DNA of 64,000 nucleotides from an uncultured Oscillospiraceae bacterium. Its GTDB lineage: Bacteria > Bacillota > Clostridia > Oscillospirales > Oscillospiraceae. A model generated the notes under the pieces. It was not told where the DNA came from. It did no database searches and saw only the letters and a list, made by a program, of their open reading frames with translations. Shown in pieces: positions 1-64,000 of the stretch; position 1 is the stretch's first letter, and every line of letters begins with the position of its first letter. The DNA is taken from positions 23,556 to 87,555 of the forward strand of contig CALWYL010000001.1 in assembly GCA_944385765.1 (NCBI GenBank). Reading direction: 5' to 3'. The position numbers and the translations under genes are program-made.

Positions 1-150
1 TTTCTCCTCCGCTGTCTGTTTTTCTGTCCGCTCCGCGGAGCACCCCCGGAGCAAGGATATTATCTGCACAAAGGCAAAAAAATATGTTGCTTTTTTTCTC
101 TTTTAGTATAGTATATAGTTACGCGTCAAATAAACTTCAGGAGGTTTACC

Positions 151-690
151 ATGGAACTCAAGGACAGCAAGACTTTTGAGAATCTGCAGACCGCTTTCGC
201 CGGTGAATCCCAGGCCCGTGTCAAGTACGAGTACTACGCTTCCCAAGCCAAGAAGGACGGCTACGAGCAGATAGCGGCCTTCTTCAGCGAGACCTCTGCC
301 AACGAGAAGGAGCACGCCAAGCTCTGGTACAAGGCCATGCACGGCGGCAAGATTGGCCCCACCACCGAAAACCTCAAGCTCGCCGCCGATGGCGAGAACT
401 ACGAGTGGACCGAGATGTACGCCGGCTTCGCCAAGACCGCCGAGGAGGAGGGCTTCACCCAGATAGCCGCCCAGATGCGCGGTGTGGCCGCCATCGAGAA
501 GGAACACGAGGAGCGCTACCTCGCCCTGCTGAAGAACATCGAGCAGGCCCAGGTGTTCAGCCGCGTCGGCGAGCAGGTTTGGGTCTGCCGCAACTGCGGC
601 CACGTCCATGTCGGCCCCAGCGCCCCCGTGGTCTGCCCCGTATGTGCCCATCCCCAGGCCTTCTTCGAGCTCAAGGCCACCAATTATTGA
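151..690 (+). CDS. rbr: rubrerythrin (ferritin-like di-iron domain plus C-terminal rubredoxin-like domain)
   Basis: 179-aa ORF with a GGAGG RBS upstream. N-terminus reads [30 protein letters not shown] motifs are present, and the C-terminus carries CRNCGH...CPVCAHP. Confidence 0.9.
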
Positions 691-709
691 TAGCTTCTCG
701 CAGCCCCAA

Positions 710-742
710 GCGGCACAGCCCAGCTGTGCCGCTTTTTATTTT
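710..742 (+). terminator. rho-independent terminator after rbr
   Basis: Stem GCGGCACAGC, loop cca, stem GCTGTGCCGC, followed by TTTTTATTTT. Confidence 0.65.
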
Positions 743-746
743 ACGC

Positions 747-775
747 TTGACAAAGTGCCTATCTTGCATTACAAT
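747..775 (+). promoter_or_regulatory. sigma-A-type promoter of the padR operon
   Basis: TTGACA (747-752), 17-nt spacer, TACAAT (770-775). Confidence 0.5.
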
Positions 776-801
776 GTACACGCTGCATTGCAATGCAAGA
801 T
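761..801. promoter_or_regulatory. operator-like inverted repeats overlapping the padR promoter
   Basis: ATCTTGCATT (761-770) and AATGCAAGAT (792-801) form a perfect 10-bp inverted repeat. A perfect 12-bp palindrome GCATTGCAATGC lies inside it (785-796). Confidence 0.4.
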
Positions 802-816
802 AGAGGAGGCGGCGGC

Positions 817-1149
817 TTGATACCCTCACAGATGCTAAAGGGCATACTCTCCGGCTGTGTCCTGGCCGTTATCTCCCAAAGGGAGACCTACGGCTACGAG
901 ATATCCCAGAAGCTCGGCGAATATGGCCTGGGGAGCGTCTCGGAGGGCACCATATACCCGCTGCTGCTGAGGCTGGAGAAGAGCGGGTTCATCTCGGCGC
1001 TCTACCGTGAGTCGGCCTCGGGCCCCATGCGGAAATATTACTCTCTCACACCGGCGGGGCGCCTGGAGCTGGAGGGCTTCATCTCCAGCTACGGCGAGCT
1101 CTCCCGCGCCGTGGAACGGCTGTTAAATGAAATGGAGGCAGTGAAATGA
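817..1149 (+). CDS. PadR family transcriptional regulator
   Basis: Winged-helix motif GYEISQKL...GTIYPLLLRLEKSGFI...RKYYSLTPAGR. I chose the TTG start at 817 because it lies 7 nt after GGAGG. ATG 832 is the alternative. Confidence 0.85.
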   Translation: MIPSQMLKGILSGCVLAVISQRETYGYEISQKLGEYGLGSVSEGTIYPLLLRLEKSGFISALYRESASGPMRKYYSLTPAGRLELEGFISSYGELSRAVERLLNEMEAVK

Positions 1150-1799
1150 GCAAGAGGACGGACCAGCTGCGGGAGGAGAACAACAGGAGGGAAAAGTCCC
1201 TCGGCGCGGAGTCGAACGCCGTGCTGACCGACATCGTCGTCTATCTGCGCACATCGCGCCTGGGCGGATACGACCAGGAACTGGTGCGGCGCGACATAGC
1301 CCAAATGCTGCTCGAAGGCGAAAAGCGCGGGCAGACGGCCCGCGAGGTCATAGGCGGAGATTACAAGAAGTTCTGCGACGACATAATATCCGAGTTCCCA
1401 CAACAGGCCGTGTCCGTGCGCGCCCTCTCCGCTCTGCGCACCTTTTTCCTCTGCGCCGCCGTGCTGCTCACCATAAAGGCCGCGTCCGGAGCCCTCTCCG
1501 GGCTGTTGAGCGGAGGGCGCTGGTACTATCTCACCATCACGCTGGGCGACGTTCTGGGGTTTGGGCTCGTCCTGCTCGCCGCTTCGGCCATCTTCGTCTT
1601 CATATCAAAGAAGAGCTTCGACTCCGCCGCGCTGGGCAGCTGGAAATCCTCCTCTGTCCTGTTTGCGGTCGTGTTTGTCATCATATGCGTGTATGTGTTC
1701 GTCCGCTCTCCCCTGTTCGAGATGCACCTGGCCCTGTTCGCGCTGCTGCCGATATTGTCCTACGCGGCATATAAGCTGATAGACGCCAGGATAGACTGA
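1146..1799 (+). CDS. PadR-associated membrane protein (DUF1129/DUF1700-like)
   Basis: ATGA overlap with the padR stop. Soluble helical N-terminus followed by about 4 TM segments. The family name is assigned from memory of the architecture. Confidence 0.55.
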   Translation: MSKRTDQLREENNRREKSLGAESNAVLTDIVVYLRTSRLGGYDQELVRRDIAQMLLEGEKRGQTAREVIGGDYKKFCDDIISEFPQQAVSVRALSALRTFFLCAAVLLTIKAASGALSGLLSGGRWYYLTITLGDVLGFGLVLLAASAIFVFISKKSFDSAALGSWKSSSVLFAVVFVIICVYVFVRSPLFEMHLALFALLPILSYAAYKLIDARID

Positions 1800-1841
1800 G
1801 AGCACGGCCCTCTGAAAATTGAGGGCCGTGCTCTTTATTTT
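1800..1841. terminator. bidirectional terminator between convergent genes
   Basis: Stem GAGCACGGCCCTC, 8-nt loop, stem GAGGGCCGTGCTC, then TTTATTTT. It overlaps the ppk1 stop codon. Confidence 0.6.
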
Positions 1842-3982
1842 CTCCAGAGCTCCCTCAGCCTCGCGAGCAGGCCGCGCCGCTCGCGCATAACCTGTTGATG
1901 TTCCTCCGCCTCTCTCGCCTCGCGCACCGCCTCGGCCATCAGTTCGGCCTGCGAGTCGATGCAGGGCTCCCCCTCTTCCCGCGGCACCGGAACATAGCGG
2001 CCGTTCATCAGCATGTTGCGCGCCTTCACATTGTCTGAGCAGAAGAGCTCAATATATCCGGCTATGCGCCGCCTGACCTCCGGATCCAGCACCGGACAGG
2101 CAATCTCCACCCTTCTCTGGGTGTTGCGCGTCATCAAATCGGCAGAGCCGATGTATATGCGGGCGTCATCCCCCACCCCGAAAGCGAATATGCGCGGGTG
2201 CTCCAGGAACCTGCCCACGATGGAGAACACCCTTATGCGGTCCGTGAGCCCGGGCACTCCCGGCCGGAGGCAGCATATGCCGCGTATGTTCATCGCGATG
2301 TCCACTCCGGCCTGGCTGGCCCAGGCCAGACGGTCTATCACGTCGCGGTCGGTGAGAGAGTTGATTTTGATGAATATCCTGGCAGGCTGCCCGGCCTTCG
2401 CCTTGGCGATTTCGCCGTCTATCATCTCCAGCACGCTGCGCTTCAGGCCGTGCGGCGCCACGAGCAGATGCCTGTACTCCCCCTCCAGATTGGATATGGA
2501 CATGTTCTGGAAAAATGCCGCCGCATCCTCGCCAATTCCGGGGTCGGCCGTCATCAGGCAGAAGTCCGTATAGAGCTTGGCGGTCTTTTCATTGTAGTTC
2601 CCTGTGCCTATCTGGGTTATGTGCTGTATCCCGCCCCGCTCCCGGCGCGTTATCAGGCATATCTTTGAGTGGACCTTGAAACACTCAAAGCCGTAAAGTA
2701 TGGTGCAGCCCGCCTCCTCCAGCCTCTCCGCCCAGGCTATGTTGTTCTGCTCGTCAAAGCGGGCCCGCAGCTCCATCAGCACGGTGACATCCTTGCCGTT
2801 CTCCGCCGCCGCGGCCAGATACTCCACCAGTTTGGCCGTCTTGGCCAGGCGGTATATGGTTATCTTGATGGACAGCACCGCCGGGTCCGAGGCCGCCTCC
2901 TTAACCATCTTCAAAAATGGCTCCATGGACTGATATGGGTAGAAGAGCAGCACATCCCTGTGCAGTATCTGCGGTATCAGCTTCTCGTTCCGCGCCAGGT
3001 CGGCGCTCCACTGGGGGATGTAGGGCGGATAGCACAGCGCGGCGGCGCTCTCCGGCGGCAGCCGGCTCTCCAGCGCGTAGACATAGCCCATGGCCAGCGG
3101 GCTCTTGCAGCGGAACACCTGTTCCCCCCGGAGCTGCAGTCGCCGGCAGAGGTACTGTATCACCTCGTCTGAGGGCTCTCCCTGTATCTCCAGCCGCACA
3201 TGCGCCAGGCGGTTGCGCTTTTTCAGGACCTTTATCATGTGCTCTCTGAAGTCCTCTCCCACGTCATAGTCCTCGTCCTCGGGGCTTATGTCCGCGTTGC
3301 GGGTCACACTGATGACATGCTTCTCCAGCACCTGATAGGAGTGGAAAAGCCTCCCGGCGTATTCCAGCACCAGCTGCTCTGTCAGGATGTAGCGCAATCC
3401 CGGCTCGTTGAAGCAGAAAAAGTCCGGCAGCGCCTTGGGTATCGGCACGAGCCCGAACACCCTCTCCCCCTCCCTCTGCAGCACGAGTATCACGTTCAGG
3501 CTCTTGGTGGGCAGGTGCGGGAAGGGGTGGTGGCCGTTTATCACCATGGGCGAGAGCACGGGATATATGCTGTCGCGGAACCACTGCTCCGCTTGCTTCT
3601 TCTCCTTGCCCTCGAGCTCTCCTGGGCTGAGGCAGCAGATGTTGCAGCTCCGCAGCCGCGCGTTTATCTCCCCTATCGTCTTGTCGCGCTGCTTGTAGAG
3701 CGCCGGCACGGCCTTGAATATGGCCTCCAGCTGCTCCGACGGGGTCATGCCGCTCTTGTTGTCGATGTGGCTCTGTTTGGAGAGCGTCATGTCATATATG
3801 GAGCCCACGCGTATCATGAAAAACTCGTCCAGGTTGCTGGTAAAGATGGAGGCAAACTTCAGCCTCTCGAAGAGCGGCACACTCTCGTCCCTGGCCTCCT
3901 CCAGCACCCTCTCGTTGAATCTCAGCCAGGACAGTTCGCGCTCCTGGCTGTAACTGGTGTCTATCTGCCTCTTATCCTGCAT
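1835..3982 (-). CDS. ppk1: polyphosphate kinase 1
   Basis: 715 aa. N-terminus ERELSWLRFNERVLEEA...RLKFASIFTSNLDEFFMIRV is typical of PPK1, and the PLD-like C-domains are present. Confidence 0.95.
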   Translation of the reverse strand: MQDKRQIDTSYSQERELSWLRFNERVLEEARDESVPLFERLKFASIFTSNLDEFFMIRVGSIYDMTLSKQSHIDNKSGMTPSEQLEAIFKAVPALYKQRDKTIGEINARLRSCNICCLSPGELEGKEKKQAEQWFRDSIYPVLSPMVINGHHPFPHLPTKSLNVILVLQREGERVFGLVPIPKALPDFFCFNEPGLRYILTEQLVLEYAGRLFHSYQVLEKHVISVTRNADISPEDEDYDVGEDFREHMIKVLKKRNRLAHVRLEIQGEPSDEVIQYLCRRLQLRGEQVFRCKSPLAMGYVYALESRLPPESAAALCYPPYIPQWSADLARNEKLIPQILHRDVLLFYPYQSMEPFLKMVKEAASDPAVLSIKITIYRLAKTAKLVEYLAAAAENGKDVTVLMELRARFDEQNNIAWAERLEEAGCTILYGFECFKVHSKICLITRRERGGIQHITQIGTGNYNEKTAKLYTDFCLMTADPGIGEDAAAFFQNMSISNLEGEYRHLLVAPHGLKRSVLEMIDGEIAKAKAGQPARIFIKINSLTDRDVIDRLAWASQAGVDIAMNIRGICCLRPGVPGLTDRIRVFSIVGRFLEHPRIFAFGVGDDARIYIGSADLMTRNTQRRVEIACPVLDPEVRRRIAGYIELFCSDNVKARNMLMNGRYVPVPREEGEPCIDSQAELMAEAVREAREAEEHQQVMRERRGLLARLRELWRK

Positions 3983-4886
3983 TGTCAGACGCTCCGATCA
4001 CTCTGCTGAGCAGATATCCCTCGCGCACCCCGCGCTCGCTTATGGACACCGACTCCACGCCGAAGGCTGTGAGCACCGAGGTGAGTATGGCCATGCCCGG
4101 CAGTATGGTGTGTATGCGCTCCGGCGCCGTGCGCAATATCAGCTCCAGCGCGCGTTTCCCGCCTCTCTTCAGGCCCTTATAGAGCTCTGCCAGCTCCCCG
4201 GCCGACACTAGCCTCGAGGCCGGCTCCGTATCCGTCAGCTTGCCGTACAGCTTGGCGGCGGCCCTGATGGTCCCGCCGACTCCCACCAGATGCAGATATT
4301 TGTTTCCCGGCATCCCCGCCCTGGCTATTTCCCGCTTGACGCGCTCGCGCATCTCGCGCCGCTCCTCCTTGCCGGGAAACAGGCCGGACACGTATTCGTT
4401 GTACATAGAGAGCGAACCCACCGGCAAGCTGCACTCCGCGCTCACGCGACCCTCCGAGTAGGCCACGAGCTCTGTGGAGCCCCCGCCGATGTCGGCCAGC
4501 AGCCCGGTGCGGGGCGCGCTGCCTCCCCAGACGGCCCCGGTATACGAGAGCTGTGCCTCCTCCGCCCCGCTGAGGACGTCCACGTCTATGCCGGTGACCG
4601 CCCTTATGGTGTTCACCGCCTCCTCGGTGTTGACGATGTTGCGCAGCGGCGCCGTGCCGAATACGCTTATCCCCTCAGCCCCCAGGTTCTCCGCCAGCTC
4701 GCGGAACGAGCAGAGCACGCGGCAGGCCAAAAGTATGCCCCCGTCGCCCAGCTCTCCGTTTTTTATATACCCCGCCAGGCCAGCGGTCACTTTCTTGTTC
4801 ATCAGCGGCTTGAAATCCCCTCCGGAACAGCTGTAAAGCGACAGCCGTATCGTGTTGGAGCCCAGGTCTATTATGGCGTATTTCAT
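3972..4886 (-). CDS. ppx: Ppx/GppA family exopolyphosphatase
   Basis: MKYAIIDLGSNTIRLS ASKHA-fold N-terminus. It overlaps the ppk1 start. Start 4886 was chosen for its 7-nt spacing from a GGGG RBS. Confidence 0.85.
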   Translation of the reverse strand: MKYAIIDLGSNTIRLSLYSCSGGDFKPLMNKKVTAGLAGYIKNGELGDGGILLACRVLCSFRELAENLGAEGISVFGTAPLRNIVNTEEAVNTIRAVTGIDVDVLSGAEEAQLSYTGAVWGGSAPRTGLLADIGGGSTELVAYSEGRVSAECSLPVGSLSMYNEYVSGLFPGKEERREMRERVKREIARAGMPGNKYLHLVGVGGTIRAAAKLYGKLTDTEPASRLVSAGELAELYKGLKRGGKRALELILRTAPERIHTILPGMAILTSVLTAFGVESVSISERGVREGYLLSRVIGASDNAG

Positions 4887-5041
4887 GAACATACCCCAAT
4901 CATATAGATAATCGGGAATATTATTCCCCAACTATTTGAACTTTTCTATCGGCTGCGTGTTAATTCACTGTAAAGGGCAGAGCCTGCCTGTAAAAAATGC
5001 CCGGCGGCAGTAGCCTCCGGGCGCTTTTCACTTTTATCTGG

Positions 5042-5065
5042 AAAAAGGCCGGCGTCGGCCGGCCT
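5042..5065 (-). terminator. terminator after xerD
   Basis: On the minus strand: AGGCCGGC, loop cgac, GCCGGCCT, then TTTTT. A second hairpin lies at about 5007-5030. Confidence 0.5.
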
Positions 5066-5099
5066 CTAAATTCAGCAGTCGCTCGCCCAAGTGCCCGCA

Positions 5100-5990
5100 T
5101 CAGGCCCTGGGGTGCGCCTTGTTGTATATGTCCTTGAGCTGTTTTTTCACCAGATGCGAATACACCTGGGTGGAGGAGATGTCCGCGTGGCCGAGCATCT
5201 CCTGGATGGCGTGGAGGTCCGCGCCGTTCTCCAGCAGGTGCGCGGCAAAAGAGTGGCGCAGTGTGTGCGGGGTGATGGTCTTCTCTATGTGGGCCTTTGC
5301 CTGATAGGACTTGATGATTTTCCAAAACCCCTGGCGGGACATCCTCTCTCCGCTGACGTTGACGAAGAGAGAGGGCTCGTCCGGCTCCGCTATCATCTGC
5401 GGGCGGATGAACTCCACATACTCCGACAGCGCCTTGACCGCGGCGGGGTACAGCGGGATTATGCGCTCCTTGCCCTTGCTGCTGCAGCGGATTATGCCCG
5501 CGGCCAGGTTCAAATCGCTGACATTGAGCCCAATGAGCTCGCTGACGCGGATACCGGTGGCATAGAGCAGCTCCAGCATGGCCCGGTCGCGGTAGCCCTT
5601 CATGTCCGTGCACTCCGGCTGCTCGAGCAGCAGCTCGACCTCCTTGCTGGTGAGTATCTGCGGGAGCTTGTGTGCCGCCTTCTCCGGCACCAGCTTGGTG
5701 GTGGGCAGCTCGTCTATCTCCCCCTCGTTCTGCAGGAAGGTATAGAAGCATTTGAGCGAGGCAATGCAGCGGGCCACAGTGGCCGCGGACTTGCCGTTGC
5801 CCTTCATCCAGGCGGTATAGGCCGCCAGGTCGTCCTCTCCGGCCTCCTCCAGTCCGGGCCGGCCATGCGAGGACAGGTAGCCCTCAAGCTGCCTGATATC
5901 ACGCATGTACGAGGCCAGGGTGTTAGCGGAAGACTTCTTGACATCGGTCAGGTATTTCTCAAATTCCGCCAGACAGACGTCGTCGCTCAC
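5100..5990 (-). CDS. xerD: tyrosine site-specific recombinase XerD/XerC
   Basis: 296 aa with a GTG start after GGGGGTG. The C-terminus reads ITPHTLRHSFAAHLLENGADLHAIQEMLGHADISSTQVY. Confidence 0.85.
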   Translation of the reverse strand: MSDDVCLAEFEKYLTDVKKSSANTLASYMRDIRQLEGYLSSHGRPGLEEAGEDDLAAYTAWMKGNGKSAATVARCIASLKCFYTFLQNEGEIDELPTTKLVPEKAAHKLPQILTSKEVELLLEQPECTDMKGYRDRAMLELLYATGIRVSELIGLNVSDLNLAAGIIRCSSKGKERIIPLYPAAVKALSEYVEFIRPQMIAEPDEPSLFVNVSGERMSRQGFWKIIKSYQAKAHIEKTITPHTLRHSFAAHLLENGADLHAIQEMLGHADISSTQVYSHLVKKQLKDIYNKAHPRA

Positions 5991-6011
5991 ACTTACACCC
6001 CCATTTCCCCG

Positions 6012-6599
6012 TCAGATTATCAGCCGCACCAGCGGCGGTATGGCAAAGCACTCCAGGGCCGCGGCCGCAAACAGAGCCGCGGCGGCGGTCAGCGCCCGGT
6101 CCTCCCCCCGTATGAACTGCGCGGGTGGGACGCGGTGCATGCACTGGGCCGCCAGCCTGGTGGAGAACAGCATCCCGTCAAAGGCCAGCATGAACAGCGC
6201 CGGCACCGTGAAGGCCGCCGGCAGCCCCAGCACGACCGCCGTGAGCAGCACGCCCCTCCCCGGGTAGGCGGCGGCCAGAGAGGCCACGGCGCAGGAGAGG
6301 ACGAATCCCCTGAAAGCCAGCGCCGCCGGTATGAGCACCGCCCCGAAAACCGAAGTGGCAAACAGCAGAACGACGAGATGATATCTCGAGCAGCCGATAA
6401 GGTGCCCCCAGAAGGAGCTGTAGCCGTACACGCTCCCGTCAGGGTCCATGCTCACCCCGCTCCCCAGCGGGGCTCTGACCCCGATTAAGGCCCCCAGAAC
6501 CGCCCCTGTCAGGAACGCGGCGCAGAGCACGAGCAGCAGCGCGGGCCCCAGCCCCACGGAGCTGACACGCGCGCGAGGCAAACCTATGGCCGCCCTCAT
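6012..6599 (-). CDS. spoIIM: stage II sporulation protein M-like polytopic membrane protein
   Basis: 195 aa with about 5 TM segments, directly downstream of xerD as in many Clostridia/Bacilli. The call rests on size, topology and synteny. Confidence 0.55.
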   Translation of the reverse strand: MRAAIGLPRARVSSVGLGPALLLVLCAAFLTGAVLGALIGVRAPLGSGVSMDPDGSVYGYSSFWGHLIGCSRYHLVVLLFATSVFGAVLIPAALAFRGFVLSCAVASLAAAYPGRGVLLTAVVLGLPAAFTVPALFMLAFDGMLFSTRLAAQCMHRVPPAQFIRGEDRALTAAAALFAAAALECFAIPPLVRLII

Positions 6600-6879
6600 T
6601 ACAGCCGCCCTCTCATAAAATGAGCGCTCGAGAGGGCGCGCTTAACATAACTACAGTGCACACAATATAATACAAATTCCATCAGTAATCAAGCCCTTTG
6701 TCAAAATAAGCGTATTTTTGTGAATTATGCCCATGTATTATGTAAACAGTATTATGTAAACTACGTCAATTCGCGCCCCGCTGCGCTCCTGATATTGCGC
6801 GTATATTCACTAGATTTAGTGCCGTTCTGCCCCTGGCCCAACAATATCTTGGTAATCATCTTTCAATTATGTCTACTGC

Positions 6880-6910
6880 CAGGTAATATTACAAATAGTA
6901 ATATTACCTG
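6880..6910. repeat. perfect AT-rich 13-bp inverted repeat
   Basis: CAGGTAATATTAC, loop aaata, GTAATATTACCTG. It overlaps the stop codon of the upstream minus-strand gene and has no U-tract. Confidence 0.7.
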
Positions 6911-7332
6911 TGCCTCCTGCTTTTGCGCCTCCCTCCTCCCCTCTTGACACACAGCGTGCCGCCGAAGAGGCCGCCCGCCGCCGCCGATAGCGCGTAGCGC
7001 ACAAACGCGGCTGTGAACAGATTTCCCCCCGGGATAATGAGAGAGGCCAGGGCAATCAGCGCGGCGAGCAGCACCCCGCATATCAGCCCGGCCTCGGCCT
7101 CTCCCCTGCCCCGGGCCTTGGCCGCCGCCGCGCCACCGAGAGTTGCCCCGCAGAAGACGCTGGCCGTCACCGCGTAGCCCGCCGCGTCCTCGGGCAGCTT
7201 CCCGTTTATGAGCAGCAGCGCGCTGATGTACATCAGCCCCAGGCCCGCCGCCGTCCCCAAAGCCGCGCCCAACAGCCCCCAGCCCGGTAGGGCTCGTCTC
7301 GCCCCCTGTCTTCTCTCCGCTGTCGTCTGCAT
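6904..7332 (-). CDS. small membrane protein (TIGR04086-like, yajC-associated)
   Basis: Gly/Ala-rich with 3-4 TM segments and a basic C-tail. Start 7332 is preferred because AGGGGG lies 7 nt upstream. Confidence 0.5.
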   Translation of the reverse strand: MQTTAERRQGARRALPGWGLLGAALGTAAGLGLMYISALLLINGKLPEDAAGYAVTASVFCGATLGGAAAAKARGRGEAEAGLICGVLLAALIALASLIIPGGNLFTAAFVRYALSAAAGGLFGGTLCVKRGGGRRKSRRHR

Positions 7333-7403
7333 AAAAAGACCCCCTGACGCTTTAGGATGTTTGTACATCCTATTACGTCAGGGGGCCGGTCATTCCTAAA
7401 AGC

Positions 7404-7811
7404 TCATTCGCCCTTCGGGCTGCCTTCGTCTATGCTGTTTTCCTCGCCGGAGGTCTTGGCCTTCTTCTTGGCCTTGGCATTCCTGGCTGCGGCCTGCTGC
7501 GCGGCCTTGGCCTTCTCCTCGCGCACGTTGGTGGAGATGGCCCACTTGGTGACCTGCAGACGGACGCGGTCCTCGCCGGTCTCGAAGGTGATGGTGTCCT
7601 CGGTGACCTGCACTACTTTGCCCATGATGCCGCCGATGGTGACGATTTCATCGCCTATGGTCAGGTTGTCACGCATCTGAGTGAGCTGCTTTTTGCGCTT
7701 GTTCTCAGGGCGTATCAGGAAGAAGTAGAACACCACGACGATGATGACCAGGAAGAGTATGCCGCTCATCCCGCCTCCTGTGGCAGCCGTCGACAGGAAA
7801 TTCAAGAACAT
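7404..7811 (-). CDS. yajC: preprotein translocase subunit YajC
   Basis: Motif FYFFLIRPENKRKK...IGDEIVTIGGIMGKV, with a GGAGG RBS. Confidence 0.9.
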   Translation of the reverse strand: MFLNFLSTAATGGGMSGILFLVIIVVVFYFFLIRPENKRKKQLTQMRDNLTIGDEIVTIGGIMGKVVQVTEDTITFETGEDRVRLQVTKWAISTNVREEKAKAAQQAAARNAKAKKKAKTSGEENSIDEGSPKGE

Positions 7812-7883
7812 TTTTACTGACCTCCAAAAAACTTTTGAATGTGCTTGTAATTATACCCTGTTGTTTTCCCAATTGCAAGTAAA

Positions 7884-9032
7884 TTATATGCGTTTGTCGA
7901 GCGCATTTGCGTATCTCCGCCGGAACTCGCCAAAAGTCCCCCGCTCCAGCTCGTCCCTGATGCGCGCCATCAGGCTGTTGTAGAACCACAGGTTGTGCGT
8001 CACGGCGAAACGCATGGCCAGCATCTCCTCCGCCTTAAAGAGGTGGCGCAGATAGGCCCGGGAGTACCTGCGGCACACGGGGCAGGAGCACTGCGCGTCT
8101 ATGGGCCCCTCGTCGCGCTCATATTTGGCGTTCTTTATGTTGATTATGCCCTCCCAGGTGAAGAGATGTCCGTGGCGCCCGTTCCTGGCCGGCATCACGC
8201 AGTCGAAGAAGTCCACCCCGCGCATGACGCCCTCGATGATGTTCCCCGGCGTGCCCACGCCCATGAGATAGCGCGGCCTGTCCTGCGGCATATGCTCCTC
8301 CACGGCCTCTATGGTGTCGTACATCTCCTGGGTGCTCTCCCCCACGGCCAGTCCGCCTATGGCGTAGCCCGGCAGGTCCAGCTCGGCTATGCGCTGCATG
8401 TGCTCTATGCGCAGGTCGTGGAACACCGCGCCCTGGTTTATGCCGAACAGGACCTGACCCGGATTGACAGCGCCGGGCTCGGAGTTGTACTCGGCGAGGG
8501 CCGCCTTGCAGCGGGCCAGCCAGCGTGTCGTCCGCCCGCAGGATTGCTTTACATACTCATAGGGCGAGGGTATCTTTATGCACTCGTCAAAGGCCATGGC
8601 GATATCAGAGCCGAGGTTGGACTGTATCCTCATGCTCTCCTCCGGGCCCATGAAGATATGCCGCCCGTCCACATGCGAGTTGAAGCGCACGCCCTCCTCG
8701 CTGATTTTCCTCAGCTCCGCGAGGGAAAAAATCTGGAACCCCCCGCTGTCGGTGAGTATGGGCCCGTCCCAGGTCATGAACCGGTGCAGGCCTCCCAGCT
8801 CCTTTATCAGGGCGTCTCCCGGCCTCACATGCAGATGATAGGTGTTGGACAGCTCTATCTGGCAGCCTATCTCCCGCAGGTCCCGCGCCGAGAGGGCCCC
8901 CTTTATAGCGGCCTGAGTGCCCACATTCATGAAAACCGGCGTCTGCACCACTCCGTGCGGGCAGGTGAACTCCCCGCGCCTGGCGCGCCCCTCGGTCTTT
9001 ATCAGTCTGAACAAATTATCAACCCCGTTCAT
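7884..9032 (-). CDS. tgt: tRNA-guanine transglycosylase (queuine tRNA-ribosyltransferase)
   Basis: Motifs ARRGEFTCPHGVVQTPVFMNVGT, DSGGFQ, and Zn site CSCPVC...H. The start is uncertain (9032 ATG or 9071 TTG). Confidence 0.9.
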   Translation of the reverse strand: MNGVDNLFRLIKTEGRARRGEFTCPHGVVQTPVFMNVGTQAAIKGALSARDLREIGCQIELSNTYHLHVRPGDALIKELGGLHRFMTWDGPILTDSGGFQIFSLAELRKISEEGVRFNSHVDGRHIFMGPEESMRIQSNLGSDIAMAFDECIKIPSPYEYVKQSCGRTTRWLARCKAALAEYNSEPGAVNPGQVLFGINQGAVFHDLRIEHMQRIAELDLPGYAIGGLAVGESTQEMYDTIEAVEEHMPQDRPRYLMGVGTPGNIIEGVMRGVDFFDCVMPARNGRHGHLFTWEGIINIKNAKYERDEGPIDAQCSCPVCRRYSRAYLRHLFKAEEMLAMRFAVTHNLWFYNSLMARIRDELERGTFGEFRRRYANALDKRI

Positions 9033-9170
9033 TAAAAAGTCGCGGCGCAGCGGCCGCGGCTCTGCTGACAATTATATTGTATGCCGCTCAAAAGTCAACA
9101 TTAAATTCTTGTGGTTTCGCCGCGCCTGTGGTAAAATCAAACCAACACAATGTCTCCCGGGAGGAAAACG

Positions 9171-9548
9171 ATGAAGACCCACGAATCAGCAGAGATGTAT
9201 CTGGAGACCATACTTGTCCTCCTAGAAAAGAAGGGCAATGTCCGTTCAATAGATATAGCAAACGAGATGAATTTCTCCAAGCCCAGCGTGAGCATCGCCA
9301 TGAAGAATCTGCGCTCGAGCGAGTGCATAGAGGTGTCGCCGGACGGCCTGATAACTCTCACGGACAAGGGGCGGGCAATCGCCGGCAAGATATACGAGCG
9401 CCACACCTATATATCCCGCTGGCTCACCTCACTGGGCGTCAGCCCCGCCACCGCGGAGGACGACGCCTGCCGCATCGAGCACGTCATAAGCGACGAGACC
9501 TTCGAGGCCCTAAAGGCCCATGTGACATCGGGCAAAAACGCGAAATAA
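9171..9548 (+). CDS. DtxR/MntR family metal-dependent repressor
   Basis: MKTHESAEMYLETILVL...SVSIAMKNL helix-turn-helix, with a GGGAGG RBS. Confidence 0.85.
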   Translation: MKTHESAEMYLETILVLLEKKGNVRSIDIANEMNFSKPSVSIAMKNLRSSECIEVSPDGLITLTDKGRAIAGKIYERHTYISRWLTSLGVSPATAEDDACRIEHVISDETFEALKAHVTSGKNAK

Positions 9549-9580
9549 GAGCAGCGCCCCAGGGGCGCTGCTCTTATTCT
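9545..9580. terminator. bidirectional terminator
   Basis: ATAAGAGCAGCGCCCC / GGGGCGCTGCTCTTAT forms a 16-bp palindromic stem followed by TT. Confidence 0.55.
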
Positions 9581-9603
9581 GCGCTATAATAACCACTCCG
9601 CCC

Positions 9604-9894
9604 TCACACGGCGTTCAGACAGTGCTCACGCAGCGCGGCCCTCAGGGCCGTGGCGCTGCTGGTGTGAACCCTGGCCACGGGTATGCTGCTCTTTCTCGCC
9701 TCCTGGGTGACGCTCAGCACCATCTTGTGCGAGACCGTGCTGATGAAAAGTATGAGCAGGTCCGGCGTGCCCAGCTTCTTCTTCAGCGAGCCGTGCTCCT
9801 TGGTAAATATCTTTGCCTTGCAGCCGTGTTCCCTGCATATGTTCTCATACTGGGCCTCCATGCGTTCATTTCCGCCCACTATCACTACGCTCAT
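9604..9894 (-). CDS. DUF2325-like small protein
   Basis: MSVVIVGGNERME...LLILFISTVSHKM pattern. The start is uncertain. Confidence 0.55.
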   Translation of the reverse strand: MSVVIVGGNERMEAQYENICREHGCKAKIFTKEHGSLKKKLGTPDLLILFISTVSHKMVLSVTQEARKSSIPVARVHTSSATALRAALREHCLNAV

Positions 9895-9943
9895 CTCCTG
9901 CCCTGCCTTTCTTTTGATTGTTAGTGCCAACTAACCGTTGTTC

Positions 9944-9972
9944 AAGAAATAATGCGGTTGAGGCCGCATTAT
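9944..9972 (-). terminator. terminator after the glycosyltransferase gene
   Basis: On the minus strand: ATAATGCGG, loop cctcaa, CCGCATTAT, then TTCTT. Confidence 0.5.
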
Positions 9973-10004
9973 AGTTAGAATTAACTAACCGCAAATATAC
10001 TCTA

Positions 10005-11102
10005 CTATATCTCCCCGGATTTGTCAACAGCATTTTTCCCTCGCATCAGCTCGAGGTTCCTCTTCAGCCTCTCGTCCCAGGGGCTGAGCTCCACCGCCCG
10101 CTCGGCTGCCGCCGCCGCCTCCTCTTCCCTGCCGGTGTAGTACAGCCCCAGAGACAGCAGGTCCCAGGGCAATGCCCCCCAGCTCTCGCTCTCGCAGATG
10201 TAGGTTCTCGGCCTCTCCGCTATGCGCAGCGCCCGGCGCGAGAAATACACCACCCCGTCCCAGTCTCCGTCCTCATACAGCATTCTCGCCATGTCCATGT
10301 ACGGCTCGCGCAGGTGCGGGGCCTCCGCCACCGCCCTAAGCAGCCACACGTATGCCTTCCCCCGCTCCTCCAGCTCCATGTATGAGCGCGCTATGTAGCG
10401 CATGGAGGCACAGCGCTCGTCTGCCCAGAGCGCATTGGGCATGCACACGTGTTTGAGCAGGGTGTCTATGGCCTCCCGCCACATGCCGTGGAAGTAGTAC
10501 TCCCTGCCCAGATAGTGCATGTTTCTGTCGTCATCCGGGTCCTCGCGGACGGACTGCTCCAGCAGCGGCAGATACTGGGCGCGCGATTTTGTGCTGTCCG
10601 CCCGGTGGTCCAGCTGCATCCCCTCCACATACACCTTCCGCGGCTGGCCCTCGCCCAGCCACACCGGCACCTCATGCACGGGATGTGCCCACTCCCAGCC
10701 GTGCCTGGAGTGTATTTTCTCCTGCCAGAACACATAGCCCTCCGAGCCGTCGGGGTTGAAGTTCCAGGTGTAGCGGTACGCCGCCTGCTGCGTCCCCTCC
10801 ACCCAGGCCTCCTCCAGCAGTTTCCTCCATCCGGGGTGGAAGAACTCGTCGAGGTCGGTACAGACGCAGATATCCGCGTCCTCCGGCACCAGTGTGAGCG
10901 AGCGGTTGCGCGCCACGTCGAACCTCCACGGCGATATCACCGCAATCTCCACCTCCGCCCCCAAGCTGGAGAGCAGTTCCGGCGTGCCGTCGTCCGAGCC
11001 GGTGTCCAGGACATATATGTGGTCCGCCTCTGACATTGAGCTGACCCAGCGCCGGGCAAACTGGCTTTCGTTTTTACATATGGCGTAGACACAGACCTTC
11101 AT
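10005..11102 (-). CDS. family-2 glycosyltransferase with C-terminal TPR repeats
   Basis: MKVCVYAICKNE...VLDTGSDDGT...CTDLDE (DxD motif). The C-terminal half is TPR-like. GAGGAGG RBS lies 6 nt upstream. Confidence 0.75.
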   Translation of the reverse strand: MKVCVYAICKNESQFARRWVSSMSEADHIYVLDTGSDDGTPELLSSLGAEVEIAVISPWRFDVARNRSLTLVPEDADICVCTDLDEFFHPGWRKLLEEAWVEGTQQAAYRYTWNFNPDGSEGYVFWQEKIHSRHGWEWAHPVHEVPVWLGEGQPRKVYVEGMQLDHRADSTKSRAQYLPLLEQSVREDPDDDRNMHYLGREYYFHGMWREAIDTLLKHVCMPNALWADERCASMRYIARSYMELEERGKAYVWLLRAVAEAPHLREPYMDMARMLYEDGDWDGVVYFSRRALRIAERPRTYICESESWGALPWDLLSLGLYYTGREEEAAAAAERAVELSPWDERLKRNLELMRGKNAVDKSGEI

Positions 11103-11152
11103 GTCGTACCTCCTCTTAAAAAGGAGGACGGCTGGAGCCGTCCTCTCAAGCA

Positions 11153-12262
<1,110 letters not shown>

Positions 12263-12407
12263 TAGGTTTTCTCCCTTCACCATGGTATAAGGGGCGGCAT
12301 ATCTCTCTCGCCGCCTCTACATATTATGCCGGCCGCCCATCTTTGCCACTTGCTCTGGCCAAAACAGGCGGCGCGTGTTATCATATGTGCGGAAAGGAAG
12401 TGTCGCC

Positions 12408-13331
12408 ATGAGAGATATCTCCCCCAGCTGCAAGCTGGCCGTTATCCAGTCCTCCCCCTGTATGTTCAACGCCGCGGCATGCGCGGAGAAAGCCGCCGGG
12501 CTGATTGCCGCCGCGGCTGCGCGCGGCGCGCAGCTCATCGTGTTCCCGGAGCTGTTCATCCCCGGCTATCCCTATGGCATGACCTTCGGCTTCACCGTGG
12601 GCGCCCGCTCCGACCCCGGCCGCGAGGACTGGCGGCTCTACTGCGCCAACTCCATAGTAGTCCCCGGGCCGGAGACCCGTCTGCTGTCCGAGGCGGCGCG
12701 GGAGGCCGGGGCCTACGTGAGCATAGGCGTCTCCGAGCGCGACGCCGTCAGCGGCACGCTGTACAACTCCAACCTCATCTTCCTGCCCGACGGCTCTCTA
12801 TGCCCCGTCCACCGCAAGCTCAAGCCCACGGGCGCCGAGCGTGTGGTCTGGGGCGATGCCGACCGCGGCTACTTCCCCGTGGTGGACACCCCCTGGGGCC
12901 CCGTGGGCAGCCTCATCTGTTGGGAGAGCTACATGCCCCTCGCCCGCGCCGCCCTCTATGAAAAGGGCGTTTCGCTCTACATCTCCCCCAACACCAACGA
13001 CAACCCCGAGTGGCAGCACACCATAAGGCACATCGCCCTGGAGGGCCGCTGCTACTTCATAAATGCCGACCTCTTCTTCACCCGCTCCATGTACCCTTCC
13101 GGCCTGCACTGCCCCCAGGAGCTCTCCCGTCTGCCGGATATAGTCTGCCGTGGCGGCAGCTGCGTGGTGGACCCCTTCGGCCACTATGTGACGGAGCCCG
13201 TCTGGGACCGCGAGGATATCATACTCGCCGAGCTGGACATGTCCCTGGTGCCCGCCAGCCGCATGGAGTTCGACCCCGCCGGCCACTACTCCCGCCCGGA
13301 CGCGCTCAGGCTCACGGTGGACGACCGGTGA
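12408..13331 (+). CDS. nitrilase / carbon-nitrogen hydrolase family protein
   Basis: E-K-C triad context: VFPELF, HRKLKPT, LICWESYMP. AAGGAAG RBS is present. Confidence 0.85.
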   Translation: MRDISPSCKLAVIQSSPCMFNAAACAEKAAGLIAAAAARGAQLIVFPELFIPGYPYGMTFGFTVGARSDPGREDWRLYCANSIVVPGPETRLLSEAAREAGAYVSIGVSERDAVSGTLYNSNLIFLPDGSLCPVHRKLKPTGAERVVWGDADRGYFPVVDTPWGPVGSLICWESYMPLARAALYEKGVSLYISPNTNDNPEWQHTIRHIALEGRCYFINADLFFTRSMYPSGLHCPQELSRLPDIVCRGGSCVVDPFGHYVTEPVWDREDIILAELDMSLVPASRMEFDPAGHYSRPDALRLTVDDR

Positions 13332-13355
13332 CGGCCGCCTGCGCGGACGCAGAAG

Positions 13356-13394
13356 AAAAAGCACGGTCAAGCGGAATGCTTGACCGTGCTTTTG
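13356..13394. terminator. bidirectional terminator
   Basis: AAAAA, stem GCACGGTCAAGC, loop ggaat, stem GCTTGACCGTGC, then TTTT. Confidence 0.65.
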
Positions 13395-13437
13395 TCAGCC
13401 CTGGATCCATTTTTCTTATCACATCTTCATGGGCGGT

Positions 13438-14346
13438 TCAAACCCCGCGGCCCTCGCCGCCCCCTCCCGCTCCGTCCATCATCCCCTCCAGCAGGGTCAG
13501 GAATCGCCTGAGCGGCGGGCTGTTTTCGGTGGAGAGGTACGCCGCGCCGTAAGACAGCGTCCCGGCCTCCGGCACCGGTATATAGCGCAGCCCCGGCAGC
13601 CTCGCATGCGGCAGGTCCGGCAGCAGCGCGCAGGCGAATCCGGTATCGGCCATGGTGCAGAGTATCTCCACGCTGTCGCAGAATACTATCTGCGAGGAGT
13701 CCCGCCCACTGATGAGCAGCGCCTGCAAATCCGTCACCGCCTGCGGCAGGTTCGTCGGCCGGCACACCGCCACCCTTTCTGCCCGGCGCAGCATGTCCAG
13801 ACTGACAGCCTCCTCGCCGGCCAGCGGGTGGTCTCCGGCGCAGATGCACGCCAGGCCGCAGCGGGCCACCTCGCGGTAGCTGGCCTTTTTGGGCGTGTTG
13901 TCCCCAAAGGCGGACATCACCTGGATGCTCCCCTCGGTGAGCAGGTTCTCCAGCGCGTCCGAGGGTATCATCCTCAAACTGGGCAGGAAACTGGGGTCCT
14001 CCGCCCTCATCGCTCTCAGCACGCCCCCTATGCTTCTCAGCTCCAGGGTGTTGCGGCAGCCTATGCCCAGCCGCTTCTCCTCCTCCCGGCCTATCTCCTT
14101 CAGCCTGGATTTCGACACCCCGCTGAGGCGCATGATTTCCGAGGCATACTGCACGAACATGTACCCGGCCTGCGTCAATCGCACGCTCTTGCTGCTGCGC
14201 CAGAAGAGCCTCACCCCCAGCTCGTCCTCCAGAGAGGTTATCTGGTGGCTCACCGCCGGCTGGGTCAGCCTCAGCTGCTCCGCCGCCCGTGAAAAGTTCA
14301 GGTTGTTGGCCACCGCCAGGAAGCACTCCAGCTGCGTCGTATTCAC
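13438..14346 (-). CDS. LysR family transcriptional regulator
   Basis: N-terminus MNTTQLECFLAVANNLNFSRAAEQLRLTQPAVSHQITSLE, with a GTG start after GGGGGGA. Confidence 0.9.
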   Translation of the reverse strand: MNTTQLECFLAVANNLNFSRAAEQLRLTQPAVSHQITSLEDELGVRLFWRSSKSVRLTQAGYMFVQYASEIMRLSGVSKSRLKEIGREEEKRLGIGCRNTLELRSIGGVLRAMRAEDPSFLPSLRMIPSDALENLLTEGSIQVMSAFGDNTPKKASYREVARCGLACICAGDHPLAGEEAVSLDMLRRAERVAVCRPTNLPQAVTDLQALLISGRDSSQIVFCDSVEILCTMADTGFACALLPDLPHARLPGLRYIPVPEAGTLSYGAAYLSTENSPPLRRFLTLLEGMMDGAGGGGEGRGV

Positions 14347-14402
14347 AGCTCATCCCCCCGTATCACGCCGGTTTATGCCGGTTTGTATAATATGGTATAT
14401 CG

Positions 14403-14417
14403 ATAAAATACTTTTAT
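14403..14417. promoter_or_regulatory. T-N11-A LysR-type box
   Basis: Perfect palindrome ATAAAA-TAC-TTTTAT in the lysR/marR divergent spacer. Confidence 0.3.
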
Positions 14418-14514
14418 AGATAATAACATATTTGAATTTCACTTTCAAGTGACATCGTGCTATAAATATCAACGTCCAAATAGTTAACGTCAAAAGAAAG
14501 GAGGACAGACAGCT

Positions 14515-14982
14515 ATGGATGTCGATACCAACGAGATGATTCGTGACAACAGATATATCAGCATACAGCTCTATGCCCGGGGCGACAGGGCCCTCACCGA
14601 GCAGGGGCTGACCGGCGTGCAGGCCAGGGTGCTGATGTTCATCCTCGAGCGCTCCGAGTGCGGCACATCTCCTACCGAGATCCACAACCTTACCGGCTAT
14701 TCCATGGCCGCCACCTCCGGCCTCATAAAGCGCCTGAGGGAAAAGGGCTTTGTCCGCGTGGAGTCCTGTGCCAACGACGAGCGGCGCAAGCTGCTCTTCG
14801 TCACCGACAAGGGCAGGCAGGTGCGCGATTTCATGGACAGTTCCATGCGCGCCCTTCCGCAGATGCTCTACCGCGGGTTTTCCGACGAGGAGCTTGCCAC
14901 TCTCAACCGCCTGCAGAAGAAGATGATAGGCAACCTCTCCGGTCCCCACAATAACAGCAGTATGGAGGAATCAACGCTTTGA
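14515..14982 (+). CDS. MarR family transcriptional regulator
   Basis: Motif LTGVQARVLMFILE...SMAATSGLIKRLREKGFV...DERRKLL, with an AAAGGAGG RBS. Confidence 0.85.
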   Translation: MDVDTNEMIRDNRYISIQLYARGDRALTEQGLTGVQARVLMFILERSECGTSPTEIHNLTGYSMAATSGLIKRLREKGFVRVESCANDERRKLLFVTDKGRQVRDFMDSSMRALPQMLYRGFSDEELATLNRLQKKMIGNLSGPHNNSSMEESTL

Positions 14983-16718
14983 AAATCGTTATCAGCCAGG
15001 CAGGCAAATACGCGAAGGACGCCTTTATCACCATGGGCCTCACCGCTGCGGAGGTCCTGCTGGACATACTTCTCCCCTTCGTCACCGCCATAATCATTGA
15101 CGACGGCCTCCAGGCCTCCAACATCTCGGTCGTGGTGCGCTACGGCTTGCTGATGGTCCTCATGGCCTTCGTCTCGCTCATCTTCGGCGCCCTGGCCGGC
15201 AAATTTGCCGCCCGGGCCTCCACCGGCTTCGGCGCAAATCTGCGCGAGGCCATCTACAACAATGTGCAGACCTTCTCGTTCTCCAATATAGACAAGTTCA
15301 GCGTGCCCGGCCTGGTCACCCGCATGACCACGGACATAACGAACGTGCAAATGGCCTTCATGATGTGCACGCGCATGGCCGTGCGCGCCCCGCTGAACCT
15401 CATCTTCAGCTTCGCCATGTGCCTCATAATCTGCCCGCAGATAGCCCCCACCTTCGGCATCGCGGCCCTGTTCCTGATGGCCGCCCTGGGCAGCATCATG
15501 GTCGTCACCATCCGCATCTTCAACCGCATGTTCGACGGCTATGACGACCTGAACGCCAGCGTGCAGGAGAACATCTCCGGCATACGCGTGGTCAAGGCCT
15601 TTGTGCGCGAGGGCTATGAGGACAAGAAGTTCTCCAGGGCCAGCACCTATCTCTACAAGCTGGCCGTCAAGGCTGAGAGCCTGCTCGCCTTCAACAACCC
15701 CGCCATGATGCTCTCCGTCTACTTCTGCATCATAATGGTCAGCTGGATGGGCGCGGAGTTCATCGTCTCCGGCAGCCTCACCACCGGCGACCTCACCAGC
15801 CTCTTCAGCTACATAATGAGCCTGCTGATGAGCCTGATGATGCTCTCCATGATAGTCGTCATGATAACCATGTCCTTGGCCAGCGTGCGCCGCATAAGCG
15901 AGGTCCTGCGCGAGAAGCCCGACCTGCACGACCCTGAAAACCCCATCTACGAGGTGCCCAACGGCGACATCGACTTCAACCACGTCAATTTCTCCTACAA
16001 GCACGGCTCGGGCAAGAACGCCCTCTCCGACATTGACCTGCACATCAAGTCCGGCGAGACCATAGGCGTCATAGGCGGCACCGGCGCCGGCAAGTCCAGC
16101 CTGGTGAACCTCATCTGCCGGCTCTACGACGTCAATGACGGCGAGGTGCGCGTGGGCGACATCAATGTCAAGGACTACGACATGGAGGCCCTGCGCAACC
16201 AGGTGGCCGTGGTGCTGCAGAAGAACACCCTCTTCACCGGCACCATCCTCGAGAACCTCCGCTGGGGCAACGAGAACGCCACCCTGGAGGAGTGCAAGGC
16301 CGCCTGCGAGGCCGCCTGCGCCGACGAGTTCATCGACCGCTTCCCGGATGGGTACGACACGCGCATTGAGCGCGGAGGCAACAACGTCTCCGGCGGCCAG
16401 AAGCAGCGCCTCTGCATCGCCCGCGCCCTCCTGAAAAAGCCCAAAGTGCTGATTCTCGACGACTCCACCAGCGCGGTGGACACCGCGACCGACGCCAAGA
16501 TACGCGCCGCGTTCCGCAAGAGCATCCCCGGCACCACCAAGATAATCATCGCCCAGCGCATCTCCAGCGTGCAGGACGCGGACCGCATCCTCGTCCTCGA
16601 CGAGGGCCGCATAGACGCCTTCGACACGCACGAGAACCTGCTCAAGACCAACGCCATCTACCAGGACATCTACGAGAGCCAGATAAAGGGCGGCGGCGAC
16701 TTCGACCAGCCGGCCTGA
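14979..16718 (+). CDS. ABC exporter, fused permease/ATPase (heterodimer half 1)
   Basis: 6 TM segments plus an NBD: GGTGAGKSS, LSGGQKQR, ILILDD. The TTG start overlaps the marR stop. Confidence 0.9.
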   Translation: MKIVISQAGKYAKDAFITMGLTAAEVLLDILLPFVTAIIIDDGLQASNISVVVRYGLLMVLMAFVSLIFGALAGKFAARASTGFGANLREAIYNNVQTFSFSNIDKFSVPGLVTRMTTDITNVQMAFMMCTRMAVRAPLNLIFSFAMCLIICPQIAPTFGIAALFLMAALGSIMVVTIRIFNRMFDGYDDLNASVQENISGIRVVKAFVREGYEDKKFSRASTYLYKLAVKAESLLAFNNPAMMLSVYFCIIMVSWMGAEFIVSGSLTTGDLTSLFSYIMSLLMSLMMLSMIVVMITMSLASVRRISEVLREKPDLHDPENPIYEVPNGDIDFNHVNFSYKHGSGKNALSDIDLHIKSGETIGVIGGTGAGKSSLVNLICRLYDVNDGEVRVGDINVKDYDMEALRNQVAVVLQKNTLFTGTILENLRWGNENATLEECKAACEAACADEFIDRFPDGYDTRIERGGNNVSGGQKQRLCIARALLKKPKVLILDDSTSAVDTATDAKIRAAFRKSIPGTTKIIIAQRISSVQDADRILVLDEGRIDAFDTHENLLKTNAIYQDIYESQIKGGGDFDQPA

Positions 16719-16734
16719 AAGGAGGACATGGACT

Positions 16735-18645
16735 ATGAATAACAAAAGAGGACGCCGTGGGCACCTGAAGAGCTCCATGCCCCTGCTCGGCCGCGTGGTA
16801 AAATTCATGCTGCACCACTACAAGTGGGTATTGGCGCTCGTCGTCGTATGTATACTGATAAACGCCATCACCAGTGTCATCGGCGCCACCTTCCCCCAGA
16901 CGCTGGTGGACGACTACATCGTGCCCATGCTCAACACGGGCGCCAACCTCTTCCCCGAACTTCTCAACGACATCATCCGCCTCATCTGCATCATGGCCTC
17001 CGGCGTGCTCGCCGCCTACTGCTACAGCAGGCTGATGGTCAATGTGAGCCAGGGCACCATGCTGCTGCTGCGCAATGAGCTCTTCAGCAAGATGGAGTCC
17101 CTGCCCATAAAGTACTTCGACACCCACGCCCACGGCGACATCATGTCTGTCTACACCAACGACATAGACACGCTCAGGCAGCTGATAAGCCAGACCATAC
17201 CGCAGACCATAAACAGCTCCATCACCATGATAGCCACCTTCATCACCATGTTGTGGCTCAATCCGGCCCTGACGGTTATCAGCCTCCTCACCGCGCTGCT
17301 GATGCTCTTTGTCACCAGCAAGTTCACCAAGTTCTCCGCCAAGTACTACATCAAGCAGCAGCAGGACCTGGGCGCCGTGGACGGCTACATCGAGGAGATG
17401 ATGGACGGCCAGAAGGTGGTCAAGGTGTTCTGCCACGAGGAGGAGGCCAAGGCCGGCTTCCACCGCGTGAACGAGGAGCTGCGCGACAGCGGCTGCAAGG
17501 CCAACACCTACGCCAACCTGCTTATGCCCGTCAACGCCAATATCGGCTGGCTGAGCTACGTTCTGGTGGCCATAGTGGGTGCCATCCTCGCCATAAACGG
17601 CCTGGCCGGCGTCACCGTGGGCACGGTCGTCACCTTCGTGGGCCTCAACAAGAGCTTCACCCAGCCCATCAGCCAGCTCTCCATGCAGATAAACTTTGTC
17701 GTCACGGCGGCCGCCGGCGCCCAGCGCGTTTTCGACCTCATGGACCAGCAGCCGGAGAAGGACGACGGCTATGTCGAGCTGGTGAACGCCAAGATAGGCG
17801 AGAACGACGAGCTCATAGAGACCGAAGAGCGCACCAACATCTGGGCCTGGAAACATCCCCACAGGGCCGACGGCACCATCACCTACACCCGCCTGCAGGG
17901 CCAGGTCGTGTTCGACCACGTGGACTTCGGCTACGACGAGGGCAAGATGGTGCTGCACGACATCAGCATGTGGGCCAAGCCCGGCCAGAAGATAGCCTTC
18001 GTGGGCGCCACCGGCGCGGGCAAGACCACCATAACGAACCTGATAAACCGCTTCTACGACATAGCCGACGGCAAGATACGCTACGACGGCATAAACATCA
18101 ACAAAATCAAGAAGCAGGACCTGCGCCGCAGCCTGGGCATCGTGCTGCAGGACACCCACCTCTTCACCGGCACCGTGATGGACAACATCCGCTACGGCAA
18201 TCTGGACGCCACGGACGAGGAGTGCATGGCCGCGGCCGGCCTGGCCAACGCGGACGGCTTCATCCGCCGCCTGCCGGACGGCTACAACACCATGCTCACC
18301 GGAGACGGCGCCAACCTCTCGCAGGGCCAGCGCCAGTTACTGGCCATAGCCCGCGCGGCCGTGGCCGATCCCCCGGTGCTGATACTCGACGAGGCCACCA
18401 GCTCCATAGACACCCGAACCGAGAAGCTGGTGCAGGGCGGCATGGACGCTCTGATGACCGGCCGCACCACTTTCGTCATCGCCCACCGCCTGAGCACTGT
18501 GCGGAACGCGGACTGCATCATGGTCATGGAGCTCGGCCGCATCATCGAGCGCGGCACACACGACGAGCTGATTGCCAAGCAGGGCAAGTACTACCAGCTA
18601 TACACCGGCTCGGCCCCCAAGGAATCTTCCGGGGAACCCGCCTGA
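16735..18645 (+). CDS. ABC exporter, fused permease/ATPase (heterodimer half 2)
   Basis: GATGAGKTT, LSQGQRQL, LILDEATS. Confidence 0.9.
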   Translation: MNNKRGRRGHLKSSMPLLGRVVKFMLHHYKWVLALVVVCILINAITSVIGATFPQTLVDDYIVPMLNTGANLFPELLNDIIRLICIMASGVLAAYCYSRLMVNVSQGTMLLLRNELFSKMESLPIKYFDTHAHGDIMSVYTNDIDTLRQLISQTIPQTINSSITMIATFITMLWLNPALTVISLLTALLMLFVTSKFTKFSAKYYIKQQQDLGAVDGYIEEMMDGQKVVKVFCHEEEAKAGFHRVNEELRDSGCKANTYANLLMPVNANIGWLSYVLVAIVGAILAINGLAGVTVGTVVTFVGLNKSFTQPISQLSMQINFVVTAAAGAQRVFDLMDQQPEKDDGYVELVNAKIGENDELIETEERTNIWAWKHPHRADGTITYTRLQGQVVFDHVDFGYDEGKMVLHDISMWAKPGQKIAFVGATGAGKTTITNLINRFYDIADGKIRYDGININKIKKQDLRRSLGIVLQDTHLFTGTVMDNIRYGNLDATDEECMAAAGLANADGFIRRLPDGYNTMLTGDGANLSQGQRQLLAIARAAVADPPVLILDEATSSIDTRTEKLVQGGMDALMTGRTTFVIAHRLSTVRNADCIMVMELGRIIERGTHDELIAKQGKYYQLYTGSAPKESSGEPA

Positions 18646-18711
18646 CCCGCTTCGCCCAGTCCCCCGGGCTTCTCCGGGGGACTGAATTCTATGCCCAGGG
18701 AGGCGCCCTTA

Positions 18712-19278
18712 ATGGATATCCTCTGTGAAAAATACAGGGAGCTGCGGCTCGACGGCAGCCTGATAGGCCTGGAGCGAGCTGATGGCCCCGCATATTTCTG
18801 CACTCCCGTCGGCGCCGAGGTCATAGGCTGGGACAGCGGCATACACTACTGTTTTATCCGCGGCCTGGGGGATACCGTCTTCTGTGTCAATCCGGAGACC
18901 TGCTGTGAGCACTATGTCTACCCCATCGCCCGCAGTTTTCGGGATTTTCTGGGCCTGATACTCGCCGTGGGCAACACCAACACCCTCCAGCAGATAATTC
19001 TTTGGGACAAGGAGGCCTACAAGGCCTTTGTAAGCAGCCCGCACGAGCGGGATAACCTCCGCAAAAGCGAGGTGCGCTCCGCTCTGGACGCCCTGCGCCG
19101 TGGCACGGGCGTGGAGCCCATCGGCTCCCCGTTTGAGTATGTCAAGGCCCTGCAGAGCGATTTCCCCTATGAGAAGATACCCTTTTCGGACGAGTACTAT
19201 GAGGTCCTGGGCCTGGAGCGCCCTGGTGCTGCCGCTCCAGGACGCCGCTCTGCCCCCGCGGACCTCACCGGAGACTGA
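18712..19278 (+). CDS. hypothetical protein
   Basis: AGGGAGG lies 8 nt before ATG 18712. I recognise no family. Confidence 0.45.
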   Translation: MDILCEKYRELRLDGSLIGLERADGPAYFCTPVGAEVIGWDSGIHYCFIRGLGDTVFCVNPETCCEHYVYPIARSFRDFLGLILAVGNTNTLQQIILWDKEAYKAFVSSPHERDNLRKSEVRSALDALRRGTGVEPIGSPFEYVKALQSDFPYEKIPFSDEYYEVLGLERPGAAAPGRRSAPADLTGD

Positions 19279-19284
19279 GACCCA

Positions 19285-19328
19285 AAAAACAACTGCCGCC
19301 GACAGCTGCCGGCGGCAGTTTGATATTT
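19285..19328. terminator. bidirectional terminator
   Basis: AAAAAAC, stem AACTGCCGCCG, 8-nt loop, stem CGGCGGCAGTT, then TGATATTT. Confidence 0.55.
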
Positions 19329-20175
19329 AGGGCTTTCTCAGCAGCACCGTCCCGTGCAGGTCGCAGAGCGGCGTGGGCAGCAGTCCCCTCGCGCGGCAGA
19401 ACTCCTCCACAGCCCTGCCGGCCCCGGCGAACTGGCTGCCGTTCACGTCGTGCACCAGCAGCGCCCCGCCGATGGAGAGCCGCTCCCAGAAGAGCGGCAG
19501 CGCGGCCGCAGTCGGCGCGTAAAGGTCCGCGTCTATGGACACGAGGGCAAATACGCAGCCCCTGCAGGGCTCAAAGGTCTCCGGGAAGTGCCCCACATGG
19601 AACAGCGCCCTATCCACATGCGGCAGGGCGGCCCTCACCAGCTCCACGTCCGTCCCCGAGAAATCCCCCGTCCCCGCCGCGGAGAACCCCTCGCGCCGCT
19701 CCACCTCCACATCCTCCTCCGCGAAGCCGCCGAAGGTGTCAAAGAGATGCAGCCGCCTCTCCGGGAAGGCCGCGTTGAGCTGCGCGGCGAATTCCCCGCG
19801 GTATACGCCCAGCTCCGCCACGTCTCCCTCTATGCCCAGGAGTTCCATCTGCTCGGCCAGCAGGCGCATCACCGCCGACCGCGCGTCCAGCATCCCCAGC
19901 CCGGAGGCCCTCAGCACCGGCCCGGCGTAGCCCAGCTCACGCAGCTGCCCCTCCATCTGCGCGGAGCGCTCCTCGCCCATCACGCAGATTATGAAGCTCT
20001 CCGGCGCGTACTCCAGCGCCCGCTCCGGCGGCACCACGGGAGCCCCACAGAGCGAGCCGCCCCACTTTCTGCCGTCGTTGTCGGCCACACAGCACACGCT
20101 GTGGCCCGGGCCCATCAGCCTGGCCACCATTGCGCCGGCCTGCCCGGCCCCAAAAAGCGCCACCTTGCCCAACAC
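19327..20175 (-). CDS. TylF/MycF-type class I SAM-dependent methyltransferase
   Basis: Motifs LHLFDTFGGF...VSIDADLY...LSIGGALLVHD. The N-terminus is Rossmann-like (ALFGAGQAG). Confidence 0.75.
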   Translation of the reverse strand: MLGKVALFGAGQAGAMVARLMGPGHSVCCVADNDGRKWGGSLCGAPVVPPERALEYAPESFIICVMGEERSAQMEGQLRELGYAGPVLRASGLGMLDARSAVMRLLAEQMELLGIEGDVAELGVYRGEFAAQLNAAFPERRLHLFDTFGGFAEEDVEVERREGFSAAGTGDFSGTDVELVRAALPHVDRALFHVGHFPETFEPCRGCVFALVSIDADLYAPTAAALPLFWERLSIGGALLVHDVNGSQFAGAGRAVEEFCRARGLLPTPLCDLHGTVLLRKP

Positions 20176-20232
20176 GTCTCCCCCTCTCCATATAGTGCGA
20201 GGGCGCCGGCATCCCGGCGCCCTGTGTGCGTC

Positions 20233-21255
20233 TCAGAGTATAAGGCAGCAGTCGCCGAAGGAGAAGAACCTGTACCTCTCCCTCACGGCCTCCTCATAGG
20301 CCCTCAGCACGTGCTCCCTGCCCGCGAAGGCGGAGATGAGCATGATGAGCGTGCTCTCCGGCAGATGGAAGTTGGTTATCAGCCCGTCCATGCACTTGAA
20401 GCGGTATCCGGGGTAGATGAAGATATCCGTCCAGCCGGAGCACGCGCTCAGCGTCCCGTCCTCGTGGGCAAAGCTCTCCACCGTGCGGCAGGAGGTGGTG
20501 CCCACGCAGATTACGCGTCCACCGGCGGCTTTTGTCTCGTTCACGGTCCTGGCCGTCTCCTCAGGTATGATGCAGAACTCGGAGTGCATCTCGTGCTCCT
20601 CCACCGTGTCCACCTTCACGGGCCTGAAAGTGCCCAGCCCCACATGCAGCGTCACGAAGCACTCCCTGACCCCCATCTCCTTCACCTTTTCCAGCAGCTC
20701 CGGGGTGAAGTGCAGCCCCGCCGTGGGCGCGGCCGCGCTGCCGAGCTCGCGGGAGTAGACGGTCTGATATCTCTCCCCGTCCTCCAGCTCCTCCTTGATG
20801 TAGGGGGGCAGGGGCATGCGCCCCAGCCTCTCCAGTATCTCCATGAAGATGCCCTCGTAGCTGAATTTGACAATCCTCTTGCCGCCCTCGCCCACGGAGA
20901 GCACCTCTCCCGCGAGCTCGCCGTCGCCGAAGTGGAGCCTGGCGCCGGGCTGCGTCTTGCGCCCCGGCTTGGTCAGGCACTCCCACTCCCCGCCGCCCAG
21001 GTCGCGCAGCAGCAGCACCTCCACGGCCCCGCCGCTCTCCCTGCGGCCCAGGAGCCTGGCCGGTATCACGCGCGAGTCGTTCATCACCAGGCAATCGCCC
21101 GGCCGGAGATACTCGCACAGCCTGTCGAAACTGCTGTGCCCTATGCTGCCGTCCTCGCGGCCCAAAACCAGCATGCGGGAGGCGTCGCGCCGCTCCAGCG
21201 GGGTCTGCGCTATCAGCTCCTGTGGAAGTTCATAGTAAAAGTCAGATGTTTTCAT
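20233..21255 (-). CDS. queA: S-adenosylmethionine:tRNA ribosyltransferase-isomerase
   Basis: [31 protein letters not shown]...PLPPYI...[10 protein letters not shown]. Confidence 0.95.
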
Positions 21256-21267
21256 ATCACGCCCGCC

Positions 21268-22971
21268 TCAGCCTCTGGCGAGCTCAACCCCCGTGTAATA
21301 GAAATTGACTATCTGGTCATAAGTAAAGCCGTAGGTGTCGGCCATGGCGTAGGCCCCGTACTGGCTCATGCCCAAGCTGTGCCCCCAGCCGGAGCCCTCA
21401 AAGGCGAAGCCGGAGCCTGTGTCCGTCACCGTGAAGTGTATGCTGGAGAGGCCTATGGTCGCCGTGCAGAGGGTGTAGCAGCTCTGGCCCTCAAAACTGG
21501 CCGTCCTCCCGGACGAGTCCGTGAACACCAGGCCTATCACGTTCCCCGTGTCCGAGTGCTCCGCCTCCACGGAGGCGATGCTGCCCAGCGAATGCCCTCC
21601 CCTGTTCACCAGCCTGGCGAGCTCGGAGTAGGAATAGCTCACTATCCAGCTGCTGCGGCTGTTCAAATCCGCCGCCGCGGCCTCATATGGGTCGAGCACG
21701 CCCCGCAGATAGGGCGTCACGCCGCCGGTTATGTTCTCGCTGTCCTCCGAGCCTCCTCCGTGGGAGGAGCTGAACATGGCGGATATGGGCTCGCCGTCAT
21801 ATGTTATGTAAACCCCAGCCGTCTCATCCACCGCCCTGTCGGAGCCGGCCGTGGAGAGGTTCGTGCCCCGATAGACCTGGCAGTATGTGTCGTTCGTCAC
21901 GTCGAAGCCATAATTAATATAGTATGTGCTGGAGCCGATGTAGCTGGCCACATAGGTCCTGGCGCAGAGCGCCTGGGCCTTCAGCGCCTCCAGCGGCCAG
22001 TCCGCGCTCATCTCGTAGGTGATGACGCCCTTGACATAGTCCTCTATGTCCACCACGTTCACCACGGTGAGCTTGCCGCCCGTGCGCCGCGAATACTCGA
22101 ACCCGCCGTTGTAGGTGTATCCCTTGAACCAGGTCTCGGTCTTCTCCCCGCCGCTCCGGGGCTGCACGCCGAGGCTCCTGCCGCTGCCGCAGTCGAACTC
22201 GAAGAGTATCTTGGCGTCCGAGGTGCGGGTGACCACCACGCAGTAGGCGCTGGCCGAGAAGGCCTCGCCCTGTATGCCCCTGGCCGCGGCGTCCGAGGCC
22301 GCGGCGGCGGCGCTGTCGTAGTCTCCCACCAGCGCGCGGAACACGCCGTCATAATAGGCCGGGAAGCCGTCTCCGTACTGAGCGCAGGCCGCCTGCGCGG
22401 CGTCAAAGCTGTCGTAGGTCCCCGGCAGGAGTATGTGGTAGCAGCCCACATGGCCTCCGCCGGTCTCCACGTTCCTGTCCATGGCCATGGTGATGGCCCT
22501 CTCGTCCGTGTAGCCGAGGGCGTGGAACTCCCGAGCGGAGTCGTAGTAGCCCAGGGCGTAGCCGCTGCCCACCTCGTTCTCCAGGTTGGCGTACTCCAGA
22601 GTGGGGTTGCGCAGCGAGCTTTCCGAATCGTAGTAGTAGAGCCCCACGCGCACCTTGTCATAGGGCAGGTCGATGCTGCCCGTCACGGAGAGGTGCCCCG
22701 GCGCCCCCGTGGGGGTCTCCGCGGCCTCTCCCCCGCCCTGGAGGGTGCTGAGGCCGGAGCCCGTCATCACGTACACCTCGTCCAGCCCCAGCTGCGCCGT
22801 GCTGCCGTCTCCGGCTATGGCGTAGGCCGAGCCTATGCCGCCGGGGAGCACGTCCGCAGAGCCGTTGACAAAGATATCGCCGGCGGCGGAGCCGCCCAGG
22901 CTCAGCGCGCCCAGCAGGCAGCACAGCGCCAGCGACGCGCCGAATATTCTCCTCAAATTTCTCCTGTACAT
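21268..22971 (-). CDS. SpoIID/LytB domain protein, secreted
   Basis: Signal peptide, then ...YVKGVITYEMSADWPLEALKAQALCARTY...QVYRG...GHSLGMSQYGA. Confidence 0.8.
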   Translation of the reverse strand: MYRRNLRRIFGASLALCCLLGALSLGGSAAGDIFVNGSADVLPGGIGSAYAIAGDGSTAQLGLDEVYVMTGSGLSTLQGGGEAAETPTGAPGHLSVTGSIDLPYDKVRVGLYYYDSESSLRNPTLEYANLENEVGSGYALGYYDSAREFHALGYTDERAITMAMDRNVETGGGHVGCYHILLPGTYDSFDAAQAACAQYGDGFPAYYDGVFRALVGDYDSAAAAASDAAARGIQGEAFSASAYCVVVTRTSDAKILFEFDCGSGRSLGVQPRSGGEKTETWFKGYTYNGGFEYSRRTGGKLTVVNVVDIEDYVKGVITYEMSADWPLEALKAQALCARTYVASYIGSSTYYINYGFDVTNDTYCQVYRGTNLSTAGSDRAVDETAGVYITYDGEPISAMFSSSHGGGSEDSENITGGVTPYLRGVLDPYEAAAADLNSRSSWIVSYSYSELARLVNRGGHSLGSIASVEAEHSDTGNVIGLVFTDSSGRTASFEGQSCYTLCTATIGLSSIHFTVTDTGSGFAFEGSGWGHSLGMSQYGAYAMADTYGFTYDQIVNFYYTGVELARG

Positions 22972-23167
22972 CTGTTCACCTTTTGAAGATTTATTGACTG
23001 CCGCTCTCAGCGGTGGTAAAATTGACGCGCGGATGCTATTCACGCCGCTGTTTCGACTCATTATGACATTATAAATGCAAAAACGCCCGAATGCAAGCTC
23101 TGTGGAGCGGAATTATTTTACTCCCCTCCGAATAGGCTTGGGGGTACGGGGAAAGGAAGGATGCAGC

Positions 23168-24253
23168 ATGGAAAAATACAAGGTGGGCGTCATAGGCGCC
23201 ACCGGCATGGTGGGACAGCGCTTCGTCACTCTCATATCGGCCCACCCCTGGTTCGAGCTCTCCGTGGTGGCGGCCAGCGCCCGCAGCGCCGGCAAGACCT
23301 ACGAGGAGGCCGTGGGCAAGCGCTGGGCGCTCGACGTGCCCATGCCCGATTGCGCCCGCCCCCTGGTCATACGCGACGCCTCCGACGTGGCCTCCGTCAC
23401 AGCCGACGTGGACTTCGTGTTCTCCGCCGTGGATATGAAAAAGGAGGAGATTCTGGCCCTGGAGGAGGAGTACGCCCGCGCTGAGTGCCCCGTCGTGTCC
23501 AACAACAGCGCCAACCGCTGGACCCCGGACGTGCCCATGGTGATACCGGAGATAAATCCCCATCACCTCGAGGTGATACCGTATCAGAAGAAGCGCCTCG
23601 GCACCACCCGGGGCTTCATCGCCGTCAAGAGCAACTGCTCCATCCAGAGCTATGTGCCCGCCCTCTCCCCCCTGAGGGAGGAGTTCGGCCTGTCTCGCGT
23701 GCTCGCCTGCACCTATCAGGCCATCTCCGGCGCCGGCAAGACCTTCGACACCTGGCCCGAGATGCGCGACAACGTCATCCCCTATATCGGCGGCGAGGAG
23801 GAGAAGAGCGAACAGGAGCCCATGAAGGTGTGGGGCGTCCTCTCCGACGGCGTTATCAAGAGCGCGGAGAGGCCGCTTATCACCGCCCAGTGTTTCCGTG
23901 TCGCCGCCTCCAACGGCCACATGGCCGCCGTGTTCGTCAGCTTCGACAAAAAGCCCTCCCGCGAGGAGATTCTCCAGCGCTGGGCCTCGTACAGAGGCCG
24001 CCCGCAGGAGCTGGGCCTCCCCAGCGCCCCCAGGCAGTTCCTGCGCTACTTCGACGAGCCCGACCGCCCGCAGACCCGCCTGGACCGAATGAACGAGGGC
24101 GGCATGCAGATTTCCATAGGCCGCCTGCGCGAGGACACTCAGTACGACTACAAGTTCGCCTGCCTCTCGCACAACACGCTGCGCGGCGCCGCCGGCGGAG
24201 CCGTGGAGCTGGCGGAGCTCCTCTGCGCCGAGGGCTATATAGGCAAAAAGTAG
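23168..24253 (+). CDS. asd: aspartate-semialdehyde dehydrogenase
   Basis: MEKYKVGVIGATGMVGQRF...SNCSIQ (active-site Cys). Confidence 0.9.
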   Translation: MEKYKVGVIGATGMVGQRFVTLISAHPWFELSVVAASARSAGKTYEEAVGKRWALDVPMPDCARPLVIRDASDVASVTADVDFVFSAVDMKKEEILALEEEYARAECPVVSNNSANRWTPDVPMVIPEINPHHLEVIPYQKKRLGTTRGFIAVKSNCSIQSYVPALSPLREEFGLSRVLACTYQAISGAGKTFDTWPEMRDNVIPYIGGEEEKSEQEPMKVWGVLSDGVIKSAERPLITAQCFRVAASNGHMAAVFVSFDKKPSREEILQRWASYRGRPQELGLPSAPRQFLRYFDEPDRPQTRLDRMNEGGMQISIGRLREDTQYDYKFACLSHNTLRGAAGGAVELAELLCAEGYIGKK

Positions 24254-24304
24254 TGGCTCACCGAGCCGCCCCATAAATAACTACAACTTCAGGAGGTATC
24301 AAAA

Positions 24305-25198
24305 ATGGCCAAGACACCGATATTCACCGGCTCATGTACCGCCATAGTCACGCCCTATCTGGAAAACGGCGTCGACTACGAAAAATACGCCGAACTGCTG
24401 GAGTTCCAGTACGCCGGAGGCACCTCCGCCATATTGGTCTGCGGGACCACGGGCGAGAACCCCACCCACACTGAGGCGGAGCACAACCGCCTGGTCGAGC
24501 TCACGGTCGAGAAGTGCCGCGGCCGCATGAAGGTCATCGTGGGCGTCGGCGGCTACAACACCGAGCACGTCCTCGCCCAGGCCAAACAGGCCGAGTCCTG
24601 CGGGGCCGACGGCATACTGATGGTCACGCCCTACTACAACAAGACCACCCAGAAGGGCCTGGTGGCCCACTTCAGCTATGTGGCCGACCGCTGTTCCGTC
24701 CCCATGATAATCTACAACGTCCCCTCCCGCACCGGCATCGGCGTCAAGCCCGCCACCTATCTCGAGCTCTCAAAGCACCCCAACATCAACGGCGTCAAGG
24801 AGGCCAGCGGCAACATCGCCGAGTACGCCCTCACCCGCTCCATGTGCGGCGACGAGCTGGTGTTCTGGAGCGGCAACGACTCCGACACCGTGCCCATGAT
24901 GTCCCTGGGGGCCATGGGCGTCATCTCCGTGGCCTCCAATATCATCCCCGCCGAGGTGGCGAAGCTCTGCCAGCTCTGCGAGGGCGGCGACTTCCGCTCC
25001 GCCTCGGAGCTCTATTTCAAGCTGGCCGACTTCTTCGACAAGCTCTTCATCGAGACCAACCCCATCCCCATAAAGACGGCCATGAACCTCGCCGGCATGG
25101 GCGTCGGCAAGCTGCGCCTGCCCCTGGTGGACATGGCCGAGGGCACCAGGGCCAAGCTCATCGAGAGCATGCACGCTCTGGGTATCAAGACCGTCTGA
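24305..25198 (+). CDS. dapA: 4-hydroxy-tetrahydrodipicolinate synthase
   Basis: TAIVTPY...GTTGE...YNKTTQ...YNVPSRT, with an AGGAGG RBS. Confidence 0.95.
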   Translation: MAKTPIFTGSCTAIVTPYLENGVDYEKYAELLEFQYAGGTSAILVCGTTGENPTHTEAEHNRLVELTVEKCRGRMKVIVGVGGYNTEHVLAQAKQAESCGADGILMVTPYYNKTTQKGLVAHFSYVADRCSVPMIIYNVPSRTGIGVKPATYLELSKHPNINGVKEASGNIAEYALTRSMCGDELVFWSGNDSDTVPMMSLGAMGVISVASNIIPAEVAKLCQLCEGGDFRSASELYFKLADFFDKLFIETNPIPIKTAMNLAGMGVGKLRLPLVDMAEGTRAKLIESMHALGIKTV

Positions 25199-25209
25199 GG
25201 TAGCACGAC

Positions 25210-25974
25210 ATGCTTAAGATAATCGTCTCGGGCTGCAACGGCCACATGGGCCAGTCCGTGGTCGGCATCTGCTCCGGCCTGGAAGACGTGGAGATAGTCG
25301 CCGGCTTCAACCGCACCCCCATAAGCCGCAACGGTTTTCCCGTGTACTCCGACCCCATGGAGTTCACCGGCGAGGCCGACGCCGTGATAGACTTCTCCAA
25401 TCCCGCCAACCTCATCGCCCTGCTGCGCTTTTCCGTGGAGCGGCAGATACCCTTGGTGCTCTGCACCACCGGCTATTCGGAGCAGCAGCTCGCCGAGATA
25501 GACGAGGCCGCCCAAAAAGTCCCCGTGTTCAAGTCCGGCAACATGTCCCTCGGCGTCAACCTGATGATGAATCTCATCCGGCGCGCCGCCTCCGTGCTCA
25601 GCGGCTTCGACATCGAGATAGTCGAGCGCCACCACCGCCGCAAGGTCGACGCCCCCAGCGGCACCGCGCTCATGCTCGCCGGCTCGCTCGCCGAGGCCCT
25701 GCCCTATGAGCCCGAGCTGGTCTACGAGCGCCACAGCGTGCGCCAGCCGCGCGGCGGCCGGGAGATAGGCGTCTCCTCTATCCGCGGCGGCACCATAGTT
25801 GGCGAGCACGAGGTCATTTTCGCCGGGCTGGACGAGGTGCTGGAGATAAAGCACTCCGCCCTCTCGCGCGACGTGTTTGCCTCCGGGGCCATCACCGCCG
25901 CCAGGTACATAGCCGGTGTCAGCCGGCCGGGCATGTACGACATGGACGACGCGCTCTCGGAGATAATGAAATGA
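25210..25974 (+). CDS. dapB: 4-hydroxy-tetrahydrodipicolinate reductase
   Basis: IVSGCNGHMGQ...EIVERHHRRKVDAPSGTA. Confidence 0.9.
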   Translation: MLKIIVSGCNGHMGQSVVGICSGLEDVEIVAGFNRTPISRNGFPVYSDPMEFTGEADAVIDFSNPANLIALLRFSVERQIPLVLCTTGYSEQQLAEIDEAAQKVPVFKSGNMSLGVNLMMNLIRRAASVLSGFDIEIVERHHRRKVDAPSGTALMLAGSLAEALPYEPELVYERHSVRQPRGGREIGVSSIRGGTIVGEHEVIFAGLDEVLEIKHSALSRDVFASGAITAARYIAGVSRPGMYDMDDALSEIMK

Positions 25975-25993
25975 GCCGGACGGAGGCTTGTAA

Positions 25994-26932
25994 ATGCAAA
26001 AGCTCTCGATAATAGTCCCCTGCTACAACGAGGAGGAGACGGTAAAACTGTTTTACGACGAGGCGGACCGCGTGCTCGCCTCGCTCGAGGACATGGACTG
26101 GGAGTTCATCTTCGTGGACGACGGCTCCGCGGACGGCACCATACTCGCCCTGCGCCGCCTGGCGGAGGGCGACTCCCATGTCCGCTACCTCTCCTTCTCC
26201 CGCAATTTCGGCAAGGAGGCCGCCATGTACGCCGGGCTGCAGGCCGCCCGCGGGGACTATGTGTGCATAATGGACGTCGATTTGCAGGACCCTCCCTCCC
26301 TGCTCCCGGAGCTGCTGCGCTCCGTGCGCGAGGAGGGCTATGACTGCGCCGCCGTCCGCCGCGTCACCCGCAAGGGCGAGCCGCGCGTGCGCTCCTTCTT
26401 CGCCCGCATGTTCTATAAGATAGTGAATAAGATAAGCCGCACCGAGATAGTGGACGGTGCGCGCGATTACCGATTGATGACCCGCCAGATGGTGGACTCC
26501 ATTCTGGAGATAACCGAGGTGAACCGCTTCTCCAAGGGCATATTCTCCTGGGTGGGTTACAACACCAGGTGGGTGGAGACCGAGAACGTCCCCCGCGCCG
26601 CCGGCAAGACCAAGTGGTCCTTCTTCAAGCTGCTCATCTACGCGCTGGACGGCGTCATCGCCTTCTCCACCGCCCCGCTGGCCATCTCCTCCATCCTGGG
26701 GCTGCTCTTCTGCGCCATATCCTTCCTGGCCATTATTTTTGTAATAGTCCGCCAGCTCGTCTGGGGCGGCAGCGCGTTTGGCTGGCCCTCTCTGGTGTGC
26801 ATAATTCTCTTCCTGACGGGTATACAGCTCTTCTGCATAGGCATCCTGGGCCAGTACATCTCCAAGATACACATGGAGGTAAAGGACAGGCCCGTCTACA
26901 TCGTCCGCGAGAGGGGCGGCCGGGATGACTGA
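25994..26932 (+). CDS. family-2 glycosyltransferase, polyprenyl-phosphate sugar synthase type (GtrB/CsbB-like)
   Basis: SIIVPCYNEE...VDDGSADGT...MDVDLQDPP, plus 2 C-terminal TM segments. Confidence 0.85.
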   Translation: MQKLSIIVPCYNEEETVKLFYDEADRVLASLEDMDWEFIFVDDGSADGTILALRRLAEGDSHVRYLSFSRNFGKEAAMYAGLQAARGDYVCIMDVDLQDPPSLLPELLRSVREEGYDCAAVRRVTRKGEPRVRSFFARMFYKIVNKISRTEIVDGARDYRLMTRQMVDSILEITEVNRFSKGIFSWVGYNTRWVETENVPRAAGKTKWSFFKLLIYALDGVIAFSTAPLAISSILGLLFCAISFLAIIFVIVRQLVWGGSAFGWPSLVCIILFLTGIQLFCIGILGQYISKIHMEVKDRPVYIVRERGGRDD

Positions 26933-29288
26933 GCGCCGCGCCGCGGCGCACCTGGCCGCCTTCCTCCTCCCCTGTCTGCTGCTCCTGGCCGTCTACGCCT
27001 CCATGGGCATGTGGCCCTGGGGCGACAAGACCATACTCGCCTCTGACATGGCCGACCAGTACGTGGAGTTCTTCTGCGCGCTGAAGCACGGCGATGTCTA
27101 TTTTTCGTGGTCCAAGGCCCTCGGCAGCTCTTATATCGGCGTTTTCAGCTACTATGTCTCCAGCCCCCTCTCGCTGCTCACCCTCCTGGTGCCCAACGAG
27201 TATATGCCCTGCGGCCTCATGTTCCTCTGCTGCCTGAAAGTGGGCCTCATCGGCCTCTCCTTCTCCCTCTTTTACCGCCGCCGCTTCGGGCGCGCCGGAG
27301 CGCCCTGCCTGCTCTTCTCCCTCTGCTACGCGCTCTGCTCCTACGTGGCCGCCTACTCCCTCTGCATCATGTGGCTCGACGGCCTGATATGGCTCCCCGT
27401 CATCCTGCTGGCCCTCGACCGTCTGCTCACAGAGCGCCGGGGAGCACTGCTCACGGCCGCCCTCTCGCTCTGCTTTCTCTCTACCTGGTACATCTCGTAC
27501 ATGATAGGCGGCTTCTGCCTGCTCTGGCTGCTCTGCTCCGCCGCCCGGGGAGAAATACCCCTGCGCGCCGCCGCGCCGGGCCCCGTTTCCCCCGCTTTTA
27601 CCCCCGTTTGCCCCCGCTCTTCCTCCGCCCCATCCCCGGATGCGCTCCCTCTGCCGCGCGCCCTGCTCGCCCTCGTGCAGCGCGCTCTGCTGGCGCTGAT
27701 GCTCACCAGCCCCGTCTGGCTGCCCAGCTTCCTCGCCATGTTCAGCGGCAAGCTCTCCGACGCCACGGCGGACTATCCCTCCCTCGTGAACCTGGATTTG
27801 TCCTTCTTCAGGCAATTTCTGCCTGGGCAGTACAGCTCCATAACCTCATCCGCTCTGCCGTATATTTTCAGCGGCACCATAGTGACGCTGCTGGCAATAG
27901 TCTATTTCTTCCTCAAGCCCATACCGGTCAGGCGCCGCGCCGCCATGGCCGCCCTCATATGCGTTCTCATCCTCTCCATGTCGCTCTCTCCCCTCGACAA
28001 GGTCTGGCACCTCTTTAAATTCCCCAACTGGTTCCCCTTCAGATACGCCTTCTTGCTCTCTTTCACCCTGATATTTACCGCGGCCGAGGCTGCGCAGTTC
28101 GTCTTTCCCCGCCTCCCGCGTCTCGTCTCCCCCGCCCTGCTGCTGCTCACCGCCGCCGAGCTCGCGCTCAATACCTCCGTCATCCTCAGAGGCATTGACT
28201 CCCAGTTCCACTATGAGAGCTTTCAGTCGTATTACCAGTATTATACTGAAACAGAGGCCCTTGTGCAGGCCGCGGAGCAGGATGATTCTGACAGCTTCTG
28301 CCGCATAGGCGCCACGGACGACCGCGGCTTCAACAGCCCTCTGTCCTTCGGCTACCCCGGCATAACCCACTACAGCAGCCTCTACAGCAGGGACGTCAAC
28401 TCCGCCCTGAAGTCCCTGGGCCTGGCCCAGAGCTGGATGTGGAGCGCCTATTACGGCTCCACTCCCCTCACCGACGCCCTCTTCGGCGTCAAATATGTCA
28501 TCTCTCCCTCTCAGCAGCCCCTGTATGAGCCCCTGGTCTCCGCGGGCCAGTACTGGCTCTGGAAGAGCGGGAACTCCCTCCCCCTGGCCTTTCTCGCCGC
28601 GTCGGCTCCCCCGGAGCTGTCCTCCGGCAGCCCCATCGAGCGGCAAAACGAGCTGTTTCGCGCCCTCAGCGGCACCGGGACAGATGTTTTCAGCCCGGTT
28701 ATCCCCCAGGTAACCCATGCCGGCGGCTCGGTCACGCTCAGCTTCACCGGCAGCGGCCGGCCCATCTACGCCGATCTCTCAGCCTATTCCCTGGAGGCCC
28801 TGTATCTCAATGGGCAATTCGTCACCTGGCTGAACACCGATGAGACCCGCTCCGTCCATCTCCTGGCCTGTCCGGCCAGCGGCGAGACGGCAGAGGTGAC
28901 AATCACCGGCTCCGCCGCCGGCGCCATCGACTGGTCCTCCGCCTGCTGGGAGCTGGACCCAGACGCCCTGTCCGAACTCTGCGCCTCGCTGGACAACACC
29001 GGCGGCCTGAGCGTAGACGGCGCCGCCGTCTGCCTGAGCTACTCCTCACAGAACAGCCGCGTGCTGGCCACCACGATTCCGGCAGAGCCCGGCTGGCGCG
29101 CCTATCTGGACGGGGAGCGCGTGGAGACCGGCGAGCTGCTGGGGGCCTTCCTCACCGTACAGGCCCCCGCTGGGGAGCATTCCGTGGCCTTCCGCTATAC
29201 TCCCCCCGGGCTGCCGCTCTCCCTGCTCCTGGCCGCCGCCTCACTTCCCCTGATTTATCTGGTTGAGCGGCGGAAAAAAGGCCGGTGA
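26925..29288 (+). CDS. YfhO family polytopic membrane glycosyltransferase
   Basis: 787 aa with a multi-TM N-terminal half and a large extracytoplasmic C-domain. The start overlaps the upstream GT2 gene. Confidence 0.75.
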   Translation: MTERRAAAHLAAFLLPCLLLLAVYASMGMWPWGDKTILASDMADQYVEFFCALKHGDVYFSWSKALGSSYIGVFSYYVSSPLSLLTLLVPNEYMPCGLMFLCCLKVGLIGLSFSLFYRRRFGRAGAPCLLFSLCYALCSYVAAYSLCIMWLDGLIWLPVILLALDRLLTERRGALLTAALSLCFLSTWYISYMIGGFCLLWLLCSAARGEIPLRAAAPGPVSPAFTPVCPRSSSAPSPDALPLPRALLALVQRALLALMLTSPVWLPSFLAMFSGKLSDATADYPSLVNLDLSFFRQFLPGQYSSITSSALPYIFSGTIVTLLAIVYFFLKPIPVRRRAAMAALICVLILSMSLSPLDKVWHLFKFPNWFPFRYAFLLSFTLIFTAAEAAQFVFPRLPRLVSPALLLLTAAELALNTSVILRGIDSQFHYESFQSYYQYYTETEALVQAAEQDDSDSFCRIGATDDRGFNSPLSFGYPGITHYSSLYSRDVNSALKSLGLAQSWMWSAYYGSTPLTDALFGVKYVISPSQQPLYEPLVSAGQYWLWKSGNSLPLAFLAASAPPELSSGSPIERQNELFRALSGTGTDVFSPVIPQVTHAGGSVTLSFTGSGRPIYADLSAYSLEALYLNGQFVTWLNTDETRSVHLLACPASGETAEVTITGSAAGAIDWSSACWELDPDALSELCASLDNTGGLSVDGAAVCLSYSSQNSRVLATTIPAEPGWRAYLDGERVETGELLGAFLTVQAPAGEHSVAFRYTPPGLPLSLLLAAASLPLIYLVERRKKGR

Positions 29289-29318
29289 GCCCTCTCTCCG
29301 TCCTCTCGCAGATAGCGC

Positions 29319-29353
29319 AAAAGAGCCCCGGCACTTGCCGGGGCTCTTTTTTA
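29319..29353. terminator. bidirectional terminator
   Basis: AAA, stem AGAGCCCCGGC, loop actt, stem GCCGGGGCTCT, then TTTTT. Confidence 0.65.
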
Positions 29354-29357
29354 TACG

Positions 29358-29708
29358 TCAGCTCTTCTTTTCCGCCGAGACTATCTCCTCCAGCAATTCC
29401 ATCGCCCGGCCCACTATTTCCTCTATCCCCTGTCTGCCGGGGGACTCATAGTGTATGCCGCAAACGGCCGTCACGGCGCAGCCCAGTTCCCTGGCGAGGC
29501 GCCCGGCAAACCGGTCCCCCACCACGTCGTCCCTGTGCCCCGGCAGCAGCAAGGTCTCCGTCCGCAGCTCCCCGCCGTCGTAATACGCCGTGCTGACGCT
29601 GCCAATGTGCGGCGCACAGCCGCCTGTTATCTCCACCAGCATGTCTCCGCCCAGCCTCTCGGTCCTGGCGGTCAGCATCTGGCCAAGCACCTCTCTCTCG
29701 TATCTCAC
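29358..29708 (-). CDS. LpdD-like small protein (putative prenylated-flavin chaperone family)
   Basis: Motifs ITGGCAPHIGSVS...GHRDDVVGDRFAGRLAREL...AVCGIHY resemble my recalled LpdD motifs VTGGTNPHIGDV...HDGRFHKD...AGIHV. The GTG start overlaps the HD-gene stop. Confidence 0.45.
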   Translation of the reverse strand: MRYEREVLGQMLTARTERLGGDMLVEITGGCAPHIGSVSTAYYDGGELRTETLLLPGHRDDVVGDRFAGRLARELGCAVTAVCGIHYESPGRQGIEEIVGRAMELLEEIVSAEKKS

Positions 29709-30247
29709 GCGGTCATGGCCTCCAGAGTCAGCGCGGCCAGCTCCTGCACGCTTATCCCCAGCATCTCAGCGCCCTGGTTTATCACGTCCCTGGAGCAGCC
29801 GGCGGCGAATTTCTTGTCCTTGAACTTCTTCATCACGCTCTTGACCTCCATGCCCTCATAGCCCGTGGGGCGCATGAGCGCCGCGGCGCCTATGAGCCCG
29901 GTGAACTCGTCCACCGCGAAGAGGTACTTCTCCATCAGCCGCTCCGGCTGCACGTCGCATACCAGGCCGTAGCCGTGGCTGGCCACCGCGTGTATCACGC
30001 TCTCGTCCACGTCCAGCTCCCGCAGCAGTTCCTGGGCCTTGACGCAGTGCTGCTCCGGCCACTGCTCGAAGTCTATGTCGTGCAGAATGCCCACCGCCGT
30101 CCAGTAGTCCTCATTTCCCGGGTCATACTGCCGGGCGATGTGCCCCATGACCTTGCCCACGGTCTCCGCGTGCTGTATATGGAACGGCTCCGTGTTGTAC
30201 CTCTTTATCAGCTCGAGCGCCTGCTCCGGCGTGGGGACATAGCTCAT
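29705..30247 (-). CDS. HD-domain metal-dependent phosphohydrolase
   Basis: FHIQHAETV...GILHDID...ASHGY. Start 30247 lies 7 nt from GGAGG. Confidence 0.75.
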   Translation of the reverse strand: MSYVPTPEQALELIKRYNTEPFHIQHAETVGKVMGHIARQYDPGNEDYWTAVGILHDIDFEQWPEQHCVKAQELLRELDVDESVIHAVASHGYGLVCDVQPERLMEKYLFAVDEFTGLIGAAALMRPTGYEGMEVKSVMKKFKDKKFAAGCSRDVINQGAEMLGISVQELAALTLEAMTA

Positions 30248-30420
30248 GTTCATACCTCCAACTGAAGATTTTTCCCTATCATAATACCCCAAGTGGCAAA
30301 ATGCAAGCCCGTGTGGGCGATTTCACTCTGTTTCCGCTCCCATGTCACCCGCGCAGTGGCGAGCGCATATCCTGAGACGAGGGTCACCCCTCACAGGCTT
30401 CACCCAAGGAGGACTTGAAA

Positions 30421-30879
30421 TTGGAAAACAACAAACCCAACGGCAGCGGCTGCGCCTATAAGCAGGGCAGCCTGCCGTCCTGCGCCCCTCTGGCCGCGGC
30501 CTACGTGCCCATGCAGACGTCGAGCGAGCCGGCCTATTCCAGCGGAGAGGCCCTCTCCAGAGGCACGCTCTTCCCCGGACTCGACCTGCCGTTCCAGAAC
30601 ATCGTCAACAAGATGCCCGCCGACAGCACGCCCCTGCGCGAGCTGATGGCGCTGAATTTCGTGCTGCAGGAGCTGGCGCTGTACCTGGATACGCACCAGA
30701 GCGACTCCGCGGCCTTCGCCACCTACAAGAGCTTCCTGCAGCTGTACAACGACGGCAGGAGCAAATACGTGGAGCTCTACGGCCCCATAACCCGCTCCGA
30801 CCTGGCCCTCTCCGCCAGCTACGACTGGCTGAAGGGTCCCTGGCCATGGGAGTACGTCAACGGCAGCACGGAGGGCTGA
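30421..30879 (+). CDS. fused spore-coat proteins CotJA-CotJB
   Basis: N-terminal half has LAAAYVPMQ...EALSRGTLFPGLDLPF (CotJA motif). C-terminal half has LALYLDTHQSD...YGPI...WLKGPWPWE (CotJB motif). The second TTG (30421) lies 8 nt from GGAGG. Confidence 0.75.
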   Translation: MENNKPNGSGCAYKQGSLPSCAPLAAAYVPMQTSSEPAYSSGEALSRGTLFPGLDLPFQNIVNKMPADSTPLRELMALNFVLQELALYLDTHQSDSAAFATYKSFLQLYNDGRSKYVELYGPITRSDLALSASYDWLKGPWPWEYVNGSTEG

Positions 30880-30882
30880 GTC

Positions 30883-30978
30883 ATGTTTGTATATGAGAAG
30901 AAACTGCAATACCCGGTGAAAATCAAGAACACCAACCCCGCCCTCGCCAAGTTCATCATCTCACAGTATGGCGGGCCT
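30883..30978 (+). pseudogene. cotJC: cotJC 5' segment (codons 1-32) of an interrupted gene
   Basis: MFVYEKKLQYPVKIKNTNPALAKFIISQYGGP, then reading continues into element sequence and stops at 31048-31050. GGAGGG RBS lies 7 nt upstream. Confidence 0.9.
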
Positions 30979-31000
30979 CACCGCCCCAGGCTACATGTCC
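30970..31000. repeat. attL: core GGCGGGCCT (30970-30978) plus inner arm AGGCTACATGTCC (30988-31000)
   Basis: The core is repeated at 36809-36817. The arm is the exact reverse complement of 36786-36798. Confidence 0.75.
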
Positions 31001-31022
31001 GCAGCACTTGGCAGCAAATCCG

Positions 31023-31051
31023 TTGTGCTGCGGCGGCTTTGGTGCTATAAT
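31023..31051 (+). promoter_or_regulatory. sigma-A-type promoter for mod-res
   Basis: TTGTGC, 17-nt spacer, TGcTATAAT (extended -10), 30 nt upstream of the mod ATG. Confidence 0.5.
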
Positions 31052-31080
31052 ATCATTTATCTCACCCCCGGAGGAAAACG

Positions 31081-32862
31081 ATGAGTACGAACATATCCAA
31101 ATTGAAGCGGGAGCGTCTGCTCTCCGGACTGGCGGAGCTGCGCGACTTTGTCGCCTCCTCCCCTCCCAGCGAGCTCACGGGCCGTCTGCTGGGCTGCCTG
31201 GCCGAGGTGGAGCGCGACATCTCCGGCCGCAAATACGGGGTGTTTTTCGAAGAGCACCGGGAGAACATAGACGAGTTGCTCAGCCGCAGCGTCCCCCTCC
31301 TCTGCGAGGAGCCGGAGCTCGCGCTGGGCAGTTCCGGGCCGCTTAATTTCCTCATAGAGGGGGACAATCTCGCCGCCTTACAGCTCCTGCTGAAGACACA
31401 CCGCGGCTCCATCGGCCTCATATACATAGACCCGCCGTATAACACCAACAACAACGACTTCATATACGACGACTCCTTCGTCGGAGCCGAGGACCTCTTC
31501 CGCCACAGCAAGTGGATGTCCTTCATGGACAAGCGCCTGCGCCTGGCGAGGAAGTTGCTGCGCCCTGACGGCAGCATCTTCATCTCCATAGACAACAATG
31601 AGTTCGCCCAGCTAAAGCTGCTCGCCGACAGGATTTTCGGCGAGGGCAGTTTTGTCACCGCCCTGCATGTGGAGATGTCCATCACCCAGGGCATGAAGGT
31701 GCGCGCCGCCAAGCAGGGCAACATCGTCAAAAACGGCGAATACATCCTGGTCTACAGGCTGGACGGCAGCAAAAACATAGGGCATGTCCCCCTCACCGAC
31801 CCCGTGAGGTACGACCCGCACTACTGCTCCTTCCTTTTGGGGGACGAGAGCCCCTTCACGGAGGTCCCGCTCTCCGCGGCCCTGGAGGGCGAGGGGGAGA
31901 TACTCGGCGCGCTGCGCCTGCTGGGCCTGCTGGACCGCCGCGGCTCCCTGCCCAACAAAAACCTGCCGGCCGCCTACGACAAGTGCGACGCCTTCCGCTC
32001 CTGGGTGAACGCCCACGCCGGGCGCATCTGCCGCACGCACGATGCCGTCAGCGTCAGCGACGAGGTGAGCGGGAACATGGTCCCCGGCCTCGTGTACAGC
32101 TACAGCTCCGACTCCCGCAGCTACCTGCTGAGCAAGAACGAGAGCGGCGGCGTCTACCAGCGCATCCCCCTCTCCGACAAGCTCTCCGTGGCCGACGACT
32201 ACTACGGCACCTACGGCCCCACGAAAATACGCGGGGACTGGTGGTCCGGCTTCTACCTGGACATGGGCAACATCGGCAAGGAGGGCGGCGTGGACTTCCT
32301 CAACGGCAAGAAGCCCAAGCGGCTCATCAAGCAGATAATCAAATTCGCCCTCCAGCGCGAGGACGACACAGTGCTGGACTTCTTCGCCGGCTCCGGCACC
32401 ACCGGCCAGGCGGTGATGGAGCTCAATGCCGAGGACGGCGGCCGCCGCCGCTTCATCCTCTGCACCAGCAATGAGAACGGCATCTGCCGCACCGTAACCT
32501 GGCCGCGGCTGCGCAATGTCATAGAGGGCGAGGGCCGCCGGGCCCGTCTCAAGTGCTTCCGCGTGGACTATCTGCCCACGGCCGGCCGGCTGTACTATGA
32601 GTACGCCGGCGAATTGCTCAAACACATGCGCGAGCTCGTCGAGCTGGAGACCGGCGCCGACTGCCCCGGCGATGAGGCCGCCATCGTGCTCGACGAATCC
32701 CAGCTCTGCGAGCTGCTCGGCAGCCCGCGCCTGGCCCGCTGCCGCCGGCTCTACATGCACAGCGACATCCTGCTCGGGGCGGATGAGGCCCAGCGCCTGA
32801 GCGACAGCGGCGTCACGCTCTGCCCCATACCAGAATACTACTACGACGAGACGGAGGGCTGA
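31081..32862 (+). CDS. mod: Type III-like DNA methyltransferase (Mod; beta-class N6A/N4C MTase)
   Basis: NFLIEGDNLAALQLL, IYIDPPYNT (motif IV) about 330 aa before LDFFAGSGTTGQAV (motif I), and HSKWMSFMDKRLRLARKLLRPDGSIFISID. Confidence 0.85.
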   Translation: MSTNISKLKRERLLSGLAELRDFVASSPPSELTGRLLGCLAEVERDISGRKYGVFFEEHRENIDELLSRSVPLLCEEPELALGSSGPLNFLIEGDNLAALQLLLKTHRGSIGLIYIDPPYNTNNNDFIYDDSFVGAEDLFRHSKWMSFMDKRLRLARKLLRPDGSIFISIDNNEFAQLKLLADRIFGEGSFVTALHVEMSITQGMKVRAAKQGNIVKNGEYILVYRLDGSKNIGHVPLTDPVRYDPHYCSFLLGDESPFTEVPLSAALEGEGEILGALRLLGLLDRRGSLPNKNLPAAYDKCDAFRSWVNAHAGRICRTHDAVSVSDEVSGNMVPGLVYSYSSDSRSYLLSKNESGGVYQRIPLSDKLSVADDYYGTYGPTKIRGDWWSGFYLDMGNIGKEGGVDFLNGKKPKRLIKQIIKFALQREDDTVLDFFAGSGTTGQAVMELNAEDGGRRRFILCTSNENGICRTVTWPRLRNVIEGEGRRARLKCFRVDYLPTAGRLYYEYAGELLKHMRELVELETGADCPGDEAAIVLDESQLCELLGSPRLARCRRLYMHSDILLGADEAQRLSDSGVTLCPIPEYYYDETEG

Positions 32863-32863
32863 C

Positions 32864-35059
32864 ATGGGTATCACACTGGCAAATTTTCAACTCCGCGCCA
32901 TAGCCGCGCTCAACGACGCCATGGAGCTCCCCGGCCGGGACATAGTCCTCAAGAGCTGCACCGGCAGCGGCAAGACCATCATGCTCACCAGCTTTATGGC
33001 GGGCTACCTGCTCGGCCACTCGCGCACTGTGTTCGTCTGGCTCACCCCCGGCCGCGGCGACCTGGAGGAGCAGAGCTGCGAGAAGATGCGCCGTTACGTG
33101 CACGGCTGCAGCGCCAAGCTGCTGCCCGACGTGATGTCCTCCGGCTTTGAGGAGAACGACGTCTGCTTCATCAACTGGGAGAAGCTGAACAAAAAGGGCA
33201 ATAACGCCCTCAAGGACTCCGAGCACGCCAATTTCATAGAGCTGGTGCGCTCCGCCCGCGAGCAGGGCCTGTCCTTCAAGGTGATAGTGGACGAGTCCCA
33301 CCAGAACAACACCATAAAGTCCTCCGACATACTGGGGCTCTTCCACACCGACAAGATAATCCGCTGCTCCGCCACCCCCCGCGCCGTGCGGGACGCCCTG
33401 CTCATCGAGGTGCCGGAGGAGGACGTGATTGCGGAGGGCCTGATAAAGAAGCTGCTCATAATAAACGAGGGCTTCGAGCAGCACATCCGGGTGGAAGACC
33501 AGGTGAGTTATCTCATAGACCGCGCCCTCTCCCGCCAGAGCGAGCTGAGGGGTGAATACCTCCGCCGCGGCGTGCAGGTCCAGCCCCTGATTATCGTCCA
33601 GCTGCCCAACAGGTCCGACGCCCTGCTGGAGAGCGTGGAGCGCTACTTTGACTCCCGCGGCATCACCTACGAGAACGGCCTGCTCTCCGTCTGGCTCTCC
33701 GACAAGAAGCAGAACCTGGAGGGCATCGCCGAGCCCGACGCCAGGCCCATAGCCGTCATCATCAAGCAGGCGGTGGCCACCGGCTGGGACTGCCCCCGGG
33801 CGCAGATACTGGTCAAGCTGCGCGACAACATGAGCGAGGTGTTTGAGATACAGACCATAGGCCGCATCCGCCGCATGCCGGAGGCCCGGCACTACGGCAG
33901 CGAGCTCCTGGACTGCTGCTATCTCTACACCCTGGATGAGAAATTCACCGAGAGCGTCAAGCTCAGCCTGGGCAAGGACGCCCTGGACGCCCGCCGGCTG
34001 CTGCTGCGCCCGGAATACCGCTCCATCTCCCTCGTCAGCCAGTACAAGACCGACGTCCCCTTCCCCCGCGACGCGCGGCTGGCTCTGGAGGTAATAGGCG
34101 GCTGGTACGTCTCCAAGTACCACACGGGCTCCGATATGGAGCGCAACCGCGCGGCATTGGAGGCCGGGGGCTACTCCTTCGCGCAGGACATAGTGAACTA
34201 CACCAAATCCGGCACCGTGGCCACTCTCGACAGCGAGGGCCTGGCCTCTCTCAACGACGTGGCCATCCACGAGGAGCTGAGCACCCATCGCCACGGCAAG
34301 GAGTATCACCACTGCGTCTCCGAGATAGGCCTGAAGATAGGCCTGGACTACACCAGCATAAACGCCATCATCCGCCGGCTCTTCCTGGAGGGGCTCAAGA
34401 GCCGGCCCAAGATTACCTCTCTGGGCATACGCGAGCTCTACTCCTTCGTCATCAACAACAAGTCTCTGCTGGTGGAGGATGTGCGCAGCGCCATGTCCGC
34501 CGAGACGGCCCAGCTGGCCCTTCCGGTAAGCGGCATCACGGAGCACCCCTTCACCTTCCCCTCCGAGCTCATGTTCACCTTTGACAGCACGTCCAAATCC
34601 CAGCAGGAGCTGACCAAGAACGTCTACGCCGGCTATCTCGCCTCCGCCGAGAAGCGCTCCCTGCCGGAAAAGCTCTTTGAGCAGTACTGCCAGCGCAGCC
34701 CGGGCATCTCCTGGTTCTACAAAAACGGCGACAAGGGCCCGGAGTACCTCTCCATCGTCTACGAGGACAACCTCGGCCGCCAGAAGTCCTTCTACCCCGA
34801 CTACGTGGTGGGCGGCTCCGACGGCAGCATCTGGGTTATAGAGACCAAGGGCGGCTTTACCCGCACCGGGGAGAGCGAGGACATCGACAGGTTCACGGCC
34901 AAGAAGTTCGCCGTGCTGAAAAAGTACCTGGAGCGCAATTCCCTCCGCGGAGGCATCGTCCGCCAGGACAAGCAGAGCGGAGAGCTGTGCATCTGCACCT
35001 ACGCCTACTCCGACGACATCCGGGACAGCTGCTGGCAGCTCCTCTCGGAAGTGCTCTAG
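32864..35059 (+). CDS. res: Type III-like restriction subunit (SF2 helicase plus C-terminal PD-(D/E)xK nuclease)
   Basis: SCTGSGKT (motif I), VIVDESHQ (II), CSATP (III), QTIGRIRR (VI). C-terminus has YPDYVV...IWVIETKGG. The ATG lies 1 nt after the mod stop. Confidence 0.8.
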   Translation: MGITLANFQLRAIAALNDAMELPGRDIVLKSCTGSGKTIMLTSFMAGYLLGHSRTVFVWLTPGRGDLEEQSCEKMRRYVHGCSAKLLPDVMSSGFEENDVCFINWEKLNKKGNNALKDSEHANFIELVRSAREQGLSFKVIVDESHQNNTIKSSDILGLFHTDKIIRCSATPRAVRDALLIEVPEEDVIAEGLIKKLLIINEGFEQHIRVEDQVSYLIDRALSRQSELRGEYLRRGVQVQPLIIVQLPNRSDALLESVERYFDSRGITYENGLLSVWLSDKKQNLEGIAEPDARPIAVIIKQAVATGWDCPRAQILVKLRDNMSEVFEIQTIGRIRRMPEARHYGSELLDCCYLYTLDEKFTESVKLSLGKDALDARRLLLRPEYRSISLVSQYKTDVPFPRDARLALEVIGGWYVSKYHTGSDMERNRAALEAGGYSFAQDIVNYTKSGTVATLDSEGLASLNDVAIHEELSTHRHGKEYHHCVSEIGLKIGLDYTSINAIIRRLFLEGLKSRPKITSLGIRELYSFVINNKSLLVEDVRSAMSAETAQLALPVSGITEHPFTFPSELMFTFDSTSKSQQELTKNVYAGYLASAEKRSLPEKLFEQYCQRSPGISWFYKNGDKGPEYLSIVYEDNLGRQKSFYPDYVVGGSDGSIWVIETKGGFTRTGESEDIDRFTAKKFAVLKKYLERNSLRGGIVRQDKQSGELCICTYAYSDDIRDSCWQLLSEVL

Positions 35060-35081
35060 GCGCCTCCCTATTCCGCCCGGT

Positions 35082-35306
35082 TCACCCCCGGTTTCCGCAC
35101 GCCTCTCCCCCGTCTTTCTCCCCTTTCCCCTCCGCTTTTTTCACTCTGAACACCGCTCTTCCCCGGAACAGCTCGTTCAGGTAAGTAAAACGCAGCCAAT
35201 CGGCCAGCGCCCGGCGCTGCTCGTCATCCAGCTCAGATACCGGCTTGAGCTCGCCGTTTACCCTCACCATGGCCTCCACACGCAATTTATCACCCCCATA
35301 GAGCAT
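35082..35306 (-). CDS. small hypothetical protein divergent from the recombinase gene (candidate excision cofactor)
   Basis: 74 aa, MLYGGDKLRVEAMVRVNGELKPVSELDDEQRRALADWL... GGGGG lies 6 nt upstream. I recognise no family, and coding status is uncertain. Confidence 0.35.
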   Translation of the reverse strand: MLYGGDKLRVEAMVRVNGELKPVSELDDEQRRALADWLRFTYLNELFRGRAVFRVKKAEGKGEKDGGEACGNRG

Positions 35307-35370
35307 ATGCGGCCCCCAGCCCGCGGAGACTTCTCTCCCCGTCGGCCGCGCCATATGCTGTATGGGGGTG
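35291..35370. repeat. about 24-bp near-perfect inverted repeat spanning the recombinase start
   Basis: CACCCCCATAGAGCATATGCGGCC (35291-35314) pairs with GGCCGCgcCATATGCTGTATGGGGGTG (35344-35370). Confidence 0.7.
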
Positions 35371-36795
35371 ATTTTCGTGCGCCGCTGCGCCGCCTATATC
35401 CGCGTTTCCACCGATGACCAGGCCGAACTCTCCCCGGAGAGCCAGCTGGAGGAGATAAAAAAGTACGCCCTCCGCGAGTCGCTCGTCCTGCTCCCGGAGC
35501 ACATCTATGCCGACACCGGCATCTCCGGCAAAAGCGCCAGCAACCGCCCGGAATTCATGCGGATGATAGCCGCCGCCAAGGGGCCTGACTGCCCGTTCTC
35601 GGTGATTTTGCTCTGGAAGTACTCCCGTTTTGCCCGCAATCAGGAGGAGAGCATATTCTACAAGTCCGTTCTCCGCTCCAAATGCGGCGTCGATGTGGTC
35701 AGCGTCACCGAGCCCCTTGTCTCCGGGCCCTTCGGCAGTTTGATAGAGCGCATCATCGAGTGGATGGACGAATTCTACTCCATCCGCCTCAGCCAGGAGG
35801 TCCGCCGCAGCATGGCGCTGAACGCCTCTCAGGGCAGGCTGCAATCCGCCCCGCCCTTCGGATATCGGGCCTCCGGCGGCTCTCTGGAGGTCGTGGCGGA
35901 AGAGGCCGATTGGGTGAGACACATATATTCGGCCTTCTTATCAGGCCGGAGCACGCGCTCCATCGCGCTCGAGCTGAACGACGCCGCCGTGCACACCCAC
36001 CGGGGCGGAAACTTTGAGAGCCGCACCATAGAGTACATCCTGCGCAACCCCGCCTACACCGGCCAGCTGCGCTGGCACGAGCGCGGCGGCGATGTCATAG
36101 TGGCCCGGGGCTCACACGAGCCAATACTGGACCGCGCTTCCTGGGAGGCCGCGCAGAGGCGTCTCGACGACTTGAAATCCCGCCGCCATCCACACTCGCG
36201 GCCGGCCGACGGCCTGAAATTCTGGGCGGGCGGGCTGGTGAGGTGCGCCGCGTGCGGTTCAACGCTGGTGTACGAAAAGGGCGGCCGCTGCAAGTGCAAC
36301 GGCTACGCCCGCGGGCGCTGCCGCGAGTCCCAGCGCACGCCCGTATCCGTTCTGGAGTCGGCAATCATGTCCCGCCTGGAACTCGATTCCCGGGATGCCG
36401 CGCCGGCGGAATATGAACTTCTGCCTCCGCAGCCGCCCCCGGACGCCTCTCTCCCGGGACTGCGCTCCTCACTGCGCAGGGCCGCAGCGGAGAAAAGGCG
36501 TCTCCTGGACGCATACACATCCGGCGCGCTCGACCTGGAGGCCTTCCGCCGCGCCGCTGAGGAGCTGTCGGCCCGCTGCGGGCGGCTGGAGTCCTCCCTG
36601 CGGGCGCTGGAGGCGTCACCATCCCCATGCCCCTCCGCGCAGCTGGAGAGCTCAGTCCGCGCGGCCCTCACATCGCTCTCTGACGCCGGCGGCACCCTCG
36701 AAGAGCGCAACGCCGCCGCCAGATGCGTACTGGAGAGCTGCGTTTACAGCCGGTCCGGGGATAAGCTCACCCTCATCTACCGCCTGGACATGTAG
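35362..36795 (+). CDS. large serine recombinase (resolvase catalytic domain + recombinase domain + zinc ribbon + coiled coil)
   Basis: AAYIRVSTDDQ (catalytic Ser), LLWKYSRFARN, PPFGYR, CAACGSTLVYEKGGRCKCNGYARGRC. An alternative GTG start at 35377 lies 6 nt after GGGGGTG (35364-35370). Confidence 0.9.
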   Translation: MGVIFVRRCAAYIRVSTDDQAELSPESQLEEIKKYALRESLVLLPEHIYADTGISGKSASNRPEFMRMIAAAKGPDCPFSVILLWKYSRFARNQEESIFYKSVLRSKCGVDVVSVTEPLVSGPFGSLIERIIEWMDEFYSIRLSQEVRRSMALNASQGRLQSAPPFGYRASGGSLEVVAEEADWVRHIYSAFLSGRSTRSIALELNDAAVHTHRGGNFESRTIEYILRNPAYTGQLRWHERGGDVIVARGSHEPILDRASWEAAQRRLDDLKSRRHPHSRPADGLKFWAGGLVRCAACGSTLVYEKGGRCKCNGYARGRCRESQRTPVSVLESAIMSRLELDSRDAAPAEYELLPPQPPPDASLPGLRSSLRRAAAEKRRLLDAYTSGALDLEAFRRAAEELSARCGRLESSLRALEASPSPCPSAQLESSVRAALTSLSDAGGTLEERNAAARCVLESCVYSRSGDKLTLIYRLDM

Positions 36796-36817
36796 CCTGC
36801 TGCAGTCAGGCGGCCCT
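36786..36817. repeat. attR: inner arm GGACATGTAGCCT (36786-36798) plus core GGCGGCCCT (36809-36817)
   Basis: The arm overlaps the recombinase stop codon (ATG TAG). The core is an 8/9 match to attL. Confidence 0.75.
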
Positions 36818-37318
36818 GACGGGGAGCTGGGCGCCTCGCTGCGCTATCTGAGCCAGCGCTATTCCATGCCCTGCGCTGAGCTGAAGGGCCTTCTCACCGA
36901 CATCGGCACCGAGGAACTGGGACACCTGGAGATGATAGGCGCCATAGTCCATCAGCTCACTCGCAAGCTGACTCCTGAGCAGATAAAGGCCGCCGGCTTC
37001 GACGCCTATTTTGTCGACCACACGGCCGGCGTGTACCCGGCAGCCGCCGCCGGTTTCCCCTGGAACGCCGCCAGCATGGCCGTCAAGGGCGATGTCCTGG
37101 CCGACCTCAATGAGGATTTGGCCGCGGAGCAGAAGGCCCGCGTGACCTACGACAACATTCTCCGCCTCTCCGACGACCCGGATGTCAACGACGTCATACG
37201 CTTCCTGCGCGAGCGCGAGGTGGTCCACTATCAGCGCTTCGGCGAGGGGCTGCGGCTCGCCCAGGAAAAGCTCGACCAGAAGAACTACTATGCCGTAAAT
37301 CCCGCTTTCGACAAATAA
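36818..37318 (+). pseudogene. cotJC: cotJC 3' segment (166 codons) of the interrupted gene
   Basis: DGELGASLRYLSQRYSMP...LTDIGTEELGHLEMIG...AAEQKARVTYDN...FLREREVVHYQRF matches the Mn-catalase-family CotJC. There is no own start codon or RBS. Confidence 0.9.
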
Positions 37319-37342
37319 AAATAACGGGGGCAAAAGCCCCCG
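37313..37342. terminator. terminator hairpin between convergent genes
   Basis: CGGGGGC, loop aaaa, GCCCCCG. The T-run is on the minus-strand side (TTATTTTTATTT). Confidence 0.5.
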
Positions 37343-37369
37343 CTACATAACGCGTGTAAAATTGCGGTC

Positions 37370-38509
37370 CTATTCCTCCGGCTCGCTCATCAGCGAGCTG
37401 TAGCTGAGCGGGCCCACACATTCCGGGTACTCGGCTATGTCCCACCAGTAGCCGCCCCACATCTCGGCGTCGCTTTTCAAAAACGTGTTCGCAAAACCGA
37501 GCTCAGACGCGCGCGAGGTGTCCACGTGATAGCTGTCGCCCTCTAGAGTGACGATGTTCCAGTAGTGCTCCGTGCGGTCCAGTCTGCCCTCCACCACGGT
37601 GCACTCGATGCCTATGGTGTCGCACAGCGCCTTATAGGCCAGAGCCATGCCCTCGCTGTCCGCCCTGCCGGACACCAGGGCGTCCCAGGCGGTGTGTCCG
37701 CCCCCGCTGTCGGAGACGCACTGCTCTATCAGCAGGCTCGCCGCCTGCAGGGCCATGTACGCGTCCCCCTCCGAGGTCACACGGGCCGCCAGCCGGGCGG
37801 CGGATTCGTTCAGCTGGCCGTGCATCTGCTCCAAATCGGCCTCATTTCCCGGGTAATTGATACTTATCTCATATATCCTCTGCATGCCCAGCCCGGAATA
37901 GACGTTGACCGAGGCCGAGGGCCTGACCACGCATGAGAGCGGATAGTCCATGTATGCCTCGATGACATAGTCGGCGGCCTCGTCCTCTCCCACATCCGTG
38001 GCGGAGACAAGCACCACGAGCCCCGGGCTCATGCTCTCCACCGCAGCCTCTATGCAGTCGTAGAGGTCCCTGGAGGTGCTGACGTTGATTATGGAGTCTA
38101 TCTCCTCCTGGCTGCGCTTGTAGTATATATAGACCTCGGCCTCCGAATAGGCCACCACCGTGGTTATATCGTATGAGATATAGTCCACGGAGTAGCTGCC
38201 CAGCGCCGTCTCCCGGCTCACGGAGTTGCAGGCCGCCGCCAGGTCGTCGCTGATGCTCTCGCCGGAGTAGTTGCGAAAATCCAGCGTCCCCGAGTCCGCG
38301 TGAGCGGTCACCAGGTTGCTGATGGCCAGACGGAGCGTGGTGTAGCTGGTGACGGGTATGGCCCCGTCGTCGCCCGGAGTGGGACGGGCATATTCATAGT
38401 CCGATACGGAGAGGTACTCCTCGTCAAACACCGAGGCGCAGCCGCAGATGGGCAGCAGAAGCGCCGCCGTCACCGCCAGGGCGGCGATTTTCCTCCAGTG
38501 TCCGCGCAT
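37370..38509 (-). CDS. transglutaminase-like domain lipoprotein
   Basis: Lipobox LLLPICGCAS. C-terminal core is GRADSEGMALAYKALCDTIGIECTVVEG...HYWNIVTLEGDSYHVDTS. Confidence 0.7.
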   Translation of the reverse strand: MRGHWRKIAALAVTAALLLPICGCASVFDEEYLSVSDYEYARPTPGDDGAIPVTSYTTLRLAISNLVTAHADSGTLDFRNYSGESISDDLAAACNSVSRETALGSYSVDYISYDITTVVAYSEAEVYIYYKRSQEEIDSIINVSTSRDLYDCIEAAVESMSPGLVVLVSATDVGEDEAADYVIEAYMDYPLSCVVRPSASVNVYSGLGMQRIYEISINYPGNEADLEQMHGQLNESAARLAARVTSEGDAYMALQAASLLIEQCVSDSGGGHTAWDALVSGRADSEGMALAYKALCDTIGIECTVVEGRLDRTEHYWNIVTLEGDSYHVDTSRASELGFANTFLKSDAEMWGGYWWDIAEYPECVGPLSYSSLMSEPEE

Positions 38510-38529
38510 GAGTTTCCTCTCCCTTCCGT

Positions 38530-39129
38530 TCAAAAGCCCAGTTCCTCTCCCACCATGACCAGCTCTGTTTTCTCCGTGGAGAGCATGGGGGCGAGCAGTA
38601 TGCTCATCCCGCGGCAGATGCGCTCAGGGCTGCTGCAGTCATAGCAGCGCAGCTCCCCTTTCACGCAGGGAGTGTTCTTGTCAAAACTGCGGGCGCGGAG
38701 CGGCCCCGCCACGTTCCTGGCACGCCACACGGCCCTCTCCAGCGTGGGCTCCACCTTGTTCACGCCGGCCACTATGTAGAGGTATTTGTGCCCGTAGAGC
38801 GTGGAGGCCACGCGGTTGCCGTTCCCGTCGATGTTCACTATCTCACCGGTCTCGGCGATGCCGTTGGCACTGGTCACATAGGCCTCGCTGTGCGCGGCGC
38901 GTTCCCTGGCGCCGTCCGGCTCCTGCTTCCAGTGCCAGGCCACGTCCGGACACTCCGCGCACAGGCGGTCGTATATATCCAGGGTGTCCACGGTCTTGCT
39001 GCCGCCTATGCCCACGCTCCGCCCTGCGAGTTCGCCGACCATATAGTCCGCCGCCTCCCTGGCGGTGGCGAAATACTTGAACGAGAACCCCTTCGCCTCG
39101 GCGTTTTTTCTCAGCTTTTCAATATCCAT
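38530..39129 (-). CDS. LUD-domain (lactate-utilisation LutC-like) protein
   Basis: 199 aa, with GIGGSKTV and a C-terminal Cys cluster. AAGGAGG RBS is present. The family is assigned from memory. Confidence 0.6.
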   Translation of the reverse strand: MDIEKLRKNAEAKGFSFKYFATAREAADYMVGELAGRSVGIGGSKTVDTLDIYDRLCAECPDVAWHWKQEPDGARERAAHSEAYVTSANGIAETGEIVNIDGNGNRVASTLYGHKYLYIVAGVNKVEPTLERAVWRARNVAGPLRARSFDKNTPCVKGELRCYDCSSPERICRGMSILLAPMLSTEKTELVMVGEELGF

Positions 39130-39236
39130 TCATATCCTCCTTTTCTGCTGACAAACAGCATTCCCAATACGTACATGCCTGGGACAAAGCGGCACGCGGC
39201 TCCGCGGTCCCCCTGCTGGCGCTGCCGGCCTGTCGC

Positions 39237-40106
39237 TCAGCCCTCGCTCTCTATGCTCTCAAAGCCGTTGCCAAATACATCCCTCGCGTCGGTGACTATG
39301 AGGAAGGCGTGGACATCCACATTTTTGACTATCTTGCGCACCTGGGTTATCTGGGTCTTCTTTATCACGCAGAGGATGACGTTCTTGGCCCTGCCGGTGT
39401 AGGCGCCCTGACCCTGCAGGAGAGTCACTCCGCGGCCCAGCTGGCTGGTGATGGCGTTCTTCAGCTTGTCGCTCTCGTCGCTGATGATATAGCACACCTT
39501 GCTCGTGCCCATGCCGTAGAGCACCAGGTCAATTGCCTTAGAAACGACGAACATGGCTATCGTGGAGTACATCGCCGCCTCCAGCGAGTTGAATATCAGG
39601 GCGTAGGCGGCCAGGATGGCGACGTCCAGTATCAGCATCAGCGTGCCGAAGTTGAGATATGCGTACCTCAATCGCAGGAACTTGACCACTATATCCACTC
39701 CGCCGGTGGTCACGCCCGCCCGGTAGATTATGCCGAGGCCAGTGCCGTTGAGCACGCCGCCGAAGATGGTGCCCAGCAGCACGTTGTCCGTGGCCTCCCA
39801 GCCTATCAGCGCGAAGAGGTCTATGAACACGGACGAGGCCGCCATTCCGGTGAAGGAGCCGATGACGAACCCGATGCCGAAGCGCCGCCAGGCGGCGATG
39901 AAGAGCGGGATGTTCATGATGATGTTCATCACGCCCACGGGCAGGCCGGTGAGCATGTTTATCATCATGGCGATGCCCGTAAGTCCCCCGGCCAGCACGC
40001 CGTTGGGGTAGAAGAAGAACTGGAACCCCACGCCGTAAATTGCCGCGCCTATCAGTATCATCGCATACTCTCTGATGTATTCGTTGACGGTCTTTTTGGG
40101 AAGCAT
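39237..40106 (-). CDS. YitT family membrane protein (DUF2179 C-domain)
   Basis: 5 TM segments plus a C-terminal TLLQGQGAYTG...VIKKTQI...FLIVTD domain. Confidence 0.8.
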   Translation of the reverse strand: MLPKKTVNEYIREYAMILIGAAIYGVGFQFFFYPNGVLAGGLTGIAMMINMLTGLPVGVMNIIMNIPLFIAAWRRFGIGFVIGSFTGMAASSVFIDLFALIGWEATDNVLLGTIFGGVLNGTGLGIIYRAGVTTGGVDIVVKFLRLRYAYLNFGTLMLILDVAILAAYALIFNSLEAAMYSTIAMFVVSKAIDLVLYGMGTSKVCYIISDESDKLKNAITSQLGRGVTLLQGQGAYTGRAKNVILCVIKKTQITQVRKIVKNVDVHAFLIVTDARDVFGNGFESIESEG

Positions 40107-40109
40107 AGT

Positions 40110-42359
40110 TCAGCCCTCCAGAATTGACAACTGTTTTTCGCCCCTGTCCTCGTCTTTCAGCAGCGCGCCCGCGGCCGGCAGGCTTCTCACCCGGTATCGC
40201 GGGAGGTTCTTTATGCCCGTGGCGTGCAGCGGCCTCACATCTGACAATTTGTAGCGCGGTTTGAGCGTCATCACTCCCACGCCCTGCGTGCTGCGGGATG
40301 TCTTGGGGGCGAGCAGAGACGTATTGAATATGAGCGCCCTGCCCTCCGTGGAGAAGGCCGCCGCCTCCAGCTCCTCGCCCAGCAGCATCACACAGACCAG
40401 CGGGCTCTTGTCAGAGTAGGCGTTCACCAGTTTCCTGCGGTTGGTCTTGGTCTCGTACGCCGAGAGGGGCACGCGCGCGGCCTTGCCGTTTTCAAAGAAG
40501 AATATCAGCTGCCGGCTGTAGTCCTCCGGCGCCACCACCGCCTTCACCTGTTCTCCCTCATCCATGCCGAGGTGCGAGGGCAGATACACGCCCAGCACCG
40601 AGGCCTTGGAGTCCTCAAAGTCGGCTAACCTGGCCTTGTAGGCCTGCTGTCTGTCTGTAAAGACCAGTATCTCCGCCCTGTTGGTCGCCTCGAAGTCCAC
40701 CCCCGGCCCGTCGCCGTCTTTGTATTTCTGCTCGGCCGACATCCGCAGCGACTGCGGCGTTATCTTCTTGAGATAGCCCTCACGGGAGACGAACACGTGC
40801 ACGGGGTAGTCCTCCGCCCCGTCGTCCTCCTCCGGCTCCGGCAGCTCATCGGCGTACACTATGCCCGTGCGCCGCGGCTCGGCATACTGTTTTATGATAG
40901 CCTGCAGTTCCCGGATTATGAGGCCCTGCAGCCGTCGGCGGCTCTCCAGCGTGGCTTGCAGCTCGGCTATGGCCCTCTCCAGCTCCTCTATCTCCGCCGT
41001 GCGCTTCAGGATGTACTCGCGGTTGATGTTGCGCAGCTTTATCTCGGCCACATACTCGGCCTGGGTCTTGTCTATGCCGAAGCCCGCCATGAGGTTGGGT
41101 ATGACGTCGGCCTCCCGCTCCGTGTTCCGGATAATGGCGATGGCCTTGTCGATATCCAGCAGTATCTTCGCCAGGCCGCGCAGCAGGTGCAGCTTCTCCC
41201 GCTTGCGCTCCAGGTCGAAGAACACCCGCCGCTTGACACACTGGGTCCTCCAGGCGGTCCACTCGGAGAGTATCTCCCCCACGCCCATCACTCGCGGGTT
41301 CCCCTCGATGAGTATATTGAAGTTGCAGGCGAATGAGTCCATCAGCGGTGTGGAGCGGAAGAGCTTTGCCATCAGCTTCTCGGGTTCCGCGCCGCGCTTG
41401 AGGTCTATGGCCAGCTTCAATCCGCTCAGGTCGGTCTCGTCTCTCATATCCGAGATTTCCTTGACCTTGCCCGCCTTCACCAGCTCGGCGACCTTGTCCA
41501 TCACCGCCTCGGCCGTGGTCGTATAGGGCAGCTCATAGATTTCTATCACGTTCGCCTTCGCGTCATAGCGCCAGCGGGCCCGCACGCGGAAGCTGCCGCG
41601 GCCCGTGCGGTATATCTCCTCCATGGCGGCGGTGTCCATAATTATCTCGCCGCCTGTGGGGAAGTCCGGAGCCGGCAGTGTGGACATGATGTTGTGCTCC
41701 GGATCCCGCATGAGCTCTATCGCCGTCTCGCAGACCTCGGCCAGGTTGAAGCCGCATATCTGGCTGGCCATGCCCACGGCTATGCCCGTATTGGCAGAGA
41801 CGAGGACATTGGGAAATGCAGTGGGCAGCAGCACGGGTTCCTTCATGCTCCCGTCGTAGTTGTCCGCGAAGTCCACCGTGTCCTTGTCTATGTCCCGGAA
41901 CACCTCGGCGCAGATGGGCGCGAGCTTGGCCTCCGTATATCGGGAGGCCGCGCAGGCCATGTCCCGCGAATACACCTTGCCGAAATTGCCCTTGGAGTCC
42001 ACAAACGGCGTCAGCACAGCGCCGTAGCCCCTGGACAGGCGCACCATCGTGTCGTAAATGGCGGCGTCGCCGTGTGGGTTGAGCCTCATGGTCTGGCCCA
42101 CGATATTGGCCGACTTTGTGCGCGCGCCCGTGAGCAGGTTCATCTTGTACATCGTGTACAGCAGCTTGCGCTGCGACGGCTTGAAGCCGTCTATCTCCGG
42201 GATGGCCCTGGAGACTATCACGCTCATGGCATAGGGCATGTAGTTTGTCTCCAGCGTCTCAGTGATGGGCTGTTCCAATACCTCGGCCCGCAGTCCCATC
42301 ACATCCGCGCTGGCCCTGTTGTGCTGTGGGGTGCCTTTTTCCGTTTTTCTGCGCGCCAT
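40110..42359 (-). CDS. parC: type IIA topoisomerase subunit A (ParC-like)
   Basis: MPYAMSVIVSRAIPEIDGFKPSQRKLLY, and an AASRYTE active-site Tyr. No GyrA-box (QRRGGKG) was seen in the C-domain. Confidence 0.85.
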   Translation of the reverse strand: MARRKTEKGTPQHNRASADVMGLRAEVLEQPITETLETNYMPYAMSVIVSRAIPEIDGFKPSQRKLLYTMYKMNLLTGARTKSANIVGQTMRLNPHGDAAIYDTMVRLSRGYGAVLTPFVDSKGNFGKVYSRDMACAASRYTEAKLAPICAEVFRDIDKDTVDFADNYDGSMKEPVLLPTAFPNVLVSANTGIAVGMASQICGFNLAEVCETAIELMRDPEHNIMSTLPAPDFPTGGEIIMDTAAMEEIYRTGRGSFRVRARWRYDAKANVIEIYELPYTTTAEAVMDKVAELVKAGKVKEISDMRDETDLSGLKLAIDLKRGAEPEKLMAKLFRSTPLMDSFACNFNILIEGNPRVMGVGEILSEWTAWRTQCVKRRVFFDLERKREKLHLLRGLAKILLDIDKAIAIIRNTEREADVIPNLMAGFGIDKTQAEYVAEIKLRNINREYILKRTAEIEELERAIAELQATLESRRRLQGLIIRELQAIIKQYAEPRRTGIVYADELPEPEEDDGAEDYPVHVFVSREGYLKKITPQSLRMSAEQKYKDGDGPGVDFEATNRAEILVFTDRQQAYKARLADFEDSKASVLGVYLPSHLGMDEGEQVKAVVAPEDYSRQLIFFFENGKAARVPLSAYETKTNRRKLVNAYSDKSPLVCVMLLGEELEAAAFSTEGRALIFNTSLLAPKTSRSTQGVGVMTLKPRYKLSDVRPLHATGIKNLPRYRVRSLPAAGALLKDEDRGEKQLSILEG

Positions 42360-42650
42360 TTATCTTCTTCCGCCCTTGCCTTTTTTCTTCTTGCCGGTGA
42401 CCAGGTCCCTGTTGCAGCTGGGACAGACCTTCAGGCTGAACATCTTGCGTATCAGCAGCGCGCCGCACCAGGGGCAGCGCCCCCACTTGAGCACTATCGC
42501 CAGGGTGAAGAGCATTATCACCAGCGCCGCGTACGACATGTACATCGTCAGCTGCGGGTCTGAGCCGCCGCTCACTATGCCCAGAATACACACCATGGCT
42601 GTGAGGATCAGCCCCGCCATGGTCACCTTTTTCACAGTTTCAAATTTCAC
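42360..42650 (-). CDS. small membrane protein with C-terminal zinc ribbon and polybasic tail
   Basis: 96 aa. GTG start lies 7 nt after GAGGAGG. 2 TM segments, then CPWC...CPSC, then KKKKGKGGRR. It lies exactly between the parE stop and the parC start. Confidence 0.6.
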   Translation of the reverse strand: MKFETVKKVTMAGLILTAMVCILGIVSGGSDPQLTMYMSYAALVIMLFTLAIVLKWGRCPWCGALLIRKMFSLKVCPSCNRDLVTGKKKKGKGGRR

Positions 42651-42662
42651 GAGACCGCCTCC

Positions 42663-44651
42663 TCAGGATATGTCGGCCAAATCCAGGTACTGGCTGCCGA
42701 ATTCGGAAATATGCTGCTTGCGCCCCGAGAGGTTGTCGCCCAAAAGCAGGTCAAACATCTCCGCCGTCCTCTCGGCGTCCTCCGGCATCACCCGTATCAG
42801 CCGCCTGGTCTCGGGGTTCATGGTGGTGAGCCACATCATGTCCGGGTCATTCTCGCCCAGTCCCTTGGAGCGGTTTATCGTGGATCGTGCGCCGTTGAGG
42901 GAGGCGATTACCTCCGCCTTCTCCCTCTCGCTGTAGGCGAACCAGGTCTTGCCCCCGGACTGTATCTCATAGAGTGGCGACTCGGCTATATACACCAGCC
43001 CCTCGCGTATGAGCGTGGGGACCAGGCGGTAGAGCATGGTAAGTATGAGCGTCCTTATCTGGAAACCGTCCACGTCCGCGTCCGTGCAGATTATCACCTT
43101 GCACCAGCGCAGGCTGTCCAGGTCAAAGCCCGGCAGTTCCTTGGCGTGCTTTTGCACCTCCACGCCGCAGCCGAGCACTTTTATCAGGTCCGTTATTATC
43201 TCGTTTTTGAATATCCGCCCGTAATCCGCCTTCAGGCAGTTGAGTATCTTCCCGCGAACGGGCATGATGCCCTGGAATTCGGCGTCCCGGCTGAGCTTGC
43301 AGGCGCCCAGCGCGCTGTCGCCCTCCACGATGTATATCTCCCGCCTGCTGACGTCGCGGCTCCGGCAGTCCACAAATTTCTGCACCCGGTTCGAGATGTC
43401 CATGCTGCCAGTGAGCTTCTTCTTGATGGTCAGCCTGGCCTTCTCGGCCTGCTCGCGGCTGCGCTTGTTCACCAGCACCTGGTCGGCTATACGGTCGGCC
43501 TCCGCCTTGTGCTCGATGAAATACACCTCCAGCCGCTCGCGGAAGAACTCCGTCATGGCCTCCTGGATGAAGCGGTTGGTGATGGCCTTTTTTGTCTGGT
43601 TCTCATACGATGTCTGGGTGGAAAAACAGTTCGTCACCAGCACCAGGCAGTCCTGTACGTCCTGGAAGTTTATCTTAGACTCGTTCTTCTGGTATTTACC
43701 CGTCTTTTTAATGTAGGCGTCCAGCGCCGAGACGAAGGCGCTGCGCGTGGCCTTTTCCGGCGCGCCGCCGTGCTCCAGGAAGGAGCTGTTGTGGTAGTAC
43801 TCGATTACGCTCACGCGAGTGGAAAAACACAGCGCCGCCGAGAGCTTCACCTTATATTCCGGCTTGTCCGCCCTGTCGCGCCCCCGTTTTTCGGCGGAGA
43901 TGAGGACCGGCTCGCTGAGCCTGCCCTCCTCGCCGGCGAGTTCGCGCACGTAGTCGAGTATGCCGTTCTCATATACTATGTCCGTGGTCTCAAATTTTCC
44001 CGCCGCTATCTCGTTTCTCAGCCGGAAAGTCACCCCGGCGTTCACCACAGCCTGCCGCCTGAGAGTTTCCTTATAATACTCCAGGGGGATATCTATGTCG
44101 GTAAAGACCTCTATGTCCGGTCTCCAGCGTATGTCCGTGCCCGTCTTTTTGCGGTCCGCAGGCTCAACCTCCATCTCCCCTGCTATGCGGCCCTTTTTGA
44201 AGTGCAGAGTGTACTTTTTCCCGTCCCGGCGCACCACCACGTCCATATACTCGCTGGCATACTGCGTGGCGCAGGTGCCGAGGCCGTTCAGGCCCAGGGA
44301 GTACTCGTAGTCCCCGCCGTCGTTGTTGCGGTATTTGCCGCCCGCATAGAGCTCGCAGAACACGAGCTCCCAGTTATAGCGCTTTTCCGTGGGGTTCCAG
44401 TCGACAGGGCAGCCGCGTCCGAAGTCCTCGCATTCTATGCTCTTGTCGAGATAGCGCGTAAGTGTTATAATGTCCCCGTTTCCGGCCCTGGCCTCGTCGA
44501 TGGAGTTGGAGAGTATCTCGAACACCGCGTGCTCGCAGCCCTCCAGCCCGTCGGAGCCAAAGATGACCGCCGGCCTCTTCCTCACTCTGTCCTCGCCCTT
44601 GAGCTGAGAAATACTGTCATTGCCATAAGTTTCGGCCCTGTTTTTTGCCAT
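42663..44651 (-). CDS. parE: type IIA topoisomerase subunit B (ParE-like)
   Basis: GHKL ATPase N-terminus (LEGCEHAVFEILSNSIDE), Toprim EIYIVEGDSA, and ICTDADVDG. Confidence 0.9.
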   Translation of the reverse strand: MAKNRAETYGNDSISQLKGEDRVRKRPAVIFGSDGLEGCEHAVFEILSNSIDEARAGNGDIITLTRYLDKSIECEDFGRGCPVDWNPTEKRYNWELVFCELYAGGKYRNNDGGDYEYSLGLNGLGTCATQYASEYMDVVVRRDGKKYTLHFKKGRIAGEMEVEPADRKKTGTDIRWRPDIEVFTDIDIPLEYYKETLRRQAVVNAGVTFRLRNEIAAGKFETTDIVYENGILDYVRELAGEEGRLSEPVLISAEKRGRDRADKPEYKVKLSAALCFSTRVSVIEYYHNSSFLEHGGAPEKATRSAFVSALDAYIKKTGKYQKNESKINFQDVQDCLVLVTNCFSTQTSYENQTKKAITNRFIQEAMTEFFRERLEVYFIEHKAEADRIADQVLVNKRSREQAEKARLTIKKKLTGSMDISNRVQKFVDCRSRDVSRREIYIVEGDSALGACKLSRDAEFQGIMPVRGKILNCLKADYGRIFKNEIITDLIKVLGCGVEVQKHAKELPGFDLDSLRWCKVIICTDADVDGFQIRTLILTMLYRLVPTLIREGLVYIAESPLYEIQSGGKTWFAYSEREKAEVIASLNGARSTINRSKGLGENDPDMMWLTTMNPETRRLIRVMPEDAERTAEMFDLLLGDNLSGRKQHISEFGSQYLDLADIS

Positions 44652-44762
44652 ATCCGCCGTTTTCCCTCACACATCACTAGATATTGTAGCGCAAAGGCGC
44701 ACATTTTTACTTATATAGTATATCTTACAGAGGAAGAAAAAGCAAGCCCTATCGCCGCGCGC

Positions 44763-44807
44763 AAAAAAGCGGGAGAGTTTATGAGCCTTCCAGCTCCACT
44801 CTCCCGC
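44763..44807 (-). terminator. minus-facing terminator-like hairpin in the parE/yaaL spacer
   Basis: On the minus strand: GCGGGAGAGT, 19-nt loop, ACTCTCCCGC, then TTTTTTG. Confidence 0.4.
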
Positions 44808-44839
44808 CGCTCCGCTCGAGTTTACTGCGTCCGCAATAG

Positions 44840-44882
44840 ACCCGCGGAACTTGAGCTTGCAGGGCATCTCCGCGGGTTTTTT
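44840..44882 (+). terminator. plus-facing terminator-like hairpin in the parE/yaaL spacer
   Basis: ACCCGCGGA, 20-nt loop, TCCGCGGGT, then TTTTTAT. No plus-strand gene lies upstream. Confidence 0.4.
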
Positions 44883-45022
44883 ATCTTGCCGCTCGAGCGC
44901 CTCTCTTTAGCTCCGGGACTAGTATGCCGCTGCGTCCTGGATATATTACAAGCAAATTTTTGCAGTTATGGTTTAACCGCGCCGCTTTTGAATAGAATAT
45001 ATGGACAAGGAGTGTGAGTTCC

Positions 45023-45238
45023 ATGTCAAAACGTTCAAGAGAGGCGCGCGAGAGGAAAGCGGAAATAGCCAAGGCCGCGCAGGAGCTGGGCGAGGTACGC
45101 CGTTCGCTCAACGAGGCCTACAGGCAATTCAACACCGTGACCGACGACGTCACTATGGACGCCTGCATCTTCGAGATAAGCGCGCTCAAGAGCAAGTACA
45201 ACTGCGCCGTCCGCAATCTCAAATCGCTCTATCTGTAG
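45023..45238 (+). CDS. yaaL: YaaL/DUF2508 family protein
   Basis: 71-aa coiled-coil protein immediately upstream of bofA, as in B. subtilis. AAGGAG lies 10 nt upstream. Confidence 0.6.
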   Translation: MSKRSREARERKAEIAKAAQELGEVRRSLNEAYRQFNTVTDDVTMDACIFEISALKSKYNCAVRNLKSLYL

Positions 45239-45258
45239 CAAAGTATAGGAGGATATTC

Positions 45259-45522
45259 ATGGAAACACCCGCGACCATTGCGGTCATAGTCGTCTGCGCT
45301 CTCCTCATATGGCTGCTCGTGGCCATACTGAAGACGCCGATGAAGCTGTTGCTCAAGCTGTTCATAAACATGCTCTGCGGCTTCGTGATGCTCTTTGTGT
45401 TCAACTTCTTCGGCGGCTTCTTCGACCTGGCCCTGGGCATAAACGCCACGAACGCCATCGTGGCCGGCGTCCTGGGCATACCGGGCATAGTTCTGCTGCT
45501 GCTCTTGCAGACCTTCCTCTGA
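45259..45522 (+). CDS. bofA: pro-sigma-K processing inhibitor BofA
   Basis: 87 aa, 2 TM segments, NMLCGFVMLFVFNFFG...GINATNAIVAGVLGIPG. Confidence 0.8.
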   Translation: METPATIAVIVVCALLIWLLVAILKTPMKLLLKLFINMLCGFVMLFVFNFFGGFFDLALGINATNAIVAGVLGIPGIVLLLLLQTFL

Positions 45523-45586
45523 TACATAGCCAGCGAGCCCCCGGCCTGGCCGGGGGCTCGCCGCATTTACGGTCTGCGTTGGGCTT

Positions 45587-46429
45587 TTACTCCATGAGCA
45601 GGCTCTCGTTCAGCAGCCCGCCCAGCTCTGAATAGGGTATGGTGAAATACACCGGCCCCACCGCGTAGGCGGCTATCTCATAGGTAACGGCAAAGACCAC
45701 CAGCCCCTCATCGCTGAGGTACCACTGTTCCGTGTCCAGCACGCCGTCGGCAAAGAGCCCGACGTCGCCGCTTATCATGCCCTCCTCGAGCTCTGCCGCC
45801 TGGGCGGCCACGCTCTCGGCCACCTTGGCCCTGAGCGCGTCGATATCCGGCCCCAGGTCAGCCGCCGTGAGCAGCTGGCCCGTGGCGAGGTCAAACGTCA
45901 GGCCGAACTCGTCAGTGCTCCCGTGGGCGCCGCCGGTGAAGCTGTCCAGTGTGCAGCGCACGCTGAGCACACCCTCGCTGCGCGTGACCTCCGCCGAGTA
46001 GTGCTGGCTGTAGCCGCCCCAGAACTCGGTATCGCCTTCGCCCAGCGTGGCATACTGCTCCCTGGCCATCTCGGCGTACTCGTCTATGGTCTCCTGGGCA
46101 ACTGTCAGCCGCTCTGTGAGCGTCTGCTCTATTGCCTCCGCGGCCTCCCCGCCGGCGCTCCCGCCGTCTATGGTCACGGTCGGCACCAGGGACTCCGCCG
46201 TCATGTACGTCACCCCGTCCTCCTCCACCGTGCTGGTTTGGGACTCAAAAGTGACGGAGGCGCTCAGCGTGCCGCCCTGTTCCTCCTCTCCGGAGTTCCC
46301 GGGCGTGACCTCCGGCTCCCCGCCGGACTGCGGACTGGGGCTGGCCTTCTCCCCGCCGCTCTCGCCGCAGGCCGCCAGCGCAAAAACCATGCAAAACGCC
46401 ATAATGGCCGCAAGAATACGCTTCTTCAT
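45587..46429 (-). CDS. DUF3298/DUF4163 domain lipoprotein
   Basis: Lipobox FALAACG, ...FTGGAHGS...[19 protein letters not shown] is present. Confidence 0.7.
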
Positions 46430-46626
46430 TTCGATTACCTCCTTGGGACAGGAAAATGTGCTCACCGGGTCTCCCCGGTTGCGCATATGACGCGCCTCCC
46501 CGTACTTTGTTCCGGCTGTCGAAAAAAGTTCACATCTTCCGTTCGGCCCTATGTGACAATATCACAGACATACCGCCCGGCCGCTGGTATAATCGGCCCA
46601 TAAAACATAAACAGGAGGATATCACA

Positions 46627-46932
46627 ATGTCAGTCATAAACATCACAAAGGACACCTTTGCCTCTGAGGTGCAGAACAGCGACAAGCCCGTGCTCATAGA
46701 CTTCTGGGCCAGCTGGTGCGGCCCCTGCCGCATGGTCTCCCCCGTAGTGGACGAGATTGCCCGCGAGCGTGAAGACATCAAAGTCTGCAAGATAAACGTG
46801 GACGAGCAGCCCGAGCTGGCCAGCGCTTTCGGCGTCATGAGCATCCCCACCCTGGTGGTGATGAAGGGCGGCAAGGTCACGAACCACGCCGTGGGCGCCA
46901 TGCCCAAGCAGCGCATCCTGGCCCTGCTCTGA
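46627..46932 (+). CDS. trxA: thioredoxin
   Basis: 101 aa, with [12 protein letters not shown]. Confidence 0.9.
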
Positions 46933-46947
46933 GCACGCGCGGGGCGC

Positions 46948-47613
46948 TCATTCGCTCAAGGCGTATAGGCGTTCCCTGTCCGTCAGCACCACGGCGCCGC
47001 GGCCGAGCTTCACCAGGCCCTCGCTCTGGAAATAGCGCAGCAGGCGCGTAATCACTTCGCGCGCACTGCCCAGGTGGTTGGCAATGCGCTCGTGAGTCAG
47101 TTTGAGCTCATCGGAGCCCTCCAGCGCCGCCTCCTCCAGCAAAAAAGCCGCCAGCCGCCGGTCCATGCTCTTCCACATCACCTGCTCCATCAGCCACATG
47201 ACGTCTGAGAGCCGCTCGGCCATCACTCGGCTGGTATAATTGGCCAGCGGCGCGCTGGAGTTCACCGCCCGCTTATATGCGTCAGGAGGTATCAACATAA
47301 ATTCAGTGGGCTTTTCCGCCTGCACCGCCAGCTCAAACTGCATGCTGCTTATCACACAGGAGGCGGAGAGCAGGCATATGTCGCCGGGAAACAGCCGGTA
47401 AATGGTTATCTCCCGCCCCTCCTCCGAGGTGATAAACGCCCTCAGCTGTCCGGAGAGCACGAGCAGCAGGCCGGTACACTCCGCCCCTCCGCCGTGTATC
47501 ATCGCCCCTGCCCCGGCGCTCCGGTGCGCGGCCGCTTCCGCGAGGGCGCGCCGCTCCAGCTCCCCCAGCTCTCCCCATACGGGGAAGAATTCCTCTATGC
47601 CCAATACGCACAC
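46948..47613 (-). CDS. Crp/Fnr family transcriptional regulator
   Basis: cNMP-binding fold plus a C-terminal HTH (THERIANHLGSAREVITRLL). The start is uncertain (GTG). Confidence 0.8.
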   Translation of the reverse strand: MCVLGIEEFFPVWGELGELERRALAEAAAHRSAGAGAMIHGGGAECTGLLLVLSGQLRAFITSEEGREITIYRLFPGDICLLSASCVISSMQFELAVQAEKPTEFMLIPPDAYKRAVNSSAPLANYTSRVMAERLSDVMWLMEQVMWKSMDRRLAAFLLEEAALEGSDELKLTHERIANHLGSAREVITRLLRYFQSEGLVKLGRGAVVLTDRERLYALSE

Positions 47614-47619
47614 CTCTCA

Positions 47620-48492
47620 TCAGAATATGCCGGGTATCACCCGCGCCACTACCAGCCCAAAGGCGAAGGACAGGGCATTCGCGGCCACGGAATAGAGCGC
47701 GGCCCTGCCCTTTCCCCCTTTGCCCCCGCTCCTCTGCGGCAGTAAGCACACGTACAGCGCCGCTTCGAGGGCTGTCACCGCCAGTTCCAGCAGCACATAG
47801 GCAAATACGAAGTTCCAGCTGCCGGAAAAATACGCCACCGCGTTGAGCGCCAGGTTCAGGGCAGTCTGCGTTATGGCGTTGACCACAAATATCAGCCGGA
47901 AAGCGGCCCGCCCGCCGTACCCGAAGGCCGCCGCCAGGGCCAGCTCCACCGCCAGTGTCAGCAGCAGCCTGGCGCACAGGGAAACCAGCTCCCATGTGTA
48001 GTCATAGCTTCTGACCGCGCTAAGCGTCCCGGAGTCGGAGGAACCCAGGTCGGCTGTGTAATAGCTGTCAAATGCGTAGCGGCTGTATACCGGGCTGAGG
48101 CGAAAACTTCCGCTCTGCGGAAAATAGAGCAGCAGTTTGAACGTCTCCGGCGGATAATATATCCACTCCAGCCGCTCTCCGCCGGAGCAGTCCCAGAACT
48201 CCTGCAGGAAGTAGAAGCCGTCCGCGTCCTCATAGTGCGCGAAGGCCTCCCAGGCCTCCCGCGCCTCCGGCTCGTCTGAGTATATCCTCACATCCCCCTC
48301 CGTGCCGTCCCAGGCGCTGGCCGGGCCGGTGGACGGCGTTGACGAGAGCAGCGTGGCGTAGAACTCCAGCCCCTCCGCGTTTGCAAACTCCACATACACG
48401 GCGGGTTTGGGGCCGATGTCGGCCAGCGCCGGCGTGGCGCACGCGGCGAACAGCACAACGCACACCAGAAGCAGCGCGGCAAATCGTCTCAT
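47620..48492 (-). CDS. hypothetical secreted/membrane protein
   Basis: Signal peptide, a soluble domain of about 170 aa, then 4 TM segments. GGGAGG RBS is present. It ends 7 nt upstream of the crp/fnr gene. Confidence 0.5.
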   Translation of the reverse strand: MRRFAALLLVCVVLFAACATPALADIGPKPAVYVEFANAEGLEFYATLLSSTPSTGPASAWDGTEGDVRIYSDEPEAREAWEAFAHYEDADGFYFLQEFWDCSGGERLEWIYYPPETFKLLLYFPQSGSFRLSPVYSRYAFDSYYTADLGSSDSGTLSAVRSYDYTWELVSLCARLLLTLAVELALAAAFGYGGRAAFRLIFVVNAITQTALNLALNAVAYFSGSWNFVFAYVLLELAVTALEAALYVCLLPQRSGGKGGKGRAALYSVAANALSFAFGLVVARVIPGIF

Positions 48493-48588
48493 TTCCCCAC
48501 CTCCCATTTTTCTACATGATAACACATTTGTTCCGCCGCCTCAATGCCCATTGGGGCGGCAGCAAAAGCTTGACTGGAGGACGATGAT

Positions 48589-48795
48589 ATGGCAAAGTAT
48601 ATTAGGCGCTATTTTATCCCCGCTCTCTGCGCCCTGGCCGGTGCGGCCGTCGGGCTTGTTTACTACGCCCTCTGGGGCTGCGAGAGCGGCTGTGCCATCA
48701 CCTCGAGCCCCGCGCTCACCGCGCTCTGGCTCGCCGCCATCGGCTGGCTGCTCGCCTCGGCTCTCATCAACGACAGCAAAAAGGACGACGAATAG
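48589..48795 (+). CDS. small membrane protein with CxxxC (CcdA-associated)
   Basis: 68 aa, 2 TM segments, WGCESGC motif. Its stop abuts the ccdA ATG. Confidence 0.5.
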   Translation: MAKYIRRYFIPALCALAGAAVGLVYYALWGCESGCAITSSPALTALWLAAIGWLLASALINDSKKDDE

Positions 48796-49455
48796 ATGCA
48801 GTACTTCATCTCTTTCCTCGAGGGAATAATCACCTTCATCTCCCCCTGCCTGCTGCCCATGCTGCCCATATACATCTCCTACTTCGCCGGCGGCGGCGAG
48901 CGCAGCACTCGGCGGACCCTCAAAGGCGCGCTGGGCTTCGTGCTCGGCTTCACGGCCGTGTTCGTGGCCATGGGCGCCCTGGCGGGCACGCTGGGCAGTT
49001 TCCTGCGCGAGCACCAGGCGGCAGTGAACATCGTCTCCGGCCTCATAGTCATCTTTTTCGGCCTCAGCTATTTGGGCGTGTTCCGCTTCAGCATATTCCG
49101 GGGCGGGCGCACCATGGAGAGACGGGAGCTGGGCTTTTTCTCCGCCGTGCTCTTCGGCATGGTGTTCTCCGTGGGCTGGACGCCCTGTGTGGGCGCCTTC
49201 CTGGGCTCCGCCCTGGCCCTGGCCTCCCAGCAGGGGCACGTGCTTGCCGGCATGCTCATGCTGCTGGTCTACTCGCTCGGCCTCGGCGTCCCCTTCATAC
49301 TCAGCGCCGTGCTGATAGACAAGCTCAAATCGGCCTTCGACTGGATAAAGCGCCACTACGGCGTCATCAACACGGTCTGCGGGCTGCTGCTCATCCTGGT
49401 CGGCATACTGATGGCCACCGGGACCATCGGCCGCCTGCTCGCGGCCCTCAGCTAA
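48796..49455 (+). CDS. ccdA: cytochrome c biogenesis / thiol-disulfide electron transporter CcdA (DsbD-beta family)
   Basis: FLEGIITFISPCLLPMLP...GWTPCVG. Confidence 0.85.
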   Translation: MQYFISFLEGIITFISPCLLPMLPIYISYFAGGGERSTRRTLKGALGFVLGFTAVFVAMGALAGTLGSFLREHQAAVNIVSGLIVIFFGLSYLGVFRFSIFRGGRTMERRELGFFSAVLFGMVFSVGWTPCVGAFLGSALALASQQGHVLAGMLMLLVYSLGLGVPFILSAVLIDKLKSAFDWIKRHYGVINTVCGLLLILVGILMATGTIGRLLAALS

Positions 49456-49464
49456 GGAGGAAAC

Positions 49465-50034
49465 ATGAAACAGAACAAGACTGCCATTCTGGTCCTGCTC
49501 GCCCTGGTCGCATTGATGATATGCGCCGGCATCCTCTACTCCCGCCTCAGCTCCGGCTTCTCCATGGACGTTATCTCCAGCGAGGCCGCCGACCCCTCCG
49601 CCTCGGAAGAGGAGCTCGCTCCGGCCCCCGACTTCACCGTGTACGACTTCCAGGGCAACGAGGTCAGCCTCTCTGATTTCCGGGGAAAACCCGTAGTGCT
49701 CAACTTCTGGGCCAGCTGGTGCGGCCCATGCAAGAGGGAGATGCCCGACTTCGAGTCAATTTATCAGGAGCTGGGCGAGGACGTGGAGTTCATGATGGTC
49801 AATGTCACCGACGGCAGCCGGGAGACCCGGGATTCCGCCGCGGAGTTCATAGCCGGCGAGGGCTATACCTTCCCCGTGTATTACGACTCCCAGCTGGAGG
49901 CCGCCACGGCCTACGGTGTCTACTCCATCCCCAGCACCTACTTCATCGACGCCGAGGGCTATGCCGTCGCCCGCGCGTCCGGCGCCCTCAGCGCCGACAC
50001 CCTCCAGGCCGGCATAGATATGATAACAGATTGA
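49465..50034 (+). CDS. TlpA/ResA-type membrane-anchored thiol-disulfide oxidoreductase
   Basis: N-terminal TM segment plus [16 protein letters not shown]. Confidence 0.85.
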   Translation: MKQNKTAILVLLALVALMICAGILYSRLSSGFSMDVISSEAADPSASEEELAPAPDFTVYDFQGNEVSLSDFRGKPVVLNFWASWCGPCKREMPDFESIYQELGEDVEFMMVNVTDGSRETRDSAAEFIAGEGYTFPVYYDSQLEAATAYGVYSIPSTYFIDAEGYAVARASGALSADTLQAGIDMITD

Positions 50035-50149
50035 CGGCACCCTCCCATGCCCCGAAGGCATTAGCCCGCATCGAATCCGGGTATTTGCATTGAGTCCGCT
50101 CCCGAATTATAATACTGTCATCAATATGAGCCCCAAAGGAGGAGCCGAT

Positions 50150-50551
50150 ATGGATGATATAATCAGGGAGGAGATATTCCCCCTCGGCGCGGAAAACACC
50201 GCCTATGCCCGGTACTTCAGCGGCATGAGCTACCTCTGCCCCCTCACCCACGGCGGAGTGCGCATCTCCAACGTCACCTTTGAGCCCGGCTGCCGCAACA
50301 ACTGGCACATACACCACGGCGGCGGCCAGATTCTGCTGGTCACCGCCGGCCTCGGCTGGTATCAGGAGTGGGGTCAGCCAGCCCGCGCCCTCAGTCCCGG
50401 CGACGTGGTGGAGATACCGCCCGAGGTCAAGCACTGGCACGGTGCGGCCGCGGACAGCTGGTTCGCCCATCTGGCCGTCGAGGTGCCCTCCGAGGGCGGC
50501 GCCAGCGAGTGGCTGGAGCCCGTCGGCGATGAGCACTATACCGCTCTGTAA
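50150..50551 (+). CDS. cupin domain protein
   Basis: FEPGCRNNWHIHHGG...GDVVEIPPEVKHWHGA. Confidence 0.75.
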   Translation: MDDIIREEIFPLGAENTAYARYFSGMSYLCPLTHGGVRISNVTFEPGCRNNWHIHHGGGQILLVTAGLGWYQEWGQPARALSPGDVVEIPPEVKHWHGAAADSWFAHLAVEVPSEGGASEWLEPVGDEHYTAL

Positions 50552-50565
50552 AAAGCCCCTCAGAT

Positions 50566-50598
50566 AACGCCCCGCCGTTGACAGCGGGGCGTTATTTT
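50566..50598 (+). terminator. rho-independent terminator
   Basis: AACGCCCCGC, 8-nt loop, GCGGGGCGTT, then ATTTT. Confidence 0.6.
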
Positions 50599-50631
50599 GC
50601 TACGATTGGGTCAGTGAAGGGGGTGCCCGAC

Positions 50632-51309
50632 ATGTTGAAACACAGCCGCCTGATTACCGCCACTCTCATGCTCGCCCCCCTGGCCTTCACCGTCATTGCC
50701 CTGTTCTTCCTGCCGGACGAGATACCGGCGCATTACAACCTATATGGCGAGGTGGACCGCTGGGGCAGCAAATACGAGACGCTCATTTTGCCCATATTCG
50801 TTATCATATTCGGCCTCGGTATGTCCGCCGTGGCCCATGTGGCCTCGCACGGTGCGGGAGCCAATGAGAGCACCGCAAAGGCGCTCGTCTGCGCCAATAT
50901 CGCCGCGCTGGCCATTTTCAATGTCATGGAGCTCTACTTCCTAGTCAACGGGATTCTCGTCGCCGCTGGGAGGGACGGCCTGCGGGTGGATATCAGCAAC
51001 GTCATGTGCATCGCCATGGGCGTGGCGTTCATCCCCACAGGTCTCTACATGCCGAAGCTGAAGCGCAACGCCGCCTCCGGCGTGCGCACCAGGTGGAGCA
51101 TGATGAACGACGAGGCCTGGGCGGCCAGCCAGCGCTTCGGCAGAGGCGCGTTCATCGCCGCCGGCGTAACCGACATCGCTATCGGCATCTTTGTCCCCGG
51201 CTTCTACAGCATTCTCGCCGGTCTGGGCGTCCTGCTGCTCGCCGGCCTGGCGGCGGCCGTCTACTCCCGCCGTGCCTATGAGCGGACGCAGCCCCCCTCC
51301 GGAAAATGA
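50632..51309 (+). CDS. DUF1648/SdpI-family membrane protein
   Basis: FFLPDEIPAHYNLYGEVDRWGSK..., plus an SdpI-like C-terminal TM bundle. Confidence 0.6.
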   Translation: MLKHSRLITATLMLAPLAFTVIALFFLPDEIPAHYNLYGEVDRWGSKYETLILPIFVIIFGLGMSAVAHVASHGAGANESTAKALVCANIAALAIFNVMELYFLVNGILVAAGRDGLRVDISNVMCIAMGVAFIPTGLYMPKLKRNAASGVRTRWSMMNDEAWAASQRFGRGAFIAAGVTDIAIGIFVPGFYSILAGLGVLLLAGLAAAVYSRRAYERTQPPSGK

Positions 51310-51390
51310 GCGGAAAATTTTTCTTTCTCCCCCGGGAGATTTGTGTTATCATATGCCCAACAGTAATACATGCAAAGGACGGATAACCAG

Positions 51391-52620
51391 ATGAGAGCAT
51401 ACGAAAGGCTGATAAACTACGCCCGTGTCAGCACCGCGAGCATCGACGAGGTGGACACCGCCCCCTCCTCTGAGCGCCAGTTCGACCTGGCCAGGCTGCT
51501 CTGCGCCGAGCTCAGGGAGCTGGGCGTGGCGGACGCCCAGGTCTCGGACACCTGCTACGTCTACGGCCATCTCCCCGCCACCCCCGGGCACGAGGATGCC
51601 CCCTGCCTGGGCTTCATCGCCCACATGGACACCTCGCCCGACTTCTCCGGCGAAAACGTCTCCCCCCGCCTGATACCCAACTATGACGGCGGCGACGTTG
51701 ACCTGGGCCACGGCCGCAAGCTGGAGGTCAGGACCTTCCCCCATCTGCCCTCTCTCGCCGGGCGCACGCTCATTGTCGCCGGAGGCGACACGCTGCTGGG
51801 CGCGGACGACAAGGCGGGCATAGCCGAGATAATGACCCTGCTCGCCGAGCTCATCTCCTCCGGCGAGCCGCACGGGCGCATAGCCGTGTGCTTCACCCCG
51901 GACGAGGAGGTCGGCCGCGGCACGGAGCACTTCGACATTCCCCTCTTCGGGGCGGATTTTGCCTACACCGTGGACGGCGGCCCGGAGGGCGAGATAGTGT
52001 ACGAGAACTTCAACGCCTGTTCGGCCTACATAGCCTTCCGCGGCTTCAACGTGCACCCCGGCACCGCCAAGGACACCATGGTAAACGCCGCGCTGCTGGC
52101 CGTGGAATACAACTCCCTGCTCCCCGCCATGGAGACCCCCCGCCACACCACCGGCTATGAGGGCTTTTACCATCTCACCGGCTTGGCTGGGGCCTGCGAG
52201 TGGGCCGAGTCGCGCTACATCATCCGCGACCACGACGCCGCCAAGTTCGAGATGCGCAAGGAGACCATGCTCCACGCCGCGCGCTGCCTAAACGAGAAGT
52301 ACGGCGAGGGCACCGTCACCGTGACGCTGCGCGAGCAGTACCGCAACATGGTGGAGAAGATAAAGCCCCAGCACTATCACCTGGTGGAAAACGCCGTGAA
52401 GGCCATCAGGGCAGCCGGTGTGGAGCCGGTGATAGAGCCCATACGCGGCGGCACCGACGGCGCGCTGCTCTCCTGGCGCGGCCTGCCCTGCCCCAACCTC
52501 GGCACCGGAGGCTATGCCTTCCACGGCCCGTACGAGCACATCACCGTCGAGGGCATGGACAAGTGTGTGGACATCATGCTCAACTTAGCCCGGCTGTACG
52601 CCGACGGTATCCCCCAATGA
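51391..52620 (+). CDS. pepT: peptidase T (M20B tripeptidase)
   Basis: LINYARVST...GFIAHMDT...GADDKAGIAEI...TPDEEVG. Confidence 0.9.
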   Translation: MRAYERLINYARVSTASIDEVDTAPSSERQFDLARLLCAELRELGVADAQVSDTCYVYGHLPATPGHEDAPCLGFIAHMDTSPDFSGENVSPRLIPNYDGGDVDLGHGRKLEVRTFPHLPSLAGRTLIVAGGDTLLGADDKAGIAEIMTLLAELISSGEPHGRIAVCFTPDEEVGRGTEHFDIPLFGADFAYTVDGGPEGEIVYENFNACSAYIAFRGFNVHPGTAKDTMVNAALLAVEYNSLLPAMETPRHTTGYEGFYHLTGLAGACEWAESRYIIRDHDAAKFEMRKETMLHAARCLNEKYGEGTVTVTLREQYRNMVEKIKPQHYHLVENAVKAIRAAGVEPVIEPIRGGTDGALLSWRGLPCPNLGTGGYAFHGPYEHITVEGMDKCVDIMLNLARLYADGIPQ

Positions 52621-52651
52621 AGCCAAGTGCCGCCCCGCGTGGCGGCACTTT

Positions 52652-53182
52652 TTACAGCAGGTATTCCAGCTGGCAGTCGAACGGCTCCCTCTCCACGTGG
52701 CCGCTCTCGTATTCCGCCGCCTCCACACAGCCCATTTTCGCGTAAAAGGCCTGTGTCTCCACGGCGGAGTGGGCGGAGATGTACAGCTTACGGGCCCCTC
52801 GCCCCCGCGCCCAGTCGGCGGCGGCCCGGAAGAGCTTCGCCCCGATTCCCCGCCCGCGCATGTCCTCCGACACGTGTATGCTCGAGAGGTCGAGATATTG
52901 CATCTCACTGCCAAACGGCTCCGGCTCCACGGACACGAAGCCTTTCAGAGCCATGTCGACGAAAGCGCCGTACACGAAGCCTCCGGTCCTCAGCGTGTTT
53001 TTCAGACACTCGAGCAAAAAGGCGCAGTCCTCCTCGCTCCAGTCGTCGATGAAGGGGTCCGGCCTCACGACCCAACGCCCGTTCTCCCGGCGCCGGCATA
53101 GGTCCACCACCTGCCGGCGCCGGAACTTCCCAAGTAGCTCCCGGCAGAGCTCCCCCTCTGTCAAAGTTCTATATACCTCCAT
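52652..53182 (-). CDS. GNAT family N-acetyltransferase
   Basis: VSEDMRGRGIGAKLF motif A. Confidence 0.75.
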   Translation of the reverse strand: MEVYRTLTEGELCRELLGKFRRRQVVDLCRRRENGRWVVRPDPFIDDWSEEDCAFLLECLKNTLRTGGFVYGAFVDMALKGFVSVEPEPFGSEMQYLDLSSIHVSEDMRGRGIGAKLFRAAADWARGRGARKLYISAHSAVETQAFYAKMGCVEAAEYESGHVEREPFDCQLEYLL

Positions 53183-53210
53183 GTACCATACCCCCTTACA
53201 GCTCCGGAGC

Positions 53211-53244
53211 GCAAAAAATCCCCGCCGCGGCGGGGATTTTTTGC
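53211..53244. terminator. bidirectional terminator
   Basis: GCAAAAAA, palindrome TCCCCGCCGCGGCGGGGA, then TTTTTTGC. Confidence 0.6.
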
Positions 53245-53254
53245 GTCTTGCGTC

Positions 53255-53698
53255 TCACTCCACGGTGACGGTGCCGTCCTCAGCCACGGTTATCTGCATG
53301 CCGTCCTCAACATAGCTCAGGAACTCGTCGCCCAGCTGGTCCACCACCGGCATCTTGGCGTCCGTCCAGTTCGCCGCCAGGATGGCGCCGGAGGCCGCCA
53401 GGCTGTCTATGGTCATGGAAAACAGCAGGCAGGCGGGCTGGTTGTCCGTGGCACAGGCCGTGTACAGCACCATGCCTCCGGTGGTCGAGCCTATGGTCTG
53501 CGGCAGGCAGAGCGCCTTGCCTTTCATCGGTTTCTTATAGAGATCCGGGTTGTTCTGGTCGCCGCACTTGACCTTTTTGTCGCCGAACATCATGGCCATC
53601 TGGAAGCTGGCCAGCGTGTTGAATCCGCCGTGGGACACCAGGGCCTCCGCCGTGCAGTTCCCGGGCACCACGCTGCGTCCCTTGAAGCTCCTCGCCAT
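53255..53698 (-). CDS. aconitase X swivel-domain subunit (DUF126)
   Basis: 147 aa beginning MARSFKGRSVVPGNCTAEALVS...LPQTIGSTTGG. The ATG overlaps the stop of the upstream gene (TAATG). Confidence 0.7.
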   Translation of the reverse strand: MARSFKGRSVVPGNCTAEALVSHGGFNTLASFQMAMMFGDKKVKCGDQNNPDLYKKPMKGKALCLPQTIGSTTGGMVLYTACATDNQPACLLFSMTIDSLAASGAILAANWTDAKMPVVDQLGDEFLSYVEDGMQITVAEDGTVTVE

Positions 53699-54978
53699 TA
53701 CCTGACACCTCCCGTTATCATGCCGAGTATCTCGTCCTCTGTGTAATATCTCGCCGTCGTATAGGTGCGCAGCTTGTTCGAGCAGGTTATCACCGGCATC
53801 TTGCCGCTCAGGGGGTTGTTCATGTACATCAGCGGACAGATATACGAGAGTATGACACCCGTCTTTTCCAGCCGCGCTCCGTCCCAGCTGTTTGCGTACT
53901 CGCGGGCGATGGCGGGTGGGGCTGTCATCACAGTGGGCACCGTCACCTTCTCCAGCCCGTTCTTCTTCAGCGCTGCCTCTATCTTGTCCGTCCAGTCCTT
54001 CAGCTGCCCTTTGGTGAGGTGCGGGCAGCCTATAAAGCAGAGCTTGGGCTTTGCCCCCAGGTCCTTCCACACGCAGGGGTATCCCGCCTTTACGCGCTCC
54101 AGCTCGGCGTCGTCTATCACATAGACCTTGGCGCCCTCGCGTATCAGTCCCTCGCCCTGCTCCTTCGCCTCCGGCGTGAGGTTCTCTATGTGATAGAGCC
54201 CCACGGCCCCGTTGGAGGCCGTCGCCGCGCCGAAGTCCTTCAGATACGCGCAGTTTTCGTCGTTGAGCTCCGTGCCCAGCCACCTGTCGAGGCCCTTTAT
54301 GTACGGCACCTGCTCCATGACCTTCATGCCCACGGCGGAGCCCAGGAGCTGTGCCTCCGGCCTCTTCTCCGTGCGCACCTCAACCACCCAGTCCGCCCTC
54401 CTGCCGTCGTCCGTCAGCAGCCCGAAGTAGGGCACGCAGCCGGCGATGGAGCCCATCAGCTCTATCATGCCGGAGTTGCGGTTGCACCTGGCGCCGAGCA
54501 CGCTGTTGGCGTACACGACGGCTGAGCTCTCGGCCCAGGACAGCACCTCCCCTTTCTGCGGCCTGTTTCCCACCTCGTCCAGATAGCAGGCGCAAGTGTA
54601 GGCGTCCCCGTCCATGATGCCGAATTTCTTCAGCTGCTCCTCGTACCTCTTCTGCTGGGAGTACATTATCCCCTTGAAGATGATGTCCTGCAGCAAATTG
54701 GAGGGCACGTTCTTGTCCAGCGGCAGCGGGTCGGCTGAAAACTGCTGTTTGGGCAGCGCCCCGGCCGCTATCAGCTGGTCATAGAGATCGTACACCGGCT
54801 TCATCACGCCGATGCCGAAGCTTATAACCGTGTGCCCGTATTTGCTGGTCACGGGCACCATCTTCTCGGCCCCAAAGGTCTCGCCATACATCACCAGGGA
54901 GCGCATGACCTTGGCCATAACCTCTCCCTGCGCCCCGTCCAGCATGGCCTGCTGTTCGCTCGTGAGCTGCATAGCCAC
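53698..54978 (-). CDS. aconitase X catalytic-domain subunit (DUF521)
   Basis: LTSEQQAMLDGAQGEVMAKVMRSLV... A GTG start at 54978 lies 8 nt after AGGAGG. ATG 54972 is the alternative. Confidence 0.7.
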   Translation of the reverse strand: MAMQLTSEQQAMLDGAQGEVMAKVMRSLVMYGETFGAEKMVPVTSKYGHTVISFGIGVMKPVYDLYDQLIAAGALPKQQFSADPLPLDKNVPSNLLQDIIFKGIMYSQQKRYEEQLKKFGIMDGDAYTCACYLDEVGNRPQKGEVLSWAESSAVVYANSVLGARCNRNSGMIELMGSIAGCVPYFGLLTDDGRRADWVVEVRTEKRPEAQLLGSAVGMKVMEQVPYIKGLDRWLGTELNDENCAYLKDFGAATASNGAVGLYHIENLTPEAKEQGEGLIREGAKVYVIDDAELERVKAGYPCVWKDLGAKPKLCFIGCPHLTKGQLKDWTDKIEAALKKNGLEKVTVPTVMTAPPAIAREYANSWDGARLEKTGVILSYICPLMYMNNPLSGKMPVITCSNKLRTYTTARYYTEDEILGMITGGVR

Positions 54979-55023
54979 TAGAGTTACCTCCTTTTCAAGT
55001 GAGTTTGTCAACTCTTTGACCTC

Positions 55024-55052
55024 ATTTTACCACCCGCGCTGTTGAAAGTCAA
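55024..55052 (-). promoter_or_regulatory. sigma-A-type promoter for the acnX genes
   Basis: Minus strand: TTGACT, 17-nt spacer, TAAAAT. Confidence 0.5.
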
Positions 55053-55088
55053 ACTGCAAAGCCGGCGCGGCTGTACGCCGCGCCGGCC
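55051..55088 (-). terminator. terminator after the lyase gene
   Basis: Minus strand: GCCGGCGCGGC, loop gtaca, GCCGCGCCGGC, then TTTGCAGTTTG. Confidence 0.6.
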
Positions 55089-55113
55089 ATTGTAATGCCC
55101 CTCGTTTTCGACC

Positions 55114-56562
55114 TCACAGGCTCTCGCCGAAGTCCTCGCGGAACTTTTTGACCAGCTTCTGCTGCCAGTCGCTGGTGGCCTCCAGCCGCCCGAAGAAGAA
55201 GCGCAGGCTGCTGGGCTCCTCCACCCAGCGCAGTCCGCCAACCAGGTCGGCATTCTCGTGCAGCCAGGTGATGCGGTCCACGGCGTAGAGGACCTGTGAC
55301 ATGGTAAAGACCCTCCTGGGCAGCGCCAGGCGCAGCAGCTCCACGTCCGCTATGGGCTCCGTGCCGTCCGGTTCCCGCTGCTCGCTCAGGGTACCCCGCT
55401 CCATGCCGCGCACGCCGCCGGCCAGGTATACCGCCGCCGCCAGGGCGCCGGCCGGGTACTCGTGGTCGTCTATGTGCGGCAGGAACTCCCGGGCGTTCAG
55501 GTGGCAGCCCAGTCCGCCGGCCGGCGTCACTATGGGCACCCCCCGCTTCTGCAGCTCTCTGGCCATGAACTCGATGAATATGGGCCCCTGGGAAATCACG
55601 TCCTCGTCCATGGTCTCGTCCAGGCCCACAGTGATGGCCTCCATCTCGCGCACACTCATGCCGCCGTAGGTGAGGAAGCCCTCGAACATCGGCACCAGCT
55701 CTCTCATGTGCTCAAAGAACCTGCGGTCCCTCATGGCGATGCCGCCGCCGCGCGCGAAGCCGAACTTGCGGGCGGAGAAGTAGATGATGTCGAATTCGTC
55801 CGCCACCCTGCGCGTTATCTCGCGGATGGACATGTCGCGGCAGGCCGCCTCGCGGGTCTTGATGAAGTAGAGGTTGTCCTGCAGCAGGCTGGCGTCCAGC
55901 ACGGTGATTATGCCGTGCTCCCTGCATATCTCGCAGGCGTCGTGCATATTTTGCAGTGACAGCGGCTGTCCGCCTATCAGGTTGGTGCCCGCCTCTATGC
56001 GCATGAAGGGTATGCGCTCCGTGCCCGTCTCGGCGATGAACCTGCGCAGCTTGTCCAGGTCTATGTTGCCCTTGAAGGGGTCGTCGCTGGTGGTCTTTAT
56101 GCCCTCGTCCGTCACCAGCTCCGCCACCGTGCCCCCCTGCCGGGTGATGTGCGCTTTGGTCGTGGTGAAGTGGAAGTTCATCGGCACCACGTCGCCCGGC
56201 TTTACGAAGGCCACGGCCAGTATGTTCTCGCAGGCTCTGCCCTGGTGGGCCGGCAGGAAGAAATTCGTGCCGAATATCTCGTGCACCTTATCCTCCAGCC
56301 GGGTAAAGGTGGCGCTGCCGGCGTAGCTGTCGTCACAGACGAGCATGGCGGCCGTCTGGCGGTCGCTCATGGCGTTGACGCCGGAGTCGGTCAGCATGTC
56401 GAGAAAGATGTCCTTGTTTTTCAGCAGGAAGGTGTTGTTGCCCGCCTCGGTGATGGCCTCCAGCCGGCGCTCCACGGGGACCAGGTTCAGCTTCTGCACC
56501 ATGCGCACCTTGTGCAGCTCGAGGGGGATGTCCATACCGGTAAAGAATTTGATGTTCGCCAT
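55114..56562 (-). CDS. PLP-dependent beta-eliminating lyase, tyrosine phenol-lyase-like
   Basis: 482 aa, with GGAAAGGAG RBS. Motifs TFLLKNKDIFLDMLTDSGVNAMS, AHQGRACE, FHFTTT, PLP-Lys in YFSARKFG, and LRFFF near the C-terminus. Confidence 0.85.
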   Translation of the reverse strand: MANIKFFTGMDIPLELHKVRMVQKLNLVPVERRLEAITEAGNNTFLLKNKDIFLDMLTDSGVNAMSDRQTAAMLVCDDSYAGSATFTRLEDKVHEIFGTNFFLPAHQGRACENILAVAFVKPGDVVPMNFHFTTTKAHITRQGGTVAELVTDEGIKTTSDDPFKGNIDLDKLRRFIAETGTERIPFMRIEAGTNLIGGQPLSLQNMHDACEICREHGIITVLDASLLQDNLYFIKTREAACRDMSIREITRRVADEFDIIYFSARKFGFARGGGIAMRDRRFFEHMRELVPMFEGFLTYGGMSVREMEAITVGLDETMDEDVISQGPIFIEFMARELQKRGVPIVTPAGGLGCHLNAREFLPHIDDHEYPAGALAAAVYLAGGVRGMERGTLSEQREPDGTEPIADVELLRLALPRRVFTMSQVLYAVDRITWLHENADLVGGLRWVEEPSSLRFFFGRLEATSDWQQKLVKKFREDFGESL

Positions 56563-56624
56563 TTCAAAAGGCTCCTTTCCAGATTTAGCGGAGCCGTTTG
56601 GCGGCGGTTCCACCGGGTTTGAGG

Positions 56625-56930
56625 AAAACAAAAAACGCCCTCCTCTCCAGCAGAGGACGAGCGCCAAATCCCGTGTTACCACCTCAATTCACCGGCGTCT
56701 CACGGCGCCGGCCTTTTCGAGTGCGTCCGCCAGGGGCGGAGATACTCTATCTCTGTAACGGGAGAAACCCGGCCCGGCCTACCGGCGCCTTAGCGCTTTC
56801 GTGGGGCTGCTCCGGCGTGTATTCCCGGGCCGCGTCCTCGTGCCTTGCACCGACCGGCACTTCTCTGCAGGACCCGCGCGCATGCGCTCTCTCCCGGTAC
56901 TATTCCGCCATCATGGCAGTTGTTCGCTGT
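56625..56930 (-). promoter_or_regulatory. T-box leader (tRNA-sensing riboswitch), specifier UAC = Tyr
   Basis: Read on the minus strand. K-turn UGAUGG. Specifier loop AAUAGUA / GAA-UAC-A (codon at 56821..56819). AGAGA bulges. F-box CCGUUA (56761..56756). T-box AAUUGAGGUGGUAACACGGG (56689..56670). Terminator hairpin 56636-56664 followed by a U-run. Confidence 0.85.
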
Positions 56931-56942
56931 TCTGTTGTGTGC

Positions 56943-56971
56943 ATTATAACAGTTGCGCTTTAAATTGTCAA
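56943..56971 (-). promoter_or_regulatory. consensus sigma-A promoter of the T-box/lyase unit
   Basis: Minus strand: TTGACA (56971..56966), 17-nt spacer, TATAAT (56948..56943). Confidence 0.7.
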
Positions 56972-56991
56972 TACTCGCCGGCCTGCCGAGA

Positions 56992-57018
56992 CAACAAAAA
57001 CAGCGGCCGTCCGGCCGC
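56992..57018 (-). terminator. terminator downstream of abrB
   Basis: Minus strand: GCGGCCG, loop ga, CGGCCGC, then TGTTTTTGTTG. Confidence 0.5.
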
Positions 57019-57115
57019 CTCATATTCGGTACATATCCACAAAAATTTGCCGCGCTCCCCCGCTGCCGGGTTGCATGCCCCCGGCAGCGTAAGGCGCGCG
57101 AGGGCTGACAAACCC

Positions 57116-57361
57116 TCAGAGTTTTTCCTCGAGCATGCGGATGCAGTCGGAGCAGACGTTCCTGCCGCGGAAGGAGACAATGTCCTTGGCGCTGTCGCAG
57201 AAGACGCAGGCCGGCTGGTACTTGCGAAGGATCACCGTATCGCCCTCTATGTAGATCTCCATAGAATCTTTCTTGTCGATATCGAGCGTCCTTCTGAGCT
57301 CTATGGGCAACACTATGCGCCCCAGCTCATCGACCTTTCTTACGATCCCGGTTGACTTCAT
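57116..57361 (-). CDS. abrB: AbrB/SpoVT family transition-state regulator
   Basis: MKSTGIVRKVDELGRIVLPIELRRTLDI...ILRKY, with a GGGAGG RBS. Confidence 0.85.
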   Translation of the reverse strand: MKSTGIVRKVDELGRIVLPIELRRTLDIDKKDSMEIYIEGDTVILRKYQPACVFCDSAKDIVSFRGRNVCSDCIRMLEEKL

Positions 57362-57498
57362 AACTTTTCCTCCCATCTACGGCTTTGTTGAATAAGCCTG
57401 AACAGTAAAATTATATATGAAAATGCCACTAAAGTCAACAACTGGAGAATTTTTATTCATTGAAACTTACACAATTTTTTAGAAAAAATATAGGAGGT

Positions 57499-58077
57499 AT
57501 GCACAACTTGTCTACAATATGGGTAGCATTGTTGCTCTTTTCACTTGTATACGGCCTCGCCTCCGGGAACGCCTCCGCCACCGGCTCCGCCGCCCTCGCC
57601 GGGGCCCCGGCCGCTGTAAAGCTGTGCCTGGAAACCGGCGGGCTGATTTGCCTCTGGAGCGGCGTCATGGAGGTGCTGCGCAGAGCCGGGGCGCTGGAAG
57701 CCCTTTCCCGCGCGCTCTCCCCCCTGCTCACCCGGCTGTTTCCCCGCTCCGCCCACGATTGCGAGACCATGTCCGCCCTGGCCTCCAATGTCTCGGCCAA
57801 TTTGCTCGGCCTGGGCAACGCCGCCACCCCCATGGGCATCCGCGCCGCCTCCGGCATGGCCCGGCTCTCCGACGGCGCCGCCTCTGATGAGCTCTGCCGG
57901 CTGGTGGTGATTAATACGGCCTCCATACAGCTCATCCCCACCACCGCCGCCTCGCTCCGGGCCGCCGCCGGCTCTGCAACGCCCTTCGATATCCTGCCCG
58001 CCGTCTGGCTGAGCTCCATCTTCTCCGTGGGCGTGGGCCTCGCCGCCGCGGCCGTCTTGTCGAGGCTCTGGCGCTGA
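57499..58077 (+). CDS. spmA: spore maturation protein A (nucleoside-recognition/Gate domain)
   Basis: WVALLLFSLVYGL...GLICLWSGVMEV...ANLLGLGNAATP. The start is uncertain (ATG 57499 or TTG 57508). Confidence 0.75.
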   Translation: MHNLSTIWVALLLFSLVYGLASGNASATGSAALAGAPAAVKLCLETGGLICLWSGVMEVLRRAGALEALSRALSPLLTRLFPRSAHDCETMSALASNVSANLLGLGNAATPMGIRAASGMARLSDGAASDELCRLVVINTASIQLIPTTAASLRAAAGSATPFDILPAVWLSSIFSVGVGLAAAAVLSRLWR

Positions 58078-58592
58078 TGGACGGTGTCATATCCCTGTCC
58101 GCCGCCGCAATCATTACCGCCGCGGCGCTTGGGGGGCTCATCCGCGGTGTGGACGTATTCTCCGCCATGGCCGAGGGCGCCGCCGAGGGGCTGAAGACCG
58201 TACTGCGCATCTTCCCGCCCCTGGTCGCGCTGCTGACGGCGGTGTACATGCTCAGGGCCTCCGGCGCCGTGGACGCGCTCACCTCCCTGGTCTCCCCGCT
58301 GCTGGAGCTGTTGGGCATACCGCCGGAGACCTCCGTGCTCATGCTGCTCCGCCCCATAAGCGGCAGCGGCGCCCTGGCCTCCGCCTCCGAGCTCATGGAC
58401 GAATACGGTCCCGACTCCCTCATAGGGCGCACAGCGGCCATCATGCTGGGCTCGACTGAGACCACCTTCTATGTCATCGCCGTCTATTTTGGGGCCGTCG
58501 GAGTCAAAAATACCCGTTGGGCCGTACCCGCCGCGCTCTGCGCCGATTTGGCCGGTTTCGCCGCGGCCGCCTTCACCGCAAAGTTTTTCTGA
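58077..58592 (+). CDS. spmB: spore maturation protein B
   Basis: ATGA overlap with spmA, with ...LLRPISGSGA...GSTETTFY. Confidence 0.75.
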   Translation: MDGVISLSAAAIITAAALGGLIRGVDVFSAMAEGAAEGLKTVLRIFPPLVALLTAVYMLRASGAVDALTSLVSPLLELLGIPPETSVLMLLRPISGSGALASASELMDEYGPDSLIGRTAAIMLGSTETTFYVIAVYFGAVGVKNTRWAVPAALCADLAGFAAAAFTAKFF

Positions 58593-58707
58593 GGAATTGC
58601 CAACTTTTCTCTTTACAAATATGCGGATTAATGCTATATTATAGGTGGTTGTTAAATGCTTGACATTTAGCGACCACTGTCTCCTCTCATTTTGACTCTT
58701 TCTCTCT

Positions 58708-58751
58708 CCGAAAGGCCCGTCCCATGGGACGGGCCTTTCGGATTTTATTTT
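58708..58751 (+). terminator. rho-independent terminator
   Basis: CCGAAAGGCCCGTCCC / GGGACGGGCCTTTCGG palindromic stem, then ATTTTATTTTG. Confidence 0.7.
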
Positions 58752-59138
58752 GCGCTCCCCAACGCTATGAATATTTACACCCATTATTCCCCACAGCTCC
58801 CCCAGCCTCTCCACCTAAAACTGCATATTTATGCACACTTTTCAGTGCCGTTTTCATACTATCTATTCTATACTTTTCCTCCCCAATACGATACATAAAC
58901 CGGATACATTTTGCGTTGGCAGGGCCGCAGCGCGCGCTCTGCCCCCAATGTACCGGCATATTGAACATAACCCGCTCCGTCCCCCATCAGGTTCCGGCTG
59001 AAGGCCGACATTTCTGCGACCTTCACCCCCAATTCTCTCGCTTTTTTATATTATTTGTAACAGTTGCATATTTTAGCTGCGCCCAATTGACCGATATGAC
59101 AAACACAATATAGGAATAAAGAATTTGCCCCAAATCTC

Positions 59139-59167
59139 TTGACATTTCCCTTGAAACATCATAAAAT
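59139..59167 (+). promoter_or_regulatory. sigma-A-type promoter of the oxidoreductase operon
   Basis: TTGACA, 17-nt spacer, TAAAAT. Confidence 0.55.
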
Positions 59168-59238
59168 TCATTTGTCCTACATTAGGACGTTACGAATTTA
59201 GAGCGGCTATACGCTCTGAAAATAAAAAGGAGGACATC

Positions 59239-59436
59239 ATGGCTAAGGCAAAAGCGAATACAGAGCTGTGCAAAGGTTGCCGGCTATGTGTCAGGGCCTG
59301 CCCCAGACACGCAATAATCCCCTTGGAACTCGTCAACAAAAACGGTTATGAAATCATTGAGATCGACCAGGAGCTGTGCATAGGCTGCGGCATGTGCTAC
59401 AAGACCTGTCCCGACAATGTTTTCACTGTTGAATGA
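59239..59436 (+). CDS. 2x[4Fe-4S] ferredoxin (delta subunit of 2-oxoacid:ferredoxin oxidoreductase)
   Basis: CKGCRLCVRACP and CIGCGMCYKTCP. Confidence 0.85.
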   Translation: MAKAKANTELCKGCRLCVRACPRHAIIPLELVNKNGYEIIEIDQELCIGCGMCYKTCPDNVFTVE

Positions 59437-59451
59437 TAGGAGGCTGTATAA

Positions 59452-60534
59452 GTGAGTGCTGATTATGTCCTGATGAAAGGCAACGAGGCGATTGCCGAAG
59501 CCGCACTGAGGGCCGGCTGCCGCTTCTACGCCGGATACCCCATCACCCCGCAGAGCGAGATACTCGAGTACATGTCCGTCAACATGGAAAAGCGCGGCGG
59601 GACTTTTATCCAGGGTGAGAATGAGATCGCCAGCATGAGTATGCTCTTTGGGGCCTCCGCCGCCGGAGCCCGAGTCATGTCCAGCTCCTCAGGCCCGGGC
59701 TTCGACCTCAAGCAGGAAGAGATCTCCTACCTCACGTCCAACAACCTGCCGGCCGTGCTCGTCAACTCCATGCGCTACGGCACCGGCGACGGCGAGATAA
59801 CCCCGGGACAGGACTCCTACTGGGTCTCCACCCGCGGCGGCGGCCACGGCGACAAGAGGCTGATCGTGCTCGCTCCGGCTTCCGTCAACGAGTGCGCCGA
59901 GCTGACCTACCTGGCCTTTGACCTGGCTGAAAAATACCGCAACGTCGTGGAGATCCTCACTGACGGGGCCATCAGCCAGATGATCGAGAAGTGCACCCTG
60001 CCTCCCGCGAAGGAGCACGATATCGACAAGTTCGACTGGACCCTCACCGGCAAGCCGCTGGGAGTAAAGAAGAACAAGATGAACAACCTCACGAACATCA
60101 TCGGCCACCCCGCGTATTCGGAGATGATGCTCAATAAATTCAAGACCATGTTCTCTGAGGAACAGCGCTGGGAGTCCGTGATGACCGACGACGCGGAGCT
60201 CATACTCGTGGCCTACGGCATCTCCTCCCGCGTGTGCAAGACCGCCGTCCGCGAGGCGCGCGCCGCCGGCATAAAGCTCGGACTCATCCGCCCCATAACC
60301 GTGTGGCCCTTCCCCAGGAAGGCGTTTGAGAACCTGCCGGAGAGCGTTAAGGGCTTCGTCACCGTTGAAATGAGCATATCCTCCCAGATGGGCGAGGACA
60401 TCATGATGGCGGCCAGAAACAGCAAACCGCTCTACGGCTGCCTCACCAACGTGAATATACCCAAGGCAAAAGAAATCGTCGACTTCTGCCTGGATGTCCT
60501 GGCGGGCAAGGTCGAGCCAATGGAGGTAATCTGA
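59452..60534 (+). CDS. 2-oxoacid:ferredoxin oxidoreductase alpha subunit
   Basis: LMKGNEAIAEAALRAGCRFYAGYPITPQSEI, with a GTG start after TAGGAGG. Confidence 0.85.
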   Translation: MSADYVLMKGNEAIAEAALRAGCRFYAGYPITPQSEILEYMSVNMEKRGGTFIQGENEIASMSMLFGASAAGARVMSSSSGPGFDLKQEEISYLTSNNLPAVLVNSMRYGTGDGEITPGQDSYWVSTRGGGHGDKRLIVLAPASVNECAELTYLAFDLAEKYRNVVEILTDGAISQMIEKCTLPPAKEHDIDKFDWTLTGKPLGVKKNKMNNLTNIIGHPAYSEMMLNKFKTMFSEEQRWESVMTDDAELILVAYGISSRVCKTAVREARAAGIKLGLIRPITVWPFPRKAFENLPESVKGFVTVEMSISSQMGEDIMMAARNSKPLYGCLTNVNIPKAKEIVDFCLDVLAGKVEPMEVI

Positions 60535-60535
60535 A

Positions 60536-61276
60536 ATGCCGGTCTATAAAACACCTAAGTCCATAATCGCCCCCTCCGGCTGCTGCGGCGGCTGCGGACA
60601 CGGTATAATCCAGCGCCTGATCGCCGAGAGCATAGAGGAGCTCGGGCTTCAGGATCAGGTGATCGCCTGCGTGGACATCGCGTGCTCCGAGTGGTCCCTG
60701 GATTGCCTGGATTACGATCACATCGCCGGCCCTCACGGCCGCATCGCCTCCGTCGCAACCGGAATCAAAAAGGTCCGCCCGGACAAGACCGTATATGCCC
60801 TCGCCGGCGACGGCAGCTCCTATGTCATCGGCTGGACCGAGACCACCTATGCCGCCGTCCGTGACATACCTATAACCATGATCGTCGTCAACAACGGCAT
60901 CTTCGGCATGACCGGCGGACAGATGAACCTGGCCACCACCCTCATCGGGGACAAGACCGTCAGCAGCAAGGCCGGCCGCCGGCGCGAGACTATGGGCCAT
61001 CCCGTGGACATGCTCCAGGCCATAAAGACTTTCGACGTCGAGTTTGCCGCCCGCGGCGCCCTCTACGATACCAAACACATCGACGAGACCAAGCGCTTCA
61101 TAAAGAAGGGCTTCGAGAATCAGCGCGACAACAAGGGCTTCTCCATAATAGAGGTGCTCTCCCCCTGCCCCACCAACTGGAAGCTCGATCCCGTCGACGC
61201 CATGGAAAAGATCAAAAACGAGAACGAAAAGGTGTTCCCCGTGGGCGTATACACCGACAGAGGAGGTAACAAGTAA
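60536..61276 (+). CDS. 2-oxoacid:ferredoxin oxidoreductase beta (TPP-binding) subunit
   Basis: CCGGCGHG...GDGSSY...NNGIFGMTGGQ. Confidence 0.85.
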   Translation: MPVYKTPKSIIAPSGCCGGCGHGIIQRLIAESIEELGLQDQVIACVDIACSEWSLDCLDYDHIAGPHGRIASVATGIKKVRPDKTVYALAGDGSSYVIGWTETTYAAVRDIPITMIVVNNGIFGMTGGQMNLATTLIGDKTVSSKAGRRRETMGHPVDMLQAIKTFDVEFAARGALYDTKHIDETKRFIKKGFENQRDNKGFSIIEVLSPCPTNWKLDPVDAMEKIKNENEKVFPVGVYTDRGGNK

Positions 61277-61815
61277 TGGCCGATATCATATTTGCCGGCT
61301 TTGGCGGCCAGGGCATACTCACCGCCGGAAAGATCCTTATAGATGTGGCGGCGCAGCACGGCAAGAACATCTGCTGGACCTCGTCCTACGGCGCCGCAAT
61401 GCGCGGAGGCACGGCCAGCTGCAGCATAATCATCTCCGACGAGGAGATCGGCAGCCCTTATCCGGAGAAGCTGGATATCCTCCTGGCAATGAACGAGCCC
61501 TCCTATCACAAGTTCATAGGCGACGTCAAAGAGGGCGGCTACGCCATAGTCAACGGCTCGCTCATGGGCGGCGACGTAGAATACCCCGCCGATGTAAACG
61601 TCTACTCCGTTGACGCCACCGACATAGCCAATTCCCTGGGAAACGGCCGCGCGGCCAACCTGGTGATGCTGGGCGCGATGATGAAAGCGACAGGCCTCAT
61701 GGATGTTGACACCTTTGGGACCAGCCTGAACGATTATTTCGAGAAGAAGGGCCGCAACACCCCCGCGAACCTCGAGTGCTACAAGCTCGGTATAGAGAAG
61801 GCAGTAAAAAAGTAA
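61276..61815 (+). CDS. 2-oxoacid:ferredoxin oxidoreductase gamma subunit
   Basis: IIFAGFGGQGILTAGKIL...SYGAAMRGG. Confidence 0.85.
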   Translation: MADIIFAGFGGQGILTAGKILIDVAAQHGKNICWTSSYGAAMRGGTASCSIIISDEEIGSPYPEKLDILLAMNEPSYHKFIGDVKEGGYAIVNGSLMGGDVEYPADVNVYSVDATDIANSLGNGRAANLVMLGAMMKATGLMDVDTFGTSLNDYFEKKGRNTPANLECYKLGIEKAVKK

Positions 61816-61827
61816 GGTGAAAAACTG

Positions 61828-62664
61828 ATGAACTCGCAGTCCATATCAAAAAATCAGGTAATCAGGGAATTGCTGCTAATCGTGGTCGGCAGTATCCTCT
61901 ACGCGCTCTCCGTAGTGCTCTTTATCGATCCGATCCACGTGATACCCGGCAGTGTAACAGGCATCGCCGTAATAACCAAGGCTCTCTTCAACACGCCTAT
62001 CGGGGTCGTGAACCTTGTCATCAACATCCCCCTGATATTGGTCGCGGTCTTTTATCTGGGCAAAAAGCTGCTCATATATACGGTGATAACCATTTTCCTT
62101 ACCTCTGTGCTTATGGACTGGTGGGCTTTCCTTCCGGCTTTCACCACAGACATGATGCTCGCCTCGGTTTTTGGCGGGGTCGTCATGGGCATAGGCCTCG
62201 GGATGATACTCAAGGCCGGTGCTACGACCGGCGGCACCACAGTTGTCGGCCGCCTCGTTGTCAGAAAGCATCCCAATATCCAGATAGGCAATGTACTTAT
62301 GGCCGGTGACTTTGTGATAATCACCGTCGGTTCCATACTGCTCAAGGACTGGGACCTCATGCTCTACTCCCTGATAAATCTCTATATCTGTTCCGCCCTG
62401 AACAACGTTGTCATATACGGCTTTGACCGGAAAGTCGCCGCGCTGGTTTACACCGGCTCGCCCGAAAAGGTCAGGGACGCGCTCCACGACAGGATAAGCT
62501 GCCGCACCATGCTGACGCGGGAAGGCCTGCTCTGCTGCTGCGCGAAGTCGTCCATGATGAAACTAGAGCGCATTGTGAAGGAGAGCGATGTCAACGCCTC
62601 ATGCGCCGTCGCCGATGCGTGCTATACCTTCGGCGGTATCACTGGAGACAGCACTGCGGAGTGA
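61828..62664 (+). CDS. YitT family membrane protein (second copy)
   Basis: Same architecture as 39237..40106 (GATTGGTTVV motif). Confidence 0.75.
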   Translation: MNSQSISKNQVIRELLLIVVGSILYALSVVLFIDPIHVIPGSVTGIAVITKALFNTPIGVVNLVINIPLILVAVFYLGKKLLIYTVITIFLTSVLMDWWAFLPAFTTDMMLASVFGGVVMGIGLGMILKAGATTGGTTVVGRLVVRKHPNIQIGNVLMAGDFVIITVGSILLKDWDLMLYSLINLYICSALNNVVIYGFDRKVAALVYTGSPEKVRDALHDRISCRTMLTREGLLCCCAKSSMMKLERIVKESDVNASCAVADACYTFGGITGDSTAE

Positions 62665-62705
62665 CGGAGGGCTCTGCCCCATCCGCCACGGGGATAAAAA
62701 AGGCT

Positions 62706-62736
62706 GCCCGGAAAACAAGCTTTTCCGGGCATTTTT
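62706..62736 (+). terminator. rho-independent terminator
   Basis: GCCCGGAAAA, loop caagc, TTTTCCGGGC, then ATTTTT. Confidence 0.65.
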
Positions 62737-62754
62737 ATGGAAGGATGTGTAAGT

Positions 62755-63537
62755 ATGGAAGTAGTGTTCCTCTTGGCCATAGCCTTTTTCGCTTCAGTTA
62801 TCGGAAGCATCTGCGGCGTCGGCGGCGGTGTGTTCATGAAGCCCGTTCTGGACATGTTCTCGCTCGTCTCCGTCTCCACAGCCAGCTTCCTCTCGGCCAT
62901 GACCGTGCTCGCCATGACCAGCTACACCACGGCCAAGAACCTCATGTCTAAAAACAAAGTCATCGCCGTGCATGAAGTTGCCCCCCTCGCCCTTGGGGCG
63001 GCCATGGGCGGCGTGGCCGGCAAGTATCTGTTCGAGCAGATAAAGGAGCTCCTTCCCTATGCCGACAAGATCGGCGCGGTCCAGGCGGTTTTCCTCGGCG
63101 TAGTCGCGCTGGGGGCGCTGGTCTACACGTTCAGCAAGAGCCGCATAAAGACCAGGCATGTACAGAGCCAGGCAGCTTCCGTCCTCATAGGGCTTTGCCT
63201 GGGAATAATGTCGAGTTTCCTTGGCATAGGCGGAGGGCCCATAGACCTGATCGTGCTGCTTTATTTCTTCTCCATGGACACGAAAAAGGCCGTACAAAAC
63301 TCGCTGTTCGTCATTCTCTTCAGCCAGGCCTTCAGCCTTGTATACATGCTCCTGTCCGGCACCGTTCCGGAGTTCGAGCCGCTTGCGCTCATCTTTATGA
63401 TCATAGGCGGCATCGTGGGCGGCATGTGCGGCCGCGGCATCTCGGCAAAAATCAGCAATTCCACCACGGATAAGCTGTTCATCGGCCTGTTGGCCCTGAT
63501 AGTGCTTATCAGCGTATACAACTTCTGCAAATACTGA
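62755..63537 (+). CDS. TauE/SafE family sulfite-exporter-like membrane protein
   Basis: 8 TM segments, with a duplicated G(I/V)GGG motif (ICGVGGGVF, LGIGGGPI). Confidence 0.75.
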   Translation: MEVVFLLAIAFFASVIGSICGVGGGVFMKPVLDMFSLVSVSTASFLSAMTVLAMTSYTTAKNLMSKNKVIAVHEVAPLALGAAMGGVAGKYLFEQIKELLPYADKIGAVQAVFLGVVALGALVYTFSKSRIKTRHVQSQAASVLIGLCLGIMSSFLGIGGGPIDLIVLLYFFSMDTKKAVQNSLFVILFSQAFSLVYMLLSGTVPEFEPLALIFMIIGGIVGGMCGRGISAKISNSTTDKLFIGLLALIVLISVYNFCKY

Positions 63538-63563
63538 TTTGCATACATAAATAAGGAGGCAAT

Positions 63564-64000
63564 ATGTCAAACGAACTCAACAAGAACCGCCTGGAGAAGC
63601 CCCTGAGCGGAGTAGTGGTGCTGGACCTCACCCAGGCGTACAGCGGGCCGTTCTGCACCATGCATCTGGCCGACCAGGGCGCGGAAGTGATCAAGATCGA
63701 GGTGCCCGGCAAGGGCGACCAGAGCCGCACTTGGGCGCCCTTCAAAAACGGTTACAGCGGCTATTACGCCTACATAAACCGCAACAAATACGGCCTCTCT
63801 CTCAATCTCAAATCCGAAGAGGGCAAGGAGATATTCAAAAAGCTGGTCGCCAAGGCCGATGTGGTCTGCGAGAACTTCCGTGTCGGCACCATGGAGCGCC
63901 TCGGCCTCGGGTATGATGTCCTCAGCGAGATAAATCCCGGCCTGATATACGCCTCTATCTCCGGCTTCGGCCTCGAGGGCCCGCGCGCCCAGCAGCCCTG
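63564..64000 (+). CDS. family III CoA-transferase (CaiB/BaiF), 5' partial, continues beyond the window
   Basis: PLSGVVVLDLTQAYSGPFCTMHLADQGAEVIKIE...ENFRVGTMERLGLGY, with an AAGGAGG RBS. Confidence 0.85.
   Translation, partial: MSNELNKNRLEKPLSGVVVLDLTQAYSGPFCTMHLADQGAEVIKIEVPGKGDQSRTWAPFKNGYSGYYAYINRNKYGLSLNLKSEEGKEIFKKLVAKADVVCENFRVGTMERLGLGYDVLSEINPGLIYASISGFGLEGPRAQQP

Follow-up and report, generated by a model that had tools for sequence, protein, structure and literature searches.

Predicted attachment sites, crossover and insertion polarity of a probable large serine recombinase element in the spore-coat gene cotJC

The spore-coat protein gene cotJC, a member of the Mn-catalase family, is present in two parts in the window (the whole 64,000-nucleotide stretch of Oscillospiraceae DNA that was analysed), and the 5.84 kb between the parts ends on either side in short direct and inverted repeats. 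The locus raises the question of what these repeats are, where recombination between them would take place and whether this copy is still able to leave the gene. The 5.84-kb insert is very probably an integrated element, with the two repeat-bearing sites as its attL and attR and with a large serine recombinase (LSR) of its own that recognises them. Related elements confirm the symmetry centre of the sites independently.

The 5' part of cotJC runs from codon 1 to the first two bases of Gly31 (30883 to 30974, forward strand) and covers positions 1-32 of the Pfam Mn_catalase profile, and the 3' part continues to the stop codon (36814 to 37318, forward strand; Pfam Mn_catalase 6.2e-42). When 30883-30974 and 36814-37318 are joined, with one copy of the core repeat removed, they form an open Mn_catalase/CotJC frame of 198 codons. 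Immediately upstream of cotJC lies a cotJA-cotJB fusion gene (30415 to 30879, forward strand) in which CotJA (Pfam, 1.4e-14) and CotJB (1.5e-22) share one ORF. The host genome encodes Spo0A (Spo0A_C 3.4e-47) and the SpoIVA ATPase (9.9e-113), and the host is, judging from its gene content, an endospore former. An apparently split cotJC in another genome (G008) was discarded from consideration, as it turned out to be a contig break within an intact gene.

The element comprises a DNA methylase, a ResIII helicase-type protein, a small ORF and the LSR, and all of its ORFs are open. The first two make up the cargo. The methyltransferase gene (31081 to 32862, forward strand; Pfam N6_N4_Mtase 1.2e-28, PHROG DNA methyltransferase 1.7e-29) is separated by 1 nt from the gene of the ResIII/SF2 helicase-type protein (32864 to 35059, forward strand; Pfam ResIII 1.2e-12), a probable restriction subunit that gives only weak restriction-endonuclease matches in NCBIfam (E 0.0085). 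The two may form a type III-like restriction-modification pair, a kind in which a Mod methyltransferase precedes an SF2-helicase Res subunit bearing a nuclease motif. The small ORF (35082 to 35354, reverse strand) is divergent from the recombinase gene and matched no Pfam, NCBIfam or PHROG family. In no fewer than 13 further cotJC elements, whose cargo is different, its residues 23-86 are conserved, likewise on the opposite strand, and by analogy with SprB, GirX and CD1234 it is a reasonable candidate for a recombination directionality factor (PMC5499854, PMC5595907, PMC5025042). The LSR is a 477 aa protein (35362 to 36795, forward strand) with Pfam Resolvase (1.6e-23) and Recombinase (PF07508, 6.2e-22) domains, a PHROG integrase match over residues 7-467 (1.3e-94) and the serine motif YIRVSTDDQ (in the context AAYIRVSTDDQ). 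Its PDB matches include the TP901-1 integrase catalytic domain (8.7e-9) and SPbeta SprA. The zinc-ribbon family PF13408 was matched with an E-value of 9.8e-4 and 19.9 bits, under the curated cut-off of 25.3 bits, and the sequence contains a cysteine cluster (CAAC...CKC...C) followed by a stretch rich in Leu, Ala, Arg and Glu that is possibly helical.

At the left junction a 9-bp core, GGCGGGCCT (30970 to 30978), is followed after 9 nt by the 13-mer AGGCTACATGTCC (30988 to 31000), and at the right junction the 13-mer GGACATGTAGCCT (36786 to 36798) is followed after 10 nt by the second core, GGCGGCCCT (36809 to 36817). The flanks around the two cores also share the pattern CAGTnnGGCGGnCCTnAC. 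The 13-mers are exact reverse complements of one another and belong to an inverted repeat of 14 nt that is formed by the outer arms of the element: the arm of P', CAGGCTACATGTCC (30987 to 31000, forward strand), is non-coding, and the arm of P, GGACATGTAGCCTG (36786 to 36799, forward strand), runs over the final two codons of the recombinase gene and its TAG stop. Cores, 13-mers and spacers had been reported with these sequences and coordinates in a preliminary description, as had the reverse complementarity, the matching flanks and the single G/C mismatch between the cores (at core position 6), and all of them were recovered on inspection of the window sequence, the complementarity being one nucleotide longer than claimed. 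The 9-bp core stands as a repeat, with both copies in place, but not as the overlap region, identity between attL and attR being needed only over GGCGG. When 2000 pairs of 60-nt segments were drawn at random from the window, the longest inverted repeat in any pair was 12 nt (mean 5.8), and no pair reached the 13 nt of the arms.

With the half-site length set to 27 nt by the outer end of the 13-mer arm, each junction would be a hybrid of one host and one element half-site. Reconstruction and symmetry place attL at 30947 to 31000 (forward strand), with host half-site B (30947 to 30973) and element half-site P' (30974 to 31000), and attR at 36786 to 36839 (forward strand), with element half-site P (36786 to 36812) and host half-site B' (36813 to 36839), the host half-sites coinciding with about codons 22-40 of cotJC. 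Joined in silico, the element ends yield an attP in which GGACATGTAGCCTGCTGCAGTCAGGCGG runs directly into GCCTCACCGCCCCAGGCTACATGTCC, and 21 of the 26 half-site positions of this rebuilt site match themselves about the dyad. Centres placed at random in the window have 6.9 matches on average (sd 2.35) and none of 20000 reaches 21; since neither this null nor that of the random segment pairs attained the observed values, chance is excluded as the origin of the arms and of the symmetry. When all possible centres are scanned, symmetry is highest about the boundary of core positions 4 and 5; this puts the outer arms at half-site positions 14-27 (14 nt) and the 13-mers at 15-27. Over the inner 30 half-site positions attP has 22 self-matches, attB 15, attL 13 and attR 10. 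Support is thereby given to the view that the element ends rebuild an LSR attP of about 54 bp with dyad symmetry; this site and a symmetry centre inside GGCGG had both been proposed beforehand, and both are borne out here by the rebuilt site and by the related elements described below.

This layout can be compared with that of characterised serine-integrase sites, in which a symmetric attP of about 50 bp is accompanied by a less symmetric attB and by hybrid attL and attR sites (PMC3783163, PMC5499854). In the integrase-attP system of the Listeria phage A118 family (LI) the attP is a pseudo-palindrome made up of half-sites of about 25 bp, and the motif contacted by the zinc-ribbon domain occupies positions 16-24, a zone that the 13-mers at positions 15-27 cover (PMC3783163). 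The attP and attB of LI share an inner core, as do the sites described here: P and B half-sites agree at 64-69% of positions 2-10 and at just 16-28% farther out, as expected for a shared inner core under the LI model (PMC3783163). The outer motif of LI lies about 5 bp further inward in attB. In a corresponding shift comparison of the sites described here no clear peak appeared, a shift of 5 giving an identity of 0.33 and shifts of 10, 7 and 2 giving similar values.

A scan of a genome collection with the recombinase as query returned 79 loci, about 50 of which carry a cotJC fragment a few dozen bases past the recombinase stop, in either orientation. Both ends were obtained for 18 elements, namely seven forward, seven reversed and four more forward ones from the genus and order of the window, the far ends of the seven reversed elements being found on another contig. 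In 18/18 of these complete elements the best dyad centre falls at that same 4/5 boundary of the core, where 15-21 of 26 positions match. The arm sequences are often unrelated to those of the window, as in L088 where TTATAATAAAAAGCCGTC occurs on both sides, and arms that differ between elements yet stay mirror images around one point amount to covariation.

Two other explanations of the repeats were weighed. The 13-mers might have been kept for coding constraint at the recombinase C-terminus together with promoter or terminator function, and not for recombination, given that the right arm overlaps the Leu-Asp-Met-stop codons and that, about 23 nt downstream of the left arm, the methylase gene has a sigma-70-like -35/-10 pair. 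Exact reverse complementarity and equal spacing from a common centre are left unexplained by such an account, and the same mirror layout with different sequences recurs in 17 other elements; on the strength of the mirror symmetry and the relatives the terminator or coding-constraint explanation was rejected as highly improbable. No greater probability attaches to the idea that the arms are the terminal inverted repeats of a cut-and-paste (DDE-type) transposon with the 9-bp cores as its target-site duplication. Inverted repeats near the ends within a flanking direct repeat do superficially resemble such a structure, but the element contains no transposase and the LSR is its sole recombinase, the inverted repeats lie 9-10 nt inside the direct repeat instead of abutting it, and the supposed duplication has the same mismatch in two species. 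One target codon is moreover occupied by over 40 related insertions, their orientation depending on a dinucleotide, and intact attP sites exist in relatives; the transposon was rejected on the missing transposase, the 9-10-nt gap and the single target codon.

Within the LSR sites, the crossover is predicted at the central non-palindromic GG at core positions 4-5, which would fix the polarity of insertion. In attL this GG (30973 to 30974, forward strand) is formed by the first two bases of the Gly31 codon and in attR it lies at 36812 to 36813 (forward strand), both placed by the dyad centre and the orientation rule set out below. The window taken alone permits a crossover anywhere in GGCGG, as attL and attR share all five of its bases, and the 4-5 position is chosen because of the dyad symmetry and the relatives and not because of identity within the window alone. 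A correct architecture with the 2-bp crossover elsewhere in GGCGG, for example at the GG at positions 1-2 or the CG at 3-4, is accordingly worth weighing, the more so as the GG at 1-2 is invariant in every element, but it is judged quite unlikely: the centre lies between positions 4 and 5 in every complete element and also in the free attP sites, and in several elements the two junctions carry different bases at position 3, so that GC and CG are excluded there. L058 has mismatches between its junctions at both core position 3 and core position 6, which leaves the GG at 4-5 as a separate stretch of identity; the GG at 1-2 is isolated likewise, and the former is preferred over the latter in this element because of the dyad centre.

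It is a known rule of serine integrases that insertion polarity is determined by the central dinucleotide alone. Read in the orientation of the recombinase itself, the dinucleotide at 4-5 is GG in 29/29 forward insertions and CC in 12/12 reversed ones, in keeping with a model in which the non-palindromic GG would set polarity and relatives with a CC attP would come to sit reversed in cotJC. When the recombinase-proximal arms of the reversed class were scored against a weight matrix of the forward class, shift 0 gave +148 and all other shifts -141 or less, a register that fits the 4/5 centre only and again speaks against a crossover elsewhere in GGCGG. A well-supported split in the recombinase tree separates the cotJC-associated enzymes from the others, and the orientation label needs at least eight changes on well-supported branches. 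The insertion sites observed for this recombinase lineage comprise two in cotJC, as well as sleC in a sister clade.

Unintegrated sites of the predicted form were also found. In L056, L048 and L105, with GG at the centre, and in L060 and L110, with CC, the recombinase stop is immediately followed by an intact attP; that of L056 reads TTGTAGCATAATGGAGTATGGT-GG-GCCATACTCCATTATGCTACAA. None of these five genomes has cotJC interrupted at the Gly30-Gly31 site. The contigs that bear these free attP sites are 35-47 kb in length, and a PHROG scan of ten ORFs around the free attP sites of L056 and L060 matched no phage hallmarks, for which reason the contigs are not called phages.

The single mismatch between the cores allows a prediction to be made about the excision products. 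Core position 6 is one base 3' of the predicted crossover, from which it follows that the G of the left junction would be derived from the element (P') and the C of the right junction from the host (B'). After excision attB is thus predicted to carry C at this position and to read CACAGTATGGCGGCCCTGACGGG, and the circle junction, attP, to carry G and to read GCAGTCAGGCGGGCCTCACCGC. The sister species (G003) has the same G/C pattern. The closest empty sites read GGCGGC and so have C at position 6, which lends weak support to a host origin of that allele; among the empty sites C, G, A and T all occur there, the position being variable because it is the wobble base of a Gly codon.

The recombinase ORF ends with CTG GAC ATG TAG, the TAG (36793 to 36795) lying within the right arm, and it had been proposed from this that the end of the gene and the binding site are coupled. 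As a physical overlap this is real and recurs across the family: in nearly all related loci the recombinase stop ends 17-37 nt from the dyad centre, for most members within or beside the arm, and the window, G003/L034, L049 and L054 share a TAG in the same arm register, 17 nt from the centre. In L052 a TAG occupies that same place yet the recombinase stops earlier. The overlap is best regarded as a compaction that appears typical of the cotJC-element family, and nothing in these sequences indicates a functional coupling beyond it. Because the arm is wholly on the element side of the crossover, neither integration nor excision disrupts the recombinase gene.

Whether this copy still excises can be approached through the sister species G003, which carries an equally split cotJC. 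Its element is 78-80% identical in nucleotide sequence to that of the window and its host flanks are 81% identical, and element and host are therefore about equally diverged between the two species. Both arms keep GGACATGTAGCC; the non-coding arm together with 5 nt (AGGCTACATGTCCGCAGC) is conserved at 18/18 positions against a background of about 78%, while the nucleotides that separate arm from core have diverged, and half-site position 8 covaries, with G/G replaced by A/A on both sides. The split cotJC contains neither stops nor frameshifts, with a dN/dS of 0.05-0.14 against intact orthologues and of 0.05 against the split copy of G003 at a dS of 0.8, values which indicate purifying selection on a gene that appears to be still in use. 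Together with the equal divergence of element and host, this selection fits long residence in a used gene and hence regular precise excision.

A contrary interpretation is that the element is an immobile relic, with sites that once functioned, a copy that no longer excises and a dead cotJC. In its favour, cotJC is uninterrupted in most congeners, and an excised form was found in none of the collections searched: a contig search found none encoding an identical recombinase, an exact-pattern scan of metagenome contigs did not contain the attP junction of the window, and the two arms with a 24-34-nt spacer were absent from the metagenome and viral contigs scanned. A relic would, on the other hand, hardly be expected to combine open element ORFs and perfectly matched arms with the conservation of the non-coding arm in G003, the undisrupted reading frame and low dN/dS of the split cotJC copies and the parallel divergence of element and host, and it is considered unlikely. 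The preferred reading, that this copy still excises, is inferred from the same comparisons.

It is proposed that the LSR would cut both junctions at the GG that starts the Gly31 codon, and that subunit rotation and religation would then give rise to two products. One would be the intact 198-codon cotJC, with an attB in which CAGTATGGCGG is joined to CCCTGACGG, and the other a 5.84-kb circle carrying the dyad attP of about 54 bp. Excision probably needs a directionality factor, for which the ORF at 35082-35354 is the candidate, and by analogy with skin, SPbeta and gin it may take place in the mother cell during sporulation.

SPbeta, which resides in spsM of B. subtilis and employs SprA and SprB, is likewise an LSR element that splits a mother-cell sporulation gene (PMC5499854, PMC4191935). 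Its attP is highly symmetric over about 52 bp and its attB less so, as in the window, and its crossover dinucleotide is, as predicted here, central and non-palindromic and part of a short sequence common to the four att sites. The two differ in target (spsM as opposed to cotJC) and in dinucleotide (AA as opposed to GG), and SPbeta is a full-length prophage, whereas in the 5.8-kb cotJC element no phage genes were detected. Excision, its timing and the directionality factor are proven for SPbeta, and for the cotJC element they are inferred. A closer parallel in content is provided by gin, an element in gerE of Bacillus cereus ATCC 10987 that employs GirC and GirX (PMC5595907). Like the element in the window it is a non-phage element in a spore gene, and its restriction-modification system, serine recombinase and small accessory factor resemble the gene set described here; it differs in its target gene, in its size of 28.6 kb as against 5.8 kb and in having three recombinases instead of one. 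The skin elements in sigK, with SpoIVCA in B. subtilis and CD1231 and the directionality factor CD1234 in C. difficile, are also LSR elements whose excision rebuilds a mother-cell gene, and in C. difficile the small directionality factor confers cell-type specificity (PMC5025042). They differ from the cotJC element in target and recombinase lineage, and the cotJC family is known here from sequence alone.

cotJC is listed as an insertion target by Abe et al. 2013, according to the citation of that work in a preprint (bioRxiv 10.1101/2021.11.22.469490). In the literature searched no description of att sites, crossover position or orientation rule of cotJC elements was found. The present analysis adds a test of the symmetry centre across the family, the rule that links GG and CC to orientation, attP sites in unintegrated form and a prediction of the product alleles. 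In mechanism the element belongs with the serine integrases and in biology with skin, SPbeta and gin, and it is therefore best described as a well-supported but ordinary new example, which refines existing knowledge and does not change it, because the mechanism is already established.

For a widespread family of gut Clostridia elements that is little described in the literature searched, the analysis provides a precise and testable att map, consisting of the predicted attB and attP, the 2-bp crossover and the allele expected in each product. The cotJC family offers a natural illustration of the dinucleotide-polarity rule at one host codon, and its recombinases, with defined attP/attB pairs, could join the serine-integrase toolbox. 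More tentatively, the LSR lineage might be specialised in spore genes (two sites in cotJC, and sleC) and flip repeatedly between GG and CC polarity, with the restriction-modification cargo serving as an addiction module; this broader picture is speculative and on present evidence rather doubtful. If it were true, germ-line cells that lost the element would be penalised by the addiction module, which would still allow excision in the terminal mother cell. For the interpretation of metagenome-assembled genomes the consequence is a practical one, namely that split cotJC genes should not be called pseudogenes.

The codon of cotJC that is split in the window also carries the smallest cotJC element among those compared, a 3.2-kb insert in a genome from another family of the order (L137; G045:C1:1875302-1878729), whose recombinase lies on a long branch and is 40% identical. 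A second interruption of cotJC lies approximately 35 codons downstream of the first, at the DIGTEE/LGH motif (the break falling between the two halves), and is found at the recombinase loci L044 (L044:9581-13911), L037, L042, L045, L046 and L082. The L044 insert at this second site is 4.3 kb long and holds two further large serine recombinases of 487 and 613 aa, with 19 nt separating the end of the 613-aa ORF from the resumption of cotJC.

Another spore gene, sleC, which encodes the pre-pro-form of a spore cortex-lytic enzyme, houses recombinases of the sister clade (35-42% identity). The break point falls between ...CPGWMT and QWGS..., and the rejoined product matches PDB 9h68 (3e-139). Both orientations are represented, forward at L071-L073, L076, L081, L083, L089, L090, L096, L097, L101, L107-L109 and L112, and reversed at L074 and L077.

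L035 and L037 have nearly identical recombinases; the L037 copy sits in cotJC, but the sequence that follows the L035 recombinase (L035:9426-9530) contains neither cotJC nor a recognisable attP. Downstream of the recombinases of L093 and L095 a common arm is followed by ...TTCGGCTCACC..., which suggests another target or another dinucleotide. The three outgroup recombinases of L085, L102 and L104 are near-identical and come from Bacteroidota records with the contig labels Bacteroidaceae, Odoribacter and Bacteroidales; each is convergent with, and a few dozen nt away from, a gene start (M-P-L-I-V-L-D-A-G-H-G-G) that looks like that of an N-acetylmuramoyl-L-alanine amidase.

Within the window element, a 90-aa small ORF (35082-35354, minus strand) is divergent from the recombinase gene and is a candidate directionality factor. 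It matches no family in Pfam, NCBIfam or PHROG; no fewer than 13 further cotJC elements conserve its residues 23-86, and there the homologues adjoin either the recombinase or attL. A near-perfect inverted repeat (CCCCCATAGAGCATATGCGGCC ... GGCCGCGCCATATGCTGTATGGGGG; 35291-35370), which may serve as an operator, bridges the short stretch that separates the small ORF from the start of the recombinase gene.

Upstream of cotJC, a single 154-aa ORF (30415-30879) contains both the CotJA and CotJB Pfam domains and is a natural CotJA-CotJB fusion. The methylase gene of the element is preceded by a sigma-70-like promoter (31023-31051; TTGTGC and TATAAT 17 nt apart, the latter preceded by a TG) that starts 23 nt inside the left arm, so that the cargo apparently has a promoter of its own that does not depend on transcription of cotJ.

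Follow-up and report, generated by a model that had tools for sequence, protein, structure and literature searches.

Why should a genetic switch that responds to tyrosine shortage stand in front of an enzyme from a family regarded as degradative? T-boxes turn on synthetase, biosynthetic and transporter genes when the cognate tRNA is uncharged. Catabolic tyrosine phenol-lyase (TPL) and tryptophanase (TnaA) are induced by their substrates, via TyrR and TnaC, respectively. To our knowledge, the tryptophanase/TPL family is known only as catabolic, and all of its characterised relatives are degradative. In the window, which is the whole 64,000-nt stretch of DNA analysed here, a predicted Tyr T-box nevertheless precedes a TPL-like gene. 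On balance, we favour the explanation that this T-box switches on an enzyme that makes or salvages tyrosine from phenol under starvation; the catalytic direction and the substrates of the lyase are what we infer from the evidence below.

A predicted tyrosine T-box upstream of a lyase gene

The Rfam T-box model RF00230 aligned end to end (1-219 of 219) with 56923..56650 at 77.3 bits (E = 6.6e-17) and was the sole match in the whole window at E <= 0.01. The score lies below the gathering cut-off of the model (93 bits), and a default scan with this cut-off reports no T-box in the window. Judged by sequence comparison, the sub-threshold score does not mean decay, because 12 of the 14 relatives tested have orthologous leaders that clear the cut-off (93-125 bits) and because Stem I of the window leader carries a GC-rich 14-nt insertion that is common to close relatives.

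A preliminary description of the locus had proposed a perfect TTGACA-17-TATAAT promoter on the minus strand followed by a complete T-box leader, and every element, from the K-turn, specifier loop, AGAGA motifs, F-box and T-box sequence to the terminator, RBS and ATG, was found in its place (Table 1). The promoter ranks top of five promoter-like sites in 5.1 kb, where shuffles gave an expectation of 1.4. The leader has the features of the T-box class: the Stem I motifs align in register, and a UGGN bulge lies in an antiterminator that competes with the intrinsic terminator. Covariance-model alignment and folding showed that the 5' arm of the terminator overlaps the 3' arm of the antiterminator, the common sequence being CUCGUCCUCU. 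For Stem I alone, thermodynamic z-scores were not significant in this GC-rich sequence.

The UGGU bulge is predicted to select a tRNA with discriminator A73, which bacterial tRNA-Tyr carries. Covariance-model alignment placed GAA-UAC-A exactly in the specifier position, which was the check that the preliminary description had set for its Tyr codon (positional rule from the TBDB paper, PMC7778990). No tRNA genes were found in the window, and no tRNA-Tyr gene was found in the 60 related loci scanned. From these motifs, we identify the leader as a T-box with predicted Tyr specificity and ON-when-uncharged architecture.

Table 1. Features of the T-box-lyase unit and its boundaries in the window.
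Feature	Coordinates	Strand	Basis or remark
Sigma-70 promoter TTGACA-17 nt-TGnTATAAT	56943..56971	-	score 12/12, read from sequence
Promoter -35 TTGACA	56971..56966	-	
Promoter -10 TATAAT with extended TG	56948..56943	-	after 17-nt spacer
T-box leader RNA (Stem I, Stem II/IIA-B region, Stem III, antiterminator)	56650..56923	-	Rfam RF00230
Stem I with K-turn, specifier internal loop, AG bulge and distal loop	56807..56919	-	expected architecture in fold
K-turn UGAUGG	56913..56908	-	
Specifier loop, 5' side AAUAGUA	56904..56898	-	
AGAGA motifs	56892..56888 and 56866..56862	-	
Specifier loop, 3' side GAAUACA	56824..56818	-	directly before closing helix CGCC
Specifier codon UAC (Tyr)	56819..56821	-	within GAA-UAC-A; covariance-model placement
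F-box CCGUUA	56761..56756	-	
T-box sequence AAUUGAGGUGGUAACACGGG	56670..56689	-	
Bulge UGGU	56681..56678	-	predicted to pair with tRNA 3' end ACCA, discriminator A73
Intrinsic terminator, hairpin GGCGCUCGUCCUCU...AGAGGAGGGCG plus U6GU4	56625..56665	-	terminator scan, folding
Terminator hairpin alone	56665..56636	-	-18.8 kcal/mol, z = -2.6
U-run U6GU4	56635..56625	-	
RBS GGAAAGGAG	56580..56572	-	upstream of lyase ATG
Lyase start codon ATG	56562	-	
482-aa PLP-dependent beta-eliminating lyase, TPL-like third clade (predicted)	55114..56562	-	profile and residue analysis
GC-rich hairpin past lyase stop codon	55061..55088	-	read from sequence
Separate downstream promoter TTGACT-17-TAAAAT	55052..55024		beyond post-lyase hairpin

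The regulated gene could be read as a 522-aa ORF with a GTG start (55114..56682) that extends into the leader; we dropped this ORF in favour of the ATG because the ATG has a good RBS and because its homologues have a uniform length of 482 aa. The hairpin past the stop codon is the probable end of a single-gene transcription unit. We rule out that the AcnX genes further down (53255..54978) form an operon with the lyase, given this hairpin, the separate downstream promoter and missing neighbour conservation: AcnX is missing from all other lyase loci, even those that are 90% identical. At 57016..57089, the D12-methyl RNA model gave a weak match of 20.5 bits (cut-off 57, E = 0.29), which we put down to chance; the match overlaps the upstream gene's terminator.

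Conservation and covariation in related loci

The preliminary description had suggested a survey for linkage between T-boxes and TPL-family genes, and this linkage recurs: the same lyase gene lies behind a T-box in 44 of 78 assessable related loci. These 44 loci are labelled Bacillota or Izemoplasmatales, except for one Bacteroidaceae-labelled bin, and their labels include Oscillospiraceae, Christensenellales, Clostridiaceae, Tepidanaerobacteraceae, Caloramator, and Izemoplasmatales. Cultured carriers include Caloramator quimbayensis USBA 833 (L052), whose T-box scores 125 bits and has the specifier UAC, Pseudoflavonifractor sp. HCP28S3_F10, and Miniphocaeibacter massiliensis. All 44 leaders have the specifier UAC and the bulge UGGU, which further bears out the proposed T-box, and the motif GGUGGUA is present in 45/45 leaders, the window included. 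UAC is invariant at columns 103-105 of alignment A1, and the loop position after it varies (A or C). Across 22 divergent leaders, compensatory changes occur in 14/14 pairs of Stem I, in four helices that include those flanking the specifier; 89.9% of the Stem I cells are paired, a value that none of 500 shuffles attained (66.4% on shuffling). That UAC is invariant across the 44 T-box loci points to selection for control by Tyr starvation, and the recurrence of the T-box in these other loci suggests that the enzyme group makes tyrosine from phenol.

In Spirochaetes, Bacteroidales, Coriobacteriia, Defluviitaleaceae, Crenarchaeota, and many candidate phyla, members of the same enzyme clade occur with no T-box before them. 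In six representative loci of this kind, no other riboswitches were found upstream. The role of the clade in these T-box-less lineages could be catabolic.

The regulated enzyme and its clade

The assignment of the gene to the tryptophanase/TPL family held (Pfam PF01212, E = 4e-47; NCBIfam subfamily PRK13238, 575 bits), but the protein is not a TPL proper, as its score, its own clade, and its active-site substitutions indicate. It reaches 429.6 bits with the TPL equivalog model TIGR02618 (cut-off 720.7) and 330.6 bits with the tryptophanase equivalog model TIGR02617 (cut-off 825.8), and thus fails both. Its top matches among solved structures are TPLs (E = 1e-105 to 1e-112). The lyase shares 39.6% identity with the TPL of Citrobacter freundii and 35.3% with TnaA of Escherichia coli, and these two share 43.2% with each other. 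More than 100 homologues are 482 aa long with the same start, and the database name for genes of the clade is "tryptophanase". With the C. freundii TPL as query, all homologues retrieved were near-identical proteins of Citrobacter, and the TPL-type representatives of the family are from CPR bacteria and Actinobacteria. A literature search found no characterised member of the clade. By profile and residue comparison, the lyase is neither a canonical TPL nor a tryptophanase and falls into a compact, separate third clade.

The catalytic residues Y71, R100, N185, D214, K257 (the PLP lysine), and R404 are invariant in all 76 clade members, the window protein among them. Four residues of the phenol pocket that set TPL apart from TnaA (T124, M379, R381, and F448) recur in 75-76 of the 76, and F449 of the TPL phenol pocket is also conserved in the lyase. 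In a comparison of 65 full-length family representatives, only canonical TPLs and the lyase clade had all four of these residues, and tryptophanase-type representatives have D/V/I-L/H at these positions (D137, V394, I396, and H463 in E. coli TnaA, where the lyase has T, M, R, and F). The invariant phenol-contact residues point to a 4-hydroxyphenyl substrate, and the annotation of the clade as tryptophanase is probably wrong as to substrate. Every clade member departs from both TPL and TnaA at three residues that those two share (E69D, R217L, and K256R), a further invariant change relative to TPL is M288F, and N262R is present in 74/76 members. In TPL numbering, we take R217 to be the partner of PLP O3' and K256 and E69 to form the cation site. 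With these residues replaced, the chemistry of the clade may differ from that of both TPL and TnaA.

Gene neighbourhoods

In related loci, the lyase gene is always a stand-alone unit. Across 81 loci and the archaeal and candidate-phylum contexts, we found no conserved neighbours such as phenol-forming decarboxylases, chorismate lyase, transporters, or aro/tyr genes, and about 90 neighbourhoods contained no linked phenol-generating or phenol-transport gene. A de novo route from chorismate via 4-hydroxybenzoate and phenol to Tyr was considered, and nothing in the neighbourhoods supports it.

Two Izemoplasmatales loci (L057 and L059) have a Trp-specific T-box and a lone trpB (TIGR00263, 632 bits) immediately upstream of the Tyr T-box-lyase unit. 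TrpB joins indole and serine to give Trp, a reaction of established anabolic direction; the T-box(Trp)-trpB pair is an indole-salvage-like arrangement. The two adjoining T-boxes serve as an internal control: the Trp T-box has UGG with a UGGC bulge and the lyase T-box has UAC with UGGU, which is the discriminator logic that the preliminary description had put forward. An argument from auxotrophy in Izemoplasmatales was left unused; published biosynthetic capacity varies within the order.

Proposed mechanism and alternative explanations

In the mechanism that we propose, the perfect promoter would start transcription constitutively, and the leader of about 300 nt would fold into a T-box riboswitch, with the UAC specifier in Stem I reading the GUA anticodon of tRNA-Tyr. 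If the tRNA-Tyr is uncharged, its free ACCA end would pair with UGGU and hold the antiterminator, and polymerase would read through into the lyase gene, which would therefore be on in tyrosine shortage. With charged tRNA-Tyr, the more stable terminator hairpin would form and transcription would halt at the U-run. TPL catalysis runs both ways, and industrial production of L-tyrosine and L-DOPA relies on it, starting from phenol or catechol together with pyruvate and ammonia. The likeliest job of the lyase would be the reverse or beta-replacement TPL reaction, in which phenol, pyruvate and NH4+, or phenol and serine, yield L-tyrosine, a one-enzyme tyrosine salvage in phenol- and ammonia-rich anaerobic habitats. 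Tyrosine synthesis in this way requires a phenol source, and the lack of linked genes for making or moving phenol in the neighbourhoods weighs against it. The case for the synthetic direction is strengthened by the invariant phenol-binding residues, the stand-alone gene, and the adjoining T-box(Trp)-trpB in two genomes.

The same T-box could instead control an ordinary catabolic TPL that converts Tyr to phenol, pyruvate, and NH4+ under some other logic, e.g., the harvest of pyruvate and ammonia in general starvation. This explanation fits the degradative character of all characterised relatives, the TPLs among the top structural matches, the kept phenol pocket and catalytic residues, and the wide distribution of the clade in peptide-fermenting anaerobes, including Thermogladius and Acidilobaceae, where amino-acid catabolism without a T-box is plausible. 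We nevertheless consider it quite unlikely: destroying tyrosine just when tRNA-Tyr is uncharged would be self-defeating, the known catabolic enzymes TPL and TnaA are induced by substrate (we observed the tnaC-tnaA arrangement in E. coli), and the invariant UAC speaks for control by Tyr starvation. No T-box is known to switch on the breakdown of its own amino acid, and none of this kind is listed in PMC2494555 or PMC7778990. TPLs that produce phenol share 70-99% identity with that of C. freundii (PMC6424909), whereas the clade is at about 40%; a canonical TPL from the Firmicutes, that of Clostridium saccharolyticum, is at 70%.

An enzyme that acts on another substrate, e.g., by removing a tyrosine analogue that keeps tRNA-Tyr from being charged, or that carries out a different PLP reaction made possible by R217L/K256R/E69D, would relieve undercharging only indirectly. 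The replacement of three residues common to TPL and TnaA in every clade member, the altered cation-site region (N262R), and the failure of the lyase in both equivalog models agree with such an enzyme, but the residues with which TPL contacts the phenol ring do not vary across the clade, and the related loci have no partner genes that hint at a more elaborate pathway, which leaves it unlikely. As for the leader, it is highly improbable that it is decayed or non-functional, or that a shift of the specifier frame to AUA or ACA makes it read another tRNA, and this explanation is largely refuted in silico. Its score below the Rfam cut-off and the non-significant z-scores of Stem I alone could be taken for decay; against this stand the full-length match with all hallmark motifs intact, the perfect promoter, the strong terminator, and the orthologues that clear the cut-off. 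A shifted frame conflicts with the invariance of UAC next to a variable loop position and with the covarying flanking helices, and a different tRNA conflicts with the UGGU bulge, which fits A73 of tRNA-Tyr, unlike the UGGC of the neighbouring Trp T-boxes.

Tyrosine synthesis from phenol thus remains our preferred reading for the window. More tentatively, the "tryptophanases" of about 480 aa in anaerobic Bacillota, Spirochaetes, candidate phyla, and Crenarchaeota may all represent an unrecognised "tyrosine synthase". They would form a third branch beside TPL and TnaA, in which R217L, K256R, E69D, and N262R would have retuned the active site for synthesis. Such an enzyme would make tyrosine from environmental phenol in one step and act as a phenol sink in guts and digesters.

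Significance

T-boxes are reliable reporters of gene purpose, being ON when a specific amino acid is short, and their logic leads here to a direct and testable prediction of function for an enzyme clade that is large, highly conserved, and, it seems, uncharacterised. The label "tryptophanase" is attached to thousands of sequences, for which the substrate is probably wrong and the direction possibly wrong. If the clade does make tyrosine from phenol, indole salvage by trpB would have a natural counterpart in which one enzyme salvages tyrosine, and predictions of tyrosine auxotrophy for gut and digester anaerobes would need revision. Phenol is a precursor of the uraemic toxin phenyl sulfate; some organisms would then be phenol consumers rather than producers, which bears on gut-derived phenyl sulfate and on the reading of metagenomes, where TPL/TnaA homologues count towards toxin production. 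TPL variants that are naturally tuned for synthesis would become available to biocatalysis. Should the anabolic reading fail, known T-box logic would face a real exception, as this T-box would then induce the breakdown of its own amino acid.

Comparison with known systems

The pairing of a T-box with a TPL or tryptophanase gene was not found in the searchable literature, although it may be listed in the Vitreschak 2008 survey, RegPrecise, or the TBDB tables. Such a target goes unmentioned in the 2008 Wels survey (PMC2494555) and in the TBDB paper (PMC7778990), and the Tyr T-box targets listed are tyrS, NhaC-type transporters, a tyrosine biosynthesis operon, and phenylalanine hydroxylase (PMC2494555).

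The closest model for the leader is the tyrS T-box of Bacillus subtilis (class I transcriptional, RF00230). The two have in common Stem I with its K-turn, the AG bulge, the distal loop platform, the F-box, the GAA-UAC-A loop, the UGGU bulge, the competing antiterminator and terminator, and tRNA-Tyr specificity, which is predicted for the window. They differ in that the window leader has the GC-rich Stem I insertion and scores below the Rfam cut-off, and in that the gene it controls is not a synthetase, biosynthetic operon, or transporter but a member of the tryptophanase/TPL family.

With TPL (EC 4.1.99.2; C. freundii, TIGR02618), the lyase shares fold, PLP chemistry, and catalytic and phenol-pocket residues, but it is about 25 residues longer and carries the invariant E69D, R217L, K256R, and M288F, plus N262R. 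Canonical TPL is induced by tyrosine, whereas the T-box predicts induction of the lyase by tyrosine shortage. With TnaA (EC 4.1.99.1; E. coli, TIGR02617), it shares the superfamily and the PRK13238 subfamily match but not the indole-pocket residues D137, I396, and H463, in place of which it carries T, R, and F.

The T-box(Trp)-trpB unit has a different fold (tryptophan synthase beta, fold type II) and an established anabolic direction, whereas that of the lyase is predicted. In both units, a single PLP enzyme stands behind a T-box for an aromatic amino acid made from the free ring, which is indole to Trp there and, on our prediction, phenol to Tyr here.

Promoter and leader of the lyase gene

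The preliminary description had claimed a complete T-box leader on the minus strand (56971..56625) behind a TTGACA-17-TATAAT promoter, and each element that it named, the UGGU T-box bulge included, is present. The promoter is the sole 12/12 site of five promoter-like sites in 5.1 kb (shuffles: 1.4). Because the AbrB/MazE-like gene upstream has its own terminator (57019..57002), the leader forms a separate transcription unit. That terminator is overlapped by a weak match to D12-methyl RNA (RF02950; 57016..57089, minus strand, 20.5 bits vs a cut-off of 57, E = 0.29), which we judged to be due to chance.

An Rfam scan of the window at default cut-offs gave no match. With an E-value threshold in place of the curated cut-off (93 bits) of the T-box model RF00230, the leader was recovered over the full model length, as the sole RNA-family match at E <= 0.01 across 64 kb. 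Its 77.3 bits leave it outside formal RF00230 membership because of GC-rich insertions, including one of 14 nt in Stem I that is common to this leader and its close relatives; orthologous leaders exceed the cut-off in 12 of 14 relatives (93-125 bits). The covariance-model alignment proposed as a check in the preliminary description sets UAC in the specifier slot, as GAA-UAC-A immediately 5' of the closing helix CGCC/GGCG, which agrees with the specifier positional rule of TBDB (PMC7778990). The terminator and the 3' arm of the antiterminator have CUCGUCCUCU in common. By its predicted elements, the leader is of canonical T-box design, off by default and turned on upon binding of uncharged tRNA.

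Features of the lyase locus and of related lyase loci in other genomes (L numbers); positions without a locus name are window positions
Feature	Position	Strand	Details
Sigma-70 type promoter	TTGACA 56971..56966; TATAAT 56948..56943	-	17-nt spacer; extended -10 TG; 12/12
T-box leader	56923..56650	-	RF00230 full length (1-219), 77.3 bits, E = 6.6e-17
Terminator hairpin	56665..56636	-	-18.8 kcal/mol, z = -2.6; then U6GU4
Lyase gene	ATG 56562, end 55114	-	482 aa; RBS GGAAAGGAG
AcnX promoter	55052..55024	-	TTGACT-17-TAAAAT; separate from lyase unit
AcnX-type dehydratase pair	53255..54978	-	large (PF04412, E = 2e-87) and swivel (PF01989)
GNAT acetyltransferase	52652..53182		3' of AcnX pair
tgt- and queA-like candidates	7884..9071; 20233..21255	-	resemblance by N-terminal sequence
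Trp T-box and trpB unit	L057 4011..5528; L059 2512..4032		Izemoplasmatales MAGs
Second T-box in flank	L015 264..533	+	110.9 bits
SAM riboswitch in flank	L011 4307..4415	-	
TPP riboswitch in flank	L052 992..1103	-	

Conservation of the T-box-lyase pairing

Scanning one genome per species yielded 80 loci whose products share 62-90% identity with the window protein, the closest coming from chicken-gut MAGs of Candidatus Scatomorpha and other Oscillospiraceae. Linkage of a T-box to a TPL-like gene, which the preliminary description had suggested looking for in other genomes, was found at 44 of the 78 loci whose upstream region could be assessed; there the T-box core GGUGGUA(A/U/C)CACG sits 77-321 nt 5' of the start codon. 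All 44 are labelled Bacillota or Izemoplasmatales, save L065 from a Bacteroidaceae-labelled bin. The T-box-lyase unit of L065 is near-identical to units of Clostridiales MAGs (L061 group), which points to mis-binning of the contig rather than to a T-box in Bacteroidota. Locus L008 bears the label Erysipelotrichaceae. The core is absent from the other 34 loci (25 Spirochaetes, four Defluviitaleaceae, two Bacteroidales and one each from Coriobacteriia, Savagea, and a Clostridia MAG), and no known riboswitch was detected upstream of the lyase in six representatives tested. Other riboswitches occur in the flanks of L015, L011, and L052 (Table).

Both the UAC specifier and the UGGU bulge are present in 44/44 related leaders, with the specifier context mostly GAA-UAC-A, once GAA-UAC-C, and CAAU-UAC-C in one group. 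When 22 divergent Stem I sequences were aligned without supervision, RNAalifold recovered both helices that flank the specifier loop as well as the two distal helices, with compensatory changes in 14/14 Stem I pairs around an invariant U-A-C. Paired cells amounted to 89.9%, compared with 66.4% in shuffles (0/500 as high) and <=56% in slid registers. This covariation and the invariant UAC rule out chance, a decayed element, and a shifted specifier frame; a decayed or differently specific leader is essentially excluded, and the T-box is almost certainly real and Tyr-specific.

A third branch of the TPL/TnaA family

As claimed from the start, the controlled gene belongs to the tryptophanase/tyrosine phenol-lyase family: Pfam Beta_elim_lyase (E = 4e-47) and the broad NCBIfam 'tryptophanase' subfamily model (575 bits) agree. 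The protein falls far below the equivalog cut-offs of both tyrosine phenol-lyase (TPL; 430 vs 721 bits) and tryptophanase (TnaA; 331 vs 826 bits). Among solved structures, TPLs match best (E = 1e-105 to 1e-112), with tryptophanases behind. In an alignment, its identity is 39.6% to TPL of C. freundii and 35.3% to TnaA of E. coli (from the annotated K-12 genome), whereas TPL and TnaA share 43.2%; since these two are closer to each other than either is to the window protein, its clade forms a deeper, third branch.

The catalytic set (Y71, R100, E103, N185, D214, K257, and R404, TPL numbering) is invariant in the 76 clade sequences analysed. Residues T124, M379, R381, and F448, which separate TPL from TnaA (where they are D137, V394, I396, and H463), are TPL-type in 75-76 of 76 members. 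Positions common to TPL and TnaA have changed: E69, R217, and K256 to D, L, and R in 76/76. Other changes, fixed or nearly so, are N262 to R in 74 (K in two) and M288 to F. We take R217 to be the partner of PLP O3', and E69, K256, and N262 to belong to the cation-site region.

Searched exhaustively at E <= 1e-30, 1.84 billion cluster representatives yielded 516 family members. Among them, the clade makes up one full-length cluster at 50% identity, together with an archaeal sister (47% identity) with M217, from Desulfurococcales and Acidilobaceae (P0249 cluster). Across 65 full-length representatives, the phenol-pocket signature is restricted to canonical TPLs and the clade. Just beneath the clade ranked P0242-P0256, proteins of ~850-930 aa with a tandem pair of tryptophanase/TPL-like domains; the identity of each domain to the window protein is 33-37%. 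Seeding from the archaeal sister retrieved relatives of ~480 aa that share 56-60% identity with the seed, from WOR-3, Chloroflexota, Acetothermia/Bipolaricaulota, Aminicenantes, KSB1, Bathyarchaeia, and the isolate Thermogladius sp. KZ2Tp1, all annotated 'tryptophanase'; the ~480-aa clade is very widespread. The TPLs with which gut bacteria produce phenol, Clostridia and Fusobacteria among them, share 70-99% identity with C. freundii TPL (PMC6424909). Judged by sequence, the clade is an entity different from these.

Gene neighbourhood

The lyase gene is a singleton everywhere and its first downstream gene varies by locus; clustering of all ORFs from 81 loci gave no conserved partner beyond lineage level, and archaeal, Acetothermia, and other contexts had no informative neighbours. 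In the window, the AcnX pair and GNAT gene downstream have their own promoter and are missing even beside lyases 90% identical; the AcnX score is far beneath the cis-3-hydroxy-L-proline dehydratase equivalog. Two Bacteroidales MAGs (L073, L079) encode a membrane protein of ~240-250 aa, DUF554-like by its N-terminus, 1-4 nt after the lyase gene, and a Coriobacteriia MAG (L055) has a metA-like gene 12 nt after it; these may be lineage-specific operon partners. The candidate tgt- and queA-like genes lie 35-48 kb from the T-box. In tRNA-Tyr, His, Asn, and Asp, G34 is the base modified by the queuosine pathway (tgt, queA), and the proximity is probably a coincidence.

Regulatory logic and possible role

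Both the riboswitch class and the enzyme superfamily are well known. What appears to be new is the T-box-lyase pairing, conserved over dozens of lineages, and the recognition of the T-box target as a distinct third TPL/TnaA clade, which is annotated 'tryptophanase' everywhere and, to our knowledge, is uncharacterised. The pairing was not found in the literature searched, and an earlier tabular listing is possible (Vitreschak et al. 2008, TBDB, RegPrecise). Recorded Tyr T-box targets are tyrS, NhaC-type transporters, a tyrosine biosynthesis operon, and phenylalanine hydroxylase (PMC2494555). In silico, the locus comprises a constitutive promoter, a tRNA-Tyr-specific T-box with terminator/antiterminator competition, and one regulated gene, from a TPL-like clade with a predicted phenol pocket.

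Genes induced by T-boxes raise the level of charged tRNA, and TPL is reversible and used industrially in the synthetic direction. The lyase would supply tyrosine, either by joining phenol to pyruvate and ammonium or with serine as the substrate of a beta-replacement, and R217L with the cation-site changes E69D, K256R, and N262R may adapt it to this task. We lean, tentatively, towards this anabolic role, which we infer. A catabolic TPL under T-box control is improbable: it would run counter both to the way T-boxes are known to regulate and to the unvarying UAC. The catabolic enzymes, TPL and TnaA, are substrate-induced. The altered residues common to TPL and TnaA would permit a different substrate or reaction, but the phenol pocket is conserved, and we think such an enzyme rather unlikely. 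The regulatory result is firm, and with it the unexpected tyrosine-supplying role that we infer can be put to a sharp and inexpensive experimental test.

In two Izemoplasmatales MAGs (L057, L059), a second T-box with trpB lies directly upstream of the Tyr T-box-lyase unit. Its specifier loop is GAA-UGG-G and its bulge UGGC (126-131 bits), and it is predicted to read tRNA-Trp with G73; beside a Tyr T-box with UGGU, it provides an internal control for the UGGU-versus-UGGC discriminator argument. The trpB genes match the TIGR00263 equivalog (632 bits vs a cut-off of 392), no trpA was found inside the unit, and trpB is followed by an MFS transporter gene in L059. On its own, the trpB product forms tryptophan out of indole and serine. 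Here trpB stands behind a Trp T-box, and the neighbouring lyase behind a Tyr T-box could make Tyr from phenol; by this analogy, the two units look like paired indole and phenol salvage modules.
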